In this document: positions 1 through 63,718 of the stretch, piece after piece
Layout: each line of letters opens with the position of its first letter
How positions within the stretch are numbered: the stretch's first letter is position 1
The notes under the pieces: model-generated
What the model saw: only the letters and a program-made list of their open reading frames with translations
Told to the model about the DNA's origin: nothing
Databases searched by the model: none
Made by a program: the position numbers and the translations under genes
DNA from: Eubacteriales bacterium
Lineage (GTDB): Bacteria > Bacillota > Clostridia > Oscillospirales > CAG-272
DNA length: 63,718 bases
Reading direction: 5' to 3'
Assembly: GCA_045531485.1 (NCBI GenBank)
Contig: JAZSEC010000061.1
Span: 1-63,718 of the forward strand

Positions 1-147
1 ATGAAGAGAATCAACACTATCGAAACTAAGGATATTGCAAAGACCGTTGAGAACGGTGGCTGCGGCGAGTGCCAGACCTCCTGCCAGTCTGCTTGCAAGA
101 CCTCTTGCGGCGTTGCAAATCAGCAGTGCGAGAATCAGAACAAGTAA
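1..147 (+). CDS. scfA: SCIFF (six-cysteines-in-forty-five) ranthipeptide precursor, 48 aa
   Basis: Below the 60-aa cutoff of the ORF track, so read by hand: MKRINTIETKDIAKTVENGGCGECQTSCQSACKTSCGVANQQCENQNK*. The GGCGECQTSCQSACKTSC core is the SCIFF family signature as I remember it. The gene lies directly upstream of its radical SAM maturase. Its ATG is base 1, so promoter and RBS are outside the window. Confidence 0.9.
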   Translation: MKRINTIETKDIAKTVENGGCGECQTSCQSACKTSCGVANQQCENQNK

Positions 148-161
148 TTTGATTTTCAAAG

Positions 162-195
162 GGCGTCGCAATTTGATTGCGACGCCTTATTTTTG
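162..195 (+). terminator. Intrinsic terminator/attenuator between precursor and maturase
   Basis: An 11-bp stem (GGCGTCGCAAT/ATTGCGACGCC) is followed by TTATTTTT, 15 nt after the scfA stop and 65 nt before the scfB start. Confidence 0.7.
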
Positions 196-260
196 CCTGA
201 CGGCCGTTTTTAAGCAGAGTAAAGGACGGCTATTTAGTGGTTTTAAGGAGAAAAAATACA

Positions 261-1637
261 ATGGTACACCAGTACAAGCTTAACGGATATAATATTGTTC
301 TCGATACTGCATCGGGCTCGGTGCATACCGTGGACGAGGTGGCTTATGACATTATTGAGATGTATAAGACCCACACTCCCGAGCAGATAGTAGAGGAGAT
401 AATGAAGAGATACGGTCATCTTGACGACGTAAACGAGTCGGAGATTCTTGACTGTATCGAGGATATAAGATCGCTTGAGGCGGCCGGAAAGCTCTTTTCC
501 ACCGACGCCTACGAGGGTCTTGCCACTAATTTTAAGAATAACAGCAAGGTTGTAAAGGCACTTTGCCTTCACGTTGCTCATACCTGTAACCTTAACTGCT
601 CCTACTGCTTCGCAAGTCAGGGTAAATATCAGGGTGACCGTGCTTTAATGTCCTTTGAGGTAGGTAAGCGTGCTCTTGATTTCCTTATGGAGAATTCGGG
701 CACCAGACGTAACCTTGAGGTAGACTTCTTCGGCGGCGAGCCCTCGCTTAACTTTGACGTGGTAAAGCGTCTGGTCGAGTATGCAAGAGAGGTGGAGGGC
801 GAGCGTGGCAAGAACTTCCGCTTTACCTATACCACCAACGGTATGATCCTCACCGACGAGATGATCGAGTTCCTTAACAAGGAGTGTCATAACGTGGTTC
901 TTTCTCTCGACGGCAGAAAAGAGGTAGACGACCACTTCCGTGTTGACTATACCGGTAAGGGCAGCTATGATACCATCGTTCCCAACTTCAAGCGACTTGT
1001 TGAGAGCCGCGGCGGCAAGGGATATTACGTGCGTGGTACATATACCCATAACAACGTTGATTTTACCAACGATATTATTCACATGGCGGATCTCGGCTTC
1101 ACCGAGCTTTCTATGGAGCCTGTGGTTTGTCCTCCCGGCGATCCTTACGCTCTTACCGAGGAGGATCTTCCCATTCTCTTCGAGCAGTATGAGATTCTTG
1201 CTAAGGAGATGATAAAGAGAAGAAGAGAGGGACGTCCCTTCACCTTCTATCACTATATGCTTGACCTCAAGCACGGCCCCTGCATTTATAAGAGAATCAC
1301 CGGCTGTGGCTCGGGTACCGAGTATATGGCGGTTACACCCTGGGGTGACCTTTATCCCTGCCACCAGTTCGTTGGCGACGAGAAATATCTTCTCGGCAAT
1401 ATCTTTGACGGTGTGAAGAACACCGCAGTTCAGGACGAGTTCCGTAGCTGCAACGCCTACTCCCGCGAGGAGTGTAAGGGCTGCTGGGCACAGCTTTATT
1501 GCTCGGGCGGCTGTGCTGCCAACTCCTATCACGCTACCGGCTCTATCGGCGGTGTGTATAAGTATGGCTGTGAGCTCTTTAAGAAGCGTATTGAGTGTGC
1601 GGTTATGTTAAACGTAGCCGAGGCGGAGCAGAGCTGA
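261..1637 (+). CDS. scfB: SCIFF radical SAM/SPASM thioether-forming maturase
   Basis: Start moved to MVHQYKLNGYNIV (ATG 261), which has AGGAG about 10 nt upstream. CNLNCSYC (CX3CX2C) lies about 108 aa in, after an N-terminal extension. The Cys-rich C-terminus (CGSG...YPC...CKGCWAQLYCSGGC...C) is SPASM-like. It is adjacent to scfA. Confidence 0.9.
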   Translation: MVHQYKLNGYNIVLDTASGSVHTVDEVAYDIIEMYKTHTPEQIVEEIMKRYGHLDDVNESEILDCIEDIRSLEAAGKLFSTDAYEGLATNFKNNSKVVKALCLHVAHTCNLNCSYCFASQGKYQGDRALMSFEVGKRALDFLMENSGTRRNLEVDFFGGEPSLNFDVVKRLVEYAREVEGERGKNFRFTYTTNGMILTDEMIEFLNKECHNVVLSLDGRKEVDDHFRVDYTGKGSYDTIVPNFKRLVESRGGKGYYVRGTYTHNNVDFTNDIIHMADLGFTELSMEPVVCPPGDPYALTEEDLPILFEQYEILAKEMIKRRREGRPFTFYHYMLDLKHGPCIYKRITGCGSGTEYMAVTPWGDLYPCHQFVGDEKYLLGNIFDGVKNTAVQDEFRSCNAYSREECKGCWAQLYCSGGCAANSYHATGSIGGVYKYGCELFKKRIECAVMLNVAEAEQS

Positions 1638-1690
1638 CGGAATCCGGTTTTTTAGTCTGAATCCGAACGGTCTACGTAAAGGAGAGCGTT

Positions 1691-3007
1691 ATGACAACAC
1701 CAATTTTTGATTTTGTAAGGGCTTACGCTGATAAAAAAAACACCCGCCTTCACATGCCCGGTCATAAGGGTAGGGGAGTGCTGGGCTGCGAGGCTCTTGA
1801 TATAACCGAGATAGGCGGGGCAGACGTGCTTTACTCTGCGGAGGGCATAATTGCCGAGAGCGAGGATAATCTCTCGCGTCTTTACAAAACGGCTCATAGC
1901 TTCTATTCCACCGAGGGCTCGACCCTGGCCATTAAGGCTATGCTTGCTATGGTAAGCGAGAGGGAGGGCGGCGAGCGTCCGCTGATCCTGGCGGCGAGAA
2001 ACGTACATGCATCCTTTGTTCGTGCCGCGGCATTGCTTGATCTTGACGTGGAGTGGATATATCCTAACGAGGAGCAGCATCTTTGCAGCTGTGTGATCTC
2101 TCCCCGCGATATTCAGATGGCTGTTGAGGGTAGCAGCAGAAGGATCTCTGCCGTTTATATCACCTCGCCCGATTATCTTGGCGGTATGTCCAATATATCC
2201 CACCTGGCACGAACCTGCAACAGATACGGCATTCCGCTTCTGGTGGATAACGCCCACGGTGCTTATCTGAAGTTTCTTGAGGAGGATATGCATCCAATCA
2301 GCCTCGGTGCCGCTTTGTGTGCCGATTCCGCACATAAAACTCTGCCTGCTTTGACCGGTGGAGCATACCTTCATGTTTCGCCGGATTTTGAGTCCTTTGT
2401 ACCAAAAAGTAGGGGGGCGTTGTCGCTTTTTGCGTCCACAAGTCCGTCTTACCTGACCCTTTCCTCCCTCGATCTTTGTAACGAAAGACTCGCAAATGAC
2501 TATCCCGAGAGAATACAGGCTCTTGCGAGGAGAATAGCTCATATTAAGGCTGAGATAGCCTCGCTTGGCTTTACCGTTTGCGATAGCGAGCCGCTTAAGA
2601 TTACCGTAAAGCTGGGTGACATTCTGGCAGAGCATCTAAGAGCCTGCGGTATTGAGCCCGAGTTCTCCGATTCGGATTACACCGTTCTTATGCTGACGCC
2701 CGAGAACACGGAGGAGGATCTCCATAGACTACTGTCTGCCTTTTCTTCCTTTGAGGGGGAAAAAACGACTGGCTACACCGACGTTTATGCCACCAAGCCT
2801 CATGAGGCGGTGCTTTCCATAAGGGATGCAGTGCTTTCTCCCGGTGAAATTATTCCCGTGGAGCATAGCGAGGGTCGCATCTGTGCCACTCCCACCGTGT
2901 CCTGTCCTCCTGCCGTTCCCATCGTTATCAGCGGTGAGAGGATAACAAGGTATGATATCGATCTGTTCAGGCACTACGGCATCAAAACCGTTGCCGTCGT
3001 TAAATAA
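1691..3007 (+). CDS. PLP-dependent Orn/Lys/Arg decarboxylase family protein
   Basis: N-terminal HMPGHKG motif and a SAHKTLP PLP-lysine motif; 438 aa; AAGGAGAG RBS. Confidence 0.75.
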   Translation: MTTPIFDFVRAYADKKNTRLHMPGHKGRGVLGCEALDITEIGGADVLYSAEGIIAESEDNLSRLYKTAHSFYSTEGSTLAIKAMLAMVSEREGGERPLILAARNVHASFVRAAALLDLDVEWIYPNEEQHLCSCVISPRDIQMAVEGSSRRISAVYITSPDYLGGMSNISHLARTCNRYGIPLLVDNAHGAYLKFLEEDMHPISLGAALCADSAHKTLPALTGGAYLHVSPDFESFVPKSRGALSLFASTSPSYLTLSSLDLCNERLANDYPERIQALARRIAHIKAEIASLGFTVCDSEPLKITVKLGDILAEHLRACGIEPEFSDSDYTVLMLTPENTEEDLHRLLSAFSSFEGEKTTGYTDVYATKPHEAVLSIRDAVLSPGEIIPVEHSEGRICATPTVSCPPAVPIVISGERITRYDIDLFRHYGIKTVAVVK

Positions 3008-3040
3008 AAAAGCTCCCTTGAAAAAGGGAGCTTTACTTTT
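3005..3040. terminator. Bidirectional intrinsic terminator
   Basis: AGCTCCCTT-GAAAA-AGGGAGCT hairpin flanked by an A-run and a T-rich run, between convergent genes. Confidence 0.75.
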
Positions 3041-3888
3041 CAGTCTGTTATAGACGCAGATCTGCTTTCCTCGGTATCCTCGGCCACGGAAGAGCCTTCG
3101 GCCGACCTTCTCTCGGACAGCTTTTTATTTATAAGCATATACACTCCGTAAAAGGCGGCAATGTATATAAGGAACAGAAGAATTACCATCATGGGATAAA
3201 GCACAGGATTCCCGCCTACGAGATTGTAGAGAATATCGTAAGGGGTACCGTCACCGCTGACAAGGAACATATAGTTGTAAGGAACTATGGTATTGCCGAT
3301 TCCCGCCAGACCGCAGAAGGCGAGAAGGATAGCGTATGTTATGGGAATGTTCCTTGGCTTCATGCTTTTCATACCCGATATGCCGATATAAACGGTAGTA
3401 AAGCCGGCGATGGTGTGGGTGAGGGCAGAGAAAAGATTGTCAAAGGAAATTACAGGATAGGCGGCGTAGTTCTGTCCTGCTCCATAGGTGCCAAGCACCG
3501 AACCCAACATGCCGAAGATAAAGACGAAATCAAGGCTTGCCTCCTTCAGCCTTCCCTTAGATAAGGCGGCAACCGGTATGGCGATAAGCTGTATACTGCA
3601 AAGGAAAAGGGGAAGCTCGTATAGAACTCTGTCCGGCTCACCGCTTCTGATACAGGATATTATAATTCTGATTATCTCGATAGAGTCGAGAATTACAGCC
3701 GTCCATATAAGAATCTTATTTTTCTTATCGTAGCTTTCGCCGCGGAATCTTCGCCCGAAATATATAGCAAGAATGATTGTCACAGCGAGAAATGAGCTGA
3801 CAAAAACCAGATGCTGCCAGGACAGAAAGCCCTCAGCAGGACGCTCGTATCCTCCAAAGCCGAAAAATTCTCTGAAAATTTCTTTCAT
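3040..3888 (-). CDS. Polytopic integral membrane protein, YwaF/TMEM164-like
   Basis: About 7 predicted TM helices and an LPLFLC motif typical of the YwaF (TIGR02206-type) family as I remember it. Assigned by eye only. Confidence 0.5.
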   Translation of the reverse strand: MKEIFREFFGFGGYERPAEGFLSWQHLVFVSSFLAVTIILAIYFGRRFRGESYDKKNKILIWTAVILDSIEIIRIIISCIRSGEPDRVLYELPLFLCSIQLIAIPVAALSKGRLKEASLDFVFIFGMLGSVLGTYGAGQNYAAYPVISFDNLFSALTHTIAGFTTVYIGISGMKSMKPRNIPITYAILLAFCGLAGIGNTIVPYNYMFLVSGDGTPYDILYNLVGGNPVLYPMMVILLFLIYIAAFYGVYMLINKKLSERRSAEGSSVAEDTEESRSASITD

Positions 3889-3977
3889 TTTGCAATCCTC
3901 AAAATAAAGTAATTAACTTAATTATACAGGATAGAATAGAGCTTGTAAATAGGATTGTTGTTTTTTGTAAAAAAATG

Positions 3978-4742
3978 TCAGATCTTCAGGCTGACCTCTC
4001 CGGTAAAGAGGCTTTCGATACCGCCCTTCGTCCTTATTTTAAGCGAAAAGTCGGGGTTTATATCCAGCACCTCGGCATCATAGCTTTCGCTAAGCTTCAT
4101 TACTGTCACGCTCCTGCCGATTATAAAGGATCTTTCCTTGTATTCGGTATAGTAATCACCCGACTCGGCGAGCATTTCTTTTATGATATAAGCCACAAGC
4201 TTTGATCTGTCTATTCTGCAATTTTTCTCTCCCTCAATCGAGGTTGCGATAGTCGAAATCTCATCTGAAATCGCGTTTTTGTAAACATTTATTCCCATTC
4301 CGACCACCTGATAGGCGATTTTGCCCTCATCTGACATCTCTCCCTCGGTGAGAATTCCTGCCAGCTTTTTGCCTCCAAGATACAGATCGTTCACCCATTT
4401 TATCTTGATTTCACAGTTGCACACCGATTCTATGGCTTTCGCCAGCGATACGGCTGCTCTCGCCGTTACCGTGGTAGTATCTCTGCCTGACTCTTTAGGG
4501 TAGGTGAGGAAGGAAATATATATTCCTGCACCCCTCTCGGACACAAAGCTGCGACCTCGTCTGCCACGTCCTGCCGTCTGTCCGTCGGCAATTAGCACCA
4601 CCGTATCGGAGTTTTTTGGATTTTCTCTTGCAAGCTCCCTGGCTCTTGTGTTGGTCGAGTCGGTAAGCTCGTAGTAAATAATTCTCGGCGAGGATACGCC
4701 AAGATTCTTAAGCTCTTCCTTTATTCTGTCAACGCTTAACAT
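3978..4742 (-). CDS. birA: Biotin--[acetyl-CoA-carboxylase] ligase, group I (no N-terminal HTH)
   Basis: GRGRRGRSF (GRGRxGR) biotin-binding loop. At 254 aa the protein begins directly with the catalytic domain. Confidence 0.85.
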   Translation of the reverse strand: MLSVDRIKEELKNLGVSSPRIIYYELTDSTNTRARELARENPKNSDTVVLIADGQTAGRGRRGRSFVSERGAGIYISFLTYPKESGRDTTTVTARAAVSLAKAIESVCNCEIKIKWVNDLYLGGKKLAGILTEGEMSDEGKIAYQVVGMGINVYKNAISDEISTIATSIEGEKNCRIDRSKLVAYIIKEMLAESGDYYTEYKERSFIIGRSVTVMKLSESYDAEVLDINPDFSLKIRTKGGIESLFTGEVSLKI

Positions 4743-4817
4743 ATCCCGCCTCCTTTTTCTTAAAGTATATCACTTGATCGACCCGAAGTCAAGGCAAAAA
4801 TATTTTTGCCCTGACTA

Positions 4818-4846
4818 TTGACTTTTTTATATTTTTAAACTATAAT
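4818..4846 (+). promoter_or_regulatory. Sigma-A promoter of the ileS leader
   Basis: TTGACT (4818-4823), 17-nt spacer, TATAAT (4841-4846). Confidence 0.7.
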
Positions 4847-4852
4847 AGTGAA

Positions 4853-5090
4853 GTAATAACTGTGACGGAGACAGTAGTGAGGGTAAAAGCGTGCAGAGAA
4901 GCGGCGTTTGGTGCGAGCCGTAAGCGAGTAGCCCCCGACGAAGATCACTCCCGAGTTGCTCGGCCGAACTATAGTAGGCCCTGCCGTCTGCCGCGTTAAG
5001 GCGTAAGAGATGCAGAATTTATTCTGTAATTTCGGGTGGTACCGCGTGTTTTTCGCCCCGATGGTTTTTGACCGTCGGGGCTTTTTATTT
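4853..5090 (+). promoter_or_regulatory. T-box leader (Ile specifier)
   Basis: Conserved T-box sequence GGGTGGTACCGCG at 5034-5046. AGAGA/GTGA stem I elements are present. A candidate specifier ATC (4944-4946) is followed by a purine. The terminator stem GCCCCGATGG/ACCGTCGGGGC plus T-run lies at 5055-5090. The element is directly upstream of ileS. Confidence 0.85.
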
Positions 5091-5147
5091 TATCTGTGCC
5101 TTCCCGAATAAACACTTGATTTTTATTAATTTTTTGGAGATAAATCT

Positions 5148-8100
5148 ATGGAACTTTACGAAAAGGTGTCAACGAACCTGAATTTCGTTGAAAGAGAAAA
5201 GCAGACGAGAAAATTCTGGGAGGACAACCAGGTATTCGAGAAGTCTATCGAGCTTCGTGAGGGTGGAGAGAACTACACCTTCTTCGATGGTCCCCCTACC
5301 GCAAACGGCAAGCCTCATATCGGCCACGTTCTTACCAGAGTTATCAAGGATATGATCCCCAGATACCATACCATGAAGGGCAGACGCGTTCTTCGTAAGG
5401 CAGGATGGGATACTCACGGTCTTCCCGTCGAGCTTGAGGTTGAGAAGAAGCTTGGCATCGACGGAAAGGATCAGATCGAGGCATACGGTCTTGAGCCATT
5501 TCTCGCTCACTGTAAGGAGTCCGTATGGACCTACAAGGGCATGTGGGAGGATTTCTCGGGCACCGTTGGCTTCTGGGCTGATATGGATAACCCCTACGTT
5601 ACCTATACCAACGACTTTATCGAGTCGGAGTGGTGGGCACTTAAGAAGATCTGGGACAAGGGTCTGCTCTATAAGGGCTTTAAGATCGTTCCCTATTGCC
5701 CTCGCTGTGGCACACCTCTCAGTAGCCACGAGGTTGCTCAGGGATATAAGGCGGTTAAGGAGAGAAGTGCTGTCGTTCGCTTTAAGTGTGTTGATGAGGA
5801 TGCATATTTCCTCGCCTGGACGACTACTCCCTGGACACTTCCTTCAAACGTTGCACTTTGTGTAAACCCCTCGGACACCTACTGTAAGGTAAAGGCTGCC
5901 GACGGCTACACCTACTATATGGCAAAGGCTCTGCTCGATTCCATCCTTGGCGGCATCAAGCGTGAGGAGGGAACTCCCGCTTACGAGATCCTTGAGGAGA
6001 TGAAGGGTATTGACCTTGAGGGCAGAGGCTACGAGGCTCTTTGGGATTGCACCAGAGAGTGTGCAAAGAGCCAGGGCAAAAAGGCTCATTATATCACCGC
6101 CGACAACTACGTTACCATGTCCGACGGTACCGGCATCGTACACATTGCTCCCGCCTTTGGTGAGGACGATAACAAGGTTGGCCGCCGTTACGGTCTTCCC
6201 TTCGTACAGTTCGTTGACGGCAAGGGTCAGATGACCGAGGAAACTCCCTACGCAGGCCTCTTCGTTAAGAAGGCAGATCCCGTGATCATCGCCGATCTTG
6301 AGAAGGAGGGTAAGCTCTTCTCCGCACCCAAGTTCGAGCACGACTATCCTCACTGCTGGAGATGTAACACTCCTCTTATCTACTATGCACGCGACACCTG
6401 GTTCATCGAGATGACTAAGGTGCGTGACAATCTTATCAAGAATAATAACACCGTAAACTGGATTCCCGAAAATATCGGTAAGGGACGCTTTGGCGACTGG
6501 CTTCAGAACGTACAGGACTGGGGTCTTTCCCGTAACAGATATTGGGGTACTCCTCTTAATATTTGGGAATGCTCCTGCGGTCATAAGCACTCCATCGGCT
6601 CTATTGAGGAGCTGAAGGCTATGTCCGATAACTGCCCCGATAACATCGAGCTTCACCGTCCCTATATCGACGCCGTTACTCTTAAGTGTGAGAAGTGCGG
6701 TGGCGAGATGAAGCGTGTTCCGGAGGTTATCGACTGCTGGTTCGACTCCGGCTCTATGCCCTTCGCACAGTGGCACTATCCCTTTGAGAACAAAGAGATC
6801 TTCGAGAGTCAGTTCCCCGCAGACTTCATCTCCGAGGGCGTTGACCAGACTCGTGGCTGGTTCTACTCTCTGATGGCGATCTCCACCCTTATCTTCGATT
6901 GTGCACCCTATAAGAACGTTCTCGTTCTCGGTCACGTGCTTGATAAGGAGGGACAGAAGATGTCCAAGTCCAAGGGTAATGCGGTCGATCCCTTCGAGGC
7001 ACTTGAGCAGTACGGTGCCGACGCTATCCGTTGGTACTTCTACTCCAACTCTGCACCCTGGCTTCCTAACCGCTTCTTCGGTGACGCGGTAGTTGAGGGA
7101 CAGAGAAAGCTTATGGGTACTCTCTGGAACACCTATGCCTTCTACGTGCTTTATGCCAATATCGACGGCTTTGATCCCACTAAGTACACCCTTGATAAGT
7201 CCACTCTCTCCGTAATGGACAGATGGGTTCTCTCCAAGCTTAATTCCACCGTTAAGGCGGTTGATAACTATCTTGCAAATTATAAGCTCCCCGAGGCATC
7301 CCGTGCTCTTGAGAGCTTCGTTGACGGACTTTCCAACTGGTACGTTCGCCGCAGCCGTGAGAGATTCTGGGCGAAGGATATGCCCACCGATAAGGTAAAT
7401 GCATATCTCACCCTCTACACAGCTCTTGTTACTATTGCCAAGACCGCTGCTCCCATGATCCCCTTCATGACCGAGGATATTTATCGTAACCTGGTTTGCT
7501 CGGTTGATAAGTCTGCTCCCATCTCCATCCACCTCTGCGACTATCCCGAGGTAGACGAGAGCCTCATTGACAAGGATCTTGAGGAAAATATGGACGAGGT
7601 TATCGACGTTGTAGTTCTCGGACGTGCATGCCGTAATGCTGCCGCTATCAAGAACCGTCAGCCCGTGGCTAAGATGTACGTTAAGGCAGACAAGACTCCC
7701 GATGCAAGCTTCATCTCGGTAATCGCCGAGGAGCTTAACGTTAAGGAGGTTATCTTCACCGACAACGTATCCGATTTCACCACCTATACCTTCAAGCCCC
7801 AGCTTCGTACCGTAGGACCTAAGTACGGTAAGTATCTTGGCGGCATCAGAAATACTCTTGCAACCATCGATGGCAACGCGGCATACTCCGAGCTTAAGGC
7901 AAACGGTCATATCAAGTTTACCGTAAACGGTGACGAGATTATTCTCGCAGAGGAGGATCTCCTTATCGAGATGACCAAGAAGGAGGGCTACGAGTCCCTT
8001 GGTGACCGTGGTGTTACCGTTGTAATTGACAAGAATCTTACTCCCGAGCTTATTGAGGAGGGTAACGTTCGTGAGATCATCTCCAAGATCCAGACCATGC

Positions 8101-8306
8101 GTAAGGATAGTGGCTTTGAGGTTATGGACAACATCCGTATCGCCTTCTCGGGCAACGACGTTGTAGCCGACATTGCTACCCGCAACGCAGAGGAGATCAA
8201 GGATGAGACCCTCGGCGTAGAGCTTACTATTGGCAACGTTCTCACTCACGCAAAGGAGTGGAATATTAACGGTGAAAAGGTTGTAATTTCCGTAGAGAAA
8301 ATATAA
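5148..8306 (+). CDS. ileS: Isoleucine--tRNA ligase (long type 2 form, 1052 aa)
   Basis: PHIGH (HIGH) and KMSKS class I motifs, a CP1 editing region and C-terminal Zn-ribbon Cys pairs. The Ile T-box lies upstream. Confidence 0.97.
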   Translation: MELYEKVSTNLNFVEREKQTRKFWEDNQVFEKSIELREGGENYTFFDGPPTANGKPHIGHVLTRVIKDMIPRYHTMKGRRVLRKAGWDTHGLPVELEVEKKLGIDGKDQIEAYGLEPFLAHCKESVWTYKGMWEDFSGTVGFWADMDNPYVTYTNDFIESEWWALKKIWDKGLLYKGFKIVPYCPRCGTPLSSHEVAQGYKAVKERSAVVRFKCVDEDAYFLAWTTTPWTLPSNVALCVNPSDTYCKVKAADGYTYYMAKALLDSILGGIKREEGTPAYEILEEMKGIDLEGRGYEALWDCTRECAKSQGKKAHYITADNYVTMSDGTGIVHIAPAFGEDDNKVGRRYGLPFVQFVDGKGQMTEETPYAGLFVKKADPVIIADLEKEGKLFSAPKFEHDYPHCWRCNTPLIYYARDTWFIEMTKVRDNLIKNNNTVNWIPENIGKGRFGDWLQNVQDWGLSRNRYWGTPLNIWECSCGHKHSIGSIEELKAMSDNCPDNIELHRPYIDAVTLKCEKCGGEMKRVPEVIDCWFDSGSMPFAQWHYPFENKEIFESQFPADFISEGVDQTRGWFYSLMAISTLIFDCAPYKNVLVLGHVLDKEGQKMSKSKGNAVDPFEALEQYGADAIRWYFYSNSAPWLPNRFFGDAVVEGQRKLMGTLWNTYAFYVLYANIDGFDPTKYTLDKSTLSVMDRWVLSKLNSTVKAVDNYLANYKLPEASRALESFVDGLSNWYVRRSRERFWAKDMPTDKVNAYLTLYTALVTIAKTAAPMIPFMTEDIYRNLVCSVDKSAPISIHLCDYPEVDESLIDKDLEENMDEVIDVVVLGRACRNAAAIKNRQPVAKMYVKADKTPDASFISVIAEELNVKEVIFTDNVSDFTTYTFKPQLRTVGPKYGKYLGGIRNTLATIDGNAAYSELKANGHIKFTVNGDEIILAEEDLLIEMTKKEGYESLGDRGVTVVIDKNLTPELIEEGNVREIISKIQTMRKDSGFEVMDNIRIAFSGNDVVADIATRNAEEIKDETLGVELTIGNVLTHAKEWNINGEKVVISVEKI

Positions 8307-8311
8307 TTATC

Positions 8312-8508
8312 GGCAAATTTTGGCTATAATTCCCGACTGCTCCCACATTTTTAAGCCTTCCCCAGCGAAGCGTGTTGGGGAAGGGGGACCGCCCCTGCGG
8401 TGGATGAGGTCGCCTTCGGGTCGCATTCAAGGATTCTATCTCAAAATTTCCACGATACTTACTTTACCTTTATGCTTTGTATCACTCAGGCAAATTTTGG
8501 ATATAATT
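8312..8508. repeat. About 177-bp intergenic element bounded by 20-bp direct repeats
   Basis: GGCAAATTTTGGCTATAATT (8312-8331) and GGCAAATTTTGGATATAATT (8489-8508) match at 19 of 20 positions. The interior is GC-rich with the hairpin CCTTCCCCA-N11-TGGGGAAGG. Confidence 0.6.
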
Positions 8509-8526
8509 TTTGGCCATAACTAAAAA

Positions 8527-8567
8527 ATAAAAAAACGGCGATACGTATCGCCGTTTTTTTGTTTTTT
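8527..8567. terminator. Bidirectional intrinsic terminator
   Basis: ACGGCGATACGTATCGCCGT hairpin flanked by an A-run and a T-run, between the convergent ileS and oxidoreductase genes. Confidence 0.8.
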
Positions 8568-8593
8568 GAAGCAAAAGCTCCGTTGATTGTTTG

Positions 8594-10099
8594 TTATTTT
8601 TTCTTGGGAAATGCCTTTTCGTAGGCTGCTTTTGCACCGCCGATAACCGCACCAAGACCGCCTGCGTTCTCCGACTGCTGACCCACGAACCAAAGGCCCT
8701 CGATAGGTGTCTTGTGGGTGGGATTCTGCTGTCCCCTGATGGGAACAACGCCGCCAAAGGAGGATTTCTTCATGTGGGTGTACTCGGAGTAATCTCTCGC
8801 GGTCATTATCTTCATGGTTTCAATATGCTTTGAGAGATCGGGAAGCTGCTTTTCCGCAAGGCTGATAAGCTTCTCTGCATACTCCTGCTTTTTCGACTCC
8901 CAGTCGCCGTCCTTCAGGGTGTCGGGTGCAACGGTGTAAATGGTCACACAATGCTTGCCCTCGGGAGCAAAGTCGTCTGCGTGGTCGGAGGGAACGAAGA
9001 TAAGATAGCCGTCGTGACCCTCGTGGTACTCGCCTGAGCGAAGCTTCACGGTCGCCGAGTGGAGATCGTACATACCGTAGCAGTAGACGAGAGCCGCACG
9101 CAGATACTGCATGGGATCGTAATTTACACCCAGATGGAGCATAAATACCGCCTCCATCGGTCTGAAGGTGTCGAGTATTTTACGGTATTCGTCATCGAGA
9201 TGCTCTCTGCCTACCGTATCCTCGAAGAAGTCTTTACCCGCACCGCAGCCGACTACCATATCGGAGGCGATCTCCTCGCCGCCCTTAAGTCTTATGCCCT
9301 TTGCCTTGCCGTTTTCTACAAGCACCTTCTCAACGATAGTACCGTAGTGGATACTGCCGCCCTTTGAGGTGATATAGTCTGCCAGTGCTTCGGGTATTTT
9401 CTGGCATCCGCCCTTAACGTAGCAGTAGCCGGGGTAATACTTCTTGCCGTTCCTTTCAAGAGGAATACGCTTATCGAAGGCGGTCTCAAAGTTGGTAAAT
9501 ACTACTCCAAGACCCTCTGCCTCTGCGGGATCGGCACAGAAATCTGCGAATATTCCCGTATAAAGCGTGCAGATCTTCTCGGATTTAAAGAAATGACGTG
9601 TAAGCTCGTCTGCATTCATTCCCGCGTATTTTTTCACCTTAGAGAAGGCGAGTGCGAGTCTGAGCTTTTGTATAAGAGAGGGCTTCTGTGTGGCGATATA
9701 TCTCAGATGCATAACGTCATCGTAGAACTTATAGTATCTGTCAATGCCGTCCTTATCCTCGGGGAACAGCTCCTTGAGCCTTTCGCGACGCCAGTACGGG
9801 CCGCCGTACTCCTTGGGAGTGATCATATCATAGTCGGGCATGATGATATCTCTGTCTGCCCTGACTGTATCAAGATGAATACCAAGCTCGTCAAGGAGGT
9901 CGTATATAAGCTCGCCGGGAAGCATATCGCCGATAAGCAGGGGACCCTGCTCGAACTTATATCCCTCGTGCTCCAGCAGTGCAACAACGCCGCCGGGCTT
10001 GTGGTTTTTATCGTAAATATGTACCTCGTGGCCATCCCTTGCAGCAAGTGCACCAAAGGTAAGACCGCCAAGGCCTGCACCTATTATATTAATTTTCAT
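8594..10099 (-). CDS. NAD(P)/FAD-dependent oxidoreductase, phytoene-desaturase (CrtI)-like fold
   Basis: N-terminal MKINIIGAGLGGLTFG dinucleotide-binding motif. Start set at ATG 10099, which has AGGTGA 5 nt upstream; the track start at 10108 is a GTG. The gene overlaps the upstream transporter stop by 11 nt. Confidence 0.75.
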   Translation of the reverse strand: MKINIIGAGLGGLTFGALAARDGHEVHIYDKNHKPGGVVALLEHEGYKFEQGPLLIGDMLPGELIYDLLDELGIHLDTVRADRDIIMPDYDMITPKEYGGPYWRRERLKELFPEDKDGIDRYYKFYDDVMHLRYIATQKPSLIQKLRLALAFSKVKKYAGMNADELTRHFFKSEKICTLYTGIFADFCADPAEAEGLGVVFTNFETAFDKRIPLERNGKKYYPGYCYVKGGCQKIPEALADYITSKGGSIHYGTIVEKVLVENGKAKGIRLKGGEEIASDMVVGCGAGKDFFEDTVGREHLDDEYRKILDTFRPMEAVFMLHLGVNYDPMQYLRAALVYCYGMYDLHSATVKLRSGEYHEGHDGYLIFVPSDHADDFAPEGKHCVTIYTVAPDTLKDGDWESKKQEYAEKLISLAEKQLPDLSKHIETMKIMTARDYSEYTHMKKSSFGGVVPIRGQQNPTHKTPIEGLWFVGQQSENAGGLGAVIGGAKAAYEKAFPKKK

Positions 10100-11495
10100 T
10101 GCTTTCACCTACGCTGCTTGTGGCTCTCCTCTCCTGAAGCTGACGCATAACCTCTGCGTGGGACTCCTTGGTGATGGGATACTTAAGGAGAAGGGGAACG
10201 CAGATGAGAAGAAATACGGCAGGAATAAGTGCGAACATAATTCTGATAGCGGTTACAGCACCCTCGGGCTGACCGGAAACGCCGGCTGCCTCCAGATCCT
10301 CGATATATCCGCCAAGCTCAAGACCCCAGCCGCATACAGCGGATGCAAGTGCACCGGTGATCTTACCGCTGGTTGCATGTACGCCATAGTAAACGCCCTC
10401 GCGTCTTTCACCTGTCATAAGCTCGTCGTACTCGATGACGTCGGGGATCATAGAGTGGGGACATACCCACTGTGCCGAGAAGCCAAGGCCTGCGATCGCC
10501 GCCAGAACGAAGATAATAACGCTCTGTCCCTCGGGCAGGAAGAATACCGCGATAAGTGCCGCGGATGCGATGGTAAGACCGAGAGCATAGGTTTTTGCCT
10601 TACCGATCTTGCCGGACATAATTCCGCAGGGAACGAGGAATACTGCAAGAGTACCCATCATTGCCAGCATGATGAACAGACCAAGCTCGTCCATGTGCAG
10701 ACGGTGGGATATGTAGTAGTTAAGCATCGTGGTTACCATGGTAAAGCTGATGGACATGATAGAGGTGATGATAACGTACATAACGAAGGGCTTGTTCTTG
10801 AAGGTAGAAAGAATAGATTTTACGGGAGGAAGCTCGGAGGGCTTGCTTTCCACGGCGGGAGTGTACTTGAGGAAGAGGCCGGGAATAAGCATGGAGATGC
10901 CACCGAGAACGCCGAAGGTAAGTGCAACCAGCGACCAGCCCTGAGCGATCGAAACGCCGAAGATACTGCTGAATACACCTGCAAGAACGTTGCTGACGCC
11001 CGCACCTGCAATATAACCGATAACCGAGAATACCATTCTGTAGGTGGAGAGGGAGGTTCTCTCGTTATAGTCCTCGGTAATCTCTGCGGTCATTGCCGAA
11101 TATGCCGTTGCCGTCAGGGTATGGAAGGTATCGAATAGGATAAAGCTACCGACAATGAGGAAGAAATATGCCACGTCGCCAAGTCCCTGGGGAATGGAGA
11201 ATACGCCCCAGAAGGAAAGTGCAAAGGGCAGAGCACCGAAGATAAGATAGGGTCTACGCTTGCCCCATCTGGACTTGGTCTTGTCCTCAAGATAGCCGAA
11301 GAGTGTGTCGTTGATGAGGTCCCAGGTGATCTTACCGACCAGCATAGCCGTACCTGCAAGACCTGGCTTTACACCAACAACGTCGGTGTAGTAGAAGAGC
11401 ATCGAGAACTGAAGCATCGCGGTAACGACCGCCATACCGAAGTCGCCAACGCCGTACTTTAACTTGGTAATTACGCTGAGCTTTCCGTTTTTCAT
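10089..11495 (-). CDS. MFS transporter, glycoside-pentoside-hexuronide (GPH):cation symporter family
   Basis: About 12 TM helices. The N-terminal KLKYGVGDFG and a YxDxxG-type region are typical of MelB/GPH carriers. Confidence 0.8.
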   Translation of the reverse strand: MKNGKLSVITKLKYGVGDFGMAVVTAMLQFSMLFYYTDVVGVKPGLAGTAMLVGKITWDLINDTLFGYLEDKTKSRWGKRRPYLIFGALPFALSFWGVFSIPQGLGDVAYFFLIVGSFILFDTFHTLTATAYSAMTAEITEDYNERTSLSTYRMVFSVIGYIAGAGVSNVLAGVFSSIFGVSIAQGWSLVALTFGVLGGISMLIPGLFLKYTPAVESKPSELPPVKSILSTFKNKPFVMYVIITSIMSISFTMVTTMLNYYISHRLHMDELGLFIMLAMMGTLAVFLVPCGIMSGKIGKAKTYALGLTIASAALIAVFFLPEGQSVIIFVLAAIAGLGFSAQWVCPHSMIPDVIEYDELMTGERREGVYYGVHATSGKITGALASAVCGWGLELGGYIEDLEAAGVSGQPEGAVTAIRIMFALIPAVFLLICVPLLLKYPITKESHAEVMRQLQERRATSSVGESNEN

Positions 11496-11519
11496 AACGA
11501 AATCTCCTTTTTTAAATAT

Positions 11520-11575
11520 TAGATATAAACATATCTACAATGTTAATTTTAACATAATTAGAAGATGTTTGTCAA
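11520..11575 (-). promoter_or_regulatory. Promoter plus palindromic operator candidate of the GPH-oxidoreductase operon
   Basis: On the minus strand: TTGACA (11575-11570), 18-nt spacer, TAAAAT (11551-11546). A perfect palindrome TAGATAT-AAAC-ATATCTA (11520-11537) sits just downstream of the predicted start site. Confidence 0.5.
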
Positions 11576-11693
11576 TGTTTTTTCTTCTTTAGGTTTCGGA
11601 TAGGATTTTTGCGGGCTTAAAAATAAATATTTACTGCCGTGGGAAATCCTTTTTTAAAAACGGTCCGTCCGAAAAAAATACAGCAAAAAGCAG

Positions 11694-11724
11694 AAAAAAG
11701 CCGACACGTATGTCGGCTTTTTTG
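11694..11724 (-). terminator. Intrinsic terminator after dusB
   Basis: AGCCGACA-CGTA-TGTCGGCT hairpin with a T-run on the minus strand. Confidence 0.8.
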
Positions 11725-11736
11725 ACAAATATCATG

Positions 11737-12717
11737 CTATTCCTTATCTATTAAGGCACTTTTAAGAGCTTCTTCCACCTGGGAGTAGGTGAGAGAGCGG
11801 TTGATCTCGGCACGGATGCGTGCCGCACCTCTGAAGGAACGAAGATATAGTGCGATCTGCTTTCTCGCCTCGGGTATGGCAATCCGCTCACCCTTATCCT
11901 CAATAGCGGTGCGAAGCTGGAGCAGGGCGATCTCTATCCTTTCCTCAAGAGATGGCTCTACGAACTCGCCTCCCTCCAATGCGGAAATGATCTCGCTGAA
12001 GATAAACGGGTTGCCAACGGCTCCTCGTCCGATAGCAATTCCGTCTGCTCCCGTATCACGAAGCATAGCGATGGCAGATGCTCCGTCGACTATATCTCCG
12101 TTGGCAACAAGGGGTATATGTAAACTATCCTTGACATTTTTGATAATTTCGCGGTCTGCAAGACCTCCGTACATCTGTTCACGGGTGCGTCCGTGTATGC
12201 AGATCAGCGATGCACCGCCCTCCTCGGCGGCTCTGGCACATTCTATGGCGTTGATGCTGCTTTTGTTAATTCCCGACCTGATCTTCACGGTGGTGGGAAT
12301 ATTCACCGCACCGGACACCGCACGGGTTATTCTTTCTATAAGCTCGGGATTTTTCATCAGAGCCGATCCCTCACCGTTGGTGAATATCTTATTCACCGGA
12401 CAGCCCATATTTATGTCTATGGCTATAGGAGGCATAGATTCCATTGTATTGGCGAGAATTCCTGCCGCCTCTGCCATGATTTCGGGCTCCGAGCCGAATA
12501 TCTGTACCGAAACAGGACCCTCGTCGGGCAAAACTTTTGCCAGGGCAAAGGTTTTTTTGTCGCCAAAGACTACCGCCTTCGCACTGACCATCTCGGTCAC
12601 CGAATGCTCTGCACCGTACCTATGGCATACCAGTCGCATAGCTCTGTCGGTGTATCCCGCCATCGGTGCAAGAAACAGTCCGTGACGAAATTCGTATGAG
12701 CCAAGCTTTATTCCCAT
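11737..12717 (-). CDS. dusB: tRNA-dihydrouridine synthase
   Basis: LAPMAGYTD, a TIM-barrel FMN motif and CIHGRT. Start moved to MGIKLGS (ATG 12717), which has GGGAGG upstream. Confidence 0.9.
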   Translation of the reverse strand: MGIKLGSYEFRHGLFLAPMAGYTDRAMRLVCHRYGAEHSVTEMVSAKAVVFGDKKTFALAKVLPDEGPVSVQIFGSEPEIMAEAAGILANTMESMPPIAIDINMGCPVNKIFTNGEGSALMKNPELIERITRAVSGAVNIPTTVKIRSGINKSSINAIECARAAEEGGASLICIHGRTREQMYGGLADREIIKNVKDSLHIPLVANGDIVDGASAIAMLRDTGADGIAIGRGAVGNPFIFSEIISALEGGEFVEPSLEERIEIALLQLRTAIEDKGERIAIPEARKQIALYLRSFRGAARIRAEINRSLTYSQVEEALKSALIDKE

Positions 12718-12896
12718 AGAAAAGCCTCCCTTCGTTTTCTTTCCTATAAATAATATCATTTTTACTCGGTCGTGTCAAGCAATTTGATTTTTTATGCTCC
12801 TTTTTCGCCCGACTTTTTTAAAACAAAAGGAGTCATGCCCTTGAAAAGGGACATAAGGTGTGTTAAAATAGTAAAAAAAGAAAAAGGGAGAGCATC

Positions 12897-15800
12897 ATGG
12901 CAACAAAATGGACCGACGAGCAGTTATCTGCGATAAATACCAGGGACAAGACTCTGCTTGTATCTGCGGCGGCAGGCTCGGGCAAGACGGCAACGCTTAC
13001 CGAGCGAATCATTCGCTCGCTGACAGACCCGGTGTCCCCCATGGACATTGATTCTATATTGGTGGTTACCTTTACCAACGCGGCGGCAGGTGAGCTTCGT
13101 GCGAAGATCTCTCGTGCTCTTACCAAGGCGGTGGCAGAAAATCCCGAGGACGCCCATCTGAAAAGGCAGCTGTATCTTCTTCCCGCTGCCAAAATAAGAA
13201 CCATCGACTCCTTCTGCAACGAGCTTCTCCGTGCCAACTGTGACAGGGTCGGACTTACTCCCGGCTACCGAATTGCCGACACTGCCGAGTGCGAGCTGCT
13301 GGCTATTTCCATCATCGAGGGACTTATTGAGGCGGTCTATAACGATCAGCTTCCGCTTGTCGCCTCTGCCACCGAGTTTGAGGAGCTTGCCGACTGTCTT
13401 ACCGATTCGGGCAGGACAGAGGAGCTTTCCCAGGTGTTCAGATACATTCATCTTAAGTGCGACTGTGCGGAGGAGGGTATTCACCTTCTTGCTAAGCTTA
13501 TCGAGAATTATAATTGCACCGACCTCCCGGTTGGTAAAACCAGATACGGCTCCTATCTCATGGATCGCTATCGCGAGATGCTTGACCATTATATCGCCTG
13601 CTACGACAGATATATAAGAGATTTTGCTCACGGAAACGAGGGTGAAAAGAAGTATCTTGTATGTGCCGAGTCCGACCGTGAGATGCTTTCCACACTTCGA
13701 AGGGCAGAGAGCTATGATGAGGCACGCTCGGCAATTCTCGACTACACCCTGATGACCAAGCCCGTCGTGCGAAAGGACAAGACCGACCGTATGGAGAGCT
13801 TCTCGGTGCTTCGCGATATGATGAAGTCCGACCTTCTTGATATGAAGGATTATTTCGCATATACCTCCGACCAGTGGCGTGAGCTTTTTGCCTCGCTTCA
13901 CAGACTTCTCTCGGTGCTTTACCGCTTCGAATGTGAGTTTGACCGCCTCTTCACCGAGGAAAAGCGACGCAGAGGAGCACTTTCCTACGCCGATATTGAA
14001 AGATATACCTATAACTGTCTTATCAAGGACGGAGAGCCTACCGATATCGCTCACAACGTGGCATCGCAGTTTGACGCCATCTACATTGATGAGTACCAGG
14101 ACGTAAACAGCCTGCAGAACCGTATTTTTGAGGCTATTTCAAGATCCAACAACAGATTTATGGTTGGTGACATAAAGCAGAGTATTTACGGCTTCCGCTC
14201 CGCCTGTCCTGAGATATTTGCTAATATGAAGAGCTCCTTCCCCCGTCTTTCCGATGCTACGGGTGATGCGGCGTCTATATTTATGTCATCCAATTTCAGA
14301 TGTGACAAGGGTGTCGTGGATTTTGTAAACAATATCTTTGACCGTGCCTTCACCTTCGTGGGCGAGTCTATCGGCTACGTGGACAGCGACAAGCTGGGAT
14401 ATGCCAAGATATACGATCATGGCGAGCCACAGTATTGCTATCCCACCGTCTGTATGCTTAACAAGACTGTCGGGGAGGAGAATATCTCTGCCATCGCGGT
14501 TGCCGAGAAGATACGCGAGCTGCTTGAGAGTGGCAGACTTGATGACGGCAGTCCCGTAAAGCCGTCGGATATTGCCATAATTCTCCGTAACGCCAGAGGC
14601 CGTGATGCAGAATATGCCATCGCACTTGAGAATATTGGCATACCCTCCTGCATTTCGGGTGCAAAGGACTTCTTCCTCTCTCCCGAGGTGCTGCTGGCAC
14701 TCTGTCTGCTCAACACCATAGATAACCCCAGCCGAGATATTTATCTTGCAGGTCTTATCTGCTCGCCGCTCTTTAATTTTACTCCCGACGAGCTTTATCT
14801 TATCGGACAGATGAAGCGTGGCAGCCTCTACGAGTCGCTGGTTGCCTACGTTCGTGAGAATCCCGAGTTTACCAAGGGCGTGTCCTTCCTTAATACTCTG
14901 GAATATTACCGCATTATTGCCGAGGGCGTTGGCGTTGATACGCTTATCTATAAGCTCTATCGCGAGACCGGTCTTATGTCGCTTGCATCCCGCAGCGGCG
15001 GTAAGGAAAATCTTACTCTGCTTTACGACTATGCCAGAAGCTATGAGGCCGGCTCCTTTAAGGGACTTTACAACTTCATAAGCTTCATTAATAATATCAT
15101 TGATAAAAAGACCACCTTTGATGATGCCAGGGCAAGAGCCGGTTCAGACGCGGTGAAGATTGTTACCGCTCACGCATCAAAGGGACTAGAGTACCCGATA
15201 GTATTTCTTGTTGAGGCCGATGGCAGAATTTATAACAAGGATCGCACATCCCGTCTTGCCTTCTCGGAGGATTTCGGTATTTCCTTCCGTCTGCGTACGC
15301 CGTCGGGTCTTGCTGTGGTAAATAATCCCGTGCAGGATATCATCAATCACAGAATAACCAGAAAGCTCTACGAGGAGGAGCTGCGTGTGCTTTACGTTGC
15401 TCTCACCCGTGCCAGAGAAAGGCTCTTTGTGGTCGGTGAGTGCCCTCTATCGGATATGGAAAAGTACGAGCTGGAGATGGAGGTCATTCGTGAAAATCTC
15501 TCGGAGTACTCCTTCCGCGAGCTTGACTCCTACCAGGAGATAATTCTCGCCTGCGAGGGCTCGAGGGCGGTTGGACTTGATGAATTCTGCAGCCTTGCCG
15601 AGAGGGACGAGAATATAGTCGAAAGTGAGGAGAGCAATATCCAAAACGACTGCGTGCTTGATGATTCGGTGCTTCGTGAGGAGCTGATCCGCAGATTCGG
15701 CTACCAATATCACTCGCCCTATCTCACCGTTCTTCCCGAAAAAATGTCGGTGTCTACCATGTCGCCCACCGTGCTTGACGGTAGTGAAAATGACGAAAAT

Positions 15801-16457
15801 CAGCCATACGTATTCACGATTGATGAACAAAAGGGTGAAAAGCACAGCAAAAAAGAGGACAGCGGACGGAAGATACTACCCGCCTTTGCCCTCGGTGACA
15901 ACGCAGATGAAAGTGCGAAGCGAGGCATCGCAACCCATCTCTTTATGCAGTTCTGCGATTTGGATAATCTTTATAAAAACGGAGCAGCCCAGGAGCTTGA
16001 ACGCCTGACATCTGAAGGATTTATCGGTAAAGAGGACGCGAAAAGAGTAAGGCTTAACGAGATCGAGCTGTTCAGAGAATCACAGCTTATACTTGATATG
16101 CTCTCGGCAGATAAGATCCACCGCGAGCTTAGATTTAACGTTTATCTTCCCGCCTCTGCCTTTACCGCCGATGAGAAAAAGAAGGAGGCATATAGGGATA
16201 AGGAGATTCTCGTCCAGGGCGTTATAGACTGTATTATCGAGAATAGTGACGGCAGTATTTCTCTCTGCGACTATAAGACCGACCGACTGACTAAGGCAGA
16301 GATCAGCGATCGACGTCTGGCTGAAAGAAAGCTGAGAGATAAGCACTCTATGCAGCTTGGCCTTTACTCTCTGGCTATCGAAAAAATCTTTGGTAAGAAG
16401 CCTGAGAGTGTTGAGATCTATTCGCTCCCGCTTGGCGATACGGTTTCAGTTTTCTAA
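12897..16457 (+). CDS. addA: ATP-dependent helicase/nuclease subunit A (AddA/RexA)
   Basis: UvrD-type Walker A (AAAGSGKT). C-terminal PD-(D/E)XK nuclease motif GVIDCI...LCDYKTD. 1186 aa. Confidence 0.9.
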   Translation: MATKWTDEQLSAINTRDKTLLVSAAAGSGKTATLTERIIRSLTDPVSPMDIDSILVVTFTNAAAGELRAKISRALTKAVAENPEDAHLKRQLYLLPAAKIRTIDSFCNELLRANCDRVGLTPGYRIADTAECELLAISIIEGLIEAVYNDQLPLVASATEFEELADCLTDSGRTEELSQVFRYIHLKCDCAEEGIHLLAKLIENYNCTDLPVGKTRYGSYLMDRYREMLDHYIACYDRYIRDFAHGNEGEKKYLVCAESDREMLSTLRRAESYDEARSAILDYTLMTKPVVRKDKTDRMESFSVLRDMMKSDLLDMKDYFAYTSDQWRELFASLHRLLSVLYRFECEFDRLFTEEKRRRGALSYADIERYTYNCLIKDGEPTDIAHNVASQFDAIYIDEYQDVNSLQNRIFEAISRSNNRFMVGDIKQSIYGFRSACPEIFANMKSSFPRLSDATGDAASIFMSSNFRCDKGVVDFVNNIFDRAFTFVGESIGYVDSDKLGYAKIYDHGEPQYCYPTVCMLNKTVGEENISAIAVAEKIRELLESGRLDDGSPVKPSDIAIILRNARGRDAEYAIALENIGIPSCISGAKDFFLSPEVLLALCLLNTIDNPSRDIYLAGLICSPLFNFTPDELYLIGQMKRGSLYESLVAYVRENPEFTKGVSFLNTLEYYRIIAEGVGVDTLIYKLYRETGLMSLASRSGGKENLTLLYDYARSYEAGSFKGLYNFISFINNIIDKKTTFDDARARAGSDAVKIVTAHASKGLEYPIVFLVEADGRIYNKDRTSRLAFSEDFGISFRLRTPSGLAVVNNPVQDIINHRITRKLYEEELRVLYVALTRARERLFVVGECPLSDMEKYELEMEVIRENLSEYSFRELDSYQEIILACEGSRAVGLDEFCSLAERDENIVESEESNIQNDCVLDDSVLREELIRRFGYQYHSPYLTVLPEKMSVSTMSPTVLDGSENDENQPYVFTIDEQKGEKHSKKEDSGRKILPAFALGDNADESAKRGIATHLFMQFCDLDNLYKNGAAQELERLTSEGFIGKEDAKRVRLNEIELFRESQLILDMLSADKIHRELRFNVYLPASAFTADEKKKEAYRDKEILVQGVIDCIIENSDGSISLCDYKTDRLTKAEISDRRLAERKLRDKHSMQLGLYSLAIEKIFGKKPESVEIYSLPLGDTVSVF

Positions 16458-16463
16458 ATAAAA

Positions 16464-16501
16464 AGTGCATATTTGTAAAGTAAAATTTACAAATATGCAC
16501 T
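16464..16501. terminator. Bidirectional AT-rich hairpin terminator
   Basis: AGTGCATATTTGTAAA-N-TTTACAAATATGCACT between the convergent addA and protease genes. Confidence 0.6.
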
Positions 16502-16517
16502 ATTCTTATGTCTTGCC

Positions 16518-17819
16518 TTAATCTACATTATTGAAATCGCTCTCGCGAACGGTGAAGGAAACGTTCAGCTTCACACCGCCTCTGGTAATATTAAGCACCA
16601 CTACGCTGCCTACGTTTGCCTCAAGCATAGCGTCTGTTACGTGGTGGACCTGTGTAACCTTGTATTCCTTGCCGTCGACGGTGATGGAATTAATTACGTC
16701 ACCAACCTGCACCTTACCAACTGCAAGGCTGGCGGGGGAGATCTCAACGACCTCAACCATATTTACCTCGTAGATCTCACTGCCGTCGGGGGATATTTCA
16801 ACGCCCGATACGTATGCGGTGATGGTTATACCGAGCAGGGGCTTTCTTACGCTGGTGTTTCTGTATCCGTCACAGTTGCGAAGAATATTATCTGCTACTC
16901 TTACCGCGAGATTTATGGGAATAGCGTATCCCATATTATCAACGTCGGAGCTTACGTCCTTGGCTACCACTATACCGACCAACCTTCCTTCTCCGTCGTA
17001 AAGACCGCCACCGGAGTTACCGTGGTTTACCGCCGCGTCAACACGCATTACTCTGAGCGAAACCATAGATCCGTCAGCACCCGAAAGGTCGAGATTTTCA
17101 CTCTCCACGCTTACGATACCCTCGGTTGCAGACATGCCCATGCCCTCGGAGTTTCCTACCGCGTATACTCTGTCGAATACGCGAACCGCCTCGGAGTCGC
17201 CGAGTGTAACAGCCGTAGCATAGCTGTTCTTGATAACCTCACTGCCGCTGACCTTAAGCACTGCGATATCGTAGGTCACCGAGCCGCCGACCAGCTTTGC
17301 CTTGATAGCATAGCTTTCAAGATGCATGCCGTAGAGGTAGAGCTTTATCTCACTCGCTCTGCCGTAGCCCTGATCGTAAACAACGTGATAATTCGTAATT
17401 ATATAGGCGTCACCCTTACTCTTATCAACCTGATATATAATGCCCGATCCGGCACTTGCCGAGCCGCCGAAATCACACACAATGGTAACCGAGGAAAGCA
17501 GGGATCTGGTAAGACCGGGCAGACTGTCGGTGCTGCCATCGGTGCTACCGGGATAAAATTCACCGTAATTATCGCTGGTTATGTCATCATCCTGGCCGGG
17601 GAGGGGAATAATGTCGCTGTTATTGCCTCCGTCCTCAAGATCACCGCCGTTTCCGCCGTCGCCCTCACCCTCGTCTGAGCCGTTATCCTCCGGGAACATA
17701 GCGTCGAAAATGGCGTCGTAAATTCCAAAATCAATAACGCAGGATGTCAGCGAAAGCGTCATTGTTGCAATCATCAGCAGCAACGCCACAAGTCTGATAA
17801 TGTTGTTTTTTAATTTCAT
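16518..17819 (-). CDS. Trypsin-like serine protease (S1C/HtrA-like) lipoprotein with C-terminal PDZ-like region
   Basis: Catalytic triad contexts NYHVV, DIAVLKV and GNSGGGL. Lipobox LTSC. Start moved to MKLKNN (ATG 17819), which has a GGAA RBS. Confidence 0.8.
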   Translation of the reverse strand: MKLKNNIIRLVALLLMIATMTLSLTSCVIDFGIYDAIFDAMFPEDNGSDEGEGDGGNGGDLEDGGNNSDIIPLPGQDDDITSDNYGEFYPGSTDGSTDSLPGLTRSLLSSVTIVCDFGGSASAGSGIIYQVDKSKGDAYIITNYHVVYDQGYGRASEIKLYLYGMHLESYAIKAKLVGGSVTYDIAVLKVSGSEVIKNSYATAVTLGDSEAVRVFDRVYAVGNSEGMGMSATEGIVSVESENLDLSGADGSMVSLRVMRVDAAVNHGNSGGGLYDGEGRLVGIVVAKDVSSDVDNMGYAIPINLAVRVADNILRNCDGYRNTSVRKPLLGITITAYVSGVEISPDGSEIYEVNMVEVVEISPASLAVGKVQVGDVINSITVDGKEYKVTQVHHVTDAMLEANVGSVVVLNITRGGVKLNVSFTVRESDFNNVD

Positions 17820-17981
17820 CTTCGTAAATTCCTTTCGTAAATATGAGAAAATTCGCATTTTTTACGAATTTTATTGACAAATAATTATTATGATGATAAA
17901 ATATTATAACAAAAAAAGAAATAATAATCAATAGAAATAATGTAAAATATTGCTTTATATTGTAATTTGGAGGTAAATAAC

Positions 17982-18767
17982 ATGACTGTTGCTATTATTA
18001 CCGGTGCCTCTAGCGGAATCGGTGCCGAATTTGCCAAGGGATATGCAGGTAGAGTTGACGAGCTTTGGCTCGTTGCCCGCCGCAAGGATAGAATGATCGA
18101 GCTGGGCGAGAGCCTGGGAGTAAAATACAGAGTGATCTCTGCCGACCTTTGTAAAAAGGAGGGAATCGACGCTATAAGAGAGGCTCTGGAGAGCGAAAAG
18201 CCTGACGTAAGATACCTTGTAAACGCTGCAGGCTTCGGTGATTTCGGCGGCTTTGACGAGATAGATGAGAGCAAGGTTGAGATGATGATCGACCTTAACG
18301 TAAAGGCTTTGGTGCTTATTACCCACATGGTGATTCCTTATATGAGTCGCGGTGGCAGAATTATTCAGCTTGGCAGCGGCTCCTGCTTCACGCCTCTTCC
18401 TTATTTCAACACCTATTCCTCGGGCAAGGTGTTCGTGCTTCATTATACAAAGTCTTTGAACTTTGAGATCAAAAAATACGGTCTGCGTGCCACCTGCTTC
18501 TGTCCCGGCTGGGTACACACCGAGTTTATCGGTAAGGCTACTGCCAAGGGTGGCGTTACCCGTCCTCGCGACGGTGCTATGAAGCCTCTGCTTAATTGCG
18601 AAAGGGTGGTTAAGGGCTGTATCAAGGCATCCGATAAGGGCAGAGCAATGTACGTTACCAACTGGTATACCAAGCTTCAGCATCTTCTCTTCAAGATCCT
18701 TCCCGATCCGATCTTAACTCATCTCTGGCTTGGAATGCTTGAAAAAGGAGAGGAAAATGAAAAATAA
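17982..18767 (+). CDS. SDR family oxidoreductase
   Basis: TGASSGIG cofactor motif and YSSGK (YxxxK). Start moved to MTVAIITG, with GGAGG 8 nt upstream. Confidence 0.85.
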   Translation: MTVAIITGASSGIGAEFAKGYAGRVDELWLVARRKDRMIELGESLGVKYRVISADLCKKEGIDAIREALESEKPDVRYLVNAAGFGDFGGFDEIDESKVEMMIDLNVKALVLITHMVIPYMSRGGRIIQLGSGSCFTPLPYFNTYSSGKVFVLHYTKSLNFEIKKYGLRATCFCPGWVHTEFIGKATAKGGVTRPRDGAMKPLLNCERVVKGCIKASDKGRAMYVTNWYTKLQHLLFKILPDPILTHLWLGMLEKGEENEK

Positions 18768-19536
18768 AAGAAGAAATCTTGCTCCCGGTACTCTCGAGGC
18801 ACCTATTCCGCCTGCGATGGTCACCGTCGGTGATTTTGAGAACGCCAACGTGCTTACTGTAGCCTGGACCGGTATTCTCGCATCCCAGCCACCTAAGACC
18901 TACGTTTCCATTCGTCCCTGCCGCCACTCTCACGGAATATTGAAGGAGCAGGGCGAGTTCGTTATCAATCTCCCATCGGTAAGTCTTGCGAGAGCGGTGG
19001 ATTTCGTCGGAATCTACACCGGTGCCAAGATGGATAAGTTTGAAAAATGCAATCTGACAAAAGAAAAGAGCGAAAGGGTTGCTCCCCCCACCATCGCAGA
19101 ATGTCCCGTCGCCCTTGAATGTAGGGTATGCGACGTGATCTCTATGGGTACCCACGACGTGTTTATTGCCGATATTCTCGGCGTTTCCTGTCACGAGGAG
19201 CTGTTCGACGAGGAGGGCAAGCTTCACTTCGAGCGTGCCGATCTTCTGGCATATTCCCACGGCGAGTACTATTCTCTCGGCGAGATAGTGGGTCGCTTCG
19301 GCTTCTCAACCGATAAGCCCAAAAAGGAGATAAAAACCAAAAAGAGTGGGGACGTATCCGCAAAAAACGGACAAAAGGATAAGAAAACAGAGAAAAAATC
19401 CGAAAAAAAGGCAGAAAATACAGAGGCTGAAAAAAGGCCGTTTTACGAGAGTGCACCAAGGAGCAGATCGGCTAAGAAAAAGCCGACTGATAAAAACAAG
19501 GGTGCTCCTCACGGCAGAAGGAAGGCCAATAAATGA
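18757..19536 (+). CDS. Flavin reductase family protein with a lysine-rich C-terminal tail of about 75 aa
   Basis: Flavin_Reduct-type core (VTVGD...NVLTVAWTG...). Start at MKNKRRN with a GGAGAGG RBS, overlapping the SDR stop by 11 nt. The tail is KPKKEIKTKKSG...KKKPTDKNKGAPHGRRKANK. Confidence 0.75.
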   Translation: MKNKRRNLAPGTLEAPIPPAMVTVGDFENANVLTVAWTGILASQPPKTYVSIRPCRHSHGILKEQGEFVINLPSVSLARAVDFVGIYTGAKMDKFEKCNLTKEKSERVAPPTIAECPVALECRVCDVISMGTHDVFIADILGVSCHEELFDEEGKLHFERADLLAYSHGEYYSLGEIVGRFGFSTDKPKKEIKTKKSGDVSAKNGQKDKKTEKKSEKKAENTEAEKRPFYESAPRSRSAKKKPTDKNKGAPHGRRKANK

Positions 19537-19925
19537 AGGAAAACGTTGAAAGGATCAGAGAGCAGGTTCTGTCGCTGATCGCCTCGGAGTTTGAGAGCGA
19601 CGCCGCCTTCGAAAGAGAAATGGATCTGCCGCAGAAAACGGTGAACAACTGGCGTCGCGGACGCTCTTCCTCCTTTATGAAGCTGCTTCCAAGACTCTCG
19701 GAGCTTTTTGGCGTTACGGTGGGCGAGCTTATGGATCTGCCTATTCGTGACGATGTTCCCGAGCTGTCGGAGGATGAGGTGGAGCTGCTTCTTCTTTACA
19801 GAAGGACACACGGTCTGCCGAAGAAAATGCGTCTTGCACTTAAGGATACGCTGGAGTCTACCATAAATATGTATCTTGCCTCCCACGAGGGAAGATCGCG
19901 TGGCAGGACCAAGGCTGATAAATAA
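19533..19925 (+). CDS. XRE-type helix-turn-helix transcriptional regulator
   Basis: An HTH-like segment (MDLPQKTVNNWRRGRSSSF...LSELFGVTVGELM). ATGA start/stop overlap with the upstream gene. Confidence 0.6.
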   Translation: MKENVERIREQVLSLIASEFESDAAFEREMDLPQKTVNNWRRGRSSSFMKLLPRLSELFGVTVGELMDLPIRDDVPELSEDEVELLLLYRRTHGLPKKMRLALKDTLESTINMYLASHEGRSRGRTKADK

Positions 19926-19929
19926 TCAC

Positions 19930-19958
19930 TTGACAAAGATCAATTAGTATTGTATAAT
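19930..19958 (+). promoter_or_regulatory. Consensus sigma-A promoter of the B12 locus
   Basis: TTGACA (19930-19935), 17-nt spacer, TATAAT (19953-19958). Confidence 0.75.
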
Positions 19959-19968
19959 AAATCGTCCG

Positions 19969-20000
19969 ATAGATTTTCTATAGCTTATAGATTTTCTATA
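19969..20000 (+). promoter_or_regulatory. Two tandem copies of the palindrome ATAGA-TTT-TCTAT (operator candidate)
   Basis: ATAGATTTTCTAT at 19969-19981 and TATAGATTTTCTATA at 19986-20000. They lie between the -10 box and the riboswitch. Confidence 0.5.
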
Positions 20001-20002
20001 AT

Positions 20003-20243
20003 TCCTAGCAGGGAAAGTGCGGGGAAGCTCCGCCACAACAGCCATTGCCGTGATGATGCAAATTTGCTCTCAGTCGGAAGGCCTGCCGGACGATATAACT
20101 GCCTAAGACACCGGGCGGTTATCAATGCATATTCCTTGGGCAATAGGAGGAAGAATGGTCATATTTTCATGGCGTATAGGCTTTGCTTATAGGCTACGAT
20201 TTTGCCGCTCTCTTTCCGCCCGATTATGTCGGGCGGTTTTTTT
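20003..20243 (+). promoter_or_regulatory. Cobalamin riboswitch with terminator
   Basis: An AGGGAA...GCGGGGAAGCTCC...GCC core and a B12-box-like AGTCGGAAGGCCTGCC. The terminator is CCGCCCGA-TTAT-GTCGGGCGG plus T7 (20216-20243). The downstream genes are typical B12-regulated ones. Matched by eye, not by a covariance model. Confidence 0.75.
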
Positions 20244-20330
20244 ACCCACCGATGTGCTTTTTCTTAAAATTCTGTAAGATAAAGCCTTACAGAAAAATGT
20301 AACAAAACAAAGAAAAAGAGGTGAAAAACA

Positions 20331-20807
20331 ATGAAAAACAGAATTCTTTCGCTGATTTTGGTGCTTGTTATCAGCGTCCTTTCTCTCACCTGCTGCGACT
20401 CGCTTTGGGGCGAGGTTGGAGAAAAGGGAGATATCACCGTTGTGGTTGAGGCTACCGACGGCAGCTTCACGGTCTATAAGACCTATCTTGAGGAAGTGGA
20501 AAATAAGGATGAGGGTGCTAAGGGAATTATTGAGCATCTTCGTGACAGAGAGGAAAACCCCCTCTATCTTGAAATGGTGGACTCTACCTACGGAGCATAC
20601 GTTGGTGCTATCGGATCTATCAAGGAGAGCAGTGCCGATAAGATGTACGTCATAGTATATACATCGGTTGCCTCGGATAGCTATGAAGGGGCTCCCACCG
20701 TAATTTACGACGGTATGACGCTCTACCAGGCGGGACTCGGACTCAGCGGTATGAGTGTTGACGCCGGTACGGTAATTCTCTTCAGGCTTGAAAAATCTCC
20801 ATACTGA
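20331..20807 (+). CDS. DUF4430-type lipoprotein (transcobalamin-like, putative corrinoid-binding)
   Basis: Signal peptide with an LTCC lipobox. Size and sequence pattern fit DUF4430 proteins that commonly follow cobalamin riboswitches. Confidence 0.6.
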   Translation: MKNRILSLILVLVISVLSLTCCDSLWGEVGEKGDITVVVEATDGSFTVYKTYLEEVENKDEGAKGIIEHLRDREENPLYLEMVDSTYGAYVGAIGSIKESSADKMYVIVYTSVASDSYEGAPTVIYDGMTLYQAGLGLSGMSVDAGTVILFRLEKSPY

Positions 20808-20841
20808 TTCATAGTGAGCATAACAAAAGGGTAATTTGAAA

Positions 20842-21405
20842 ATGGAAATAAAAAAGGAAAAGGGAAAGCAAATATTTAATGCAAGAGCGGTCGCCCTGGT
20901 CGGTATTATGGCAGCAACCCTTGAGTGTGGAAAGCTTGTTCTTGCTGCCGTTCCCAACGTAGAGGTCGTAACGCTGCTTTGTGCCTTGTACGGCTACGTT
21001 TTTGGCGTTCTCGGAGTGATAGCGGCGGTAATATTCGTCTGCCTTGAGCCTCTTATCTGGGGTGTGGGCAGCTGGATAATAACCTATATAATTTATTGGC
21101 CTGCGGTGGCGGTTGTCTTTATGCTCCTCTCGAAAAAAGGTGTCAAGAGCAGGATCATTCTTACCGCCGTCGCACTTGGTATGACGGTGCTGTTCGGCGT
21201 GCTTTCCTCGGTTGTAGACTCTGCGTTTTATCTTGGAATAAACGAGAATTACTTTAAGAATCTGCTGATATATTACGCTCGCGGCTTGGTATTTTGCGTC
21301 GTGCAGATACTTACAAATGCCGCGGTGTTTCCGACTCTTTTCCTATTTCTTGTAAAAAAGCTTGAGCTTATTCGCCCGAGAATCGAGCGTAGATTACCGG
21401 AATAA
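20842..21405 (+). CDS. Small polytopic membrane protein, possible ECF-type substrate (S) component
   Basis: 187 aa with 5-6 TM helices. It is co-oriented 35 nt after the DUF4430 gene. The ATG at 20842 is preferred over the TTG at 20836. Confidence 0.4.
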   Translation: MEIKKEKGKQIFNARAVALVGIMAATLECGKLVLAAVPNVEVVTLLCALYGYVFGVLGVIAAVIFVCLEPLIWGVGSWIITYIIYWPAVAVVFMLLSKKGVKSRIILTAVALGMTVLFGVLSSVVDSAFYLGINENYFKNLLIYYARGLVFCVVQILTNAAVFPTLFLFLVKKLELIRPRIERRLPE

Positions 21406-21521
21406 TATTGAAAAAATGCAGGGATTTGTAAAGTAACATTTATATTTCTCTGCTTTTTCTTTTGAAAAATCGAGAACAGGGTGTATTGTTTAAATAGAAC
21501 ACAAATAATGTAAATTTTTTC

Positions 21522-21550
21522 TTGCATTGTATAAGGGTTAGTGATATAAT
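21522..21550 (+). promoter_or_regulatory. Sigma-A promoter of ktrBA
   Basis: TTGCAT (21522-21527), 17-nt spacer, TATAAT (21545-21550). Confidence 0.6.
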
Positions 21551-21580
21551 ATAATTAAAAAGAAAAGGGAGGTGTGTCCG

Positions 21581-22939
21581 TTGGCAAGAAAAAAAGCCCT
21601 CAGGCTATCTACAACTCATATTATTATGCTAAGCTTTCTTCTCGCCATACTTGTGGGAAGTCTGCTGCTTTCTCTTCCTATAAGCTCGGCTGACGGTGCA
21701 GGCGTAGCTTATATCGACGCACTTTTCACCGCGACCACGGCAACCTGCGTTACAGGTCTTGTTACATTGACCACCGCCACCGCCTGGAGTACCTTTGGCC
21801 AGGTCGTTATTCTTGTTCTTATACAGATCGGCGGACTTGGAATCGTGACTGTCATGTCGGGTCTTATGTTAATGATAAACCGTAGGATGGGCATTGGTGA
21901 CCGTCTGCTTATCCAGGACGCCTTTAATCTTAACACCCTTTCGGGTCTTGGCAGCTTTATTAAGAAGGTTTTGCTCGGCACACTGATAATTGAGGGTGTG
22001 GGTGCACTCCTTTATATGACGGTTCTGGTTCCCCAGTTTGGGGCTAAGGGTATATGGTTCTCGTTGTTTAACTCGGTGTCGGCGTTCTGTAACGCCGGCA
22101 TGGACGTTATCGGTGAGAACAGTCTTATCGACTATGCCACTAACCCCATTATGAACATCACCACCGAGCTGCTTATTATTCTCGGAGGCATCGGATATAT
22201 CGTCTGGTGGGACGTTATCAGAGTGATGGGTGACAAAAAAACTAACAGACGTCCCCTTAAATCTTTAACATTACACAGTAAAATTGCTCTGGTAACTACT
22301 TTGATAATCCTTCTTCTTGGCGGACTGCTTATTCTTATATTTGATTACAATAATCCGAAAACGCTTGGCGGTCTTTCCTTCTTCGATAAGCTTCAGCTAG
22401 CTTTCTTCCAGTCGGTTACCACGCGTACGGCAGGATTTGCAAGCATACCTCAGCAGGATCTTACCAATCCGTCTGCCATAGTCAGCCTGCTGTTGATGTT
22501 CGTCGGCGGCTCGCCCGTCGGTACTGCGGGAGGAATAAAGACGGTTACCCTGGCGGTGCTGATCTCCTCTGCCTACTCTACCGTAATCGGCAAAAACGAC
22601 GTTACGCTGTTTGATCGCAGGGTGTCAAAGCAGGCCGTTGGCAAGGCCTCGGCGGTATGCACCACCTCCTTCTGTATTTTGTTTATCTCTACGCTTTGTC
22701 TGTCCTTTGTCTGCGACGCACCCTTCCTTGACGTGCTGTATGAAACGGCAAGTGCAACCGCAACAGTTGGACTTTCAAGGGGAATTACAACGAGCCTTAA
22801 CGTAATGGGCAAAATAATCATAATCGCGACTATGTATCTCGGTCGTGTAGGCCCGATATCGCTTGCCATCGCACTTAACGGCGGCAGGAAAAAGCAGAAT
22901 ATAATCACCGATCCCATCGAGGATATCAGCGTCGGCTGA
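21581..22939 (+). CDS. ktrB: TrkH/KtrB family potassium uptake membrane subunit
   Basis: Repeated pore-loop segments (TGL, GGLG, TAGF, TVGLS). Start set at TTG 21581, 8 nt after GGGAGG, because the track GTG at 21572 overlaps the RBS. Confidence 0.85.
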   Translation: MARKKALRLSTTHIIMLSFLLAILVGSLLLSLPISSADGAGVAYIDALFTATTATCVTGLVTLTTATAWSTFGQVVILVLIQIGGLGIVTVMSGLMLMINRRMGIGDRLLIQDAFNLNTLSGLGSFIKKVLLGTLIIEGVGALLYMTVLVPQFGAKGIWFSLFNSVSAFCNAGMDVIGENSLIDYATNPIMNITTELLIILGGIGYIVWWDVIRVMGDKKTNRRPLKSLTLHSKIALVTTLIILLLGGLLILIFDYNNPKTLGGLSFFDKLQLAFFQSVTTRTAGFASIPQQDLTNPSAIVSLLLMFVGGSPVGTAGGIKTVTLAVLISSAYSTVIGKNDVTLFDRRVSKQAVGKASAVCTTSFCILFISTLCLSFVCDAPFLDVLYETASATATVGLSRGITTSLNVMGKIIIIATMYLGRVGPISLAIALNGGRKKQNIITDPIEDISVG

Positions 22940-22955
22940 TAGAAAGGAATATCTA

Positions 22956-23624
22956 ATGAATAAGCCAACTAAAATGAGTATAAATAAGACCTATGCGGTA
23001 TTCGGTCTTGGAAGATACGGCACCGCCGTGGCAAAGGAGCTGGTTGCAAACGGCATCGAGCTTATTGCAATTGACAGCGACGAGGCAAGGGTAAACGCGG
23101 CTGCGGTGGATATTCCCGTCTGCAAATGTGCCGACGTTACCGACCCCGAGGTTATCCGTCGGCTTGGAATAGGCGGCATTGACGTGGTAATTATTGCTAT
23201 GGCAAGCAGTCTTGAGGCCTGCGTTATGGCGGTCACCCTTTGTAAGGAGGCAGGAGTTAAGACGGTTATCGCCAAGTGTGGCAGCGAAATGCATCAGAAG
23301 ATCCTTGAACGTGTTGGTGCGGATGTTGTGGTATTCCCCGAAAATGAAAGCGGAATTCGTCTTGCCAAGAACCTTTTAAGCTCGGGCTTTGCTGATATGA
23401 TCACGCTGTCCAAGGACTTCTCTATGATAGAGCTGGGCGTCAGACCCGAATGGGTGGGCAAGAGTCTGCTTGAGCTTCATCTGCGTAAAAAATACAACAT
23501 AAACGTGGTTGCCATCAAGCGTGGCGATGCTCTTACTGTTAATATAAATCCCGAGGAAAAGCTTTCCCAGGATGCGTCGCTTATCGTTATCGCTAATCCC
23601 GAAAAGCTTGCAAGATTAAAGTAA
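22956..23624 (+). CDS. ktrA: TrkA/KtrA family potassium uptake regulatory (RCK) subunit
   Basis: GLGRYG Rossmann motif. 222 aa with RCK-N plus RCK-C. It starts 16 nt after ktrB. Confidence 0.85.
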   Translation: MNKPTKMSINKTYAVFGLGRYGTAVAKELVANGIELIAIDSDEARVNAAAVDIPVCKCADVTDPEVIRRLGIGGIDVVIIAMASSLEACVMAVTLCKEAGVKTVIAKCGSEMHQKILERVGADVVVFPENESGIRLAKNLLSSGFADMITLSKDFSMIELGVRPEWVGKSLLELHLRKKYNINVVAIKRGDALTVNINPEEKLSQDASLIVIANPEKLARLK

Positions 23625-23730
23625 AATTTACAAATAAACAGCAGTTTTTAAACTTATTTTTATCGGTTCGGGAGTAAAATATAGTCAGCGGACTTGAATT
23701 TACAGGTCGCATACGAGAGGAGCGTTATCT

Positions 23731-25188
23731 ATGGCAAAGATACTGATAATCGGTGGCGGAGTAGCAGGACTTTCGGCAGGAATTTATGCCAGAATGTCGG
23801 GACATGAGGCAACCGTATGCGAAAAACACATACTTCCTGGTGGAAATCTCACCGGATGGAGCAGGGGAGAATATCATATAGATAACTGTATCCATTGGCT
23901 GACGGGAACTAACGAAAACTCCTCGCTTTATAAGATGTGGTGCGATCTCGGTATGCTGGGAGAGGGTGTCGGTATTATTCAGGGTGGCAGCCTTTTCTCC
24001 TGCGAGAGAGATGGCGTTCGCGTGTCGCTTCCTCCGTCGCTCAGATGGCTGTATAAGGAGATGATAACCGCCTCGCCGGAGGATCGCCGAGAGATAGAAC
24101 GCTTCTGTCACGCCATAGATTTTCTTATGGCTGCGGATAATATCGCGGGCGAAAAATGCAACGAGGGAATTACCGTAGGCAGACTGCTAAACGGTATCGG
24201 TCCGCTTGTAAAATATCTTGGACTTACCACCGGCGGTCTTGCGAAAAGGTTTAAAAGCCCTGCACTTCAGTGTTTTATAACCGGCTTCTGGGGTGATGAT
24301 TTTTCCGCCCTGGCACTTCTTTACGTGTATGCAACCTATTGCGGTGGCAACGGTGCCTTGCCTCAGGGTGGCTCGCTGAAGGCGGCAGAGCGAATTGCCG
24401 AAAAGTTTAAAGCATTGGGCGGCACTCTTCACCTGAAGCGTGAGGCAGTCAAGGTGAATATTGAGGGTGACAGAGCAGTGTCGGTCAGCTTCTCCGACGG
24501 AAGCGTGGAGGAGGCGGATTATATTGTTCTTACAACCGATCCTGCCGCAACCTTTGGTAGCCTTTTGGATAGACCTATGCCAAAAAAGCTGAAAAAGCAG
24601 TATGAAGATCCGAAAATGCGACCCTTCTCGGCATATCATACGGCATTTGCCTGCGACAGTGCGGAGTTACCCTTTGAGGGAGATCTTATTTTCGACGTTC
24701 CCGAGGAGTACGTGGGCGAGCTTGGTACAAGGCAGCTTATCGTTCGTGAGTTTTCGCACGAGCCCTCCTATGCTCCCAGCGGAAAGAATATTCTTCAGAC
24801 GCTTACCTTCTGCTTTGACGAGGGCTGTGTCGATTTTATTCGCCTTCGCCGTGAGGATATGGTAGGCTACAAGGCGAAAAAGGAGAGGCTCGCGACAATA
24901 ATTCAGCAGCTTATCGAGGAGCATTGTCCCTCCCTTAGCGGCAAGCTTTCGCTTATCGACGTCTGGACTCCGGCAAGCTATCAGAGGTTCGTAGGCTCTA
25001 AGGTAGGCTCGTTTATGAGCTTTGCAATTCCCGGGGGTCATCTGCCTCTGCCCATTGACGGATCGGTGGACGGCATATCAAATCTGTTTCTCGCTACCCA
25101 GTGGCTTCAGTCACCCGGCGGACTTCCAATCGCCGCTGAGCAGGGTAAAAATGCCATAAAGAAAATAGATAAGCTTGAGAAAAAATGA
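23731..25188 (+). CDS. NAD(P)/FAD-dependent oxidoreductase, CrtI-like (second paralogue)
   Basis: MAKILIIGGGVAGLSAG dinucleotide-binding motif. 485 aa. Confidence 0.75.
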   Translation: MAKILIIGGGVAGLSAGIYARMSGHEATVCEKHILPGGNLTGWSRGEYHIDNCIHWLTGTNENSSLYKMWCDLGMLGEGVGIIQGGSLFSCERDGVRVSLPPSLRWLYKEMITASPEDRREIERFCHAIDFLMAADNIAGEKCNEGITVGRLLNGIGPLVKYLGLTTGGLAKRFKSPALQCFITGFWGDDFSALALLYVYATYCGGNGALPQGGSLKAAERIAEKFKALGGTLHLKREAVKVNIEGDRAVSVSFSDGSVEEADYIVLTTDPAATFGSLLDRPMPKKLKKQYEDPKMRPFSAYHTAFACDSAELPFEGDLIFDVPEEYVGELGTRQLIVREFSHEPSYAPSGKNILQTLTFCFDEGCVDFIRLRREDMVGYKAKKERLATIIQQLIEEHCPSLSGKLSLIDVWTPASYQRFVGSKVGSFMSFAIPGGHLPLPIDGSVDGISNLFLATQWLQSPGGLPIAAEQGKNAIKKIDKLEKK

Positions 25189-25204
25189 TCTGTAATTTTT
25201 AAAA

Positions 25205-25252
25205 AATAAAAACGGCTATCCTTGGTAAAATCACCTTGGATAGCCGTTTTTG
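25205..25252. terminator. Bidirectional intrinsic terminator
   Basis: ACGGCTATCC...GGATAGCCGT hairpin flanked by an A-run and a T-run, between convergent genes. Confidence 0.8.
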
Positions 25253-25275
25253 ACTAGTTTTATTTACAAAAATGC

Positions 25276-25965
25276 TTAATGAGAGTGGGATGCGTGAACA
25301 GAAACACTTACAATTCTGGGTGCGGTCGCTTCCTTGATGGTACCGTCGGAATTAACCTCGATCTTCTTAAGCATATTGTCAATGACGCTCATATCGGAAA
25401 CCATGCCGAATACTGCGTACTTGCTTGCAAGAGAGGGCTTATTCTTGGTTAAGATCATAAACTGACCGTAGCCCGAATCAAAGGACTCGCCTCTGTTAAG
25501 GAGGATATATCCACGCTTTGCAGGGGACTGATTATTAATTCCGTTCTGCTTAAACTCACCCTTGATGCCCTTGTCACCGCCATCGGCACTGAAGGCACCT
25601 ACGGTAAGCATGCCGTTTGCAAAGGTGCGTACGCTCATGCCCTCAAAGTAGCCGTCCTCGCATAGCTCGATAAAGTGCTCAACGGTTTCGGGTGCATCCT
25701 TGCCGAACAGCTCTATGTGTACCTGGCTGCCGTCGCTGAAGGTGAAGGCGGCGTCATAGGTGGTTTCGGGAACGTAATCGAATACGCCGACTGCGAAAAG
25801 AATTCCGAACACGACTGCCACGAATGCCAGAACTGCACCGACTACGATAGCAACCAGCTTTGCGGTCTTGGCGTTCTTTTCCTTACGCTTCTGCTCGGCC
25901 TTCTGCTGCTCGCTGGCACGTCTTTTCTCGGTGTTGTAGTTTGCATTTTTCTTTTGCTTTGCCAT
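25276..25965 (-). CDS. Cyclophilin-type peptidyl-prolyl isomerase with N-terminal membrane anchor
   Basis: Cyclophilin core (FGKDAPETVEHF...GYGQFMI...AVFGMV) behind a basic N-terminus and one TM helix. Start moved to MAKQKK (25965), which has a GGAGA RBS. Confidence 0.85.
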   Translation of the reverse strand: MAKQKKNANYNTEKRRASEQQKAEQKRKEKNAKTAKLVAIVVGAVLAFVAVVFGILFAVGVFDYVPETTYDAAFTFSDGSQVHIELFGKDAPETVEHFIELCEDGYFEGMSVRTFANGMLTVGAFSADGGDKGIKGEFKQNGINNQSPAKRGYILLNRGESFDSGYGQFMILTKNKPSLASKYAVFGMVSDMSVIDNMLKKIEVNSDGTIKEATAPRIVSVSVHASHSH

Positions 25966-26185
25966 TTTTTTATCTCCGTTTAATTTATAGTTGTGCTTTA
26001 ATGATTTTTCACAAAATATTATATCAGCAATTAGACCCCTTGTCAATAGATAGGAATGTTAAAAAAATAGTAATTTTTTAAGAATTATCTTAAATAATTT
26101 GATATTTTCGCTACTGCTTTGGTATTTTTTTGAGATGATTTCTTGGGCAGTAAAGGCTTTTTTCTTTGTCACGTAAATATTTATA

Positions 26186-26214
26186 TTGACTTTAGAGCAT
26201 AAAAATGTTATAAT
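26186..26214 (+). promoter_or_regulatory. Sigma-A promoter of the pectate lyase gene
   Basis: TTGACT (26186-26191), 17-nt spacer, TATAAT (26209-26214). Confidence 0.6.
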
Positions 26215-26312
26215 TAAAATGAAAAAGGATGCGAATGCTTTCGGTTTTTGAAGAAATAAAGGCATTTTGCATTATGTCAAAAAATCATTAAGCATTAACG
26301 AAAGGTAAAGCT

Positions 26313-29216
26313 ATGAAAAAGATGAAGATCCTGTCATTTATTCTTGCATTTACAATGCTTATCTCTCTGTTTTCCTCGCTTATGGTCGTTGGATTTGCCG
26401 CGTCGGGCGAGATAACCGAGGCAGAGGGCTGGTTTGAATCTGCTTATGCAGAGTGGACTGCTGTTTCGGGTGCCGACGGATATAACGCTTACGTTGCTAC
26501 CGAGGGTGGTAGCTTTGATAAGATCGATTCCGACCTTATTCGTAAGAGCTCCGCGGGCTACCGTGTTGATGCGGTCGGTCTTAAGGCAGGCAGCTATCAG
26601 ATCAAGATAGTTCCCATAATCGACGGTGCGGAGGATGAATCGGGGGCACTCCTTACCGATGCACTTACCGTAGCAGCCTACGACAGAAGCGGCTTTGCTC
26701 ATTTTAATTACACCGACGGTGTCGGTGCGTATAATGACGACGGCACGCTTAAGGATAATGCAATCGTTCTCTATGTTACTAATGAAAATAAGGATACCGT
26801 AAGCGTTACCTCCAAGGACGGCACTACGGTTACCGGTATCGGAAATATTCTTAACTCCGTGGGTCAGGACGTTGGCGGCGGAAAAAGCTCCAAGGGCGGT
26901 GCTGCTAACACAAACAGCGACATCATTCGTAAGCTTGCTCTTGACGGTACTCCTCTCGTTGTACGTATTGTCGGCAACGTTAAGGCTCCCGCGGGACTTA
27001 CCGCATACGACTCGGTTGACTTTGGCGGCAGCGTTGGTGACAACGGCTTTATGGCTCGTATGTCGGGCGGTAAGGATATCACCATTGAGGGAATCGGCTA
27101 TGACGCTACCCTTGACGGCTGGGGTCTTCATTTCATTTGCCAGACTGCGGATTACGGCAGAGGTATAGGCAAGAGCTTTGAGGTGAGAAACATCTCCTTC
27201 AAGAACGTTCCCGAGGATTGCGTAGGCATGGAGGGTCAGCAGGAGGGCTCTGCTCTCACCGCTCCTGTTGAGCGTTGCTGGATCCATCACTGTACCTTCT
27301 ACGCTCCCACCATCGCTAACCCTGCGGAGAGCGATAAGGACGGCGGCGACGGTGCCTGCGACTTCAAGCGTGGTCAGTACTTCACCAATTCCTACTGCTA
27401 TTATAACGGCTATCACAAGACTAACCTGGTTGGCTCCTCCGACTCCTCTCTTCAGTATCATATTACATATCACCACAACTACTGGAAGAACTGCGAATCC
27501 CGTGGTCCTCTCGGACGTCAGGCTGATATCCACATGTATAACAACATCTTTGAGGGACAGACCAGCTATTGCGTAAACCCCAGAGCGAACGCCTACATCT
27601 TCACCGAATACAATATGTTCCTGAAGTGTAAGAATCCCGTTCAGGTCAAGTCGGGTGCTGTAAAGAGCTACAACGACTCCTTCGCAAGCTGCAGCGGTGA
27701 AAACGGTGCTACCGTAGTTACCGATAAGTCCCAGCAGGTTTCCACCTCCAATAAGTATGCCAACTTCGATACTAACCCCTCGCTCAGCTATATTCCGTCG
27801 GGCGATTATATTCTCCAGGAGAGCATCTCCGAGATGAAAAAGGTGGTTATCGCCTATGCCGGCACACAGAAGAAGGATATTATTACTCCCGATGAGGCTA
27901 ACGGCTCTGTAATACCCACCGACCGTTATCCCACCGCTCCCGTTGTGCTAGACTATTCCAAGGGGCTTAATAAGAATTATCTTACCTCCACCAGCGGCAG
28001 CTTTGATAATATTGTATTTAACGTAAAGAAGGTTGCGTCCGACTGCATTACCATAGGCGGCAGCACCAACGACTGTGACATCGTATTCTACGTAAACACC
28101 GCCGTTAACATTTCCATGACCGCGGTTGAAAGCACCTATCTCCCCGTTCTCTGCAACGAGCTTGGCGAGGAGATCATTACAGGCACAGGCAGTGCGTCTG
28201 ATCTTCCCGCGGGCTTCTACTTCATCCAGGCAGGTGCCTATGACGTTGGCTCGTCTAAGTATAAGGAGGCAAAGCTCTCTGCACTTACCATTACCGCAGT
28301 TGATCCCAATGCAGCAACCAATCCCATGCCCACTCCTCCCGCAGGCGGAGATAACACTCCCGGCGAGGACAGCGGCAATACCGACGGCGATAATAACCAG
28401 GGCGGTAATACCGGTGACGGTGGCAACCAGGGTGGATCCGGTGACGTAACGGTTCCAGTTGGCAGCTATACTCATAACGTTACCGAAAACGGCATTTCGG
28501 ATCCCAGCGGCTTCTTTACTCTCGCCGGTGCTACGTCCACCTCTAAGGGTGACGTAAGCTTTAACGGTCAGACTCTTACCAAGTGCATTAAGGTAAGCTC
28601 CAGTGCTTATATTAAGCTCACTGCTCCCGCAGACGGCAAGCTTACTCTCGTGTTTAATCCCTCCTGTGCAGGCTATACCCTTAATATAAACGGTGAGAAG
28701 GGTCATGCGATCCCCTCTGACGGTCTGTTTGTCCTTGACGTAAAGGCGGGTACATATTACGAGATACTGAAGGATAAGAGCGAAAGTTTCCTTTATTATA
28801 TTGTATATACTCCCAGCGAGCTTCCTCATACTCATAGCTATACCGACGAGGTAACTAAGGAGGCAGGCTGTACCGAGGACGGTGTGATCACCTACACCTG
28901 CGAGTGCGGTGACGTTAAGACCGAGACCGTTCCCGCTTTGGGACACGATTTTATGGACGGCTTCTGCATTGATTGCGGTATAGAGGATCCTGATGCTCCC
29001 GTAGTTCCCGATGATCCTGAGATCCCCGATGCTCCCGTAGTTCCCGATGATCCCGAAACGCCCGATGATCCCGAAACACCCGAGGATCCCGAAACACCCG
29101 ATGATCCTACCGATCCCGACGACGGTGAGGAAGAGCTTAACTTCTTCCAGCGTATATGGAAGGCGATCGTGGACTTCTTCAGAAGGCTCTTCGGCATCAA
29201 GGTCGACGAGAAATAA
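26313..29216 (+). CDS. Secreted multidomain pectate lyase-like protein (PL1-like beta-helix core plus C-terminal modules)
   Basis: Signal peptide. WIHHC, DGGDGACD and RGPLGRQADIHMYNN resemble the vWiDH / D-x-D / RxPxxR...H.YNN motifs of PL1 pectate lyases. The C-terminus carries a Cys module, a Pro/Asp linker and an amphipathic tail. Confidence 0.65.
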   Translation: MKKMKILSFILAFTMLISLFSSLMVVGFAASGEITEAEGWFESAYAEWTAVSGADGYNAYVATEGGSFDKIDSDLIRKSSAGYRVDAVGLKAGSYQIKIVPIIDGAEDESGALLTDALTVAAYDRSGFAHFNYTDGVGAYNDDGTLKDNAIVLYVTNENKDTVSVTSKDGTTVTGIGNILNSVGQDVGGGKSSKGGAANTNSDIIRKLALDGTPLVVRIVGNVKAPAGLTAYDSVDFGGSVGDNGFMARMSGGKDITIEGIGYDATLDGWGLHFICQTADYGRGIGKSFEVRNISFKNVPEDCVGMEGQQEGSALTAPVERCWIHHCTFYAPTIANPAESDKDGGDGACDFKRGQYFTNSYCYYNGYHKTNLVGSSDSSLQYHITYHHNYWKNCESRGPLGRQADIHMYNNIFEGQTSYCVNPRANAYIFTEYNMFLKCKNPVQVKSGAVKSYNDSFASCSGENGATVVTDKSQQVSTSNKYANFDTNPSLSYIPSGDYILQESISEMKKVVIAYAGTQKKDIITPDEANGSVIPTDRYPTAPVVLDYSKGLNKNYLTSTSGSFDNIVFNVKKVASDCITIGGSTNDCDIVFYVNTAVNISMTAVESTYLPVLCNELGEEIITGTGSASDLPAGFYFIQAGAYDVGSSKYKEAKLSALTITAVDPNAATNPMPTPPAGGDNTPGEDSGNTDGDNNQGGNTGDGGNQGGSGDVTVPVGSYTHNVTENGISDPSGFFTLAGATSTSKGDVSFNGQTLTKCIKVSSSAYIKLTAPADGKLTLVFNPSCAGYTLNINGEKGHAIPSDGLFVLDVKAGTYYEILKDKSESFLYYIVYTPSELPHTHSYTDEVTKEAGCTEDGVITYTCECGDVKTETVPALGHDFMDGFCIDCGIEDPDAPVVPDDPEIPDAPVVPDDPETPDDPETPEDPETPDDPTDPDDGEEELNFFQRIWKAIVDFFRRLFGIKVDEK
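28980..29120 (+). repeat. In-frame Pro/Asp-rich low-complexity repeat (linker)
   Basis: DPDAPVVPDDPEIPDAPVVPDDPETPDDPETPEDPETPDDPTDPDD, encoded by reiterated GATCCCGAAACNCCC-type units. Confidence 0.8.
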
Positions 29217-29225
29217 ACAACAAAA

Positions 29226-29249
29226 GCGGCACTCTGCGTGCCGCTTTTT
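29226..29249 (+). terminator. Intrinsic terminator
   Basis: GCGGCAC-TCTGC-GTGCCGC hairpin followed by T5. Confidence 0.8.
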
Positions 29250-29360
29250 CTATTTCTGAGAAACAAAACCGACTTCCCCACTATGTGATTTAATCACAGA
29301 AATTCCCATTTTCCTTTGATATAATAGGGTCACAAAGAAAGACAAAAAAGGAGTAACAAT

Positions 29361-29669
29361 ATGTCAGCTATTAGACTTAATAACGAGAATTTTGATAGAG
29401 TAAGAAATAACGAGGGCCTCTCGCTTCTCGATTTTTATGCAGATTGGTGCGGCCCCTGCCGTATGGTGCTTCCCATAGTGGATGAGATCGCCTCCGAGAG
29501 GGAGGATCTGCTGGTTGGCAAGATCAACGTAAACGACAACCCCGAGCTCGCCCGCGAATTCGGCGTCATCAGCATTCCCACGCTGATCGTCATGAAGGAC
29601 GGCAGAATAATCAACCGCTCCAGCGGAGCAAAGAATAAGGCAAAGATTCTTGAGATGGTTTATCAATAA
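29361..29669 (+). CDS. trxA: Thioredoxin
   Basis: WCGPC active site. 102 aa. Confidence 0.95.
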   Translation: MSAIRLNNENFDRVRNNEGLSLLDFYADWCGPCRMVLPIVDEIASEREDLLVGKINVNDNPELAREFGVISIPTLIVMKDGRIINRSSGAKNKAKILEMVYQ

Positions 29670-29705
29670 GGATAAATAAATACCTCCAAAAAATAATACG
29701 CGAAG

Positions 29706-29734
29706 AAAAAGGACGAGAAATCTCGTCCTTTTTT
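29706..29734. terminator. Bidirectional intrinsic terminator
   Basis: GGACGAGA-AA-TCTCGTCC hairpin between an A5 run and a T6 run. Confidence 0.8.
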
Positions 29735-29735
29735 A

Positions 29736-30269
29736 TTATTGATACTCATGGCCCTCCATGCCGGCGATAATGTTCTCGATGGGATCGGTCAAGGCGTCGG
29801 GCAGCAGGTCGTAATATATGGCACTCACGCTGAGGAACTCAAGAATTATCAGCTGTATCCAGTAATACAGAATGGAAATATCTCCGCTGCCTGCAAATTC
29901 GCCCTCCTGCTGCATAAGCCAGCCAATGCCGAGGAAAATAAACAGTGGAAGGATAAAAAATCCGCTGAAAATGATAGGCACGAATATGCTTTCGCGGTGA
30001 TTTACCTTAACCACCACGCACATAAAGATCAGTCCGACGATAAGCGAGGCAAAATTGAATATGGGAGGGAAGGAGATTGCTATATTCGCACCGCCAAAAA
30101 CAAATTCAATGCTTTCGGTGTAAATGAACAGCTTGCCGAGAATTGCCGCGGCAAGATAAATGATCGAGCAGGCGATAAGAGATGGAGTACGCTCTCTTTT
30201 TCCTCTTTTAACAATAGCACGGATGCCGATTATCAGTACCACCGCAGAAAAAATCAAGGAAATAACCAT
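29736..30269 (-). CDS. Hypothetical polytopic membrane protein
   Basis: 177 aa with about 5 TM helices. It is last in the MBL-crp operon. I recognise no family. Confidence 0.5.
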   Translation of the reverse strand: MVISLIFSAVVLIIGIRAIVKRGKRERTPSLIACSIIYLAAAILGKLFIYTESIEFVFGGANIAISFPPIFNFASLIVGLIFMCVVVKVNHRESIFVPIIFSGFFILPLFIFLGIGWLMQQEGEFAGSGDISILYYWIQLIILEFLSVSAIYYDLLPDALTDPIENIIAGMEGHEYQ

Positions 30270-30281
30270 ATAACCTTCAAA

Positions 30282-30971
30282 TTATCTGATCAGCTCTCTG
30301 AGTCTTTTTTTATCGAGGATCTTAATGCCGTCGCTTCTTGATGCAGATACCAGTCCCTCGGAGGCAAAGTACTTCATCATTCTCGATACCACCTCACGGG
30401 CAGAGCCCATGTATTTTGCTATCTGCTCGTGGGTCAGCTTTATCGTATCGCTGCCGCTCTTTGATACCTCGTCAAGCAGGAAAATGGCAAGACGCTTGTC
30501 CATACTCATAAACAGTATCTGCTGCATTATCCACATAACGTCGGAGAAGCGGGCAAGGGCGGATTCGTAGGTAAATATCTTGACCGCGTCGGATTTTTGC
30601 CACACACCCTCGTATGCACATCCGCCTACTACTACGCACTCGCTGTCTTCCTCGGCGTCGATAAATACGTCGAAGGTGATGCTGTCCAGCACGCAGGATG
30701 CCGAGAGAATGCAGGTATCACCGGGGAACAGACGGTAGAGAGTCACCTCCTTGCCCTCGTCGGAGAGCAGGTAAAGGCGTAGCGAGCCGCTTTTGATAAG
30801 GATAACTCCTGTGCATTCACCGCCGTCATGTACGTTGGTGCCGCGTCTGTATTTTACCGCATGGGAGGAGTGGATAAAGGTATCCTTATCCCATTGACTA
30901 AGTCCCTCCCAGAAGGGAAAGGCGTTTTCAAATACTTTAATAAGCTCTTGTTCGTTCATCTCAAATTTCAA
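30282..30971 (-). CDS. Crp/Fnr family transcriptional regulator
   Basis: A cNMP-binding-like beta-roll followed by a C-terminal HTH (THEQIAKYMGSAREVVSRMMKYF). Confidence 0.85.
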   Translation of the reverse strand: MKFEMNEQELIKVFENAFPFWEGLSQWDKDTFIHSSHAVKYRRGTNVHDGGECTGVILIKSGSLRLYLLSDEGKEVTLYRLFPGDTCILSASCVLDSITFDVFIDAEEDSECVVVGGCAYEGVWQKSDAVKIFTYESALARFSDVMWIMQQILFMSMDKRLAIFLLDEVSKSGSDTIKLTHEQIAKYMGSAREVVSRMMKYFASEGLVSASRSDGIKILDKKRLRELIR

Positions 30972-31719
30972 TACTGTCGCCTGCGGACAGATATTTTATA
31001 TCCTTCATATATTTTTTAATAAAATCAAATTGCTGAGCACCCGTGCAGTGACAGGTGTAAAATTCACATCCGGTGGCATCAAGCTCTCTTGCAGCCAGCA
31101 CAAGCTCCTCGTCAAGTGGCATATTCATAAAGTGAAATCCGCCGATCATAACGTCGGGTCCTATTCTCCTTACGATAGGCAGAATACCCTTGTGAGAGCA
31201 GCCGCTGATAAGCACCCGTTTGCCGTCCTCCTCGATAAGTAAATATTGCTCGTGGTCGAAGGAGTCGGGCAGATGCCTTTCATCCCGTTTTACCGTCAAT
31301 TTGCCGTCTGAGTAAGAAAAATCCACACCCGTAAGGCTGATTTTATCACATATTTCGGTGTCACCGTCGGTAAATATTAGCCTTTTGCTTTGGCTGAGGT
31401 CGGGGTCAAGGCCTATGTATTTTTCACCGTTATAGTAGGGGAGGAAGGCGTTACGTCTTACGTATACACCCGCTCTGTCGTTCATTTCAAGAAAGCCACG
31501 AAGTCCGCCGCCGTGATCGTAGTGACCGTGGGAGATTACAGCTATATCCACCGAGGAGAGATCCACGCCCAGCCTTTGTGCGTTTTTAATAAAGCCGTCG
31601 CTCTGTCCCATATCAAACAGGATCCGTCTGCCGCACGCCTCAATATAAAGAGAAAGACCGTGCTCGCATTGTATTTCCTCTCTTGCAGAGGTGTTTTCTA
31701 TAAGGGAGATTATTTTCAT
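30961..31719 (-). CDS. MBL-fold metallo-hydrolase
   Basis: ISHGHYDHGGG (HxHxDH) motif. It overlaps the crp gene by 11 nt. Confidence 0.85.
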   Translation of the reverse strand: MKIISLIENTSAREEIQCEHGLSLYIEACGRRILFDMGQSDGFIKNAQRLGVDLSSVDIAVISHGHYDHGGGLRGFLEMNDRAGVYVRRNAFLPYYNGEKYIGLDPDLSQSKRLIFTDGDTEICDKISLTGVDFSYSDGKLTVKRDERHLPDSFDHEQYLLIEEDGKRVLISGCSHKGILPIVRRIGPDVMIGGFHFMNMPLDEELVLAARELDATGCEFYTCHCTGAQQFDFIKKYMKDIKYLSAGDSIEI

Positions 31720-31750
31720 CTATATTATCCTTATATCTAAAGAAATCTGT

Positions 31751-31787
31751 CTATAAAAATTATAGCACTATTTTCCATTTATGTCAA
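31751..31787 (-). promoter_or_regulatory. Consensus promoter of the MBL-crp operon with an overlapping PerR/Fur-like palindrome
   Basis: On the minus strand: TTGACA (31787-31782), 17-nt spacer, TGcTATAAT (-10 at 31764-31759). The 15-bp palindrome CTATAA-AAA-TTATAG (31751-31765) covers the -10. It matches 12 of 14 specified positions of TTATAATnATTATAA. Confidence 0.55.
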
Positions 31788-31818
31788 TAAAATAAAAATT
31801 TTAATAAAATTGAAAAAA

Positions 31819-31860
31819 TGTGACAAAGTCACACACAAAAGCAAAAAAATGTGCTATAAT
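31819..31860 (+). promoter_or_regulatory. dfx promoter: extended -10 with a TGTGAC-AAA-GTCACA palindrome centred near -41
   Basis: TGTGACAAAGTCACA at 31819-31833 and TGcTATAAT with its -10 at 31855-31860. There is no recognisable -35. This geometry is that of a class II Crp/Fnr-type activator site. Confidence 0.5.
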
Positions 31861-31896
31861 AGAGTTACAAAAAACAATCCATGGAGGAATAAAAAT

Positions 31897-32277
31897 ATGT
31901 CTAAAACTAAATTCTATATTTGTGAGAAGTGCGGTAACCTTATCGAGAAGATCGACGATTCGGGTGTTCCCGTAGTATGCTGCGGTCAGAAGATGACTCC
32001 CATCGAGGCAGGCACCGTTGAGGCGAGCCGTGAGAAGCATATTCCCGTTGCTACCGTAGAGGGTAATACCGTTAAGGTAGTTGTTGGCTCCGTTCAGCAT
32101 CCTATGGCAGAGGAACATTCTATCCTCTGGATCGAGCTTAAGACCGATAAGGGCGTGCAGAGAAAGCATCTTAATCCCGGCGAGGCACCTGCTGTGACCT
32201 TCGCTCTTGCGGATGAAGCTCCCCTTGAGGTTTATGCTTACTGCAACCTTCACGGGCTCTGGAAATCCTCTATTTAA
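31897..32277 (+). CDS. dfx: Desulfoferrodoxin (2Fe superoxide reductase)
   Basis: N-terminal CEKCGN...VVCCG desulforedoxin centre and a C-terminal H...H...CNLHG centre II. Start moved to MSKTKFY (31897), which has a GGAGG RBS. Confidence 0.9.
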   Translation: MSKTKFYICEKCGNLIEKIDDSGVPVVCCGQKMTPIEAGTVEASREKHIPVATVEGNTVKVVVGSVQHPMAEEHSILWIELKTDKGVQRKHLNPGEAPAVTFALADEAPLEVYAYCNLHGLWKSSI

Positions 32278-32316
32278 TGACAAAATGTCAACATTACTTA
32301 ACAAAAGGAGTAAAAA

Positions 32317-32826
32317 ATGAACGAAAGAGTACACGAATTGCTTAACGATCAGATAAACAAGGAGCTTTACAGTGCATACCTTTATCTTGATTTTTCCAAC
32401 TATTTCAAGCGTGTAGGCCTTGACGGCTTTGCAAATTGGTATTACATTCAGGCACAGGAGGAGCGTGATCACGCAATGCTCTTCTATCAGTATCTTCAGA
32501 ACGAGAGCAAGGAGGTAACCCTTAAGGCCATTGACAAGCCCGATAAGGCTCTTACCGATCACATGTCTGTTCTTGAGGCGGGTCTGGAGCATGAAAAGTA
32601 CGTTACCTCCCTTATTCACGACATCTATGCCGAGGCGTATAAGATCCACGATTTCCGTACCATGCAGTTCCTTGACTGGTTCGTTAAGGAGCAGGGCGAG
32701 GAGGAGACCAACGCCAACGATATGATCACCAAGATGGAGCTGTTCGGTTCTGATCCCAGAAGCCTCTATATGCTTAATCAGGAGCTGGCGGCGAGAGTTT
32801 ATTCCGCACCCTCTCTCGTATTATAA
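32317..32826 (+). CDS. Non-haem ferritin
   Basis: LNDQINKELYSAYLYL...QAQEERDHA ferroxidase-centre residues. 169 aa. Confidence 0.9.
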   Translation: MNERVHELLNDQINKELYSAYLYLDFSNYFKRVGLDGFANWYYIQAQEERDHAMLFYQYLQNESKEVTLKAIDKPDKALTDHMSVLEAGLEHEKYVTSLIHDIYAEAYKIHDFRTMQFLDWFVKEQGEEETNANDMITKMELFGSDPRSLYMLNQELAARVYSAPSLVL

Positions 32827-32862
32827 GGTCTGCTATTTGACGACAACGAAAAAAGATTTTCC

Positions 32863-32901
32863 ACCGCCGTTTGCTCGACTCTTAGGGTCACAGACGGCGG
32901 T
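32863..32901 (+). other. Strong GC-rich hairpin without a U-tract
   Basis: An 11-bp stem ACCGCCGTTTG/CAGACGGCGGT with a 17-nt loop, lying 37 nt after the ferritin stop. With no T-run, its terminator status is uncertain. Confidence 0.45.
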
Positions 32902-32908
32902 TGTCGCC

Positions 32909-32928
32909 TAGATTGTCGGATCAATCTA
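32909..32928 (+). promoter_or_regulatory. 20-bp palindrome immediately upstream of the zupT RBS
   Basis: TAGATTG-TCGGAT-CAATCTA with 7-bp perfect arms, 7 nt before AGGAG. Confidence 0.4.
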
Positions 32929-32949
32929 CATTTTTAGGAGATTTGTTTT

Positions 32950-33723
32950 ATGGATATTGTGCTTTTGACCGCTATTGCAGCTCTCGGAGTTGGCGGTGCA
33001 ACCATCGTTGGTGCATTGATCGGCTTCGCCTTTAAAAAAATATCCCACAAATTTTCGGATATCATACTTTCCTTTGCGGCGGGAGTTATGCTTGCCGCGG
33101 CGGTGCTGGGCCTGATCATACCCTCTGTTGAGGAGGGACTTGAATATGGCAAGCCGATAGCACTGCTTATTACCGTAGCGGGTCTGTTCGTCGGTGCTCT
33201 TTGCCTTAATCTGATAGACAAGCTGGTGCCTCATCTTCACGCACTTGCAGGTGTGGAGCAGGAGAGTCACAAAAGCACAAGTCTTAACAAGGTGCTTCTC
33301 TTCGTTATGGCTATCGCCATACATAATCTGCCTGAGGGAATTGCGGCGGGCGTTGGCTTCGGCTCGGGGGACACCTCGGGTGCATTGATAATTGCCGGCG
33401 GTATCGCACTTCAGAATATTCCCGAGGGTATGGTTATTATCGCACCCATGCTGGCGGCGGGAGTAAGTAAAAAACGCACTCTGCTTATCGCCTCGCTCAC
33501 CGGTCTTGTGGAGGTCATCGGTACGCTGATAGGCTTCCTTGCTGTCAGCATCTCGGAGGCGATCCTGCCCTTTGCACTTGCCTTTGCCGGCGGAACCATG
33601 CTCTACGTTATCAGCGACGAGATGATTCCAGAAACTCACGCTCACGGCGAGCAGCGTGGAGCAACCTACGCCCTTCTTTTCGGCTTTGCAGTCATGCTTT
33701 GTATGGATTTTCTTCTGGGATAG
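32950..33723 (+). CDS. zupT: ZIP family divalent metal (zinc) transporter
   Basis: 257 aa. The HNLPEG and QNIPEG motifs in TM4/TM5 are typical of ZupT. Confidence 0.8.
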   Translation: MDIVLLTAIAALGVGGATIVGALIGFAFKKISHKFSDIILSFAAGVMLAAAVLGLIIPSVEEGLEYGKPIALLITVAGLFVGALCLNLIDKLVPHLHALAGVEQESHKSTSLNKVLLFVMAIAIHNLPEGIAAGVGFGSGDTSGALIIAGGIALQNIPEGMVIIAPMLAAGVSKKRTLLIASLTGLVEVIGTLIGFLAVSISEAILPFALAFAGGTMLYVISDEMIPETHAHGEQRGATYALLFGFAVMLCMDFLLG

Positions 33724-33816
33724 ATAATGCACAAAAGTATTATATCACCGAAATCTATTGATTTCTGTTGACATTTCTGCTATAATTGTCGCAAATCCTT
33801 CAAGGAGAATGACGAT

Positions 33817-34275
33817 ATGCAAAAAAATGACAAAATCAAAGAGCTGATCCGTGCTCTGAAATTCACACTTATTTCCATAAGTGCGGGCGTAATACAGATA
33901 GGCAGCTTTACTCTTCTTTACGAGCTGCTCAGCCTGGACTACTGGCTTTCCTATCTGGTAAGTCTTTTGCTTTCCATAATCTGGAACTTTACCATCAATC
34001 GCAAGATCACCTTCAAATCTGCCACCAACGTACCGAAGGCTATGGCACAGCTGCTGGGCTTTTACGCGGTGTTCACTCCCGTCACTATGCTCGGAGGTCA
34101 GTGGGTGGAAAGCCTTGGCGTTCACGGTATTATCGTAGAGGCGGTTACCATGATACTGAACTTCGTTCTTGAGTTCCTCTTCTGCCGATTCGTTATCTAT
34201 CGCAATTCCTGCGACAGTGCAGAGAAGGGTAATGGAACAGAGGAAAAAATCGGTGAAAAAACCGACGAGGCTTAA
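33817..34275 (+). CDS. GtrA family membrane protein
   Basis: 152 aa, 4 TM helices, an N-terminal KF.L.S..G..Q pattern and an NFTINR motif. Confidence 0.7.
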   Translation: MQKNDKIKELIRALKFTLISISAGVIQIGSFTLLYELLSLDYWLSYLVSLLLSIIWNFTINRKITFKSATNVPKAMAQLLGFYAVFTPVTMLGGQWVESLGVHGIIVEAVTMILNFVLEFLFCRFVIYRNSCDSAEKGNGTEEKIGEKTDEA

Positions 34276-34293
34276 TTTTGCTTTAAATAACTT

Positions 34294-34325
34294 AAAAAAA
34301 GGACGGAAAAAACGTCCTTTTTTCT
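34294..34325 (+). terminator. Intrinsic terminator
   Basis: GGACG-GAAAAAA-CGTCC followed by T7. The stem is short. Confidence 0.6.
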
Positions 34326-34343
34326 TTGAAAACGGTAAAATAA

Positions 34344-34372
34344 TTGACAACTGCACAATATTATGTTATAAT
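34344..34372 (+). promoter_or_regulatory. Consensus sigma-A promoter of the second GPH transporter
   Basis: TTGACA (34344-34349), 17-nt spacer, TATAAT (34367-34372). Confidence 0.7.
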
Positions 34373-34409
34373 GATTGATGCCTAAAAATAAATAAGGAAG
34401 GTATAATCA

Positions 34410-35843
34410 ATGTTTAAGAACAAAACTAAAGCATCTAAGGGTGGACTTAAAACTAAGCATTGGATCGGCTATATGTTCGGCGACTTTGGCGGATGTATGA
34501 CCTTCGCCCTTATGGCGAGCATTTTCTCTATGTATTGCACCAACGTGCTTGGTGTAAATGCCACCGTAATGGGTGTACTTACTATTATCTGGACTATCTG
34601 GGATGCAGTAAACGATCCTATGATGGGTGCACTTATGGATAAGGCCTTTGCCCGTAAGCAGCATAAGGCAGGCAAGTTCCGTCCCTGGCTTCTTCGTGCA
34701 ACTCCCCTCCTTGCAATTACCGCAATTGCACTCTGGACCGTTCCTACTCTTCTTGACGGTATTCCTCTTCTCATAGCACTCTTCTCCTTCAAGATACTCT
34801 ATGAGGCGTCCTACACCATGTTTAACATTCCCATGGGCTCGCTTCTCTCGGCAATGTCGACCAACGACTCCGAGCGTGCATCTCTTTCCTCTGCAAGAGG
34901 CGTTGGCTCTATGTTTGGTAATATGATCCCCGGCATGATCGGTCCCGTCGTTATCGGTATGTTTGGCGAAAACAGATCCACAGGTTATATGATCACCGGT
35001 GTTGCCTGTGCTATCGGCGGCTTCGTGGTATGTCTTCTTCACTACCTTCTCACAGAGGAGAGAACTGTTGTTAACGAGGAAAGCAAGCCCGACGATATCA
35101 AGTTTACCGACATTCTTGAGGTTGTTAAGAAAAACCGTGCGTTTATCGCTCTTTGTATCCACGGCATCTGCATCTGCACCATGCAGTATCTTACAGAGAA
35201 TATCAGCATGTATATGTATTCTGCCGTATACCAGGACGTTACATATAAGACCATCGCGTCTGTTCTTTCCGCACCCTTCATGATCGGCTCTATGGTTGCC
35301 GTGCCCTTCATTTGTAAGAAGCTCGGCCTTGAGAAGCTTATCCGCTACTCCCTTCTTATCGGCGGTGCGATCTGCGGCGTGCTATTCATTATGCATCTCG
35401 TTATGGAAGTAGATCCTCTCGTTCACGGCGTTATTCTCGGCGTCGGCTCAGGTATGGCAATGGTATCCATCCAGATGCAGTGGGGTCTTGTCGGTGAGGC
35501 TATCGACTACAACGAGCTTATTACAGGTAAGCGTACCGAGGGCTCTATCTACGGTACCTTTAATCTTGCCCGCCGTATCGGTCAGACCGTAGGTCTTGGC
35601 TTCAGCTTCTTCGCACTCGACTGGATCGGCTATAATCCTCAGCTGGAGGCTCAGAGTGGCGGTACCATTTTCGGCTTCAAGATCCTCTGCGTTCTTGCTC
35701 CCGCACTTTGTATCCTCGGCTCTTGGGCAGCCTTTAAGTTCGTATGGAACATCACTCCCGAGATCCGTGAGAAGATGAACGCTATGAAGAAGGCAAAGGT
35801 TGGCGAGGCAGAGGCTGTCGTAACCGAAAATACCGAAGCATAA
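34410..35843 (+). CDS. MFS transporter, GPH:cation symporter family (second copy)
   Basis: WIGYMFGDFGG N-terminal motif. 12 TM helices. 477 aa. Confidence 0.8.
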   Translation: MFKNKTKASKGGLKTKHWIGYMFGDFGGCMTFALMASIFSMYCTNVLGVNATVMGVLTIIWTIWDAVNDPMMGALMDKAFARKQHKAGKFRPWLLRATPLLAITAIALWTVPTLLDGIPLLIALFSFKILYEASYTMFNIPMGSLLSAMSTNDSERASLSSARGVGSMFGNMIPGMIGPVVIGMFGENRSTGYMITGVACAIGGFVVCLLHYLLTEERTVVNEESKPDDIKFTDILEVVKKNRAFIALCIHGICICTMQYLTENISMYMYSAVYQDVTYKTIASVLSAPFMIGSMVAVPFICKKLGLEKLIRYSLLIGGAICGVLFIMHLVMEVDPLVHGVILGVGSGMAMVSIQMQWGLVGEAIDYNELITGKRTEGSIYGTFNLARRIGQTVGLGFSFFALDWIGYNPQLEAQSGGTIFGFKILCVLAPALCILGSWAAFKFVWNITPEIREKMNAMKKAKVGEAEAVVTENTEA

Positions 35844-35896
35844 TATACGCCTTCCGAAATTTAATTTCAGCACGACCAAAAGGCGTAAAACACACT

Positions 35897-35925
35897 ACCG
35901 TCTGCACGTTTTTCGTGCAGACGGT
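35897..35925 (+). terminator. Strong hairpin (possible partial terminator) between the GPH and esterase genes
   Basis: A 12-bp perfect stem ACCGTCTGCACG-TTTTT-CGTGCAGACGGT. The following T-tract is poor (CTTAT). Confidence 0.45.
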
Positions 35926-35944
35926 CTTATAAAAGGGAATTATT

Positions 35945-37279
35945 ATGGAAAAATTGATTACCACACCCTGCGGTGAGATTCGCGGTACGGACTGTCGTCT
36001 GCCCGGTGTCGTTGCCTTTAAGGGAATCCGCTTTGCTACGGCAGGCAGATGGGAATATCCCAGACTCGTCGAGAGCTGGGAGGGAGTTTACGACGCTACC
36101 AGATACGGCAACTGCTCCTATCAGCCAAGATCCTTCTATAACGAGGAGGAAAATCTTAAGAAGATATTCTACTACAACGAGTTCCGTCGCGGTGAGGAAT
36201 ATACCTACAGCGAGGACTGTCTGTTCCTTAACGTATGGACCCCCGCCGACGCAACCGAGGATAGTAGGCTGCCCGTAATCGTTTATATTCACGGTGGTGG
36301 ATATACCGGTGGCTGCGGTCACGAAAAGCATTTTGACGACCCCGTCTGGCCTACCAAGGGCGTGGTGGCTGTTACCGTTAACTATAGACTTGGCCCTCTG
36401 GGCTTCCTTTGTCTGCCCGAGCTGAAGGCCGAGGCAGGTCACACCGGTAATTACGGTCTTTACGATCAGCTTGCGGCACTGAAATGGGTGCAGAGAAATA
36501 TTGCAGCCTTTGGCGGTGATCCTGCCAAGGTGACTATTATGGGTCAGAGTGCCGGTGCCATGAGCGTACAGCAGCATTGCTTCAGCCCGCTTTCCGATGG
36601 GCTCTTTTCTGCGGCGGTTATGTCCAGCGGCTGCGGTATGAGTAATATGCTTATGACCACTCCCGATAAGGTGGCTCCCTTCTGGCAGGAGGTTATGAGG
36701 CGTTCGGGCTGCTCGACCCTTGCCGAGTTCCGTGCTATGCCTGTGGAGAGTCTGTTTGCTCAGTGGCAGGCGGCGAAGAAGGAGATCAAGGGCGGTATGA
36801 TGTCCACCACACCCGTAAAGGACGGATTTATGTTCGTCGAGGGTGCAAGTCCTAAGAAGATACCCTATCTCGTTGGCTCCAACAGTCACGATATGGCTCC
36901 TCCCATCCTTGCTTCTCTTGCAGGTAAATGGGGCAGAAAGGATAGGCTTCACAGCTATGCCTATCTCTTTGACAGAATGCTTCCCGGTGACAACTGCGGT
37001 GCATGGCATTCTGCCGATCTATGGTATTGGTTCGGCACGCTGGATAATTGCTGGCGTCCCATGGAGGAAAAGGACTATGCCTTAAGCGACATGATGACCA
37101 CCTATCTTTGCAATTTTGCTAAGGGTGGCGATCCCAACGGCGACGGCCAGCCTGCCTGGAGTCCCGTCCGCGAAGGAAAAAAGCTGCTCCTCCTTGGTGA
37201 AAAGCCTACTCGCATGGGCAGACCCAATATGCTGAAGCTCACCTTCACCATGCTCACCAACAAGGCAGTGGGTGAGTAA
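35945..37279 (+). CDS. Carboxylesterase/lipase family (type B) protein
   Basis: HGGGYTGG oxyanion region and GQSAGA nucleophile elbow. 444 aa. No signal peptide. Confidence 0.85.
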   Translation: MEKLITTPCGEIRGTDCRLPGVVAFKGIRFATAGRWEYPRLVESWEGVYDATRYGNCSYQPRSFYNEEENLKKIFYYNEFRRGEEYTYSEDCLFLNVWTPADATEDSRLPVIVYIHGGGYTGGCGHEKHFDDPVWPTKGVVAVTVNYRLGPLGFLCLPELKAEAGHTGNYGLYDQLAALKWVQRNIAAFGGDPAKVTIMGQSAGAMSVQQHCFSPLSDGLFSAAVMSSGCGMSNMLMTTPDKVAPFWQEVMRRSGCSTLAEFRAMPVESLFAQWQAAKKEIKGGMMSTTPVKDGFMFVEGASPKKIPYLVGSNSHDMAPPILASLAGKWGRKDRLHSYAYLFDRMLPGDNCGAWHSADLWYWFGTLDNCWRPMEEKDYALSDMMTTYLCNFAKGGDPNGDGQPAWSPVREGKKLLLLGEKPTRMGRPNMLKLTFTMLTNKAVGE

Positions 37280-37313
37280 ATAAAAAACCACAGCTCTCAA
37301 TTAAATAATTTAT

Positions 37314-37350
37314 CCCACCCTTGATTTTTACGAGGGTGGGTTTCCTTTTT
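37314..37350 (+). terminator. Intrinsic terminator
   Basis: CCCACCCT...AGGGTGGG hairpin followed by TTTCCTTTTT. Confidence 0.8.
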
Positions 37351-37429
37351 AAAAGTTTAATTTAGTTCATAAAAAGCATACAGGTTTGAAACATACTTAT
37401 GATAAAATAAAGGCGTAAGGAGGTAAAAT

Positions 37430-38194
37430 ATGGACAACAATGCTTTAATTGACAGAACCGCTGACAGAGTTATGAGAATGCTTTCCGTGGACACGGATCA
37501 GATCTATAATCATGCAAAAAGAATGATGTGGTCGGTGATAGAATATAAGGAGCTGCAGATGCTTTACACCTGTGCGATGAAGGAGATCACCACCAAGCTT
37601 GAGATACTCGACACCGAGTTTAAGGTAAGGTATAAGAGAAATCCTATAAGCTCCATCACCCATCGCCTTAAAAGGACCGAGAGCATTATGGAAAAAATGG
37701 CCCGCCGCGGCTATCCAATGACTATTGAGAGCATAGAAAGCAACCTTAACGATATAGCCGGTGTCAGAGTGATCTGCACCTACGTTGACGACATTTATGC
37801 AATTGCTGACTCGCTTCTAAATCAGGACGACGTTACGCTGATAGCAAGGAAGGATTATATAAAAGAGCCGAAATCCAACGGCTATCGCAGTCTGCATCTC
37901 ATAGTATCCATACCGGTATTTCTCTCTGAGAGCAGAAAAAGCGTTAAGGTGGAGGTACAGATCCGTACCGTAGCTATGGATTATTGGGCTAGTCTTGAGC
38001 ATCAGATGAAATATAAAAAGGAAATACCAAACGCCGATGACGTTGGCAGGGAGCTTCGCCTGGTTGCCGAAACAATGGCAGAAACCGACAGACGTATGCT
38101 ACAGCTTCGCCGCCGCATTGAGCTTGCCGAGGACGTAAAGAGCGAGGAGGACGAGCTTTTGGATCGCCTTGGCAGATTAGGGCTTCCGCTGTAA
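37430..38194 (+). CDS. Small alarmone synthetase (RelP/RelQ-type GTP pyrophosphokinase)
   Basis: DIAGVRVICTY, KSNGYRSLHLIV and EVQIRTVAMDYWASLEH synthetase motifs. There is no hydrolase domain. Confidence 0.9.
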   Translation: MDNNALIDRTADRVMRMLSVDTDQIYNHAKRMMWSVIEYKELQMLYTCAMKEITTKLEILDTEFKVRYKRNPISSITHRLKRTESIMEKMARRGYPMTIESIESNLNDIAGVRVICTYVDDIYAIADSLLNQDDVTLIARKDYIKEPKSNGYRSLHLIVSIPVFLSESRKSVKVEVQIRTVAMDYWASLEHQMKYKKEIPNADDVGRELRLVAETMAETDRRMLQLRRRIELAEDVKSEEDELLDRLGRLGLPL

Positions 38195-38346
38195 AAATAT
38201 CTATTTACCCCTTGAAATCCGAGAAAAATAGGCTTATAATAGTAAATGCAACCGATAGTTGCATAATTGAAAACCAGAAAGTATGGAAAAACAAGTGGGT
38301 TTTTGCTACAATAAAGCTACAAAATCTACTTGAAGGGGAAAAACCT

Positions 38347-39033
38347 ATGACAATTGAAACTGCTAACAGATTATTTGAACTGAGGAAAAAGCACGGTCTC
38401 TCGCAGGAGGAGCTTGCCGAAAAGCTTGGCGTTTCTCGCCAGGCGGTGTCTAAATGGGAGAGAAGCGAGGCGTCACCCGATACGGATAACCTTATTGCCC
38501 TCGCTAAAATATACGACCTTTCTCTTGACGAGCTTATCTACGGTGAGAAGGAATGTACTGAAAATAATGATACGTCCAGCCAAAATGCTGACAAAAACGA
38601 GGAAAATACAGATAATAAGGATTCAGTAACTATTGAGGGCAAGCTGGTTTTGGATAAGCCTGACACCAAGAGCACAAAATTCTGGCTTGAAGTTCCTTAT
38701 CCTATCATCTGTACCGTTCTTTATCTTCTCTTCGGCTTCCTGGATATTCTCGGTGGCTGGCATCCCGCCTGGATAATCTTCGTGACCATACCCGTTTACT
38801 ATTCGCTGGTTGAGGCAATATATAAGAGAAAATTCTCGGTGTTCAATTATGCCGTGCTTACCGCGGTCATCTATCTTGTACTCGGCTGCTATTTCGGAAA
38901 TTGGCATCCGTCCTGGCTCGTTTTTATAACCGTTCCTATCTATTATCCTATCGCTACTGCACTTGATAAGAAGATTCACGGTGATGCATACGTCGAGGAT
39001 GATGACGATGATGAGGATGACGACGATGAATAA
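38347..39033 (+). CDS. XRE-family HTH protein with C-terminal 4-TM domain and poly-acidic tail
   Basis: LSQEELAEKLGVSRQAVSKWE HTH. Start moved to MTIETANRL (38347). The hydrophobic C-terminal half ends in EDDDDDEDDDDE. Confidence 0.75.
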   Translation: MTIETANRLFELRKKHGLSQEELAEKLGVSRQAVSKWERSEASPDTDNLIALAKIYDLSLDELIYGEKECTENNDTSSQNADKNEENTDNKDSVTIEGKLVLDKPDTKSTKFWLEVPYPIICTVLYLLFGFLDILGGWHPAWIIFVTIPVYYSLVEAIYKRKFSVFNYAVLTAVIYLVLGCYFGNWHPSWLVFITVPIYYPIATALDKKIHGDAYVEDDDDDEDDDDE

Positions 39034-39038
39034 ATAAT

Positions 39039-39077
39039 AAAAAACCACCCAAGGCTTGTGCTAAGGGTGGTTTTTGT
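39039..39077. terminator. Bidirectional intrinsic terminator
   Basis: CCACCC-N14-GGGTGG hairpin between an A-run and a T-run, flanked by convergent genes. Confidence 0.75.
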
Positions 39078-39105
39078 TATGTTAAGTTTACAAAAAGTGG
39101 TATTT

Positions 39106-40806
39106 TTATCTGTAGAAGGTGTTTCCGCCGATAAATTCACGCACCAAGGATGTGGGAGGAATTTCAAAATCCACCTCTGCCTCATGCACGAAGTTCAGCA
39201 CCTTTACGATAGATCTTACCTGGTCGTAGCACTCGTCGGAGGGAGATATCTCGGTGAGAAGCGGGAAAATGTGCTTCTTCAGTACGGCGATCTCATAGAG
39301 AGTGGAGCTGTTGAACATCACGTCGGCATTCTCCTGGAAGGGATAGATCCATCTCTCCTCGCCCGCTCTTACCGACTGCCACATATCGAGGGTGTGGGCA
39401 ACCGACGCACCGCGGGTTTCGTAATCTCTTACGATTCGGCGAAGAAGCCTCAGATAGCTTGAGGGAATACGGTTGTGGTTATCAAGGTTAAGGGGAAGCA
39501 GGGGTGTTACGAAAAGACGGAACACAAGGTTACTGTCAAGTCCCTCGGGAAGAAGGACGGGGTTCATAGCGTGCAGACCCTCTACGATAATAACCGATTT
39601 TTCATCAAGACGAAGCTTGTGACCAAGCCATTCGCGGCGACCACGCTTGAAATTAAAGGAAGGAAGCTCAACCTCCTCGCCTGAGAGCAGTGCCTGAAGA
39701 TGCTGACCGAAAAGATCGGTATCAATGGTGTTAATATGCTCAAGATCCACCTTACCGTCCGGGCCGGGAGCGATCTTATCACGGTCAACGTAATAGTCGT
39801 CAAGGCTCATAAGTATTGGCTTTTTACCGTGAACGCGAAGCTGAATGGAAAGTCTGTTAGCCGAGGTGGTCTTACCCGACGAGCTGGGACCTGCCAGCAT
39901 AACCGCCTTAACGCCTCTTTCGCATATCTGATCGGCAATAGCGGAAAATCTCTTCTCGTGGAGAGCCTCATTTATACGAACAAGCTCTCTGATCTTGCCG
40001 TTGTCAACAAGCTCGTTGAGGTCTGCTACGGTTTCGCATTCCATCAGCTCGCCCCATTCCTTACCCTCGTTACAAACTGCAAAGAGGTTAGGCTGCTCCT
40101 TATACTGAGAAACGCGGTCGGGACTCTTTTTCTGCGGGAATACGAAGATAAAGCCCTCCTCCGCCTCAAGAATATCGTAGGAACGGAGATATCCCGTGGA
40201 GGGTGCAACCTCACCGTAGAAGTAGTCGGCAAAATCGCCGTGGCTATACACGTCAAAGGTGGGCGTTGTACGGTAGCTGAGCAGACGTGCCTTATCCTCA
40301 AGGCCGTTGTCCTTGTAATATTTTATAGCCTCCTCGGTGGTGATCCTGTGACGGAGCAGGGGAATGTTCTCGTCAACGATCCTGTCCACTCTCTCGCGTA
40401 GCACGTCTGCAGAGAAATCCTCCGCACCGCTTACCTTTACGTACAGACCCGAGCCTACAGTAAAGCTCATGGTTGCCTCTGCATTGGGCCAGAGCTGCTC
40501 GATGGCAAGGAAAAGCACGAACTGTGCGGTTCTGGTATAAACCTCCGCACCCGCCGCATCTGTATATCTCACCAGGCGAACCACACCGTCAGAGCCGATC
40601 ATAGCCTCTCTTACGTATTCGGTATTATCCTTTACGTCCTTTTCGCGAAGGGGAATATAGTTAAGTGTAAAAATATCTCCGCCAATCTTTGCGGCAATAG
40701 GGTCGGTGGACAGCTTTCCCGTCACAAGACCCAGATCCTTTATCATATCAAGCAGGGATTGACCCGGCTTTACCGTAACCTGATGGCCATCTATAACAAG
40801 CTTCAT
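39106..40806 (-). CDS. Nucleoside (uridine-kinase/PRK family) kinase fused to N-terminal TGS/ThrRS-like domains
   Basis: Walker A (AGPSSSGKTT) and an LDDYY...IVEGLHA uridine-kinase-type core in the C-terminal half. The N-terminal segment is beta-grasp-like. It starts 3 nt after the upstream stop. Confidence 0.7.
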   Translation of the reverse strand: MKLVIDGHQVTVKPGQSLLDMIKDLGLVTGKLSTDPIAAKIGGDIFTLNYIPLREKDVKDNTEYVREAMIGSDGVVRLVRYTDAAGAEVYTRTAQFVLFLAIEQLWPNAEATMSFTVGSGLYVKVSGAEDFSADVLRERVDRIVDENIPLLRHRITTEEAIKYYKDNGLEDKARLLSYRTTPTFDVYSHGDFADYFYGEVAPSTGYLRSYDILEAEEGFIFVFPQKKSPDRVSQYKEQPNLFAVCNEGKEWGELMECETVADLNELVDNGKIRELVRINEALHEKRFSAIADQICERGVKAVMLAGPSSSGKTTSANRLSIQLRVHGKKPILMSLDDYYVDRDKIAPGPDGKVDLEHINTIDTDLFGQHLQALLSGEEVELPSFNFKRGRREWLGHKLRLDEKSVIIVEGLHAMNPVLLPEGLDSNLVFRLFVTPLLPLNLDNHNRIPSSYLRLLRRIVRDYETRGASVAHTLDMWQSVRAGEERWIYPFQENADVMFNSSTLYEIAVLKKHIFPLLTEISPSDECYDQVRSIVKVLNFVHEAEVDFEIPPTSLVREFIGGNTFYR

Positions 40807-40809
40807 ATC

Positions 40810-41109
40810 TTAAACCTTCTTTCCTTCATCTTCTTTATCGTATGCAGCTTCGGTTGCTAAGTTGCCTTTGCCGCCCGATTTTCTTTCTGCCAGTATCTGT
40901 CTTACCAGCTGAACACTGTTGATAGCAATAAGCACGGTGTTAAGCACGACCACGGGCATGGTATTGACAAAAATAGCGTATATAAGGCTTATCAGACCGC
41001 CCGCCATATTGATACCACGCAGCCACTTTATATCCTTCATAAAGAAGGAGAGAATAACCAGGGCGGTGCCAAAGTAACCGAAAATTTCAAGGGCAATTTT
41101 AGGATCCAT
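40810..41109 (-). CDS. 99-aa three-TM membrane protein (SemiSWEET/PQ-loop/YgjV-sized half-transporter, tentative)
   Basis: Three hydrophobic helices. GGAGG RBS. It is the first gene behind the purine riboswitch. The family was assigned by topology and size only. Confidence 0.45.
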   Translation of the reverse strand: MDPKIALEIFGYFGTALVILSFFMKDIKWLRGINMAGGLISLIYAIFVNTMPVVVLNTVLIAINSVQLVRQILAERKSGGKGNLATEAAYDKEDEGKKV

Positions 41110-41127
41110 AAAAACAAAAAACCTCCA

Positions 41128-41226
41128 AAAACAAAATCAACTACTCATTCGGTAGTCAACCATTTTCGGCGGTTTGTAGAAACGCTTGCCCATATCGCAA
41201 TCATATACCAGAAATCTAATTTAGCG
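41128..41226 (-). promoter_or_regulatory. Purine riboswitch, guanine-type (C at the specificity position), with terminator overlapping the aptamer
   Basis: Minus-strand RNA: GGUA-UAU-GAUUGC-GAUAUGG-GCAAGC-GUUUCUAC-AAACC-GCCGAAAAU-GGUUG-AC-UACC. L2 (GAUAUGG) and J2/3 (GUUUCUAC) are identical to the B. subtilis xpt aptamer as I remember it, and L3 matches at 7 of 9 positions. The terminator GGUUGACUAC-CGAAUGA-GUAGUUGAUU plus UUGUUUUU (41161-41127) reuses the P3 and P1 3' strands. Confidence 0.8.
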
Positions 41227-41232
41227 TAGGCT

Positions 41233-41261
41233 ATTATATCACATTACATACAAAATATCAA
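41233..41261 (-). promoter_or_regulatory. Sigma-A promoter of the riboswitch operon
   Basis: On the minus strand: TTGATA (41261-41256), 17-nt spacer, TATAAT (41238-41233). Confidence 0.65.
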
Positions 41262-41301
41262 GGTTTTTGTGTAAAATTTGTAAATATTGTTAAATTCTTA
41301 C

Positions 41302-41334
41302 AAATAAAAAGGGCAGAGCATAAAATCTCTACCC
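41302..41334 (-). terminator. Intrinsic terminator after the adhE-kinase operon
   Basis: Minus-strand GGGUAGAG-N8-CUCUGCCC followed by U5. Confidence 0.8.
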
Positions 41335-41399
41335 TTCATTTTGTTTATTTTGGTTAAAACCATTCACCGCCGAGCAGTTAAAATCTGTCGCTTATTATT

Positions 41400-42149
41400 T
41401 TACTGCCAATCAACAACGCCTACCCAGGACATAAGGAAATCACGCTCGTCGGGATTACCCTTTACCGACTGGGATGCGGCAACGATGGGCATCCATTTCT
41501 GTACGTACTGGCGTGCGGTGTCACTCTTTCTGCAGAAGAGGTCAAGGTAGCTCTCTGCCGCCTCATCGTCACCCGAAAGCCTGAAGGTCAGGTAGGTTCT
41601 CGCAGCATCTGCGGATGCATTTCCCTGGGTCGCATGTGCCCAGTCGATAACGTATGCTCTGTCATCCTCGGTAATAATGATATTCGAGGGACAAAGATCG
41701 CCGTGAAGAAGCTTATTGTGCTTAGGCATTCCCTCAAGGCGGGTGTGAAGCTCGTATCTTACGGTAGCATCAATGCTTGACGAGGAAATCTTTCTGTGCA
41801 TCTTGTCCTTAAGCTTGGTAAGCAGGGGACACTTATGAGCGTGAATAGCGAGCTGAATATCAACCAGCCTCTCGATATACTCATTTTTTCTTTCGGGATG
41901 CTCCTTCATCATCTGGGAAAGAGTCTTGCCCTCGATAAAATCTGTGGTGATCGCCCACTTGCCGTCTATTGTGTTTACTGCCAGAATGCTCGGAATATTG
42001 AGGCCGGTTTCCTCCACTCTTGCCTGGTTAAGTGCCTCGTTCAGCACGTCAGCCTTGGAGAAATCCTCGGCAAAAACCTTTATACATCTGTCGCCGTCGC
42101 GGTAGATCGTCTTATTTTTTCTTTCTGCAATAATATTGTCGAATTTCAT
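41400..42149 (-). CDS. Aminoglycoside/choline-kinase-like phosphotransferase (APH) family protein
   Basis: HGDLCPSNIII (HxDxxxxN catalytic loop) and VIDWAHA (metal-binding D). 249 aa. It starts 3 nt after the adhE stop. Confidence 0.75.
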   Translation of the reverse strand: MKFDNIIAERKNKTIYRDGDRCIKVFAEDFSKADVLNEALNQARVEETGLNIPSILAVNTIDGKWAITTDFIEGKTLSQMMKEHPERKNEYIERLVDIQLAIHAHKCPLLTKLKDKMHRKISSSSIDATVRYELHTRLEGMPKHNKLLHGDLCPSNIIITEDDRAYVIDWAHATQGNASADAARTYLTFRLSGDDEAAESYLDLFCRKSDTARQYVQKWMPIVAASQSVKGNPDERDFLMSWVGVVDWQ

Positions 42150-42152
42150 CTT

Positions 42153-44855
42153 TTATTCCTCTCTCTTGCCCTTTCTGTTGGTTTTCATAGCGGTCTTTGC
42201 GGTGTCAAATCTTACGCTTGTCATATGACTGTCGGGCATATCCTTTTCGGTGAAGTGCTTGCCGTAATATGCGTTAAGATACATCTGCTTGATCTCACTC
42301 ATAAGGGGATAACGGGGGTTTGCACCGGTGCACTGATCGTCGAATGCCTGCTCAACCATCTCGTCGAGGGTTTCGAGGAAGTAGCCTTCATCAACGCCGT
42401 AATCTTTGATGCGGGACTTGATGCCTACTCTTGCCTTAAGCTTGTTTATGGCAGAGATAAGGTTTTCTACCTTGTTTTCGGTCTTTCTGCCGCCGAAACC
42501 GAGGGCATCTGTAATCTCGGCATATCTCTCTGCGGTCTTGGGATGATCATACTGGGAGAAGGTACCCATCTTTGCAGGAGCATCGCAGGAGTTAAAGCGA
42601 ATAACCTCCTCAATCATAAGTGCGTTTGCTACGCCGTGGGGCAGGTGGTGGAAGGCACCAAGCTTATGTGCCATAGAGTGACATACACCGAGGAAGGCGT
42701 TGGCAAATGCCATACCTGCCTGGGTTGCGGCGTTCGCCATTTTTTCTCTTGCGATAACGTCGGTATCGCCATGCTCGTATGCTCTGGGCAGATACTCGAA
42801 TATGGTCTTAAGAGCACCGAGGCACAGACTGTCGGTGTAGTCGGTCGCCATCATGGAGGCGTAAGCCTCAAGTGCGTGGGTAACTGCGTCAATACCCGAC
42901 GCTGCGGTAAGGCCGCGGGGTGCAGACATGTGAAGGTCGGTGTCGATTATTGCCATATCGGGCATAAGCTCGTAGTCGGCAAGGGGATACTTGACGCCGG
43001 TCTGCTCGTCGGTAATAACTGCGAAGGGAGTAACCTCACTACCCGTACCTGCAGAGGTGGGGATGGCGATAAAGTATGCCTTCTCACCCATCTTGGGGAA
43101 GGTGTAGACCCTCTTTCTGATGTCAATAAATCTCATCGCCATATCCATAAAGTCTGCCTCGGGATGCTCGTAGAGAACCCACATAATCTTTGCCGCGTCC
43201 ATAGCCGAGCCGCCGCCGAGGGCGATAATGGTATCGGGGGCAAAGGCGGTCATCTGCTTTGCACCCTCCTTTGCATTTGCAAGGGTGGGATCGGGCTGAA
43301 CGCCCCAGAAGGATGCGTGTGCGATGCCGAGGCTGTCAAGCTTGTCGGTGATTGGCTTTGTATAACCGTTGTTGTAAAGGAATTCGTCGGTGACGATAAA
43401 TACTCTCTTAGAGCCTCTGACCGTCTTAAGCTCGTCGAGAGCAACGGGCAGACAGCCCTTTTTGATATAAATTTTCTCGGGAGCTCTGAACCAAAGCATA
43501 TTTTCTCTCCTCTCTGCCACGGTCTTGATGTTGATAAGGTGCTTTACGCCTACGTTTTCGGATACGCTGTTGCCGCCCCAGGAGCCACAGCCAAGGGTCA
43601 GCGAGGGAGCAAGACGGAAGTTGTAAAGGTCACCGATACCGCCCTGTGCCGCAGGTGTGTTTACAAGTATACGGCAGGTCTTCATTCGTGCCGCGAAGGC
43701 GTTAAGCTTTTCCTTCTCGGTCGCATCGTTGATATATATAGAGGAGGTGTGACCGTAGCCACCGTCGGCAACCAGTCGGTCAGCCTTGTCAAGTGCGTCG
43801 GCAAAGTCCTTCGCCCTATACATAGCCAGTACGGGAGAGAGCTTCTCGTGGGCAAATTCCTCAGAGATGTCAACGCTCTCCACCTCACCTATAAGGATCT
43901 TAGTTCCCTCGGGAACCTCGACGCCTGCAAGGGTGGCAATATTATATGCACTCTGTCCTACGATCCTTGCGTTAAGCGAGCCGTTTATGATGATGGTTTT
44001 TCTAACCTTGTCAAGCTCCTCGCCGTGAAGGAAGTAGCAGCCTCTGTTAGCAAACTCCTCCTTGACCGCCTCATACACCTCGTCAAGCACGATAACCGAC
44101 TGCTCGGAGGCACAGATCATTCCGTTGTCGAAGGTCTTACTGTGAATTACCGAGCTTACGGCAAGGAAAATATCAGCCGAGCCGTCGATGATTGCAGGTG
44201 TATTTCCCGCACCTACGCCAATGGCGGGCTTGCCGGAGGAGTATGCACTCTTTACCATTCCGGGACCTCCGGTGGCAAGGATAATGTCCGCCTCCTTCAT
44301 AACGGTGTTCGTCATTTCAAGAGAGGGGGCGTCGATCCAACCGATAATTCCCTCGGGAGCTCCTGCCTTAACGGCTGCCTCAAGCACCACCTTCGCTGCC
44401 GCGATGGTAGAGTTCTTTGCTCTGGGGTGGGGGCTGATGATAATACCGTTTCTGGTCTTAAGTGCCAGAAGGGTCTTGAATATTGCGGTAGAGGTGGGGT
44501 TTGTCGTAGGAATTACCGCCGCGATAACGCCGATAGGCTCGGCAATTTTCTTAATTCCGTAGGCCTTGTCCTCTTCGATAACACCGCAGGTCTTGGTGTC
44601 CTTATATGCGTTGTAGATATACTCTGCGGCATAGTGGTTTTTAATAACCTTATCTTCTACGATGCCCATGCCTGTTTCTGCAACCGCAAGCTTTGCAAGC
44701 GATATTCTCGCCTTGTCAGCCGCACTCGCCGCAGCGAGAAAGATTTTGTCTACCTCTTCCTGGGTGTAGGTGGCGAATTTTCTTTGTGCCCCTCTGATGC
44801 TACCGATAGCAGCCTCAAGGCTTTCGATACTGTCTACTGTCCTGTAATTTTCCAT
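42153..44855 (-). CDS. adhE: Bifunctional acetaldehyde-CoA/alcohol dehydrogenase
   Basis: 900 aa with an N-terminal ALDH domain and a C-terminal iron-ADH domain (GGGSAMDAAK, HxxxH). Start moved to MENYRTVDS (44855), which has a GGAGA RBS. Confidence 0.97.
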   Translation of the reverse strand: MENYRTVDSIESLEAAIGSIRGAQRKFATYTQEEVDKIFLAAASAADKARISLAKLAVAETGMGIVEDKVIKNHYAAEYIYNAYKDTKTCGVIEEDKAYGIKKIAEPIGVIAAVIPTTNPTSTAIFKTLLALKTRNGIIISPHPRAKNSTIAAAKVVLEAAVKAGAPEGIIGWIDAPSLEMTNTVMKEADIILATGGPGMVKSAYSSGKPAIGVGAGNTPAIIDGSADIFLAVSSVIHSKTFDNGMICASEQSVIVLDEVYEAVKEEFANRGCYFLHGEELDKVRKTIIINGSLNARIVGQSAYNIATLAGVEVPEGTKILIGEVESVDISEEFAHEKLSPVLAMYRAKDFADALDKADRLVADGGYGHTSSIYINDATEKEKLNAFAARMKTCRILVNTPAAQGGIGDLYNFRLAPSLTLGCGSWGGNSVSENVGVKHLINIKTVAERRENMLWFRAPEKIYIKKGCLPVALDELKTVRGSKRVFIVTDEFLYNNGYTKPITDKLDSLGIAHASFWGVQPDPTLANAKEGAKQMTAFAPDTIIALGGGSAMDAAKIMWVLYEHPEADFMDMAMRFIDIRKRVYTFPKMGEKAYFIAIPTSAGTGSEVTPFAVITDEQTGVKYPLADYELMPDMAIIDTDLHMSAPRGLTAASGIDAVTHALEAYASMMATDYTDSLCLGALKTIFEYLPRAYEHGDTDVIAREKMANAATQAGMAFANAFLGVCHSMAHKLGAFHHLPHGVANALMIEEVIRFNSCDAPAKMGTFSQYDHPKTAERYAEITDALGFGGRKTENKVENLISAINKLKARVGIKSRIKDYGVDEGYFLETLDEMVEQAFDDQCTGANPRYPLMSEIKQMYLNAYYGKHFTEKDMPDSHMTSVRFDTAKTAMKTNRKGKREE

Positions 44856-45070
44856 AATATTTTCTCCTGAATGGTTAATGTAATCTAATATAATGGTAGA
44901 AAAAACGGCATAACGTATGCACATTTATTCTTTTTTTTGCGAAAAAGGGAAGAATAAAACCTGGGATAAAGCAATAATAAGCTCACCGCCCGGGGATAAC
45001 GAAGCAACTGCCTTCAGCCTTCCCGCCGCCCTATTTCTTGCTTGTCTTGGTAACTACCCAAGAAATGTTA

Positions 45071-45088
45071 TTGTTAAATTTTTAACAC
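45071..45088. promoter_or_regulatory. Rex operator candidate 1 (over the adhE transcription start region)
   Basis: TTGTTAAATTTTTAACAC matches the clostridial Rex consensus TTGTTAANNNNTTAACAA at 13 of 14 specified positions. It lies just downstream of a minus-strand TGcTACAAT -10 (45103-45098) with TTTACT as -35 (45126-45121). Confidence 0.65.
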
Positions 45089-45167
45089 TCTGATAATATT
45101 GTAGCACAAACCTTTAAAAAAGTAAATTGGCAAAGTGTATAAAGATAATTTTCTTTTGAGGGGTGCT

Positions 45168-45185
45168 TTGTTATATTTTTAACAA
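45168..45185. promoter_or_regulatory. Rex operator candidate 2
   Basis: TTGTTATATTTTTAACAA matches the same consensus at 13 of 14 positions, 97 bp from box 1. Confidence 0.6.
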
Positions 45186-45266
45186 ACAAACGGCTTTACA
45201 TAAGAAAATTACATTGTAGACTGGAGGTTTGTATCTCTTTTGACGGCGATTTTAGGGAATGGGTTT

Positions 45267-45362
45267 AACTCCCTCGTAAGGAAGCCTTTTGGAATAGATC
45301 TTAACTCCCTCAGGAGGGAGCCTTTTGGAATAGATCTCAACTCCCTCAGGAGGGAGCCTGTG
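45267..45362. repeat. 2.7 tandem copies of a 36-bp unit, each containing a CTCCCTC/GAGGGAG hairpin
   Basis: Units start at 45267, 45303 and 45339: AACTCCCTC(A/G)(G/T)(G/A)AGG(G/A)AGCCTTTTGGAATAGATCT(T/C). Copies 2 and 3 are near-identical. Confidence 0.85.
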
Positions 45363-45468
45363 GTTGACCTCTTACGGTGAGTGGGGTTTTAATTCTGTAA
45401 TCTCAGCTCTGAGCTTTCCGTCTATTGAACTATCATGAATGCTCGCTGGCTTTTTGTTGCTTTTGCGA

Positions 45469-45502
45469 TAAAAAAAGGGCCTTCCGTGTGGAAGGTCCTT
45501 TT
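45469..45502 (-). terminator. Intrinsic terminator (mainly minus strand)
   Basis: GGGCCTTCC-GTGT-GGAAGGTCC with an A7/T7 run on the minus-strand downstream side, about 170 nt after the 45675 stop. Confidence 0.7.
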
Positions 45503-45674
45503 GGTAATTTTGGTTTTGATCCATACTGTTTAGGTAAGGATTTTTATACAAGATACAAAAGTCATCGAGATAAAAAGGCATAAAATGTCAATCTCTATTT
45601 ACATTTTATGTGAATTTCGGATAAATCTTGTCGATTTACGCTTCTTGTTGCTATGTAAATTGTGAAAAAATATA

Positions 45675-46613
45675 TTACTTCTTATTTTTCTTTGCCTTTT
45701 CTGCGGCTCTCTTGTCGTTGATGATCTTCATCTCGGGTGCGTCGATCAGGGTAACGTTATTTTCCTTCGCCCAGTCAACACATCCCTTAAGCACTAAGGG
45801 CAGGAATACTCTCGGAACCGCGAGGACGGTCTTAAGAGCCTCGTCGGTAAACTTAACCACGTCGTCCGCACGGTCTGCCGCATATCTGACCGACTCAAGA
45901 GATGCCTCACGCATCTGGAGAAGCTCTGCACGCATCTTGGTCTTTCTGTGGAACCAGAAGTTCTTGGAATCACGGTAGCCGTAGTCAACGGGAAGGGCGG
46001 GGAAGTCCTTTGCCTTAACACCGTTGATAATAGCGTCGGCGTACTTCTTCTTCATAAGGATCTTGTCTACCTTAAGAATGAAGTGAGCACCGAACTTGGA
46101 GGTGATGCCGTTAAAGTCATTGTAGGGAGGCTCATAGCCGGAAAGCTCGCCGGGAAGGAACTTTTCTGCACCCTCAAGCTCACGTACCCAGGTACACTCA
46201 ATAACCTGGATAGCGTCGGAAAGCACCTGGGGTCTTTCCTCACCTGTTTCCTCGTGAATAAGGCTCTTTTCAAGCTTGAACTTGCACTTGGGCATTTTCT
46301 CCTCGGGCTTGTCGCCGGGCCAGGAAAGCTTTACTGCCTCCTTGAAGGTCTTGGGATTATCGTCGATAAAGTTAAGTGCACACTTTCCGTTGCGGAGAAT
46401 GTTCTGTGCAGTGTTCGACGAGTTGCGGCAGCAGAGAAGCATTGCATAATAATCCTTTCCTGCTACGTAATAGGGCTGAATGAGGGAGTAGGGGCCAAGG
46501 TTGGTGCTACCGTCCTCACAGAGAGTGCTGATAACCACAGTGGGCATAGGGAAATACAGAGAGGTCTGATAGAAGTTGTCCACTATGCGAAGATTTTCAA
46601 AGCTGCTCATCAT
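45675..46613 (-). CDS. Hypothetical protein with N-terminal flavin-reductase-like (split-barrel) region
   Basis: A PMPTVVISTL...GSTNLGPYS pattern resembles flavin reductase-like domains. The C-terminal 130 aa are unassigned. Judged by eye only. Confidence 0.4.
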   Translation of the reverse strand: MMSSFENLRIVDNFYQTSLYFPMPTVVISTLCEDGSTNLGPYSLIQPYYVAGKDYYAMLLCCRNSSNTAQNILRNGKCALNFIDDNPKTFKEAVKLSWPGDKPEEKMPKCKFKLEKSLIHEETGEERPQVLSDAIQVIECTWVRELEGAEKFLPGELSGYEPPYNDFNGITSKFGAHFILKVDKILMKKKYADAIINGVKAKDFPALPVDYGYRDSKNFWFHRKTKMRAELLQMREASLESVRYAADRADDVVKFTDEALKTVLAVPRVFLPLVLKGCVDWAKENNVTLIDAPEMKIINDKRAAEKAKKNKK

Positions 46614-46790
46614 TTTTCTCCTTGATTTGATAAAATTTTATATGTTTAACTTATTATACGCCTTATTTAAACAAATGTCAAGCATTTATCTTTTATATTT
46701 ATCCGCCGCCCACAGATACCGACGGGGGATATTGAATATTTGTGCATTGTGCATTGTTTTTTCGGTAATATTTTATGAATCTTATAGGTA

Positions 46791-46819
46791 TTGACATATT
46801 TTTTGGGTTGTGCTAATAT
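46791..46819 (+). promoter_or_regulatory. Sigma-A promoter of the SGNH esterase gene
   Basis: TTGACA (46791-46796), 17-nt spacer, TGcTAATAT (-10 at 46814-46819). Confidence 0.6.
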
Positions 46820-46857
46820 ATAGGTAGATAAAATATTATGAAAAAGAGGATAAGATA

Positions 46858-49047
46858 ATGAAAAAACTGATCAGCTTGATTCTGGTAATAATGCTCGTCC
46901 TTTCGCTTGCATCCTGCTCGGTGATCGAAAAGATTCCCGGACTTAGTGATATCATCGGAGGTATCGGTGACAATGATGGCGATGACATTGGCGACGGTGA
47001 TGATACACCCGGCGTTGACAATGAGGGCGGCGATGACGTAAAGCCCGACGTTCCCGACAATGGCGGTGATGACGTAAAGCCCGACGTTCCCGATGAGGGT
47101 GGCGACGAGGTGATTCCCGATGAGGGAAACGGCGATGATCCCGATGGCGGAAACGGTGACGACTCCGGTACGGTTGATCCTCACAAGCACAGCTTCATAG
47201 ACGGCAAGTGCGAGTGCGGCGAGGTTGCTCCCGAGTGCGAGGGCTGTACCGATGCTGACGGTGACGCGATCTGTGACGTATGCGGTAGAGGAATGATCGT
47301 TCCTCCCGAGCTTCGTACACCCGTAGTATTCCTTGCTGGCGACTCTACCGTAAAGACTTATGATGACGGTCAGTATATCGGTGGCTGGGGTCAGTTCCTC
47401 TCTCTCTTCCTCGGTGAGGAGGTTGTAGTAAAGAACGCGGCTCACGGCGGCAGAAGCTCCCGTTCCTTCATTAACGAGGGCAGACTTTACGATATCGAGG
47501 GATCTAGCTTTACCTTCTCTCAGAATGGTGGAAACTCCATCGCCGATGAAATAAAGGAAGGCGACTATCTCTTCATTCAGTTCGGTCACAATGACGACGA
47601 TACGAAGGCGTCTAACTATTCCACAATGTACGATAGAATGGTTCCCCTTGGCGAGCCTGATGCAAACGGTATTTATCCCGTGACCCCCGCTGAGAAGATG
47701 CCTACCACCTATCTTCCCGAGGCATATACCTCCAAGGCTACCGACGCGGAGGAGTCTACTGCTCTTTCCACTATTGCAAAGTACGGCTCTGAGTATTACG
47801 CCTACGGCAGCGGTACTTATAAGTGGTATCTTAAGCAGTATATTGATTTTGCAAGAAGCGTGGGTGCTATCCCCGTTCTTGTAACACCCGTTGCACGAGT
47901 TAAATTCAATTCAAGCGGCGAGATCATCGGCGGTGCAGGTCTCCACGGCGAGAACTTTGCATACGTTCAGGCGGTTCGTCAGCTGGCAGAGGAGGAGGAT
48001 TGCCTTCTTATCGACCTCTTCGCTGACAGTAAGGAAATTCTTGAGGCGGCAACTCCCACGTTTGCGAATTATCTTATGGCACTTAAGCCTAACGAGCTTT
48101 TAGGTGCTTGGCCCTCCGGCTACGACGCAGCTTACGGTAATACCGAGGCAGGCTACACCGGTATTGAAGCGACCCATTATAACAAGTACGGTGCGTTCAT
48201 TCAGGCTGCCGCGGTGGCAGAGCATATTATCGGTAATGCGGATTCCTTCCGTGGACTTGCTGAGTTTGTAAACACCGCTCCTCACTCCTATATCGATCCC
48301 TCCAACCTTATCGGCAAGAACACCGTAGCCGCTATTGAGGGACTCTTCGAGCTGGTCAACGTAACCAACCCTGACAGAAAATACGCAGATCCTATGGACG
48401 TGGTGGCTAAGATCAACGAGCTTGACACCGTGGGCGAGATCACCAACGATAACTACGTAGAGGTCGGTCTGATGTGTGAGGAGATCAGACTTGCATACTA
48501 CGGCCTTAACGTAGACGATCAGCCTCTCGTAACCAACCTTGATAAGCTTGAGGCGGCTGAGGCTAAAGTAAAGGAGCTTGAGATCGCCAACAGACCCGCT
48601 CCCTCAAGGGTGGTTATCTTCGATGCAGACGATCTTACCCTTGATAAGTACACCGAAACGGTGGTTGAGGGCGATTTTACCCTTGTTGCCACCTCGGATA
48701 AGGCGATGGATAAGAAGTCCAAGACCGCTGCCTTCACCTATAACGGCAACACCTATGAGAACTCCTACGGCCTTAGCGTAGGCGGTAAGGCATCCTTCGG
48801 CTCTAACAGATACATTTCCTTCACCGTTGACGGCCCCTGTGTGATCACTATTGCGGTTCAGTCCTCGGGCAGCTCGGTGAGAACCCTTACCCTTGTTGAT
48901 TCCGGCAAGGCGACCGTTGGCTCTTACGAGGCGGGCGTAAGCCTTACCGTATCCTCCATCGAGGTTGAAAAGGCAGGAACCTACTCCGTAGGTAGTGCAG
49001 GAAGCGGTATGTACATCTTCGCGATTATTATCGAATATTTTGAATAA
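46858..49047 (+). CDS. Lipoprotein: acidic repeat plus Cys module plus SGNH/GDSL hydrolase (rhamnogalacturonan acetylesterase-like) plus C-terminal beta-rich domain
   Basis: Lipobox LASC. SGNH blocks FLAGDSTV, HGGRSS and FGHNDD. Confidence 0.7.
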   Translation: MKKLISLILVIMLVLSLASCSVIEKIPGLSDIIGGIGDNDGDDIGDGDDTPGVDNEGGDDVKPDVPDNGGDDVKPDVPDEGGDEVIPDEGNGDDPDGGNGDDSGTVDPHKHSFIDGKCECGEVAPECEGCTDADGDAICDVCGRGMIVPPELRTPVVFLAGDSTVKTYDDGQYIGGWGQFLSLFLGEEVVVKNAAHGGRSSRSFINEGRLYDIEGSSFTFSQNGGNSIADEIKEGDYLFIQFGHNDDDTKASNYSTMYDRMVPLGEPDANGIYPVTPAEKMPTTYLPEAYTSKATDAEESTALSTIAKYGSEYYAYGSGTYKWYLKQYIDFARSVGAIPVLVTPVARVKFNSSGEIIGGAGLHGENFAYVQAVRQLAEEEDCLLIDLFADSKEILEAATPTFANYLMALKPNELLGAWPSGYDAAYGNTEAGYTGIEATHYNKYGAFIQAAAVAEHIIGNADSFRGLAEFVNTAPHSYIDPSNLIGKNTVAAIEGLFELVNVTNPDRKYADPMDVVAKINELDTVGEITNDNYVEVGLMCEEIRLAYYGLNVDDQPLVTNLDKLEAAEAKVKELEIANRPAPSRVVIFDADDLTLDKYTETVVEGDFTLVATSDKAMDKKSKTAAFTYNGNTYENSYGLSVGGKASFGSNRYISFTVDGPCVITIAVQSSGSSVRTLTLVDSGKATVGSYEAGVSLTVSSIEVEKAGTYSVGSAGSGMYIFAIIIEYFE
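47026..47133 (+). repeat. In-frame 36-bp tandem repeat (about 3 copies)
   Basis: GGDDVKPDVPDN / GGDDVKPDVPDE / GGDEVIPDEGNG. Copies 1 and 2 are nearly identical at the DNA level. Confidence 0.85.
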
Positions 49048-49101
49048 AAACACGTTTTTGACAATTATAATTTACAAAAATACATAAAAGGAGGGGTAAA
49101 A

Positions 49102-49803
49102 ATGACTTCTTCAGAATTAAAACAAAGAGCAAGAGATGCTCTGTCAGGCAACTGGTTTATTGCCGTTATTGCAGGCTTTGTCGCCGCACTCCTCGGAGGA
49201 ATAAACAGTGGCGGCGGATCGGTTGAATTTGAGTTCTCGGGTGAGGAGGCAGAAGGCATAGAGCTGGAGGCCCTTCTTGCACAGCTTGGCATAACGCACG
49301 AGATCCTCAGCGTTATTCTTGCGGCCCTTGGTGCCTTCGCTCTCATTATGATGGTTTACGGCATCGTCTGCATTATCGTAGGTAGCGGCGTCAGCGTTGG
49401 CTATGCACAGTTCAACCTTGATCTCATTGACGGACGCTCTACGTCGGTTGGCACTCTCTTCAGCTGCTTTGACCGTTGGGGCAAGGCCTTTGTTGCAAGG
49501 CTTCTCACCTCGCTGTTCATAACGCTCTGGTCTTTACTCTTCGTCATTCCCGGCATTATTGCTTCGTACAGCTATTCTATGGTCAGCTATATTCTGGCTG
49601 AAAATCCCGGCATGTCCGCATCCGAGGCTATCCGCGAGTCAAAGAGGCTTATGCAGGGCAACAAATGGCGTCTGTTCTGCCTGGATCTCAGCTTTATCGG
49701 CTGGTCCTTCGTATGCATTTTCACTCTCGGTATCGCATCGCTCTGGGTTCTTCCTTATACTCAGGCTTCCCGTGCGGCATTCTACCGCGAGATAAGTGCC
49801 TAA
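49102..49803 (+). CDS. DUF975 family membrane protein
   Basis: N-terminal ELKQRARDALSGNW motif, 4-5 TM helices and 233 aa fit DUF975. Confidence 0.65.
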   Translation: MTSSELKQRARDALSGNWFIAVIAGFVAALLGGINSGGGSVEFEFSGEEAEGIELEALLAQLGITHEILSVILAALGAFALIMMVYGIVCIIVGSGVSVGYAQFNLDLIDGRSTSVGTLFSCFDRWGKAFVARLLTSLFITLWSLLFVIPGIIASYSYSMVSYILAENPGMSASEAIRESKRLMQGNKWRLFCLDLSFIGWSFVCIFTLGIASLWVLPYTQASRAAFYREISA

Positions 49804-49825
49804 GCTTTAATCCTGCTTTTATCGG

Positions 49826-49854
49826 GGCTCTCTCCTTTTGGGGAGAGCCTTTGA
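49826..49854 (+). terminator. Intrinsic terminator
   Basis: GGCTCTCTCC-TTTT-GGGGAGAGCC followed by TTTG. Confidence 0.7.
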
Positions 49855-49973
49855 TATACCATAAAAAGCAATTTTGACGGCGTAAAACTGCAAATGTTGC
49901 ATAAAAACGCCCTTTAATATATGTTAAAATGCAACAAAAAATCATCTTGACTGCAAAAAAGCCCCAAAATCGC

Positions 49974-50002
49974 TTGTAAAAAAATAACAGATGTGCTACA
50001 AT
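49974..50002 (+). promoter_or_regulatory. Sigma-A promoter of the metallopeptidase gene
   Basis: TTGTAA (49974-49979), 17-nt spacer, TGcTACAAT (-10 at 49997-50002). Confidence 0.55.
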
Positions 50003-50033
50003 ATTTGCATATTTATTTCAGGAGGCAAATACT

Positions 50034-52139
50034 ATGAAAAAATTACTGTCTTTATTATTAATGCTTATCCTTGTGCTGACTCTTGCGGCCTGCGTTAACA
50101 ACAACGGCGATCAGGGTGGCAATAATGACGGCGGCAACAATGACGGTGGTGACGGTGGCGAGCACGTTTGTGACTTCCAGATCACCGAAAGCAAGCCCGC
50201 TACCTGTGAGGCAGACGGCTATGAAAAGCTTGCCTGCTCCTGCGGTGAAACTAAGGAAAATACCCTTACCGCACTTGGTCACGACATTCAGCCTAACGGC
50301 GGCATGGCTGCAAGCTGTACCAGAAAGGGTGTTGAATACAACAAGTGTACCCGTTGCAACAAATCCGAAAATAAGATGATACCCGCACTGGGCCACGAGT
50401 TTGGTCAGCCTACCGAGGCGTCCAGATTCGCTTACTGCAGCAGAGAGGGCTGCACCATGTCCGAGCCCGCGTTCCCCAAGTCGGGACAGCATTCGGAAAG
50501 CCTTAAGTTCGTGTTCGGCGAATCTCATAAGACCGCCCTTTCCGACAAGCACGACGAGGTGGTAGCACTTCTTGAGGCTGCTGACGCATACGATCCCGCC
50601 CTTCACGGCTATGCTGAGAGCGGTGAGCTTTACGATCTCTACTCGGTTGTTGAGGACGCATACGAGGAATACACCGATATGGTTTACTTTGCAATGGACC
50701 AGTATTCCATCGCCATGACACTCTACTACTGTAACTACAACGTTCCCTCTTACGAAACCGCCTACAACGAGATGGCTGACTACTACACCGGCCTGGTTTC
50801 CAAGTACTATTCGCTCTCTCAGCCCTGGTACGACTCCATGTACCGTGAGTTCTTCTTCTACGGTGCTACCGAGGAGGAGATCAACGCCTTCCTCTTTGAC
50901 AGTAACGCACTCGCTAATCCCGAGTACTCGGCTCTTAAGGAGAGAAACACCGCCATCGAGCTTGAGTTCAACAACATTGAGGATCCCATAAACAGCGACC
51001 TCGTTCCCGTGCTTTACGCCGAGATGGTTGAGAATAATAACAGAATGGCAGTTATCCTCGGCTATGACAACTACCTTGAGTACGCTTATGCCGACGTATA
51101 CGACAGAGAATATACCTATGAGGACGTTGCGAAATTCACCGAGTTCGTTAAGGAGTACATAGCTCCCATTTACAGCAGGGTAGCATACGATTACTCTATT
51201 CTTATGTCCAACGGTGGCGACTATACTCAGAAGGATATTGACGGCTTCTACGGTCTTGCTCTCTATTCCTTCTTCACCAACGAGCTTTCCAACGTGGTGT
51301 TCAACGACTTTATCGACGAGATGAACATGGGCTTCACCTCTAATCCCGATAAGCAGTTCTCCTTCTCCGACGTGCTTAACGCACTTTGTGCAGACGGTAA
51401 CCTATTCAGAGGCTCCTACGAGGGTGCATACGTTACATATCTTTATGATAACGAGCTTCCCATCGCATACTTCGGTGGCAACGGTTACGATACTCCTCTT
51501 ACCGTATCTCACGAGTTCGGTCACTACATGAACGAGATCTATAACAGATCCGAGTACGATCAGTCCTACGACCTTCTTGAGTCCCACTCTCAGGGTCACG
51601 AGATGCTCTTCATCCACTTTGCTAAGGGCTACGTAACTCCCATGGCATATAAGCTTGCCGAGACCTACGAGCTTTACTCTATGCTCGGTGCGGTTATCAG
51701 AGGCCTTCGTATCGACTGCTTCGAGCGTGCTATATACCTTAACGAGTACAACGGCACCCGTTCCAACGTGATCATGGCAGACGGCAAGATCTCTCCCGAC
51801 GAGTACGATCTTCTTTACGCTAGTATCGGTGAGGACTTCGGCCTTGTTGACAGTGCCGACGACCTTGAGTACTGGAGATACGGTATGACCATTACCTCTC
51901 CCTGCTACTACGTATCCTACTCCATTTCCGCTATCAACGCACTTCAGATCTATGCTAAGATCGATAACGAGTCCTTTGACGCGGCTAAGGAAAGCTACCT
52001 TAAGCTTATCACCTACACCGACGTAGATCCCGAGATGGGCTTTGAGGACGTTATCCTTTACGCAGGACTTACCTCCTATAACGACGAGCAGACCTATAAG
52101 ACTATCTCCGATTTCTTCAATAGGAGATGGGGAGAATAA
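50034..52139 (+). CDS. Lipoprotein zinc metallopeptidase (HEFGH; M3/oligoendopeptidase-F-like) with two N-terminal Cys modules
   Basis: Lipobox LAAC. HEFGHYMNE (HExxH) with a downstream Glu candidate. 701 aa. Confidence 0.55.
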   Translation: MKKLLSLLLMLILVLTLAACVNNNGDQGGNNDGGNNDGGDGGEHVCDFQITESKPATCEADGYEKLACSCGETKENTLTALGHDIQPNGGMAASCTRKGVEYNKCTRCNKSENKMIPALGHEFGQPTEASRFAYCSREGCTMSEPAFPKSGQHSESLKFVFGESHKTALSDKHDEVVALLEAADAYDPALHGYAESGELYDLYSVVEDAYEEYTDMVYFAMDQYSIAMTLYYCNYNVPSYETAYNEMADYYTGLVSKYYSLSQPWYDSMYREFFFYGATEEEINAFLFDSNALANPEYSALKERNTAIELEFNNIEDPINSDLVPVLYAEMVENNNRMAVILGYDNYLEYAYADVYDREYTYEDVAKFTEFVKEYIAPIYSRVAYDYSILMSNGGDYTQKDIDGFYGLALYSFFTNELSNVVFNDFIDEMNMGFTSNPDKQFSFSDVLNALCADGNLFRGSYEGAYVTYLYDNELPIAYFGGNGYDTPLTVSHEFGHYMNEIYNRSEYDQSYDLLESHSQGHEMLFIHFAKGYVTPMAYKLAETYELYSMLGAVIRGLRIDCFERAIYLNEYNGTRSNVIMADGKISPDEYDLLYASIGEDFGLVDSADDLEYWRYGMTITSPCYYVSYSISAINALQIYAKIDNESFDAAKESYLKLITYTDVDPEMGFEDVILYAGLTSYNDEQTYKTISDFFNRRWGE

Positions 52140-52163
52140 TTGCTCGGTGCAGCTGAATTTCTA

Positions 52164-52194
52164 AGAGTCGGGCAAATTGCCCGACTCTTTTTTC
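52164..52194 (+). terminator. Intrinsic terminator
   Basis: AGAGTCGGGC-AAATT-GCCCGACTCT followed by T6. Confidence 0.85.
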
Positions 52195-52265
52195 TTAAAA
52201 TCACTTGCTAAGGCGGGATTTTTATTATATAATAAATATAATAAATCTCAAAAAGGGAAGAAAAA

Positions 52266-53768
52266 ATGAGGACAAGAGAAATTATTATCATCATAGGACT
52301 TTGTCTGTCGCTTCTTTTGTTCGGAGTGATAGCCGTTCTTGATCAGGCGGTGGATCCTACCGATAATACAAACCCCAATATACGGGAGAATAATATACCC
52401 GCCAAGACGGCTATGATGCATCATCTGATAGAGGGGCTTTCCACCATTGACAAGGAGGGCAGGACATATATCCATCTTGACTCCTATGACGTAAACGAGC
52501 TGCTATACTCCCTCCTTCCGAAGCTGGATTTCGGCTCGGTAAAGGCGAGGAGCATATATATCGAAGAAAGCGAGTCGGGTCACCGACTCTGTATGCCTGT
52601 GCAGATATTCGGCTTTAAGACCATGCTGTCGGGCGAGGTCATAATGTTCACCGAGGGCGATAATATCTGTGCTACGGTAAGCGATCTTCGCGTGGCAAAG
52701 CTCCCCTTGGACGAGGGCTCGCTTTCGGGCGTCAAGGGTATGATAATATCCATGCTTATGGAGCAGGGAATAATCGCCTACTTCGACGGTGTAACGCTGA
52801 ATCTCACAGTGACCAGAGAGGCGATCGGTAATCTTATAGCTCTGAGATATAAGAACGATCCCAACCTTGATCTTATCAACGCTATGTACAGCCTTATTAT
52901 GCTTAAGACCGACTCGGTCAGCATCGACGTGGCAAGTCCCACGGATATAAGGATCCTTGCCGATTTCGGCAGCCTCGGTATGACTGAGGAGGGTAGATTC
53001 TCGGGTCTTAATGCATACGTTACCGATCTTCTTAGCCGTGGTGTAATCGGCAAGGAGCATACCGATCTTATATCAAAATACTACCTGAACGGCTATTCCT
53101 CGCTTACCGAGGAGGAGGGCGACGCGGTAAAGCAGCTTCTCTCTGCCGAGATTGGCGAGGAGGAGATAGCCTCCTATGGCGGCCTTATTGAAAGGGGTAG
53201 TCTGTCGATCACCCAGCTGCTTATCTCTCAGCTCGACGTTGGCAATTCCTTCACCCCCGGCTTTAAGATCTCCGACGGAGATATCAACACACTTATGACC
53301 TCGCTTCCGGTTATCGGCACGGTCTGGACGATGACAAGCTACCGTGACGGCGGCTTTGCCTATATCGCTATCAGCGACGTCCTGTGCGATATCTCGGATG
53401 ACCTTATCAGCATCAGCGTAGGACTTGAGGTAAACGGACGGGTAATTAATATATCTGCGGAATTTGCAACGGGTGAGTCACCGCTGGTTGCCGTAAGAGG
53501 TATGCTGGTCGGTGCTTCGGTGGGTAGCATCCGTCTTGACGAGGGCGAGATGGATCTGATCTTCGGCTTTATGTGCGATCACTTAAACGAGGATTGGATA
53601 TACACCGACAGAGAGGGAAGGACGGTTACCTTAGACTTTACCTTCGCCTTTTCGGACAGCCCACTGCTCAGCTTTCTTCTCAGCAGCAGGCATATAGTTT
53701 CCTCCTGCCATCGACGTCCGACCAATGACGGAGGGTATATAAATATCACCTTCCGATTATTCGGGTAA
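52266..53768 (+). CDS. Hypothetical membrane-anchored protein (N-terminal TM helix, internally duplicated extracytoplasmic domain)
   Basis: One N-terminal TM helix. Two similar segments begin LDSYDVNELLYSLLPKL and ISDGDINTLMTSLPVIG. I recognise no family with confidence. Confidence 0.5.
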   Translation: MRTREIIIIIGLCLSLLLFGVIAVLDQAVDPTDNTNPNIRENNIPAKTAMMHHLIEGLSTIDKEGRTYIHLDSYDVNELLYSLLPKLDFGSVKARSIYIEESESGHRLCMPVQIFGFKTMLSGEVIMFTEGDNICATVSDLRVAKLPLDEGSLSGVKGMIISMLMEQGIIAYFDGVTLNLTVTREAIGNLIALRYKNDPNLDLINAMYSLIMLKTDSVSIDVASPTDIRILADFGSLGMTEEGRFSGLNAYVTDLLSRGVIGKEHTDLISKYYLNGYSSLTEEEGDAVKQLLSAEIGEEEIASYGGLIERGSLSITQLLISQLDVGNSFTPGFKISDGDINTLMTSLPVIGTVWTMTSYRDGGFAYIAISDVLCDISDDLISISVGLEVNGRVINISAEFATGESPLVAVRGMLVGASVGSIRLDEGEMDLIFGFMCDHLNEDWIYTDREGRTVTLDFTFAFSDSPLLSFLLSSRHIVSSCHRRPTNDGGYINITFRLFG

Positions 53769-53787
53769 AATTTACCGAAAATTTTTC

Positions 53788-53817
53788 TTGACAAATAAAA
53801 TATCACTGTGATACAAT
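53788..53817 (+). promoter_or_regulatory. Strong promoter of the Cys-repeat peptide cassette
   Basis: TTGACA (53788-53793), 18-nt spacer, TGaTACAAT (-10 at 53812-53817). Confidence 0.7.
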
Positions 53818-53861
53818 AAAAACAACTAAAATAGGCACTCTGCCGAGAAAGGAATAAAACT

Positions 53862-54044
53862 ATGTTCAACTTAACTAACGAAGAAACCACGATGCTTAAC
53901 GAAAAGCTTGCTACCTGCGACGTTACCCCCATCAAGCATGAGAAGGGTGAGCGTGCCAAGAAGGACTGTGGAAGCGACTGCAAGGGTAAGTGCGGTGCTA
54001 CCTGTCAGGCTGTTTGTAAGTCTACCTGCTCGTCTCTCTTCTGA
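53862..54044 (+). CDS. 60-aa (CX3)5C-repeat RiPP precursor candidate
   Basis: MFNLTNEETTMLNEKLATCDVTPIKHEKGERAKKDCGSDCKGKCGATCQAVCKSTCSSLF. AAAGGAA RBS 7 nt upstream. A radical SAM/SPASM gene follows immediately. Confidence 0.8.
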   Translation: MFNLTNEETTMLNEKLATCDVTPIKHEKGERAKKDCGSDCKGKCGATCQAVCKSTCSSLF

Positions 54045-54047
54045 TAA

Positions 54048-55148
54048 ATGGCAGAGGCGAAGCGTAAGATCATAACAATAACCCTTACTCAGTCCTGCAA
54101 TCTTAATTGCACATATTGTTATGAGAAGAATAAATCCGCCAGAGAAATGAATATCGACCAGGTCAAGACCATTCTTGACGAGGCGTTAAACGACGATCGC
54201 TTTGACGAATACGAGATAGATTTCTTTGGCGGAGAGCCCTTCCTACGCTTTGATCTTATAAAGGAGGGCTTTGAATACGCACGTAATACCTATCCCGAGA
54301 AGCCTATGGCGTTTATGGCTACCACCAACGGTACTCTCGTCCACGGCGAGATAAAGGAATGGCTCCGCGAGCATTCCGACGTGTTCTGGTGCGGCCTTAG
54401 CCTTGACGGTACTAAGCGTATGCATGATATGAACCGCTCGGGCAGCTTTGATAGGATAGATATTAAGTTCTTTGCAGACACCTGGCCTAAGCAGGCTATG
54501 AAGATGACCGTATCTGCCGAGAGCCTTCCCTATCTTGCGGAGGGTATTATATTTATGCACGAGAACGGCTACGTTTTCACCTGCAATCTGGCTCACGATA
54601 TTGATTGGTCTAATCCCGATAACAAGGGCATCCTTGAGGGCGAGCTGATGAAGCTTATCGAGTATTATTTTGCTCATCCCGAGGTTAATCCCTGCCAGCT
54701 GCTTAACGTCCCCGTACATATGATAGCCGCCTCCGACCCCTCGGACAGCTTCCGTCAGTGCGGAGCAGGTGAGGAGATGTTCTCCTACGACGTTGACTGC
54801 AAGGCATACCCCTGCCAGTTCTTTATGCCCGTCACTCTCGGTGAGGAGAGGGCAGAGGAGGCACGCAGCCTGGTATTCCGTGAGGAGCTGTACAGAGAGG
54901 ATTTCCCAGAGCCCTGCTCCAGCTGTGTTGCACTGGGCATCTGTCAGAACTGCTACGGTGCTAACTATGAGAACACCGGCGACATTCTGAAGCGTGACGA
55001 GAACTGGTGCGAGCTGCAGAAGATCATATTCCGTGCTACCGCATATTTCAAGTGGAAGCTTTATACCATGGGCAGACTTGACTGTCCTGAGGACGAGATC
55101 GGATATAATCTGAAGGCAATTCAGATGATTATGAACGATCTTCATTAA
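54048..55148 (+). CDS. Radical SAM/SPASM peptide-modifying enzyme (anSME-like layout, no N-terminal RRE)
   Basis: CNLNCTYC at residues 17-24, a GGEP motif and C-terminal Cys clusters CGAG...DCKAYPC, CSSCVALGICQNC and WCE. 366 aa. It starts 3 nt after the peptide stop. Confidence 0.85.
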   Translation: MAEAKRKIITITLTQSCNLNCTYCYEKNKSAREMNIDQVKTILDEALNDDRFDEYEIDFFGGEPFLRFDLIKEGFEYARNTYPEKPMAFMATTNGTLVHGEIKEWLREHSDVFWCGLSLDGTKRMHDMNRSGSFDRIDIKFFADTWPKQAMKMTVSAESLPYLAEGIIFMHENGYVFTCNLAHDIDWSNPDNKGILEGELMKLIEYYFAHPEVNPCQLLNVPVHMIAASDPSDSFRQCGAGEEMFSYDVDCKAYPCQFFMPVTLGEERAEEARSLVFREELYREDFPEPCSSCVALGICQNCYGANYENTGDILKRDENWCELQKIIFRATAYFKWKLYTMGRLDCPEDEIGYNLKAIQMIMNDLH

Positions 55149-55160
55149 AATTTTTAGAAA

Positions 55161-55196
55161 AACATAGGGTTTATGCCCTATGTTTTTCTTTTTTCG
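55161..55196 (+). terminator. Intrinsic terminator closing the peptide-rSAM cassette
   Basis: CATAGGG-TTTATG-CCCTATG followed by TTTTTCTTTTTT. Confidence 0.85.
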
Positions 55197-55197
55197 C

Positions 55198-55227
55198 TTG
55201 AAAAATGCAAATGCTTTGTAGTATAAT
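55198..55227 (+). promoter_or_regulatory. Sigma-A promoter of the phosphofructokinase gene
   Basis: TTGAAA (55198-55203), 18-nt spacer, TATAAT (55222-55227). Confidence 0.6.
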
Positions 55228-55269
55228 TGAATTGAAATTAAAAATTTAATATGAAAAGGAGCACTATCT

Positions 55270-56499
55270 ATGAAACGCGGAAACGTTATGGTCGGACAGT
55301 CAGGCGGTCCTACCTCTGTTATCAACGCAAGCCTGGTCGGAGTTTTCAAGACTGCAAAGGACGAGGGCTGCGGAACCGTTTACGGTATGCGTAACGGTAT
55401 TGAAGGACTTCTTCAGGAAAGGTATATAGACATCTCCGATTATATCAAAAACGATCTTGACATCGAGCTTCTTAAGCGTACTCCCTCCTCCTTCCTAGGT
55501 ACCTGCCGTTTTAAGCTGCCCCACGCAGACAAGGCACCCGAGCTGTATGAGAAAATTTTTAAGATCCTTGAGGGACTTGACGTTAAGTATTTCTTCTACA
55601 TAGGCGGTAACGACTCTATGGATACCATTATGCAGCTGTCGGGCTATGCTACCAAGATCGGCTCTGACATTCGCTTTATGGGTGTTCCCAAGACCATTGA
55701 CAACGACCTTGCCTGCACCGACCACACTCCCGGCTACGGCTCTGCGGCAAAGTATATAGCCTCCACCATGAAGGAGATAATCCGCGACGCTAAGACCTAT
55801 CCCAACGATTCTGTTACCGTGGTTGAGATAATGGGACGTAACGCAGGCTGGCTTACTGCCGCTGCCGCACTCTCCAGATCCGAGGACTGTGACGGCCCCG
55901 ATCTTATCTATCTTCCCGAGATGGTATTCGATCACGATAAGTTCTTAAGCGAGATCAAGGAGAAGAAAAAGACTAACAAGGCGGTTATCGTAGCCGTTTC
56001 CGAGGGCATCAAGACTGCCGACGGCAAGTACGTCTGCGAGGCTAATAAGAACACCACTCTTGTCGACTCCTTCGGTCATAAGGCACTTGGCGGTACCGCA
56101 CTCTACCTCTCCGACTATCTTACCGACGAGCTTGGCATCAAGTGCCGCGGTATCGTGCTTTCCACCCTTCAGCGTTGTGCATCTCACCTTGTTTCCCGCC
56201 GCGATATTACCGAGGCGTTTATGGCTGGTGCTGATGCAGTTATGGCTGCTCTTCGCGGCGAAACCGGCAAGATGATCATCTTCAAGCGTATCTCCGACAA
56301 CCCCTATTCCATAGTTACCGACATTATGGATATCCGCGAGGTTGCGAACAAGGAAAAGTGCGTTCCTCTTGAGTGGATTACCGAAAACGGCACCTACGTA
56401 TCCGAGGAATTTGACGATTACGCCCGTCCTCTCATCATTGGCGAGCTTTCTCCCTTCATGGTAGACGGACTTCCCAGACATTTGTTTATCGACAAATAA
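55270..56499 (+). CDS. Phosphofructokinase, PPi-dependent-type signature
   Basis: GQSGGPTSVIN. GGNDS has Asp where ATP-PFKs have Gly in GGDG. PKTIDND has Lys where ATP-PFKs have Gly. 409 aa. Confidence 0.8.
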   Translation: MKRGNVMVGQSGGPTSVINASLVGVFKTAKDEGCGTVYGMRNGIEGLLQERYIDISDYIKNDLDIELLKRTPSSFLGTCRFKLPHADKAPELYEKIFKILEGLDVKYFFYIGGNDSMDTIMQLSGYATKIGSDIRFMGVPKTIDNDLACTDHTPGYGSAAKYIASTMKEIIRDAKTYPNDSVTVVEIMGRNAGWLTAAAALSRSEDCDGPDLIYLPEMVFDHDKFLSEIKEKKKTNKAVIVAVSEGIKTADGKYVCEANKNTTLVDSFGHKALGGTALYLSDYLTDELGIKCRGIVLSTLQRCASHLVSRRDITEAFMAGADAVMAALRGETGKMIIFKRISDNPYSIVTDIMDIREVANKEKCVPLEWITENGTYVSEEFDDYARPLIIGELSPFMVDGLPRHLFIDK

Positions 56500-56516
56500 A
56501 AATTAATATTCAATTA

Positions 56517-56540
56517 AGAGCCATCCTTCGGGGTGGCTCT
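56517..56540 (+). terminator. Hairpin terminator (weak U-tract) overlapping the next -35
   Basis: AGAGCCATCC-TTCG-GGGTGGCTCT. Confidence 0.55.
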
Positions 56541-56568
56541 TGACTTATCTCTTATTATATGATATAAT
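56540..56568 (+). promoter_or_regulatory. Consensus sigma-A promoter of the membrane LuxR regulator
   Basis: TTGACT (56540-56545), 17-nt spacer, TATAAT (56563-56568). Confidence 0.65.
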
Positions 56569-56626
56569 ATTTTTGATTTTAAAGAATAACTACCGTCACT
56601 TTTGACTGATGATGGCGGGGAGGTGA

Positions 56627-57595
56627 ATGGATTTGACAGCGGTGTATAGCATTCTTTTTGTTATTTCACTCATTATACCCATCGTGTATTTTATGATAAG
56701 CAAAAATAAGAGGGACCCTTGGATATTCCTTCTTCATATATCCATCTGTATAGTTAATCTCGGATACCTTATCCTTTCTGCATCCCGTAGCCTTGAGCTT
56801 GCTCTGTTTGCAAACAAGCTTGCCTATTTTGGTCAGATCTTCGTGATAATGTCTATGCTGCTGATAATCACCAGGCTCTGCGGATTTAAATTCGGCAAGG
56901 CTCTGCCCATCTCTCTGGTCGCGATCGGCTGTATTATGTTCGCACTGATCCTCACCACCGGACATCTTGACTGGTATTATAAGAGCGTAAGCCTTGAGTT
57001 CGTCGACGGTGCGGCAAAGCTGGTGAAGGAATACGGCCCCCTTCATCCCACCTATCTTATCTACGTCCTCGCTTATTTCGTAGCAATGCTGACGGTTATC
57101 TTCTATTCTGTAAATAAGAAGCGTGTCGGCTCTCAGAAGCTGGCGGGTCTTATGCTTGCGGTGGTTTTCTCTAACATCGGTATGTGGCTGGTGGAGAAGA
57201 TCGTTCCGCTTAATTTCGAGTTTCTCTCTGTATCCTATCTGATGAGCGAGATTATTCTGCTGATCACTAACTGGATGCTCAGCGATTACGTTCACGTAAG
57301 CGACGTTTCCACTCCCACAGAGGAAAGGCAGAGGGTCATTCTCGTCGGCTCGGGTGAAAGGCAGAAAAGGGTAGAGGAGATCATATCTCACCTTCCCGAG
57401 GGCACCTCGCTTTCACCAAGGCAGCTTGATATCCTTGAGGGCATTCTTGACGGCAGGACCAGGAAGGAGATCGCAGCAGATCTTCACCTCTCCGAGAATA
57501 CTGTAAAGATGCATACCTCCTCTCTGTATAAAGCCCTCGGCGTCTGTAGCCGAGATGAGATCTATGCAATGCTTGGCAGTGATAAAAATGATTAA
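56627..57595 (+). CDS. Membrane-embedded LuxR/FixJ-type HTH regulator (6-7 TM N-terminal domain plus C-terminal GerE HTH)
   Basis: C-terminal LSPRQLDILEGILDGRTRKEIAADLHLSENTVKMHTSSLYKALG. The N-terminal 220 aa are hydrophobic. The in-frame TTG at 56633 may be the true start, because it has better spacing from GGGGAGG. Confidence 0.8.
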   Translation: MDLTAVYSILFVISLIIPIVYFMISKNKRDPWIFLLHISICIVNLGYLILSASRSLELALFANKLAYFGQIFVIMSMLLIITRLCGFKFGKALPISLVAIGCIMFALILTTGHLDWYYKSVSLEFVDGAAKLVKEYGPLHPTYLIYVLAYFVAMLTVIFYSVNKKRVGSQKLAGLMLAVVFSNIGMWLVEKIVPLNFEFLSVSYLMSEIILLITNWMLSDYVHVSDVSTPTEERQRVILVGSGERQKRVEEIISHLPEGTSLSPRQLDILEGILDGRTRKEIAADLHLSENTVKMHTSSLYKALGVCSRDEIYAMLGSDKND

Positions 57596-57618
57596 AATGT
57601 AAAATAAAGCTTACAAAA

Positions 57619-57650
57619 AGACGGTTTTCACACCGTCTTTTTTCTTTTTC
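57619..57650 (+). terminator. Intrinsic terminator
   Basis: AGACGGT-TTTCAC-ACCGTCT followed by a long T-run. Confidence 0.85.
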
Positions 57651-57660
57651 TTTTGAAATA

Positions 57661-57700
57661 CACCCATAAAACACCCTTCCTTCACCCATAAAACACCCTT
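57661..57700 (+). promoter_or_regulatory. Two direct copies of CACCCATAAAACACCCTT (22-bp period) upstream of an extended -10 promoter
   Basis: Identical 18-mers at 57661-57678 and 57683-57700. TGcTATAAT has its -10 at 57732-57737, and there is no good -35. Confidence 0.6.
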
Positions 57701-57772
57701 TTATTTTATATATTTTTTCTCGTTGAATTGCTATAATTAAGACGTAAATAAATATTTTAAGGAGGGTATGTT

Positions 57773-60700
57773 ATGAATAACACCACTCGAAAAAGAAGCA
57801 TAAAGCTTATCTGCAGCCTTTGTCTTATTATGTTGGCTGTCGGTCTGACCTGCATTCTTTCGCCCATAAGGACGGACGCTATAAATGCCACGGCGATTAC
57901 TCTTACCGCTACCGATGGCTCACAGACCATTCTTAATGCATCTGAAAATGCAGAAGGCCCGGGCTACACCTGGGATGGGGAGAGTGCGACCCTGACCCTT
58001 AACGGTTATAATGGCAGAAGCATTTTCACCGATGGAGATATTAATCTTCACCTGATAGGTGAAAGCACCCTTACACTTGACCCGACCGAGCAGAACTCGG
58101 GTCTATTTGGCATTAATCTTGACAACACGGGCGGTAAGGCGACTATAACCGCCGATGAGGGCGGTACGCTTAATATCGTCGGTGACATCCAGACCCACTT
58201 TTCCGCAGTGACGGGTAGCGTGCTGTTCAAGAGCGGTACTCTTAATATTGACGTTACCACCTCCGGCGGAGGCTTCCTCTACGGCTTCGAGCGTAACGTA
58301 AGCTTTGACCGTGGGGGAACAGGCAGAGTAGAAATAAACGTGGATATTGAGCGCACCGTGGATTCAAGCGGCCTGATCTACGGCTTCTACAACGGAATGA
58401 ATATTGCCGAGAGAAGTGACGTTGAGGTCAACGTGGATCTTGTAGGCTCGGAGAACGATACGGTTATCGCCTTCAACTATCTTGACGTTTACAAATCATC
58501 TCCCAGAATAGTGGCGACTGCCGACAACAGCGGCGGTCTTGCAAAATACCGTATGGTAGTAGACTCGCTTCAGGCTATGTCGCTCACCGAGGGCGGCTAC
58601 GTTGAGCTGAACGGCACCGTGGGAATGAACTCTATCGGTAGCTCAACCAGCGTAAATACCGTTACCACCACTCCCGAGAATAACGACTACATTTGGCTTG
58701 AGTACGATAACAGTGCAATGTATTCGGGCGATTATATTCTCTCCACCCTTGACGGTGCGATTTGCGAAAAGACTGTCTTTGAATACAGCGACACTCCCGC
58801 CGAGCTTAAATGGGTAGGCGAAAATCATATTTCTATTCCATCAGGCAAGGTTGACGACAACTTCTCGGTTAACCTTCTCGCCGCTATCAGAGGTACCAGC
58901 ACCTATGACGGCTACTATCTTAAGGCGCAGGTGACGGATGGACAGCTTCCCGAGGGACTTTATATTGCATACCAGGGCGGTCTGCTTAACGGTAGCTTTT
59001 CCTCTCCCTGTAAGGCGGGTAGCGTTACCATCCTCTTCACCGATAAGAACGGCACTCCCTACGACTATTCCGATGACAGAAGCATAGAGTTTACCCTGGA
59101 TTACGGTGCAGTTGCCGATAAGGACAGATTCCTTTACGTAGGCGACAGCGATCCCGTCGAGATGAAGAACGATGGCTCCGGTGCAGGCTGGAGCTATGAC
59201 GGTGAAGCCAAGACCCTGACCCTTAACGGATATAACGGCGGTCCCATCTCCACCGAGGGTGTGCTTAATATTCATCTTAAGGGCAATAACACCGTAACTC
59301 TTACAGACGAAAAGACCTACGGTATCTACTCGACCTACTCCACCGGTGATGTAAATATCTCGGCAGAGGCAGGCGGTACTCTTAATATCAAGACTCCCAA
59401 TAATTATACCAAGTCCTTTACAGGTATCGACGCGGCGATCACGATGCATAGCGGTACCGTTAATATGGATCTCGCCTCCGACTTTACAGGCGACTGGTCT
59501 TTCGTAGGTATTGCTAAGCAAGGTTATCTCGGCTTTACCGACAGCGGTATGCAGAAGAGCTGGAGCGTTAAGGTGAGAAACAATGGCGACCCCGCCATTA
59601 TCGGCGAGACTAAGGTACGTCTTTACGGTAACTACAACAACTCTCTGCGTATCGAAAATTGCTCCAATGTTGAGATGAACGTGGATATAAGAGGTAATGA
59701 GTACACCGAGATCCACGGCATCAGCAATCTTATCGTCTATAATTCCTCTCCCATCATTACCGTTTTTACCGATAACAGCGGCGGCGCCTTTGATTGCTTT
59801 GCCATCGACGGTATTACGGCTATGACTCTTGCCGAGGGCGGCAGACTTGATCTTACGGGTAAGGTGCTTGCTAACGGTCTTCCTTACTCCCAGAGTCCTC
59901 ATACCGTAACCACCACCCCCGAGAATAACAGTTATTTCTGGAAGGACACCAATCCTAACTATTACAACGAGAGCTTCTATATGGCAGACACCGACGGCAA
60001 CATCATTGATCGCGTGGTGTTTGAGTATTCGGCAGAGCAGGCTCCTCTTAAGTGGATGGGCGGCACACACTTCGATATTCCTGCAGGTGCTGTGGGCGAC
60101 TATATCGGCCTTAACCTCTGGGCGGGTCTCAGAGGCGGCAATTCGCCTACCTACGGCTCTTATTACTGGAGCTTTGAGATCCTCGAGGGCAGACTGCCCG
60201 GCGAGATGGATTTCTCCTCCTATACCTCCTATAGCGGAAGGCTGAACGGCCAGGTGACCACACCTATCACAGCCGGCTTTGCCAAGATCAGAGCCACCGA
60301 TAGGGCAGGCACCTACGACACCGCCGACGACAGATCGGTTGAGTTTATAATCAGCTACGGTGCATTTAATACCAATAATCCCGTAAGCGGCCTTGAATTA
60401 AGCAAGGACACCATCACTCTTGACAACGTTGGCACAGGCGAGATCCTCGCCATCGTAACTCCCTCCAATGCGGCTTATCCTAACGTCGAGGCGACGCTTG
60501 AGGGCGGAGGCGGTGAGATATCCGTACTCGTCGGCGAGCCCCAGGACGGTGTAAGCACCATCGCAATTAAATCCTTCGGTACTCCCGGTACCTACACCGT
60601 GAAAATCAGAACCGTGGAGCTTGGAATCACCAAGACCCTTACGGTAAAGGTAAAGGAGGCAACTCCCAACCTGTCTGTTAACTACATATATGAAAGACTG

Positions 60701-63700
60701 ACAGGTCTTAATATCGGTGCAACCTATAAGGTCACAGGAGAGGGCATCAACACCCAGTTCACTGCCGAGGATATTATATACAGCATTCCCGAGGCCTGGA
60801 TCGGCAAGACAATTAACGTAGTCCGTGTGAATGACGGTGGCCTTGACAGCGTGGCACAGGTGATTTCTATTCCCGCACGTCCCGCGGCACCCACCGGTAT
60901 TGAAAAGACCGATGCAAAATCCTTCGACAGCACCGACGGTGAGCTGTTCGGTCTTGACAACACAATGCAGTATAAGCCCTCCTCCGACGACGGCTGGATC
61001 TACTGCTGGACAAGTAAGATATATCTCGGTACGGGCAGCTATGACGTAAGATATGCACCTACCAACAGCACCTTTGCAAGTAATAAGGTAACGGTGAATA
61101 TCGGCTACGGCAAGCTTGCCTTCGAGGACAGAGCATCCTTCGATATTCCCGAGGGCTACTCCAATACAACCTGGGGCATAGATCTCAGCCCTGCGGTAAG
61201 CGGTGGTAAGGCACCCTACACCTACTCTATCGAGGGACCCGCCTGGATCACCGTTGATTCCGACGGATATATGAAGGCAATCCGTCCTGCGATTGATACT
61301 TCCGCAACCACCGCCAAGATCACCGTTACCGATGCCGATTCGGATAGCAAGACCATAACAGTTAACGTCGGCACTGTAACCGTTCCCCACGTTTGTAAAT
61401 TCGATCAGCAGGTTGCTACTCCCGGCTATATGCTGAGCGGTGCGGATTGCACGAACAAGGCGGTATATTACTACAGCTGTAGCTGTGGTGCTCTTGGTAG
61501 CACCACCTTCGAGCATGGCGAGGCTCTCGGTCACAACTACGTTGAGAAGATCGTTGATAACGCACATCTTAAGGCGGCTGCTGCCGACTGCCAGCACTTT
61601 GACAGCTATTGGTACGATTGCACCCGTTGTGAGAGCATCAGCAACACCCGTTCCTATGAAACACAGACCAGAGGCTCTCATAAATATTCCTCCACCTTCG
61701 AGCATAAGGCCTCGGGCGGTCACGCACACGTGTGTACCGTTCAGGGCTGTGGAGCCATTGATACGCTTATTCCCCATACCCCCGGACCCGAGGCGACAGA
61801 GCATAATCCTCAGATCTGTACGGTATGCGAATTTGTAATAGTAAATACCCTTGCCCACGTTCATAAGCCCCAGATCTCCTGGAGCAGAGATGATGATAGC
61901 CACTGGCACGAGTGCGTTGGCACCGACGGCTATCGCTTCGATGAGGCAGCACATATCTACGACGACGTCTGTGATAAGGACTGTAACGAGTGCGGTGCGG
62001 TAAGAGTTCCCACCTCCCACGTGGAGCAGGCAGTATGGGTAAAGGACGCCGATACTCATAAGCTGATTCATAATTGCTGTGGCACGGTAGTGGTAGCCGA
62101 GGAGGCTCACTCCTGGAGTGACGGTGTATGCTCCGACTGTGCATACGCCTGCCAGCATACCGATGCAAATCACGACCACGTCTGTGACGTATGTGGCGAC
62201 ACCGTCGGCACCCACGAGGCAGCGGCAGGTAAGCATACCTGCGATCACTGTGGCAAGCCGGTTACCCAGTGTAACGATGGCAATACCGACCATAAGTGTG
62301 ACACATGCGGTGCTTCTATGGGTACTCACGAGGCGGCGGCAGGCAAGCATATCTGCGACTACTGTAACAAGACCGTAACCGAGTGTAGTGACGGTAACAC
62401 CGATCATAAGTGTGATACCTGCGGTGCATCTATGGGTACTCACGAGGCGGCGGCAGGCAAGCATATCTGCGACTACTGTAATAAGACCGTAACTCAGTGT
62501 AATGACGGCAACACCGACCACATGTGTGACACCTGCGGTGCTTCTATGGGCACTCACCAGGCTGCAGCAGGTAAGCACACCTGCGACTACTGCTCGGGCA
62601 CTGTTACCGAGTGCATTGACGTTAACACCGACCATAAGTGTGACACATGCGGTATGTCTATGGGCATACACGAGGCAGCAAGTGGCAAGCATACCTGCGA
62701 CTATTGCTCGGGTACTGTAACCCAGTGTAAGGACGACAATACCGACCATAAGTGTGACACATGCGGTGCATCTATGGGTACTCACCAGGCGGCAAGCGGC
62801 AAGCACACCTGCGACTACTGTTTGGGCACTGTTACCGAGTGCATTGACGTTAACACCGACCATAAGTGTGACACATGCGGTACGTCTATGGGCATACACG
62901 AGGCGGCAAGCGGTAAGCACACCTGTGATTATTGCTCCAAGACCGTAACCGAGTGCTCCGACACCAGTGGTGACGGTAACTGCGACGTATGTGGTAAGAA
63001 GATCGGCGATTGTATCGACGATAACAGGGATCATCGCTGTGACAAGCACGGCGAAAGCATGGGCACTCACGAGCCCGCTCTCGGTACTCACACATGTAGC
63101 TACTGCGGTGTGACCATGACTCAGTGCCTGGATATAAACAACGATCATAGGTGCGACACCTGCGGTGTGACCGTAAGCGATCATCATGCAGAGGAAAACG
63201 GTCACCTCTGTGACATTTGTGGCATAGCACTCAGCGAATGTAACGATGCTAACGGCGATCACCTCTGTGACATTTGTGGCATAGCACTCAGCGAATGCAA
63301 CGATGCTAACGGCGACCACCTTTGTGACATTTGTGGCATAGCACTCAGCGAATGTAACGATGCTAACGGCGACCACCTTTGCGACGTATGCGGCGAGGCA
63401 GTAAGCGAATGCTCGGATAATGATTCTGACGGCATCTGTGACGTATGTGGTGCAGCTCTTAATACACCCGAGAATCCCGATAATCCCGATAATCCCGAAA
63501 ATCCCGAAAATCCCGATAATCCCGATAATCCCGATAATCCCGACACACCCGATAATCCCGATAAACCTGATACACCCGATAATCCCGGTGGTTCCACGGA
63601 CGGAACAACAGCACCCGTTGTAACCCCTACGCCCCCCGCAACAACAGCCCCCACAACAACAGCCCCTAACGAAGAGAAGAGCTGCGGAGGCTTTACGGCT

Positions 63701-63718
63701 GTAGGTGCGCTCCTTGCG
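57773..63718 (+). CDS. Giant secreted/surface repeat protein, 5' partial in the window (>1982 aa, open at the window end)
   Basis: Not in the ORF track because no stop is reached. ATG 57773 lies 6 nt after GGAGGG. The signal peptide is MNNTTRKRSIKLICSLCLIMLAVGLTCILSPIRTDA. The frame (position mod 3 = 2) was read open by hand at several points. No track ORF uses this frame downstream. The end of the window translates cleanly (PENPDNPDN...TTAPNEEKSCGGFTAVGALLA). Confidence 0.85.
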   Translation, partial: MNNTTRKRSIKLICSLCLIMLAVGLTCILSPIRTDAINATAITLTATDGSQTILNASENAEGPGYTWDGESATLTLNGYNGRSIFTDGDINLHLIGESTLTLDPTEQNSGLFGINLDNTGGKATITADEGGTLNIVGDIQTHFSAVTGSVLFKSGTLNIDVTTSGGGFLYGFERNVSFDRGGTGRVEINVDIERTVDSSGLIYGFYNGMNIAERSDVEVNVDLVGSENDTVIAFNYLDVYKSSPRIVATADNSGGLAKYRMVVDSLQAMSLTEGGYVELNGTVGMNSIGSSTSVNTVTTTPENNDYIWLEYDNSAMYSGDYILSTLDGAICEKTVFEYSDTPAELKWVGENHISIPSGKVDDNFSVNLLAAIRGTSTYDGYYLKAQVTDGQLPEGLYIAYQGGLLNGSFSSPCKAGSVTILFTDKNGTPYDYSDDRSIEFTLDYGAVADKDRFLYVGDSDPVEMKNDGSGAGWSYDGEAKTLTLNGYNGGPISTEGVLNIHLKGNNTVTLTDEKTYGIYSTYSTGDVNISAEAGGTLNIKTPNNYTKSFTGIDAAITMHSGTVNMDLASDFTGDWSFVGIAKQGYLGFTDSGMQKSWSVKVRNNGDPAIIGETKVRLYGNYNNSLRIENCSNVEMNVDIRGNEYTEIHGISNLIVYNSSPIITVFTDNSGGAFDCFAIDGITAMTLAEGGRLDLTGKVLANGLPYSQSPHTVTTTPENNSYFWKDTNPNYYNESFYMADTDGNIIDRVVFEYSAEQAPLKWMGGTHFDIPAGAVGDYIGLNLWAGLRGGNSPTYGSYYWSFEILEGRLPGEMDFSSYTSYSGRLNGQVTTPITAGFAKIRATDRAGTYDTADDRSVEFIISYGAFNTNNPVSGLELSKDTITLDNVGTGEILAIVTPSNAAYPNVEATLEGGGGEISVLVGEPQDGVSTIAIKSFGTPGTYTVKIRTVELGITKTLTVKVKEATPNLSVNYIYERLTGLNIGATYKVTGEGINTQFTAEDIIYSIPEAWIGKTINVVRVNDGGLDSVAQVISIPARPAAPTGIEKTDAKSFDSTDGELFGLDNTMQYKPSSDDGWIYCWTSKIYLGTGSYDVRYAPTNSTFASNKVTVNIGYGKLAFEDRASFDIPEGYSNTTWGIDLSPAVSGGKAPYTYSIEGPAWITVDSDGYMKAIRPAIDTSATTAKITVTDADSDSKTITVNVGTVTVPHVCKFDQQVATPGYMLSGADCTNKAVYYYSCSCGALGSTTFEHGEALGHNYVEKIVDNAHLKAAAADCQHFDSYWYDCTRCESISNTRSYETQTRGSHKYSSTFEHKASGGHAHVCTVQGCGAIDTLIPHTPGPEATEHNPQICTVCEFVIVNTLAHVHKPQISWSRDDDSHWHECVGTDGYRFDEAAHIYDDVCDKDCNECGAVRVPTSHVEQAVWVKDADTHKLIHNCCGTVVVAEEAHSWSDGVCSDCAYACQHTDANHDHVCDVCGDTVGTHEAAAGKHTCDHCGKPVTQCNDGNTDHKCDTCGASMGTHEAAAGKHICDYCNKTVTECSDGNTDHKCDTCGASMGTHEAAAGKHICDYCNKTVTQCNDGNTDHMCDTCGASMGTHQAAAGKHTCDYCSGTVTECIDVNTDHKCDTCGMSMGIHEAASGKHTCDYCSGTVTQCKDDNTDHKCDTCGASMGTHQAASGKHTCDYCLGTVTECIDVNTDHKCDTCGTSMGIHEAASGKHTCDYCSKTVTECSDTSGDGNCDVCGKKIGDCIDDNRDHRCDKHGESMGTHEPALGTHTCSYCGVTMTQCLDINNDHRCDTCGVTVSDHHAEENGHLCDICGIALSECNDANGDHLCDICGIALSECNDANGDHLCDICGIALSECNDANGDHLCDVCGEAVSECSDNDSDGICDVCGAALNTPENPDNPDNPENPENPDNPDNPDNPDTPDNPDKPDTPDNPGGSTDGTTAPVVTPTPPATTAPTTTAPNEEKSCGGFTAVGALLA
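62207..62890 (+). repeat. Six tandem 114-bp (38-aa) in-frame repeats, with degenerate copies on both sides (about 62150-63199)
   Basis: Unit starts verified at 62207, 62321, 62435, 62549, 62663 and 62777. The unit is GTHEAAAGKH-x-CDYC-xx-TVT-x-C-x-D-x-NTDHKCDTCGASM. Confidence 0.9.
63200..63427 (+). repeat. Four tandem 57-bp (19-aa) in-frame repeats, near-identical
   Basis: HLCDICGIALSECNDANGD units. The equivalent GGC codon recurs at 63254, 63311 and 63368. The last copy has diverged (HLCDVCGEAVSECSDNDSD). Confidence 0.9.
63467..63586 (+). repeat. 9-bp (Pro-Asp/Glu-Asn) microsatellite-like in-frame repeat
   Basis: PENPDNPDNPENPENPDNPDNPDNPDTPDNPDKPDTPDNP. Confidence 0.9.

Follow-up and report, generated by a model that had tools for sequence, protein, structure and literature searches.

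On the minus strand of the window, the whole stretch of 63,718 nt that was analysed, a promoter, a guanine-type aptamer, a gene for a small membrane protein and a gene for a kinase form a single transcription unit (Table 1). The promoter lies between the terminator of the preceding gene (41308..41337) and the aptamer, which follows it directly. Both open reading frames lie on the minus strand at the positions given by the initial annotation, and the reported spacing of exactly 3 nt between the stop of the small gene and the start of the kinase gene (TAA-GAT-ATG) was borne out; in related loci the two frames overlap by 4-17 nt. Among sequencing runs, the region is present solely in related strains, with at most 21% of its words, and a single RNA run gave a weak signal.

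Table 1. Features of the riboswitch-controlled transcription unit, in window coordinates.
Feature	Position	Strand	Description
Promoter, sigma-70-type	41233..41261	minus	TTGATA, 17-nt spacer, TATAAT plus extended -10 TG; 11 of 12 positions match
Purine riboswitch aptamer, guanine-I type (predicted)	41133..41230	minus	RF00167, 51.7 bits
Expression platform, terminator hairpin	41127..41159	minus	UUGACUAC / loop CGAAUGA / GUAGUUGA, then UUUUGUUUUU
Shine-Dalgarno GGAGG of the small gene	41122..41126	minus	An extended alternative stem pairs with part of GGAGG
ORF of the 99-aa three-helix membrane protein	40810..41109	minus	Half-size YgjV/CBU_0592-like unit (borderline)
ORF of the 566-aa protein (whole)	39106..40806	minus	ThrRS-like N-terminus plus Udk-fold kinase
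Kinase N-terminal region, residues ~1-225	40132..40806	minus	ThrRS N-terminal fold; phmmer, Foldseek
Kinase C-terminal region, residues ~296-566	39106..39921	minus	Udk/PRK-fold P-loop domain; Pfam PRK, PDB sequence matches, Foldseek

The purine riboswitch that had been proposed ahead of the gene pair is real and is the sole element of this kind in the window. Its match to RF00167 spans the full model (positions 1-102) with E = 7e-6, and its score exceeds the gathering score of 37. The aptamer carries C74, which marks the guanine type (the adenine type has U74), and this residue is invariant in a 13-sequence alignment. U22, U47 and U51 are kept, and the segments UAUA, GUUUCUAC and GACUAC all align without junction insertions. 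The three-way junction formed by P1, P2 and P3 is supported by covariation, as 85.4% of cells are paired, against 24-44% when the partners are slid; eight pairs change on both sides, and P2 and P3 are paired to 90% and 98%, respectively. In the same analysis P1 retains just 4 invariant base pairs, its outer pairs being mostly unpaired. The gathering score is reached in 12 of 15 related loci. Of 80 genome loci, 39 have this aptamer upstream, and 11 metagenome loci add further, complete matches. Judged by its sequence, the aptamer is of the canonical guanine-I type, with guanine or hypoxanthine as the predicted ligand. Variant aptamers were also considered: the 8-oxoG variant was ruled out by the presence of U47, the 2'-dG variant by that of U51, and a guanine-II or xanthine-II variant by J2-3 (GUUUCUAC) and J3-1, both of which align to RF00167 without insertions.

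The textbook guanine riboswitch turns genes of purine synthesis and uptake off. In the window, the 5′ arm of the terminator is the P3-3′/J3-1/P1-3′ strand of the aptamer itself. All 40 copies examined show this overlap, with a hairpin that includes ACUACC and a U run behind it, and the terminator arm covaries with changes in the aptamer (GUCUAC...GUAGAC in L027, L029, L047 and L052). Because the arm is made of the 3′ half of the aptamer, the terminator and the ligand-bound aptamer would be mutually exclusive, which points to an ON switch. The riboswitch thus appears to turn its genes on, as a transcriptional ON switch of the pbuE-type build, and the ON direction, which the initial annotation had assumed, gains support from the expression platform. 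Binding of guanine (or hypoxanthine) would allow P1 and P3 to form, the terminator would be blocked, and transcription would read through.

The nearest parallel in architecture is the pbuE (ydhL) adenine riboswitch of Bacillus subtilis, which likewise belongs to the RF00167 family and is an ON switch; there too the 5′ arm of the terminator overlaps the 3′ strand of P3/P1, and the ligand prevents termination. The two differ in the type of aptamer (C74 here, U74 in pbuE), in P1, with its few invariant pairs here, and in the downstream gene, which is an MFS efflux pump in pbuE and a kinase, with or without the 3-TM protein, in the present case. Guanine-II ON riboswitches precede PRT genes in Paenibacillus, where they sense guanine and activate salvage genes, and their aptamers carry a single-nucleotide J2-3 insertion together with xanthine-II-like core changes (PMC9295807). 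The present element is similarly a guanine-type RNA for which activation of a purine salvage gene at high guanine is predicted, whereas it has no junction insertions, its target is a kinase and not a phosphoribosyltransferase, and its host belongs to the Oscillospirales.

The C-terminal half of the 566-aa protein had been described as a P-loop domain of the uridine-kinase/PRK type, and this assignment was confirmed by a match to Pfam PRK (PF00485; residues 304-501, 3.5e-14) and by PDB sequence matches, which are Udk/UCK. The domain also matches UCK2 in a profile comparison (E = 2.4e-18) and, by Foldseek, the PRK/Udk fold (E = 4e-5). The AlphaFold2 model of the kinase has a pLDDT of 54, with input homologues that are all at least 84% identical, and is suited to domain-level Foldseek only. 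The kinase domain shares its fold with human UCK2 and T. thermophilus Udk, and it retains their P-loop, their catalytic Asp (D62 in UCK2), Y65, R119 and the RLxRRxxRD lid. Conversely, at least 90% of the kinase family has Gly at the position of UCK2 His117, and the position of Tyr112 holds Phe in this clade and Tyr or Phe elsewhere. We take His117 and Tyr112 to be the base-reading residues, as in the published structures of UCK2 and T. thermophilus Udk; the change of the pyrimidine-reading His117 to Gly argues against a canonical uridine/cytidine kinase. The NCBIfam udk equivalogs (TIGR00235 / PRK05480) give 82.8 and 87.8 bits, below their cut-offs of 220.3 and 180. A family-specific insertion of 13 residues (D-x-HN-x-IP, with invariant D, H and N), a C-terminal extension of ~50 aa and the ThrRS-like N-terminal module of ~290 aa further separate the protein from Udk and UCK2. 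These sequence characters set the kinase domain apart as a subfamily of its own among the P-loop nucleoside kinases of the Udk fold.

The N-terminal half had been likened to the TGS plus second-additional-domain region of ThrRS, and this likeness holds. Residues 69-214 match the ThrRS N-terminus in the PDB (phmmer, E = 2e-7), and in Foldseek the model of the first ~260 residues aligns with the same region of ThrRS chains (E = 1e-8; 1nyq, 1qf6, 1tje), although a Pfam scan of the 566-aa protein did not match the TGS family itself. Over about 260 residues the module thus has the fold of the ThrRS N-terminal region (TGS plus the N2 editing domain), and its model also matches the mitoribosomal protein mL39. 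The comparison characterizes the 566-aa protein as a fusion of a ThrRS N-terminus with a Udk-fold kinase. Unlike ThrRS, the fusion protein has no synthetase core, and in the alignment to 1tje R, F, F and V occupy the positions of the editing residues H73, H77, C182 and H186 (E. coli numbering). The module is editing-dead by this comparison and, as in mL39, probably non-catalytic.

The 99-aa protein carries the three transmembrane helices that had been attributed to it, which AlphaFold2 predicts at residues 3-23, 27-47 and 51-78 (pLDDT 70); the predicted topology is N-out, C-in. Its conserved residues are W29, R31, N34, Y44, P52, N57 and N64; five of these (N34, N57, N64, Y44 and W29) lie inside the helices, as is typical where a substrate passes. 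A spurious small ORF was rejected as an explanation, since the frame is conserved at the protein level, with 1,932 cluster representatives (E ≤ 0.001). A large share of the relatives are ~200-aa forms with a soluble C-terminal domain of ~120 aa that gives a weak GNAT match. A profile search for distant relatives with names or context returned a list dominated by close homologues.

The initial annotation had compared this protein with SemiSWEET, PQ-loop and YgjV-type units, and only part of the comparison stood. The Imp-YgjV family of Pfam (PF10688) matches it with 22.0 bits (E = 1.6e-4), just below the gathering score of 23.5, which some of its relatives pass (25.7 and 26.2 bits); all 56 homologues match the family at E ≤ 0.01, and a match to CBU_0592 (PF26604) is on record. 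The match covers only positions ~90-157 of the 159 in the YgjV profile, namely its second half, and with 99 aa and three helices the protein does not have the full-length two-repeat architecture of YgjV, which is 183 aa long in E. coli. An hhalign comparison of the small-protein profile with E. coli YgjV gave no significant match, and sequence searches of the PDB with the protein or its profile gave none. SemiSWEET chains, with their triple-helix bundle, are top-ranked in Foldseek, but not at a significant level (E = 1.5-2.5, TM 0.44-0.55, rmsd 7-8 Å); NCBIfam SemiSWEET_2 reaches only 11.3 bits against a cut-off of 80 (E = 0.29), and the PQ motif (Pro-Gln dipeptide) is absent from the sequence. 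The protein is, at a borderline level of similarity, a half-size relative of YgjV/CBU_0592, which is its only link by sequence. It appears to share with YgjV, CBU_0592 and SemiSWEET a three-helix unit of about 75 residues, and none of these relatives has a proven nucleoside link; it differs from YgjV in having half its length and in scoring at or below the gathering score.

Many members of the Oscillospirales and of related gut Clostridia share the arrangement. Of about 59 clostridial kinase loci, 26 combine all three elements (riboswitch, small gene and kinase); a further 13 lack the small gene and have the riboswitch directly ahead of the kinase, and about 20 show neither element. The small gene lies between the switch and the kinase in about two thirds of the riboswitch-bearing loci. 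The complete arrangement is also found in 6 of 8 more distant representatives of the small protein; distant loci with all three elements include L086-L091 and L093. In another distant locus, L085, the riboswitch is followed by the small gene and there is no kinase, which shows that the small gene has a link of its own to the guanine signal. On the kinase tree, the small gene has been gained or lost about 7 times, and the 13 loci with riboswitch and kinase, along with the roughly 20 that have neither element, show that it is dispensable. Regulation therefore centres on the kinase, with the small gene as a frequent, coupled accessory. In these loci of related genomes the pair is indeed syntenic and riboswitch-associated, while the proposed link between riboswitch and pair must be qualified: co-occurrence supports it, but the riboswitch goes primarily with the kinase. 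The kinase is 84-94% identical across many contigs and often sits in unrelated housekeeping neighbourhoods (metA, spoIID, scpA/B, feoB, adhE, APH), so the genes beyond the pair give no pathway hint. An Rfam scan of 16 riboswitch-less kinase loci found no other leader and no PyrR element.

The best explanation overall, which we hold tentatively and at somewhat less than an even chance, is a guanine-ON operon that would combine a small facilitator with a nucleoside-trapping kinase. By analogy with known pairs, such a transport-and-trap module is plausible. The small protein would dimerise into a facilitator for a nucleoside, a purine or pyrimidine ribonucleoside, and the kinase would phosphorylate that nucleoside in the cytoplasm, making its uptake irreversible in the manner of PnuC/NadR. 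A free purine base may serve as a sign that breakdown products of nucleic acids are available, and would in this way induce a nucleoside salvage that does not depend on PRPP. A precedent is given by Pnu transporters, which co-localise with kinases and rely on facilitated diffusion combined with trapping (PMC5749112). As in PnuC/NadR and PnuT/thiamine kinase (PMC5749112), the gene of a putative small facilitator lies beside that of a cytoplasmic P-loop kinase in a riboswitch-controlled pair, and adjacency, ORF overlap and a shared riboswitch are found in most small-gene loci. The differences are that PnuC has 7 TM helices, against 3 here, with no sequence relation to the small protein detected, that NadR has the NadR-RNK fold and not the Udk fold, and that transport is, in the present case, a prediction. 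It counts against the explanation that uptake induced by its own end-product class would be unusual; most guanine riboswitches switch uptake off. Further points against it are the dispensability of the small gene, the housekeeping surroundings in which the kinase often lies, the SemiSWEET resemblance that falls short of significance, and the YgjV score under the gathering score together with the negative hhalign result. A narrower form, which we consider rather unlikely, would make the kinase a Udk-fold guanosine/inosine kinase and, with a YgjV-like dimeric facilitator, the pair a guanine-induced, PRPP-independent system for purine-nucleoside uptake and trapping in gut Clostridia; the change of His117 to Gly would open the base pocket of the kinase.

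The pair could also trap a substrate that is not a purine. The kinase would then serve as the organism's kinase for uridine and cytidine, and the small protein, in loci that have it, would be its facilitator for pyrimidine nucleosides; high guanine would induce a pyrimidine salvage independent of PRPP and so keep the supply of pyrimidine nucleotides in step with that of purines. The closest characterised relatives of the kinase are indeed uridine-cytidine kinases, its catalytic and lid motifs are conserved, the riboswitch-less orthologues sit alone among housekeeping genes, and the high identity between contigs is what would be expected of a core enzyme. Furthermore, pyrimidine genes are cross-regulated by guanine nucleotides through PyrR in Bacillus. 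What tells against this balancing role is the base-reading region, with Gly for His117 and, in this clade, Phe for Tyr112, along with the udk equivalog scores far below their cut-offs, the extra invariant insertion and C-terminal extension, and the lack of a PyrR element or other leader before the riboswitch-less orthologues in the Rfam scan. On balance we regard it as unlikely, though worth serious consideration.

Two further explanations take the small protein out of an uptake role. As a passive efflux channel it would relieve an excess of purine base or nucleoside, and the kinase would be co-regulated and not mechanistically coupled to it. The direction of a uniporter follows the gradient, the logic of an ON switch matches the known efflux case, PbuE under its adenine ON switch, and the L085 locus, together with the 13 loci that have riboswitch and kinase only, indicates that either gene can occur behind the switch without the other. 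Such an efflux response would, however, leave the kinase unexplained; it also fits poorly with the tight translational coupling or ORF overlap in most loci and with the 6 of 8 distant small-protein representatives that still precede a kinase, and we consider it improbable. Still less probable, with only a slim chance of being correct, is that the small protein serves the kinase as an anchor in the membrane or as a regulatory partner, for example by docking its ThrRS-like module, and is not a transporter; the ~200-aa forms would then be part of a membrane-tethered enzyme. It is in keeping with an anchor that the small protein has no significant similarity to any characterised transporter, that a soluble domain is attached in so many of its relatives and that the N-terminal module of the kinase has no assigned function. 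The polar residues conserved within the helices point instead to a substrate path, the closest profile and fold neighbours are of the YgjV and SemiSWEET kinds, and the 13 riboswitch-kinase loci dispense with the small protein.

The initial annotation knew of no listing of the pair as a member of the purine riboswitch regulon, and indeed no paper in the searchable literature makes the link. That literature connects no purine or guanine riboswitch with such a kinase, an absence there that is not proof of absence, and no description was found in it of a TGS-uridine kinase fusion, of the function of YgjV or of this arrangement. By its predicted logic, an aptamer of the guanine-I type, wired ON, controls a conserved subfamily of Udk-fold kinases and often also a 3-TM protein family, both of them uncharacterised. 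If confirmed, this would be a new branch of the purine riboswitch regulon, and the inducer and the operon partner would give an experimental handle on two protein families lacking a known function. If uptake and trapping of purine nucleosides proved true, it would provide the first function for the half-size YgjV/CBU_0592-like 3-TM family, with all its cluster representatives. A confirmed guanine-ON control of these genes would bear on nucleoside salvage by gut anaerobes.

The small protein (99 aa, three helices) and the 566-aa kinase are encoded in a riboswitch-led pair, as the initial annotation had proposed. The junction between the two ORFs, TAA-GAT-ATG, leaves a 3-nt spacer, and an Rfam scan finds a single RF00167 element in the 63.7-kb window. 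The positions thus place the promoter first, followed by the aptamer, the small gene, and the kinase gene; the promoter is placed just past the terminator of an upstream APH-family gene. A small alarmone synthetase, a consumer of guanine nucleotides, is convergent with the operon and two genes away from it, in a neighbourhood (cluster c17) common to close relatives only (loci L002, L006, L009, and L010). In the protein of the intervening gene, a DNA-binding domain of the HTH_3 (XRE) type is joined to a membrane region of multiple helices, with an Asp/Glu run (DDDDDEDDDDE) at the C-terminal end.

Coordinates of features in the window and in the compared loci (L numbers)
Feature	Position	Strand	Evidence or remark
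Promoter, near consensus, TTGATA-17-TATAAT, extended -10 TG	41261..41233	-	11/12 positions match
Purine riboswitch aptamer RF00167, full length	41133..41230	-	Rfam, 51.7 bits vs gathering score 37
Small gene, 99-aa ORF	40810..41109	-	ORF reading
Kinase gene, 566-aa ORF	39106..40806	-	ORF reading
HTH_3 (XRE) membrane protein	38212..39033	+	convergent with kinase
Small alarmone synthetase, 254 aa	37430..38194	+	RelA_SpoT domain, 117 bits
Alcohol/aldehyde-dehydrogenase-like (AdhE-type) ORF, 923 aa	42153..44924	-	
1024-aa ORF	41796..44870	+	rejected as a gene; shadow frame opposite the 923-aa ORF
T-box leader RF00230	4853..5063	+	105.5 bits
Long form of small protein, L015	3294..3917		between riboswitch and kinase
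Long form of small protein, L017	3312..3908		between riboswitch and kinase
Long form of small protein, L035	3346..3951		between riboswitch and kinase
U48C/A73U aptamer, L047	3600..3695		
RNase P RNA, L068	5570..5916		Lachnospiraceae
RNase P RNA, L069	5802..6213		Lachnospiraceae
Riboswitch and small gene, L085	1..344		riboswitch cut at contig end; small gene 90 aa; no kinase
Riboswitch, L093	3131..3228		
Rubredoxin ORF, 57 aa, L093	3262..3435		
Small gene, L093	3501..3749		

By its conserved positions, the aptamer is of the guanine type. The junctions are free of insertions in the alignment to RF00167, and UAUA (U22), GUUUCUAC (U47, U51), and GACUAC (C74) are retained, which places it outside the known variants. 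The 8-oxoG variant, which is U47-deleted (PMC10556655), is ruled out by the U47 kept here, the guanine-II and xanthine-II variants, marked by insertions in J2-3 (PMC9295807), by the uninterrupted junctions, and the adenine type by C74 in place of U74. A covariance model from 13 aptamer copies, searched against the window and 80 related genome loci, yielded 40 copies. Across these sequences 85% of cells are paired, as compared to 24-44% with the partners slid, and compensatory changes occur in P2 and P3. P1 has only four invariant pairs (GGUA/UACC), its outer positions being unpaired in most copies (aptamer alignment A2), and is unusually short for RF00167. Four aptamers (L027, L029, L047, and L052; GCGUCUCUAC ... 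GUCUACC) carry U48C and A73U together. These changes adjoin the ligand pocket and are compensated by the terminator arm (GUAGAC); the four may represent a sub-variant with altered binding properties.

Right after P1 follows UUGACUAC-CGAAUGA-GUAGUUGA-UUUUGUUUUU, a terminator whose 5′ arm is the aptamer's own P3-3′/J3-1/P1-3′ strand. The terminator and aptamer folds are mutually exclusive, the same arrangement as in pbuE, and bound ligand should therefore give read-through, that is, a predicted ON switch. The overlap followed by a U run is present in all 40 copies from the window and the 80 genome loci, and the terminator arm covaries with aptamer changes (e.g., GUCUACC...GUAGAC in L027, L029, L047, and L052). 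This predicted regulation has good in silico support.

The 80 loci were obtained with the kinase as query against one genome per GTDB species. About 59 belong to Oscillospiraceae, Eubacteriales, Faecousia, and Christensenellaceae MAGs (59-92% identity), and 21 are distant (36-41%), mostly Bacteroidales with two Lachnospiraceae; in the latter, the kinase orthologue is closely followed by RNase P RNA. A small-protein HMM places the small gene directly before the kinase in 26 of the 80 loci and gives no other match within ~4 kb. The riboswitch occurs in 39 loci, including all 26 with the small gene; in the other 13 (L018, L020, L022, L024-L026, L028, L029, L031, L034, L039, L056, and L059) it is separated from the kinase by 30-100 nt, which leaves no space for the small gene. 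Around 20 clostridial orthologues and all the distant ones have neither element and adjoin unrelated housekeeping genes (metA, spoIID, scpA/B, and feoB), and an Rfam scan of 16 riboswitch-less kinase loci found no other leader. On a rough NJ kinase tree, the riboswitch state changes ~4 times and the small-gene state ~7 times. On this distribution, the kinase is the core of the regulated set.

Contigs of distant small-protein representatives, sampled from a search of 1.8 billion proteins, were also inspected. In six, all three of riboswitch, small gene, and kinase are present, and the ORFs often overlap; the pairing and its riboswitch association hold in relatives. In L085, a convergent gene comes after the riboswitch and small gene, and L092 has neither riboswitch nor kinase. 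In L093, a rubredoxin ORF is interposed between riboswitch and small gene. Taken together, the comparative loci indicate that both genes answer to the same guanine signal, usually coupled, and that each is able to stand alone behind the switch.

The C-terminal half of the kinase has a PRK/Udk fold (Pfam, 3.5e-14; Foldseek, E = 4e-5; profile against human UCK2, E = 2.4e-18), with the P-loop GPSSSGKTT; the RLxRRxxRD lid is conserved, as are the equivalents of UCK2 Asp62, Tyr65, and Arg119. The N-terminal ~260 residues match the N-terminal part of ThrRS, where that enzyme has its TGS and N2 editing domains (Foldseek, E = 1e-8; phmmer over residues 69-214, 2e-7), and mitoribosomal mL39 matches them too. 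The domain reading of the initial annotation was thus right, but the ThrRS editing residues H73, H77, C182, and H186 are replaced by R, F, F, and V. The family has a 13-residue insertion before the lid with invariant D, H, and N, and a conserved C-terminal extension of ~50 aa. UCK2 His117 is replaced by a nearly invariant Gly and, in the clade of the window kinase, Tyr112 by Phe. In published UCK2 structures, the 4-substituent of the pyrimidine is reportedly read by His117; in the T. thermophilus enzyme, the Tyr/His at this position is said to decide between C and U. The protein, whose close homologues are named "nucleoside kinase" by NCBI, is best placed in a subfamily of its own.

The small protein is much less conserved than the kinase (56-80% against 84-94% identity on the same contigs). 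AlphaFold2, with 56 homologues, places helices at 3-23, 27-47, and 51-78 (pLDDT ~70-85), and the distribution of charges points to an N-out, C-in orientation. F10, G11, Y12, G14, T15, W29, R31, N34, G37, S41, Y44, P52, N57, and N64 are invariant or nearly so, several of them polar and within helices. Assignment to the YgjV family is borderline: the Pfam Imp-YgjV match, at 22.0 bits, stays under the cut-off of 23.5 and covers the second half of the profile only; all 56 homologues match at E ≤ 0.01 and some relatives exceed the cut-off; hhalign against E. coli YgjV was negative. A weak match to CBU_0592 (PF26604) is also on record. The best-ranked Foldseek matches of the model are SemiSWEET crystal structures, but at E = 1.5-2.5 and TM ~0.5, and the NCBIfam SemiSWEET model gives E = 0.29. 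By size, topology, and polar core, therefore, "half-transporter" is a reasonable, if putative, description. No established function for YgjV emerged from the literature searched. The family counts 1,932 representatives at E ≤ 0.001, of ~80-100 aa and ~180-210 aa. The long form, found among ~200-aa representatives (P0277, P0288, P0291, and P0319), adds to the same unit a soluble C-terminal domain of ~120 aa with a weak GNAT match (Acetyltransf_10, E = 3.5e-4).

In dozens of species, one or both genes are preceded by an aptamer of the guanine type that, when folded, excludes a terminator. A free purine base would induce the nucleoside kinase; the small facilitator, where present, would be co-induced and supply it, and phosphorylation would render nucleoside entry irreversible. 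This uptake-and-trap logic is supported by two precedents: Pnu transporters co-localise with kinases and combine facilitated diffusion with trapping (PMC5749112), and guanine-II ON switches are predicted to turn salvage on under abundant guanine (PMC9295807). A uridine/cytidine kinase serving pyrimidine balancing remains a rival; a canonical Udk is made less likely by the His117-to-Gly change and by scores far under the NCBIfam udk equivalog cut-offs, neither of which establishes a purine substrate. The rival readings of the small protein are a purine efflux route, the kinase being just co-regulated, and a non-transport membrane partner.

In the literature searched, whose coverage is incomplete, a canonical guanine-I aptamer that switches ON a kinase of the Udk fold, whether or not a three-TM protein accompanies it, is not described; no link of purine or guanine riboswitches to uridine or nucleoside kinases appears there, riboswitch regulon and variant papers included, nor any TGS plus uridine kinase combination. 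The parts themselves are of known kinds, namely, RF00167, a pbuE-type platform, a Udk fold, a ThrRS-like module, and a YgjV-like unit, and the predicted ON-switch regulation is cheap to test.

Follow-up and report, generated by a model that had tools for sequence, protein, structure and literature searches.

Guanine-I riboswitches are textbook OFF switches and serve as a model for drug targeting. The locus described here raises the question of whether an aptamer with the same type of pocket can be wired in the opposite direction. It lies on the minus strand of a 63,718-nt stretch of DNA from an Eubacteriales bacterium (contig JAZSEC010000061.1, hereafter the window), in the leader of two genes that encode a small membrane protein and a kinase. 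Our sequence-based analyses suggest that this leader is a guanine-I-type purine riboswitch acting as a genetic ON switch for the operon, a reading to which we assign a probability of about 0.78.

A guanine-type purine aptamer in the leader

The preliminary description of this DNA had proposed a guanine-type purine aptamer and had named a covariance-model search beforehand as the check on which this assignment should stand or fall. When the whole window was compared with the 4227 families of Rfam 15 (cmscan), the Purine family (RF00167) was matched at 41230..41133 on the minus strand with 51.7 bits (E = 7e-06), clearing the gathering score of 37 by 14.7 bits. The core of the intact aptamer, from the 5' to the 3' strand of P1, occupies 41151..41209 (-). 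In P1, GGUA (41206..41209) pairs with UACC (41154-41151) to give 4 bp plus one U.G, in keeping with the weak P1 of 4-5 bp described earlier; a longer P1 was ruled out, since the flanking extension is paired in just 45% of the alignment cells. Between P1 and P2 lies J1/2 (UAU, minus strand). P2 with its loop (41184..41202) has 6 bp, with G25-C45 as the first pair and an A.G at 26.44, and carries L2 GAUAUGG at 41196-41190. J2/3, GUUUCUAC (41176..41183), has the full 8 nt and holds the ligand-contacting U47 and U51; both L2 and J2/3 are the same as in the xpt element, as the preliminary description had stated. P3 with L3 (41157..41175) is formed by AAACCG and UGGUUG, with an A.G mismatch as pair 54.72 and L3 CCGAAAA at 41169-41163. 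Finally, J3/1 consists of A73 and C74 (41155..41156), of which C74, at 41155, is the Watson-Crick specificity nucleotide and is of the guanine/hypoxanthine type.

All four ligand-contacting positions in the window are thus guanine-type (U22, U47, U51 and C74), the pocket and triple-forming nucleotides are all there (U20, A21, U22, A23, G46-C53, A73, C74, U75 and A76), and both base triples are canonical. In an alignment of 57 distinct sequences, 85% of the cells at the aptamer pairs are paired, compared with 23-45% in slid controls. Changes on both sides were observed at 6/6 pairs of P2, and covariation at 3 pairs of P3; the compensatory changes in P2 indicate purifying selection on the aptamer fold. 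The four P1 pairs and the L2-L3 contact nucleotides (G37-C61, G38-C60 and the conserved loop A/U) are invariant in 57/57 sequences and, as they never vary within this close subclade, are uninformative for covariation. Also invariant are J1/2 UAU, J3/1 AC with C74, and G46, U47, U49, C50, U51, A52 and C53 of J2/3, where position 48 alone varies. Every pocket position is conserved, even though the encoded proteins have diverged to 40-76% identity.

Promoter and nested hairpins

The leader is preceded by a sigma-70-type promoter at 41233..41261 (-), which matches the consensus at 11/12 positions in a promoter scan. Its -35 element TTGATA (41261-41256) and -10 element TATAAT (41238-41233) are separated by 17 nt with a TG extension, exactly the promoter proposed before, and TTGAC(A/T)-17-TGnTATAAT promoters occur at an equal distance at many related loci. 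The preceding gene, which encodes an APH-like kinase (42149-41400, minus strand), ends at its own intrinsic terminator at 41308..41337 (-), with an 11-bp stem, 5 G-C pairs and a U-tail. The riboswitch leader therefore forms its own transcription unit, and the possibility that its hairpin is merely the terminator of the upstream gene was ruled out, as that gene already has a terminator upstream of the promoter.

Downstream of the aptamer, two nested hairpins can form. The inner, terminator-like hairpin (41127..41161, minus strand) arises from pairing of GGUUGACUAC (41161-41152) with GUAGUUGAUU (41144-41135), followed by the U-tract UUGUUUUU (41134-41127); its energy of -15 kcal/mol (z = -3.9) was equalled by 0/200 shuffled sequences. 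The coordinates bear out the earlier proposal that its 5' arm is made of the 3' strand of P3, J3/1 and the 3' strand of P1, that is, aptamer positions 68-77. This hairpin had been regarded as the sole terminator-like structure, with a U-tract ending 5 nt before the ribosome-binding site. The hairpin itself is real, but the U-tract in fact directly abuts the Shine-Dalgarno sequence GGAGG (41122..41126, minus strand; 12 nt upstream of the ATG), and an outward helix over the Shine-Dalgarno sequence and a second U-run had been overlooked. In the outer hairpin (41110..41175, minus strand; stem 41175-41119), UUUUUGG is the partner of L3 CCGAAAA, and GGUUU that of AAACC in the P3 5' strand, so that the 3' arm UUUUUGG-A-GGUUU encloses the whole GGAGG; the U-run UUUGUUUUU (41118-41110) then leads up to the ATG. 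The energy of this structure is -21.2 kcal/mol (z = -4.3), again equalled by 0/200 shuffles. Its consensus structure is preserved in 11/11 subclade sequences, with A-U, G-U and G-C alternating opposite L3. The platform is thus predicted to combine terminator-like hairpins with sequestration of the Shine-Dalgarno sequence, rather than to be a terminator alone.

The aptamer and the terminator/sequestor folds are mutually exclusive, and ligand binding should therefore turn the operon ON. In the minimum free energy structure of the full leader (-27.4 kcal/mol) the hairpin is formed and the aptamer is absent, while the best fold with the aptamer reaches -16.2 kcal/mol; the OFF fold is hence about 11 kcal/mol more stable at the level of secondary structure. 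This difference implies that the decision must be kinetic and co-transcriptional, as in the pbuE riboswitch of B. subtilis.

Conservation of the arrangement in related leaders

RF00167 matches were found at 13/13 close loci (47.8-53.4 bits), and 15/20 diverse loci of the small membrane protein that were tested clear the gathering score. The aptamer is present in 64/80 species-level genomes that encode a homologue of the membrane protein and in at least 55/80 of those with the kinase; in the kinase-centred scan, 28/80 loci have the aptamer, the small gene and the kinase, and in 27/80 the aptamer stands directly before the kinase. The aptamers were first picked by regular expression, by which L069 was mis-delimited and L123 missed; such cases were excluded or recovered via Rfam.

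In nearly all leaders examined, a hairpin invades P3 and P1. The segment from J3/1 to the P1 3' strand pairs downstream in 64 distinct leaders, with a U-run after the hairpin in most of them. Compensatory changes across the relatives were observed at positions 71 (U-A 35, U.G 6, C-G 5), 72 (G-C 49, G.U 6, A-U 4) and 73 (A-U 45, U-A 10, U.G 2) of the terminator stem, and C74 is paired with G in the OFF fold of 58/64 leaders. The 27 leaders of loci with the kinase only have the same type of platform, with a terminator that draws on J3/1 and the 3' strands of P3 and P1 on either side of it. With the arrangement found in these 64 related and 27 kinase-only leaders, the ON wiring proposed in the preliminary description holds at the sequence level, and the same design appears, from the sequences, to recur in many gut Clostridia.

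An alternative, which we consider unlikely, is that the hairpin works essentially as a translational ON switch by sequestering the Shine-Dalgarno sequence, and that the U-runs are incidental, with little or no termination. The closest parallel would be the add riboswitch of Vibrio vulnificus, in which ligand-stabilised P1 frees a Shine-Dalgarno sequence otherwise paired with aptamer-derived sequence, as is predicted here; however, add is an adenine sensor (U74) that lacks a terminator, whereas in the window terminator-like hairpins accompany the masking of the Shine-Dalgarno sequence. In favor of this alternative, the Shine-Dalgarno sequence of the window lies wholly inside the outer helix, and the core of the inner hairpin is rich in A/U and G.U pairs with just 2 G-C pairs, so that the inner hairpin alone could terminate poorly. 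Two close relatives, L020 and L021, retain the outer helix although their U-run is short and their inner stem has just 5 bp, and a terminator is missing altogether from four leaders (L035, L039, L041 and L044). In these four, GGAGGG is paired directly with ACCUUUU of the P1 3' strand, a pairing that by its sequence would be the same ON logic operating at the level of translation by masking alone; together with the outer helix of the window, they come nearest to the logic of add. On the other hand, strong G-C-rich hairpins with 6-8 U behind them, distant from an uninvolved Shine-Dalgarno sequence, are found in most members of the wider family (for example L028-L032, L042 and L026), both nested hairpins in the window precede U-runs of at least 8/9 U, and the GGAGGUUUUUU spacer is conserved among the relatives. 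Moreover, Firmicutes typically use termination, and the translational and transcriptional modes can coexist. A platform acting at both levels thus remains our preferred reading, and within the family one aptamer appears to serve three predicted ON platforms: terminator only, terminator with Shine-Dalgarno masking, and masking only.

Proposed mechanism

Under this reading, transcription would start about 7 nt past the TATAAT box. If guanine or hypoxanthine were captured during synthesis, the 4-bp P1, P3 and the L2-L3 kissing contact would be held in the three-way junction; the downstream sequence would then be left without a partner, RNA polymerase would read through and the GGAGG would stay free. 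Without ligand, the P3 5' strand, L3, the P3 3' strand, J3/1 with C74 and the P1 3' strand would refold with their downstream complement into the long hairpin, which offers two nested hairpin-plus-U-run terminator configurations and a buried Shine-Dalgarno sequence. The ligand-free fold would thus impose a block at both transcription and translation. We infer both the actual termination and the translational masking by the hairpin from the sequence.

The best-known relative of this design is the adenine riboswitch of B. subtilis pbuE (ydhL). Its aptamer belongs to the same RF00167 three-way-junction family, and its ON design is the same, the 5' arm of the terminator comprising J3/1 and the flanking 3' strands of P3 and P1; the weak P1 of the window adds to this likeness and again suggests that control should be kinetic. 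There are three differences. First, pbuE has U74 where the window has C74, so the ligand here should be guanine or hypoxanthine and not adenine. Second, pbuE encodes an MFS purine efflux pump, whereas the gene products here are a small membrane protein with three helices and a kinase of the Udk family. Third, the extension of the helix that buries the Shine-Dalgarno sequence is found here, unlike in pbuE.

Ligand specificity and comparison with variant classes

Judging from the pocket nucleotides, the ligand is probably guanine or hypoxanthine. Adenine can be dismissed, as the adenine class requires U74 and position 41155 is C in the window and in all aligned relatives. The pocket, J2/3 GUUUCUAC and L2 GAUAUGG are identical to those of the guanine-I riboswitches (B. 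subtilis xpt-pbuX and yxjA/nupG, and S. pyogenes xpt), which are recognised by the same Rfam model. In those riboswitches the ligand favours the terminator, upstream of genes of purine salvage, uptake or synthesis; the logic in the window is inverted, and, unlike in them, P1 has 4 bp, P2 has 6 bp and 54-72 is A.G.

The preliminary description had also seen a hint of an altered ligand. The U24 and the 4-bp P1 behind this hint are indeed present; however, it is a weak one, and the changes that mark the 8-oxoG, xanthine-II, guanine-II and adenine classes are absent, as is the U51C change of 2'-dG binding. U24 in particular was ruled out as a sign of a new ligand. The consensus at position 24 is W, and U24 together with a G-C first P2 pair, the combination seen in the window, marks the tightest-binding natural guanine aptamers, those of B. 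subtilis yxjA and S. pyogenes xpt (PMC2018637).

The 8-oxoguanine riboswitch is built on a guanine-I-derived C74 scaffold and was experimentally shown to be an ON switch with a terminator overlapping P1 and P3; its U47 is deleted, and it occurs in Paenibacillaceae only, always upstream of 8-oxoG deaminase genes (PMC10556655). The window retains U47 and the full 8-nt J2/3 and has a membrane protein and a kinase downstream, which excludes this class. Guanine-II riboswitches have a guanine-type pocket (U, U, C) and are predicted to be ON switches, as here, but they are associated with phosphoribosyltransferase genes of Paenibacillus, that is, with other genes and taxa, and their extra stacked pairs are built by an A inserted into J2/3 and by four additional nucleotides of J3/1, C59-G62 (PMC9295807, PMC12445698). 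In that class C40 re-pairs with a G of J3/1 and xanthine binding is lost (PMC12445698). Guanine-II was ruled out for the window, where J3/1 is just A-C after G72 and neither J2/3 nor J3/1 has insertions; A54 alone resembles the guanine-II J2/3 insertion. Xanthine-II riboswitches have J2/3 (1 or 2) and J3/1 (4) insertions as in the guanine-II class, plus U51G (PMC9295807, PMC12445698), and this class was also rejected, as U51 is retained, insertions are lacking and J3/1 has 2 nt. The U51C change characteristic of the 2'-dG classes, the one feature of these classes that was checked, is absent in the window.

It nevertheless seems conceivable, if rather improbable, that the wiring is ON as proposed while the natural ligand is something other than guanine or hypoxanthine, the periphery of the pocket having been retuned for a related purine. 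Guanine-II-like selectivity, xanthine, a nucleoside, or the substrate or product of the kinase would be candidates, and the non-Watson-Crick 54.72, the 6-bp P2, U24 and the 4-bp P1 could be the retuned features. Pair 54.72, which adjoins the pocket and is C-G in the Rfam consensus, is non-standard in 47/57 relatives, yet G72 is conserved, and the A.G of the window could tune or alter specificity; if A54 is counted with J2/3, the resulting GUUUCUACA is identical to the guanine-II J2/3. In addition, a kinase and a small membrane protein are unusual genes to find with a guanine-I aptamer, and atypical gene associations have repeatedly signalled altered specificity (PMC9295807, PMC10556655). A subgroup of the relatives with J3/1 UC, U48C and shortened loops scores 36.9 bits, just below the gathering score. 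These points are to be weighed against the canonical U22, U47, U51, C74 and base triples, the absence of the changes and insertions that define the 8-oxoG, xanthine-II and guanine-II classes and of the U51C change of 2'-dG binding, the documented high affinity for guanine of aptamers with U24 and a G-C first P2 pair (PMC2018637), and the fact that a C53-G72 pair is impossible in relatives with A72. We thus favor guanine or hypoxanthine as the ligand.

That the leader is a decayed relic which no longer responds to ligand and stands before a constitutive attenuator is very improbable: decay does occur in the family (L160, L164 and L165 have lost P2 and P3 but kept GGUA...GACUACC and the terminator) and the OFF fold is the more stable one by about 11 kcal/mol, but the aptamer of the window is intact and well above the gathering score, its pocket is conserved across species with diverged proteins, and P2 shows compensatory changes.

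Switches with C at the pairing position and ON direction on the purine scaffold have been published, shown for 8-oxoG and predicted for xanthine-II and guanine-II (PMC10556655, PMC9295807). The earlier claim that the locus reverses the OFF rule of guanine riboswitches stands as regards the predicted ON wiring here, but its novelty is narrower than was thought. In the literature searched, the coverage of which was incomplete, no description was found of a guanine-I ON switch or of a purine riboswitch associated with uridine kinase, udk or YgjV. If our reading is correct, this natural clade with a guanine-I pocket and inverted logic would provide a guanine-responsive ON part for synthetic biology, and a system in which to study how the time available for the kinetic decision is set by a 4-bp P1 and a competing helix.

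Regulated genes and possible physiological role

The 99-aa product of the first regulated gene (40810..41109, minus strand) is predicted to span the membrane with three helices. Its score against Imp-YgjV (PF10688), in the C-terminal half of the profile, is 22 bits, below the cut-off of 23.5, while longer homologues reach 24-27 bits. The AlphaFold model likewise shows three helices, with a pLDDT of about 70-85 in the membrane part, and the top Foldseek matches are SemiSWEETs, none of them significant (E > 2, TM 0.44-0.55). On the basis of these models, the protein is a putative small transporter subunit. Homologues of this membrane protein were found adjoining upp and dcd.

The second gene (39106..40806, minus strand) starts 3 nt after the first and encodes a 566-aa protein, which is 66-92% identical among the relatives. 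It comprises a region similar to the N-terminal part of ThrRS (69-215) and a P-loop kinase domain of the uridine-kinase/PRK family (302-517). The ThrRS similarity comes from a PDB sequence search alone, and nothing was found for the N-terminus in Pfam or NCBIfam. The protein scores 53.5 bits against PF00485 (PRK family) in Pfam and 83-88 bits against the NCBIfam udk equivalogs, which have cut-offs of 180-220. When aligned to Udk of T. thermophilus, PVYDFRAHTR corresponds to PSFNFKRGRR, in which the base-reading Tyr is replaced by Phe and the His/Tyr by Gly. An assignment as a uridine-cytidine kinase (Udk/UCK) was rejected in view of the sub-cut-off equivalog scores and the missing base-reading residues; by sequence, the protein would be a relative of the Udk family and not a demonstrable uridine kinase.

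A likely role of the operon is the uptake and phosphorylation of a nucleoside, induced by a purine base. Such a system might keep pyrimidine salvage in balance with the supply of purines; alternatively, it could constitute a purine-nucleoside kinase route. More broadly, we tentatively propose a widespread regulon of gut Clostridia, of which this locus would be the first example and in which a guanine-I-type aptamer with an unusual, non-Watson-Crick 54.72 and a minimal 4-bp P1 activates a salvage module of a SemiSWEET-like transporter and a ThrRS-editing-like/Udk-like kinase; this wider picture is possible but clearly less probable than the ON switch itself. Possibly, the salvage of pyrimidine nucleosides is under feed-forward control by a free purine base in a balancing circuit at the RNA level, which is hinted at by the neighborhood of upp and dcd noted above. 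Another possibility is a new purine-nucleoside kinase controlled by an aptamer with a sharpened, guanine-II-like selectivity. If true, control by the riboswitch would help to indicate what an abundant kinase family and a small YgjV-like membrane protein do in Oscillospiraceae of the gut.

The kinase family occurs in at least 571 species-level genomes. Among the aptamer-less kinase loci that were searched with Rfam, no other riboswitch class was found and one further Purine match appeared. Two Gut-1 RNAs were observed downstream in kinase loci lacking an aptamer found by regular expression.

A guanine-type aptamer with its own promoter

A scan with Rfam 15 (cmscan) matched the Purine family, RF00167, at 41230..41133 on the minus strand with 51.7 bits, above the family's gathering score of 37 (E = 7e-06). 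The preliminary description had proposed a guanine-type purine aptamer and had named this threshold as its own test; the score lies above it, which confirms the observation, and the element is a bona fide RF00167 member. At the gathering threshold, the whole window gave only two matches, the other being a T-box leader (RF00230, 4853-5063, plus strand, 105.5 bits; gathering score 93). The leader is preceded on the minus strand by an APH-like kinase gene (42149-41400) with its own intrinsic terminator (41337-41308), which lies upstream of a near-consensus leader promoter, TTGATA-17 nt-TATAAT with a TG extension (41261-41233, minus strand, 11 of 12 positions matching).

In the xpt numbering, as mapped in this analysis, P1 is GGUA/UACC (41209-41206 with 41154-41151, minus strand) and J1/2 is U22-A23-U24. 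P2 comprises 6 bp, beginning with G25-C45, and is capped by the L2 sequence GAUAUGG; J2/3 is GUUUCUAC and contains U47 and U51. P3, AAACCG/UGGUUG, has an A54.G72 mismatch at its base and carries CCGAAAA as L3, and J3/1 consists of A73-C74, with C74 at 41155. Every nucleotide that touches the ligand or takes part in the two P1 base triples of guanine-I structures is found in the aptamer.

An expression platform predicted to act as an ON switch

The sole stable structure downstream is formed by GGUUGACUAC (41161-41152) pairing with GUAGUUGAUU (41144-41135), followed by UUGUUUUU. This inner hairpin has a folding energy of -15 kcal/mol (z = -3.9), a value reached in 0 of 200 shuffles, and its 5' arm is indeed composed of the P3 3' strand, J3/1 and the P1 3' strand, as first proposed. 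The U-tract, which had been placed 5 nt short of the ribosome-binding site, instead abuts GGAGG (41126-41122) directly. The helix also extends outwards, with UUUUUGG pairing with the L3 sequence CCGAAAA and GGUUU with the P3 5' strand AAACC, so that a 57-nt hairpin (41175-41119, -21.2 kcal/mol, z = -4.3) encloses the entire Shine-Dalgarno sequence. Beyond it, UUUGUUUUU reaches the ATG at 41109.

In the minimum free energy fold of the leader (-27.4 kcal/mol) the hairpin is present and the aptamer absent, and the best fold retaining P1, P2 and P3 reaches -16.2 kcal/mol. The leader can adopt only one of these states at a time, and thermodynamics favours the OFF state by default; thus, ligand capture would have to be co-transcriptional. 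The gap between the end of P1 and the invading strand is only 7 nt.

Conservation of the aptamer and the platform

Scanning genomes with the protein of 99 aa encoded by the first gene yielded 13 close loci, which belong to uncultured gut Oscillospiraceae and 'Eubacteriales' MAGs; each of them has an RF00167 match directly upstream (47.8-53.4 bits). In a wider, profile-based scan, the aptamer was present at 64 of 80 loci, and 15 of 20 diverse aptamer loci tested reached the Rfam gathering score. Among 57 distinct aptamers, the 4-bp P1 core and both L2-L3 G-C pairs were unvarying, two-sided changes were found at all six P2 pairs, pair 54.72 was non-standard in 47, and the possible P1 extensions were paired in only 45% of cells.

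The nested hairpin enclosing the Shine-Dalgarno sequence was found at every close locus except L013, which lies on the same MAG contig as L026 of the second scan and has a clean strong terminator with the Shine-Dalgarno sequence unpaired. The outer helix was retained in 11/11 subclade sequences, with A-U, G-U and G-C alternating opposite L3. In 64 distinct leaders, segment 68-78 pairs with the downstream arm: position 71 is U-A in 35, U.G in 6 and C-G in 5; position 72 is G-C in 49, G.U in 6 and A-U in 4; position 73 is A-U in 45, U-A in 10 and U.G in 2; and position 74 is C-G in 58. These pairs include true compensatory changes. Most of these leaders have at least 6 U within 9 nt after the hairpin. 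Four loci (L035, L039, L041 and L044) lack a terminator, and their GGAGGG pairs directly with the P1 3' strand ACCUUUU. These pairings indicate that the predicted ON logic is conserved and that the device is variable, with putative control by a terminator only, by a terminator plus Shine-Dalgarno masking, or by masking only. The ON wiring suggested at the outset is therefore supported as an interpretation, both by the predicted exclusion of the aptamer and by the same apparent logic in relatives.

Two aptamer variants were also observed. In one sub-family of leaders upstream of the small gene (L033, L038, L055, L061, L071 and L085), J3/1 is UC (A73U), J2/3 is GUCUCUAC (U48C), and L2 and L3 are each 1 nt shorter; L033 scores 36.9 bits, slightly below the RF00167 gathering score, and the group may differ in affinity or specificity. 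In two further aptamers, L048 and L056, a hairpin of 18 nt is inserted in L3/P3 (CCGCAAUAUCCGC..GCGGAUCAAUGG) and L2 is AUCAGGG. L048, the one tested, falls below the gathering score, and the ON-type terminator is kept in both.

The ligand

The best-supported ligand, judged from the pocket, is guanine, with hypoxanthine and possibly xanthine probably bound more weakly. A retuning of the pocket like that of guanine-II riboswitches, in which C40 takes a G of J3/1 as its new partner and xanthine is excluded (PMC12445698), would accord with the conserved G72 facing a variable, mostly A, position 54, and with the J2/3 string, which reads as a guanine-II J2/3 when A54 is counted; it is nevertheless unlikely, and relatives with A72 speak against a strict C53-G72 pair. 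The altered ligand earlier raised from U24, from the differences in L3 and from the weakness of P1 is also unlikely. Position 24 is W in the consensus; among the natural guanine aptamers tested, the two of highest affinity (B. subtilis yxjA and S. pyogenes xpt) combine U24 with a first P2 pair that is G-C or G-U; and natural P1 helices span two to nine pairs (Mulhbacher and Lafontaine, PMC2018637). The diagnostic changes of the other published classes are absent: U47 is present (lost in the 8-oxoG class), U51 is kept without insertions (U51G plus insertions in xanthine-II; U51C, the only 2'-dG change checked), J3/1 has 2 nt (one J2/3 and four J3/1 insertions in guanine-II), and position 74 is C (U74 in the adenine class).

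Relation to known riboswitches

The predicted terminator would invade P3 and P1 as in pbuE, and the putative Shine-Dalgarno-masking layer resembles that of V. vulnificus add; the pocket of the element, however, is that of guanine-I. An ON purine riboswitch is already established as a principle. On a purine scaffold with C74, the 8-oxoG class is ON by experiment and xanthine-II and guanine-II are predicted to be ON (PMC10556655, PMC9295807). Guanine-I riboswitches, according to the same authors, lower expression when guanine is plentiful. Our literature searches found neither a guanine-I ON switch nor a purine riboswitch linked to uridine kinase, udk or YgjV, and the way in which pocket type, direction of regulation and associated genes are combined here was therefore classed as unreported. 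The predicted design is clean, conserved and apparently undescribed.

The regulated genes and their possible role

The first gene (41109-40810, minus strand) encodes the 99-aa protein with three predicted helices. Against Pfam Imp-YgjV it matches the C-terminal half of the profile below threshold (22 bits vs 23.5), and longer homologues score 24-27 bits. The AlphaFold model also has three helices (membrane-part pLDDT about 70-85), and SemiSWEETs rank top in Foldseek but with E > 2, a likeness that is suggestive only. Many homologues (L029, L035, L039, L044, L046, L047, L086, L090 and L091) are longer, at 180-215 aa, with the three-helix domain at the N-terminus and a C-terminal half that weakly matches GNAT acetyltransferases (at best E = 0.002, in L047); the 99-aa protein is the membrane domain alone plus a charged tail.

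The second gene (40806-39106, minus strand), starting 3 nt after the first, encodes a 566-aa protein with similarity to the N-terminal region of threonyl-tRNA synthetase (residues 69-215) and a PRK/uridine-kinase-family P-loop domain (residues 302-517). It falls far under the NCBIfam udk equivalog cut-offs, and the T. thermophilus Udk base-reading motif PVYDFRAHTR aligns with PSFNFKRGRR (Tyr to Phe, His/Tyr to Gly).

The regulon is centred on the kinase. Scanning with the kinase gave matches in at least 571 genomes, and among the best 80 loci the order aptamer-small gene-kinase was found at 28 and an aptamer immediately before the kinase at 27; at 9, the small gene was present and the aptamer position would lie beyond the fetched flank. 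A pattern search gave no aptamer at the other 16, including L123, which was rescued by Rfam. In kinase-only leaders, P3 and P1 are likewise invaded by a hairpin of this type. At L160, L164 and L165, some 60-110 nt before the kinase gene begins, the leader has decayed to GGUAUUGCAUAUUUGAAUGACUACC and then the usual terminator; along with this terminator, P1 and J3/1 are kept, but P2 and P3 are lost, which looks like a riboswitch relic that would leave a ligand-blind attenuator. In two genomes, a Gut-1 RNA (RF01706) lies just 3' of the kinase gene (L119, 2463-2533; L160, 2687-2762; 56 and 72 bits).

As a rule, an ON riboswitch governs how its ligand is disposed of, exported or used. Two roles would fit the operon. 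It may import and phosphorylate a pyrimidine nucleoside, such that pyrimidine nucleotide supply tracks purine supply, a reading based on the Udk-family fold and on the pyrimidine-gene neighbours of riboswitch-less homologues of the membrane protein. Alternatively, the kinase may act on a purine nucleoside through a base pocket widened by Gly in place of His/Tyr, and free guanine would then signal nucleoside availability. Riboswitch-less homologues directly follow upp at L091/L092, where the uracil phosphoribosyltransferase ends in GLGDAGDRIFGT, and directly precede a dCTP-deaminase-like gene (dcd) at L047, both of which are pyrimidine-metabolism neighbourhoods.

Neighbouring genes

A neighbour from guanine-nucleotide metabolism, which runs opposite to the riboswitch operon about 1 kb past its 3' end and is not part of it, encodes a 254-aa RelA_SpoT-domain protein of the small alarmone synthetase type (37430-38194, plus strand; PF04607, E = 6e-34). 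The 1024-aa open reading frame at 41796-44870 (plus strand) seems to be spurious, running antisense to a 923-aa gene (42153-44924, minus strand), whose product looks, by eye, like an AdhE-like bifunctional aldehyde/alcohol dehydrogenase.

Follow-up and report, generated by a model that had tools for sequence, protein, structure and literature searches.

A cassette of a cysteine-repeat peptide and a radical SAM/SPASM enzyme without an RRE: a candidate minimal RiPP system, sister to the SCIFF, PapB and CXXX-repeat systems

Many families composed of a radical SAM/SPASM enzyme and a Cys-rich peptide await characterization. The SCIFF/ScfB system (CteA–CteB and Tte1186a–Tte1186; TIGR03973 and TIGR03974) is a bare two-gene cassette without a protease or exporter, in which a precursor of about 50–60 aa carries a Cys-rich C-terminal core with CX3C units. 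In the freyrasin ranthipeptide system PapA/PapB (NF047865), the substrate is a tandem repeat of four-residue period starting with Cys, the repeats have the form CX3D with Asp/Glu acceptors, and several links are made by one enzyme. The RRE of PapB comprises residues 1–86, and PapB deprived of its RRE still cross-links (PMC12715619). The CXXX-repeat system (TIGR04115 enzyme, TIGR04117 peptide and TIGR04116/TIGR04119 companions) is known from its in silico definition only. Two further groups of enzymes are compact and have no RRE: anSME (4k36-4k39), of about 370 aa, in which eight Cys residues beyond the radical SAM motif fully ligate two auxiliary clusters, and the three-residue cyclophane synthases ChlB (375 aa; 9gm3/9gmc) and YhhB (NF041707), which form C–C bonds at aromatic-X-polar substrate motifs.

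The cassette described here lies in a 63,718-nt stretch of clostridial DNA (the whole stretch that was analysed, hereafter the window), which also carries a SCIFF/ScfB system at 1–1637. The cassette comprises the following features.

53788–53817, forward strand: predicted sigma-70-type promoter (TTGACA, 18-nt spacer, TG-extended TACAAT; 11/12 match to consensus)
53848–53854, forward strand: RBS AAAGGAA, 7 nt ahead of the ATG, read from the sequence
53862–54044, forward strand: precursor ORF, 60 aa, MFNLTNEETTMLNEKLATCDVTPIKHEKGERAKKDCGSDCKGKCGATCQAVCKSTCSSLF
53862–53966, forward strand: precursor leader, residues 1–35, with an N-terminal M-F-N-L motif that is conserved family-wide
53967–54044, forward strand: precursor core, residues 36–60 and the stop codon, CGSDCKGKCGATCQAVCKSTCSSLF, with six Cys in CX3 register
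54048–55148, forward strand: radical SAM/SPASM peptide maturase, 366 aa, without an RRE (PF04055, CteB match, AF2 model)
54096–54119, forward strand: radical SAM [4Fe-4S] motif C17-x3-C21-x2-C24, invariant in 45 family members
54759–55010, forward strand: SPASM region, residues 238–321 (C238, C256, C290-x2-C293-x5-C299-x2-C302, C321)
54999–55139, forward strand: two long C-terminal helices, residues 318–340 and 348–364, from the AF2 secondary structure
55156–55199, forward strand: intrinsic terminator with a 15-bp stem (stem at 55156–55189), 4-nt loop and T-run

The 60-aa ORF, the 366-aa enzyme, the near-consensus promoter and the strong terminator are all present where an earlier note on this DNA had placed them. 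A single TAA triplet separates the precursor stop codon TGA from the ATG of the enzyme, which starts 3 nt past the stop. Promoter-like sites are not enriched (4 found, 4.0 expected in shuffles), so it is the quality and placement of the 53788–53817 site itself that carry the weight. The terminator stem has a dG of -21.3 kcal/mol (z = -8.0), a stability that none of 200 shuffles matches. One transcript, running from this promoter to this terminator and carrying both the precursor and the maturase, is predicted. The setting is one of housekeeping genes, with a 500-aa protein and a downstream PPi-phosphofructokinase as neighbours. The search for RNA elements in and around the cassette gave sub-threshold chance matches only, and the unremarkable base composition gives no sign of recent horizontal transfer. 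An M3-like peptidase encoded upstream (50034–52139) was considered as a leader protease and rejected as a component of the system, since it adjoins the cassette only in the window and in one relative (L001). Judged by its sequence, the cassette is a self-contained, stand-alone pair of a precursor and a radical SAM/SPASM enzyme.

The six Cys residues of the precursor follow a strict four-residue period from C36 to C56, and four residues (SSLF) come after the last of them, one fewer than had been counted before. The core shows dN/dS values of 0.01–0.08 against the relatives L001, L005 and L003, and the leader shows 0.16–0.18; these values mark the small ORF as a protein-coding gene subject to strong purifying selection. 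The six reading frames of the 63.7-kb window contain just two stop-free segments with at least four Cys in CX3 register, namely the SCIFF gene at 1–147 and the precursor ORF at 53862–54044. Across the family, 42 of the 47 cleanly delimited precursors start with M-F-x-[LIV], and the core spacers have Gly at X2 in 48% and Thr/Ser at X3 in 48%. The precursors contain from 3 to 17 Cys repeats, several precursor copies are present at some loci, and Cys is the only invariant feature of the cores, in which no aromatic residue recurs. A conserved leader, a variable core and a gene beside the modifying enzyme are the generic marks of a RiPP cassette, and all three are found here. An exact-sequence look-up returned no record of this precursor in public assemblies.

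The association also extends well beyond this genome. The check put forward in the earlier note, whether homologues of the enzyme are syntenic with Cys-repeat small ORFs, gave a positive answer: 69 of 79 homologous loci, spread over several phyla, have a small ORF next to the enzyme gene and on its strand that contains three or more Cys in CX3 register (59/79 with at least four). The flagged precursor candidates (n = 74) lie upstream of the enzyme in 58 cases and downstream in 16, and in the first genome scan the precursor was upstream at 8/8 loci (95–43% identity). At the 79 loci, stop-free segments with at least four Cys in CX3 register were about 26-fold denser per bp beside the enzyme than farther away (62 in 124.5 kb versus 4 in 208 kb). 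The hosts are Clostridia, Bacilli, Bacteroidales, Coriobacteriia, spirochaetes and others, from gut or rumen and among anaerobes, and the family comprises 323 clusters at 50% identity (E up to 1e-30). The enzyme and the Cys-repeat peptide are inherited together across phyla. An all-against-all BLAST of the flanking ORFs at the 79 loci found no third gene (protease, exporter, discrete RRE or TIGR04116) conserved family-wide, and the claim that no protease, exporter or immunity gene is attached stands, as no other gene is conserved across these loci. A Bacteroidales subclade (15 loci) has a common extra ORF without a Pfam match, and a second radical SAM gene is present at six loci.

These observations bear on two readings that deny the pairing. 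The small protein could be a Cys-rich accessory, such as a metal/Fe–S-binding peptide or a redox partner, with the substrate of the enzyme encoded elsewhere; the housekeeping surroundings with unremarkable base composition, the missing conserved protease, exporter or immunity gene, and a CX3C ladder that is rich in Gly, Ser and Lys, like metal-binding peptides, would all suit such a role. Against it stands the RiPP signature of a conserved N-terminal leader motif followed by a hypervariable core with 3–17 Cys, in multiple copies at some loci. Moreover, the equally bare two-gene layout of SCIFF encodes a peptide that is proven to serve its enzyme as substrate (CteA/CteB complex, 5wgg/5why), and no alternative substrate gene is conserved nearby, so that we regard an accessory role as improbable. 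Harder still to sustain is a reading that takes the enzyme for an anSME or other housekeeping SPASM enzyme and the small ORF for a chance frame. The length and domain layout of the enzyme (about 370 aa, no RRE, eight extra Cys) and its fold (TM 0.68 to anSME) do fit, but the anSME model TIGR03942 gives 62 bits against a cut-off of 349, and the four flanking ORFs that were checked (50034–53768 and 55270–57595) include no sulfatase. The strong purifying selection on the small ORF, its synteny at 69/79 loci and the presence of only two such Cys ladders in the six frames of the window also speak against chance; the TIGR03942 score, dN/dS and synteny refute this reading for practical purposes. We consider it very likely that the small ORF and the enzyme are a true precursor–maturase pair.

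The enzyme scores 49.8 bits on the radical SAM model PF04055 (gathering cut-off 29.5), and its CX3CX2C motif is read in the ORF at residues 17–24, as the earlier note had it. The match to the SPASM model TIGR04085 is marginal in score (28.5 bits, cut-off 27) and covers profile positions 1–93, i.e. the full profile, while the Pfam SPASM model PF13186 does not detect the enzyme even at an E value of 10. All seven Cys residues of the SPASM region are invariant in the family and align to the SPASM cysteines of CteB. An eighth invariant Cys, C216, lies upstream of the SPASM region and brings the invariant Cys residues outside the radical SAM motif to eight, a number shared with anSME. The full set of SPASM cysteines claimed earlier holds for these seven, but not for C251, the additional Cys of 'DCKAYPC', which falls outside the conserved set because most relatives have Gly there. 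The spacing of the SPASM block also differs, being CX2CX5CX2C instead of the canonical CX2CX5CX3C. By the TIGR04085 score, the conserved Cys residues and full-length fold matches to CteB and anSME, the enzyme is a member of the SPASM subfamily, and its cluster content is predicted.

We compared the enzyme with CteB, which is its best solved relative by sequence (E 4e-15). Residues 7–326 align to CteB residues 97–440, the enzyme begins only 16 residues ahead of the radical SAM motif, and it gives no PqqD match, whereas the ScfB encoded in the window does. The AF2 model (pLDDT 94.6) contains no winged-helix domain, and the view that the enzyme has no N-terminal RRE is borne out. A Foldseek search with the model returned CteB, anSME and ChlB at TM 0.66–0.68 (CteB at 0.66 with E 1e-17, ChlB at 0.67). 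At the CteB catalytic-site proximity positions (PMC10288494), four of six are conserved or similar in the enzyme by alignment, namely Y25/F112, F60/F152, T93/T186 and S118/S210 (enzyme/CteB); positions 5 and 6 of the profile differ, with Q257/F258 in the enzyme and H363/Q364 in CteB. The eighth invariant residue, C216, may occupy the Aux I position, which in CteB is open and binds the substrate Cys. The second C-terminal helix (348–364) lies past the end of the CteB sequence alignment at residue 326, and a part for the modelled C-terminal helices in leader binding is a speculation. How a leader is recognized without an RRE had been posed as an open question, but it is not unprecedented, since the 375-aa ChlB was crystallized bound to the leader of its precursor (PDB 9gm3) and provides a precedent, and PapB also functions without this domain.

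A profile search of the enzyme against NCBIfam, which the earlier note had proposed, reaches no curated family. The best-scoring model is that of PapB (NF047865; 138 bits, cut-off 340), which is matched over positions 4–327 of 330 and thus spans the whole catalytic body. Lower scores are given by the CXXX-repeat enzyme TIGR04115 (111 bits, cut-off 350; relatives 102–162, the highest being L007 at 162), ScfB TIGR03974 (83.9 bits, cut-off 425), the anSME model quoted above and YhhB NF041707 (47 bits, cut-off 445). Membership in the CcpM or CefB families was rejected, as the scores are far under the cut-offs. None of 65 diverse family representatives passes any NCBIfam equivalog cut-off, their best E values being 3.4e-51 for TIGR04115 and 4.7e-55 for NF047865. 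The scores of the enzyme are generic, because the ScfB of the window, which gives 750 bits on its own model TIGR03974, reaches 278 bits with the PapB model and 123 with TIGR04115, compared with 138 and 111 for the enzyme; by these profiles, no known thioether family is specifically close to it. The top-scoring families are all peptide maturases, and the named families among the first eight matches (PapB, ScfB, RumMC and QhpD) are thioether formers.

The precursor gives a similar picture. Against TIGR04117 it scores 15.3 bits (cut-off 50; core E 0.016), and the match covers the Cys repeat and not the leader. Against TIGR03973, the six-Cys-in-45 model of SCIFF, it gives no match at E up to 1, while the SCIFF peptide of the window scores 80.8 bits (cut-off 50). 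The suggestion that the pair belongs to the TIGRFAM 'CXXX-repeat target' system is not supported, since enzyme and peptide score 111 against 350 and 15 against 50, and neither a TIGR04116 nor a TIGR04119 companion is present. The likenesses to that system are a short enzyme profile of 359 positions, with the radical SAM motif at its very start and hence no RRE, and target peptides with Cys-Xaa3 repeats, adjacent here too with six Cys. The description 'SCIFF-like' holds for the resemblance of the cores (CQAVCKSTC and CQSACKTSC), the two-gene layout and the radical SAM and SPASM domains, but not for kinship, given the missing SCIFF HMM match and the ScfB score of 84 against 425. Unlike ScfB (466 aa), the enzyme lacks the N-terminal PqqD-like RRE of about 100 aa and has the altered SPASM block and the eighth invariant Cys; unlike SCIFF, the peptides have a strict Cys register, variable in number, and an unrelated M-F-x-L leader, and LF takes the place of the SCIFF tail at the end of the peptide here.

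We give the reading of the locus as a minimal RiPP cassette, sister to the SCIFF, PapB and CXXX systems and making Cys thioether cross-links, a probability of roughly 0.55 as a whole statement, chemistry included. For thioether formation as the reaction of the enzyme, taken by itself, the odds appear about even, as this chemistry is inferred from distant homology. Ranthipeptides and sactipeptides are defined as a class by a thioether between a Cys sulfur and a carbon of the mature peptide. Several findings weigh against this chemistry here: typical acceptors are scarce in the core, with one Asp and with CX3D replaced by CX3C; anSME is as close in structure as CteB although it does not cross-link; the profile scores are generic; positions 5 and 6 of the CteB active-site profile differ; and C216 may close the Aux I site. 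A different reaction of the same precursor–maturase pair on the Cys ladder is possible, if on balance unlikely; it could be a C–C or C–O cross-link, epimerization, conversion of Cys to formylglycine, a Cys-to-Cys link from i to i+4, or another sulfur-removing or sulfur-rearranging step. Since no curated equivalog cut-off is passed, function cannot be transferred from a known family, and short SPASM enzymes without an RRE do perform other chemistry (formylglycine by anSME, cyclophanes by ChlB/YhhB) with folds equally close. The CX3(D/E) repeat of the PapB type is absent, the one Asp in CGSDCKGKCGATCQAVCKSTCSSLF being at i+3, and the acceptor Asp of PapB substrates lies at i+4, exactly the position of the next Cys here. 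The block CX2CX5CX2C and C216 point the same way. However, the lack of recurrent aromatic residues in the cores argues against cyclophanes, and sequence similarity to ChlB/YhhB is marginal (E 1e-4). Formylglycine formation is disfavoured by the absence of a CxPxR/CxAxR sulfatase-type motif and by the anSME score. Sequence similarity to anSME is confined to enzyme residues 14–132, and a conserved partner peptide stands in place of a sulfatase. Cys as the sole invariant core feature and the mostly thioether-forming named families among the best scores also speak for the thioether reading, as does CteB, a thioether synthase and the nearest solved structure in both sequence and fold.

Under the thioether reading, the precursor would dock through its conserved N-terminal M-F-x-L amphipathic leader segment, and the docking site would be on the C-terminal helices or the catalytic body instead of an RRE. 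The maturase, a predicted three-cluster radical SAM/SPASM enzyme, would then cleave SAM, abstract an H atom from a core residue and join the core carbon to a nearby Cys sulfur, with one link (-2 Da) per event, and by analogy with CteB, PapB and QhpD the linking would be repeated along the CX3 ladder. Ser/Thr residues, which predominate immediately ahead of the next Cys, could serve as acceptors. In the clade of the window, so could the conserved Ser/Thr57 that follows C56, if the Cys32–Thr37 link of CteA is a guide. Since no protease or exporter is conserved, the product probably acts within the cell or relies on housekeeping functions for its processing, which is also the view held of SCIFF. 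A bolder joint reading strikes us as rather doubtful: Cys residues spaced four apart along a helix would receive a modification new to radical SAM/SPASM enzymes, and the conserved pair of C-terminal helices would form a new, RRE-independent surface that reads the leader. The modification could involve consecutive short-range links, including Cys-to-Cys links from i to i+4, which might stiffen the core into a stapled rod or yield an intracellular peptide that binds metal and resembles a cofactor.

In line with the earlier claim that the product chemistry is unsolved, none was found for the family in the literature searched, and no characterization of the family of this enzyme was found in the literature on Cys-rich radical SAM RiPPs. 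No paper found joins 'CXXX repeat' with radical SAM, and TIGR04115 is mentioned once, incidentally. 'Cluster 59' of a 2022 mapping paper, which consists of a radical SAM enzyme, an Asp-Cys repeat peptide and a recombinase, may overlap with acidic members of the family.

In summary, the cassette represents no new principle, as the pairing of a radical SAM/SPASM enzyme with a Cys-rich peptide is well known. Its two genes define a large family for which no curated model exists. A RiPP system could hardly be simpler than a single peptide and a single enzyme that lacks an RRE, and this simplicity makes it easy to reconstitute. Solving it would show what becomes of a peptide that has Cys at each fourth position, would add to the cyclophane synthases a second case in which a bare radical SAM/SPASM body recognizes a leader, and would allow a comparison with SCIFF within a genome that carries both systems.

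The cassette, in which a gene for a 60-residue Cys-repeat peptide precedes that of a radical SAM/SPASM enzyme, contains the precursor ORF, adjoining enzyme ORF, ribosome-binding site (RBS), promoter match and terminator that the earlier note had claimed:

53788-53817, + strand: promoter match, TTGACA, 18-nt spacer and TG-extended TACAAT (11 of 12 positions match)
7 nt 5' of the precursor ATG, + strand: RBS, sequence AAAGGAA
53862-54044, + strand: precursor ORF, encoding MFNLTNEETTMLNEKLATCDVTPIKHEKGERAKKDCGSDCKGKCGATCQAVCKSTCSSLF
54048-55148, + strand: enzyme ORF, 366 aa, with C17-x3-C21-x2-C24
55156-55199, + strand: terminator, 15-bp hairpin and T-run (-21.3 kcal/mol, z = -8)

A single TAA separates the TGA stop of the precursor from the ATG of the enzyme. 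The predicted promoter is plausible rather than proven, since the region has no excess of promoter-like sites (4 found versus 4.0 expected). In a six-frame scan of the window, segments with at least four Cys in CX3 register occur only in the SCIFF gene at 1-147 and in the precursor ORF; thus, the Cys ladder is not a product of chance. Judged from its sequence, the small ORF is a gene. We compared it with the equal-length orthologues of three homologous loci, L001, L005 and L003; their enzymes share 95, 84 and 69% identity, respectively, with that of the window. The core (residues 36-60) shows dN/dS values of 0.01-0.08 in pairs with unsaturated dS that involve the window, or L001 and L005, and 0.155 for L001 versus L003. 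The leader (residues 1-35) shows values of 0.16-0.18 in this set.

With the protein as query, the precursor was found directly upstream of the enzyme in all eight genome loci, and a profile-based scan extended these to 79 distinct enzyme loci (35-95% identity) from Clostridia, Bacilli, Erysipelotrichaceae, Coriobacteriia, spirochaetes, Bacteroidales, Anaerolineae, Cloacimonadota and others. The earlier note had asked whether homologues lie beside something other than Cys-repeat ORFs; a same-strand small ORF with at least three Cys in CX3 register adjoins the enzyme in 69 of the 79 loci (at least four Cys in 59), which favours the pairing. The flagged precursor candidates (n = 74) lie upstream in 58 cases and just downstream in 16, and Cys-ladder segments are about 26 times denser beside the enzyme than in the rest of the same 79 loci. 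An N-terminal M-F-x-[LIV], followed by an amphipathic stretch, is common to 42 of 47 cleanly delimited precursors, and the median leader length is 36 residues. The cores are highly variable: the number of Cys ranges from 3 to 17, spirochaete cores are basic, Bacteroidales cores are acidic and those of the window's clade resemble SCIFF. Of the CX3C units, 48% have Gly at X2 and 48% have Thr or Ser at X3. By these comparisons the precursors carry the classical RiPP signature of conserved leader and variable core, the pair is co-inherited, and peptide and enzyme very probably form a true RiPP pair. The longest ladders seen belong to two spirochaete MAGs (L019, ~1260-1596; L020, ~2158-2494), whose 112-aa precursors hold 17 Cys in unbroken CX3 register with a Lys/Thr-rich spacer (CKTTCKGGCHATCKTTC...). 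In three further loci (L036, L039 and L079), the M-F-x-L leader is kept with an irregular Cys core, CSCKGxCGTYxPxCSCCAY[ND], so one leader type serves more than one core type.

Pfam detects Radical_SAM and Fer4_12 in the enzyme, and neither PqqD nor SPASM; its C-terminal part does match the whole length of the NCBIfam SPASM model (28.5 bits, cut-off 27). Eleven Cys are invariant among 45 family members (C17, C21, C24, C216, C238, C256, C290, C293, C299, C302 and C321); those outside the radical SAM motif are the seven SPASM Cys, with CX2CX5CX2C spacing, and an upstream eighth, C216. At the position of C251, most relatives have Gly. The alignment with CteB, the solved ScfB-type enzyme, pairs residues 7-326 with CteB 97-440, so the PqqD-like leader-recognition domain (RRE) is absent. 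The AlphaFold model (pLDDT 94.6, pTM 0.90) comprises a partial barrel, the SPASM region and two long C-terminal helices, and contains no winged-helix domain; alignment, Pfam search and model thus agree with the earlier description of an RRE-less enzyme. Foldseek ranks CteB first (E 1e-17, TM 0.66), followed by anSME (TM 0.68) and ChlB (TM 0.67), a 375-aa cyclophane synthase crystallised together with the leader of its substrate.

Scores of the enzyme against named families
PapB (NF047865): 138 bits, cut-off 340
CXXX-repeat maturase (TIGR04115): 111 bits, cut-off 350
CcpM: 105 bits, cut-off 500
ScfB (TIGR03974): 84 bits, cut-off 425
anSME (TIGR03942): 62 bits, cut-off 349

The relatives of the enzyme also fall below the NCBIfam cut-offs, as do 65 diverse representatives from an exhaustive search (323 clusters at 50% identity, E up to 1e-30), in which nearly all members have 355-395 aa and the match begins within the first ~15-25 residues. 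Since the window's genuine ScfB reaches 750 bits with its own model, and also 278 with PapB and 123 with TIGR04115, the scores of the enzyme reflect general SPASM-maturase similarity and not specific kinship. The sole NCBIfam match of the precursor is TIGR04117 (15 bits, cut-off 50). The 'CXXX-repeat' family named in the earlier note is therefore a neighbouring one, and on these scores the enzyme family is a separate branch without an NCBIfam equivalog model. The window also encodes the canonical SCIFF precursor (1-147; TIGR03973, 80.8 bits, cut-off 50) and its maturase ScfB (237-1637; Pfam PqqD and SPASM), so classical and RRE-less systems occur in the same genome.

The enzyme would form thioether cross-links on the Cys ladder, because Cys is the sole invariant feature of the core, the named families with the highest scores form thioethers, the closest enzyme of solved structure is CteB and, by alignment, four of six positions close to the CteB catalytic site (PMC10288494) are conserved or similar. 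Within the window's clade, the core block C-Q-A-x-C-K-S-[ST]-C-[ST]-x-L-F is conserved. In CteA, the SCIFF peptide of CteB, Cys32 is linked to Thr37; by analogy, C52 and Ser/Thr57 would be a candidate link, although this is a weak analogy, as Gly occupies the corresponding position in the window's own SCIFF. Thioether formation is made less likely by the generic homology to known maturases, the equal closeness of anSME and cyclophane synthases in fold, the differences from CteB at active-site positions 5 and 6, and the near absence of Asp/Glu acceptors from the window core, where the PapB acceptor position (i+4) is Cys. C216 may also close the Aux I site, which CteB leaves open for substrate. 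Given these points, we place thioether formation at even odds and a true RiPP pair at about 0.9. For leader recognition, the ChlB-leader complex is a precedent without an RRE, as are PapB without its RRE and PapB activity that needs no leader (PMC12715619); we speculate that the C-terminal helices take part.

When the flanking ORFs of the 79 loci were compared all against all, no partner gene proved common to the whole family, which bears out the claim of a stand-alone cassette. The following genes neighbour it in the window:

50034-52139: 701-aa lipoprotein-like protein, Cys-rich N-terminal repeats and HEFGH motif
52266-53768: 500-aa protein, following the 701-aa protein gene
cassette neighbour: PPi-dependent phosphofructokinase
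56627-57595: 322-aa 7TM-LuxR fusion, N-terminal sensor region PF16927 (HisKA_7TM) joined directly to a LuxR/GerE helix-turn-helix

The 701-aa protein weakly matches M3 oligoendopeptidase (68 bits versus 442), and the 500-aa protein has no Pfam or NCBIfam match; in L001, where the 500-aa gene is missing from this place, the cassette borders directly on the peptidase gene. Neither a kinase nor a receiver domain was detected in the 7TM-LuxR protein. The base composition of the cassette is unremarkable. Fifteen Bacteroidales loci (within L057-L077 and L085) share an ORF just 3' of the enzyme (e.g. L068, 3743-4642), whose representative 300-aa stop-free segment has no Pfam match and which may represent a third component specific to this clade. 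Six loci (L032, L045, L047, L059, L061 and L064) have a further, longer radical SAM gene beside the cassette, for example L045 3945-5351 with Radical_SAM and Fer4_12. In a 599-aa database protein (P0039), the enzyme family is joined to TraG/type IV coupling-protein domains (PF10412, PF02534, PF12696). The fusion may be an artefact of gene calling, or it may hint that a conjugative element carries the gene; in L042, a resolvase-like gene is among the neighbours.

Our literature search found no paper describing the characterization of such a system. Radical SAM/SPASM enzymes with Cys-rich peptides are already well known as a kind of system, and the family will not surprise a RiPP specialist; it is widespread, minimal and easily testable, and is a good experimental lead.
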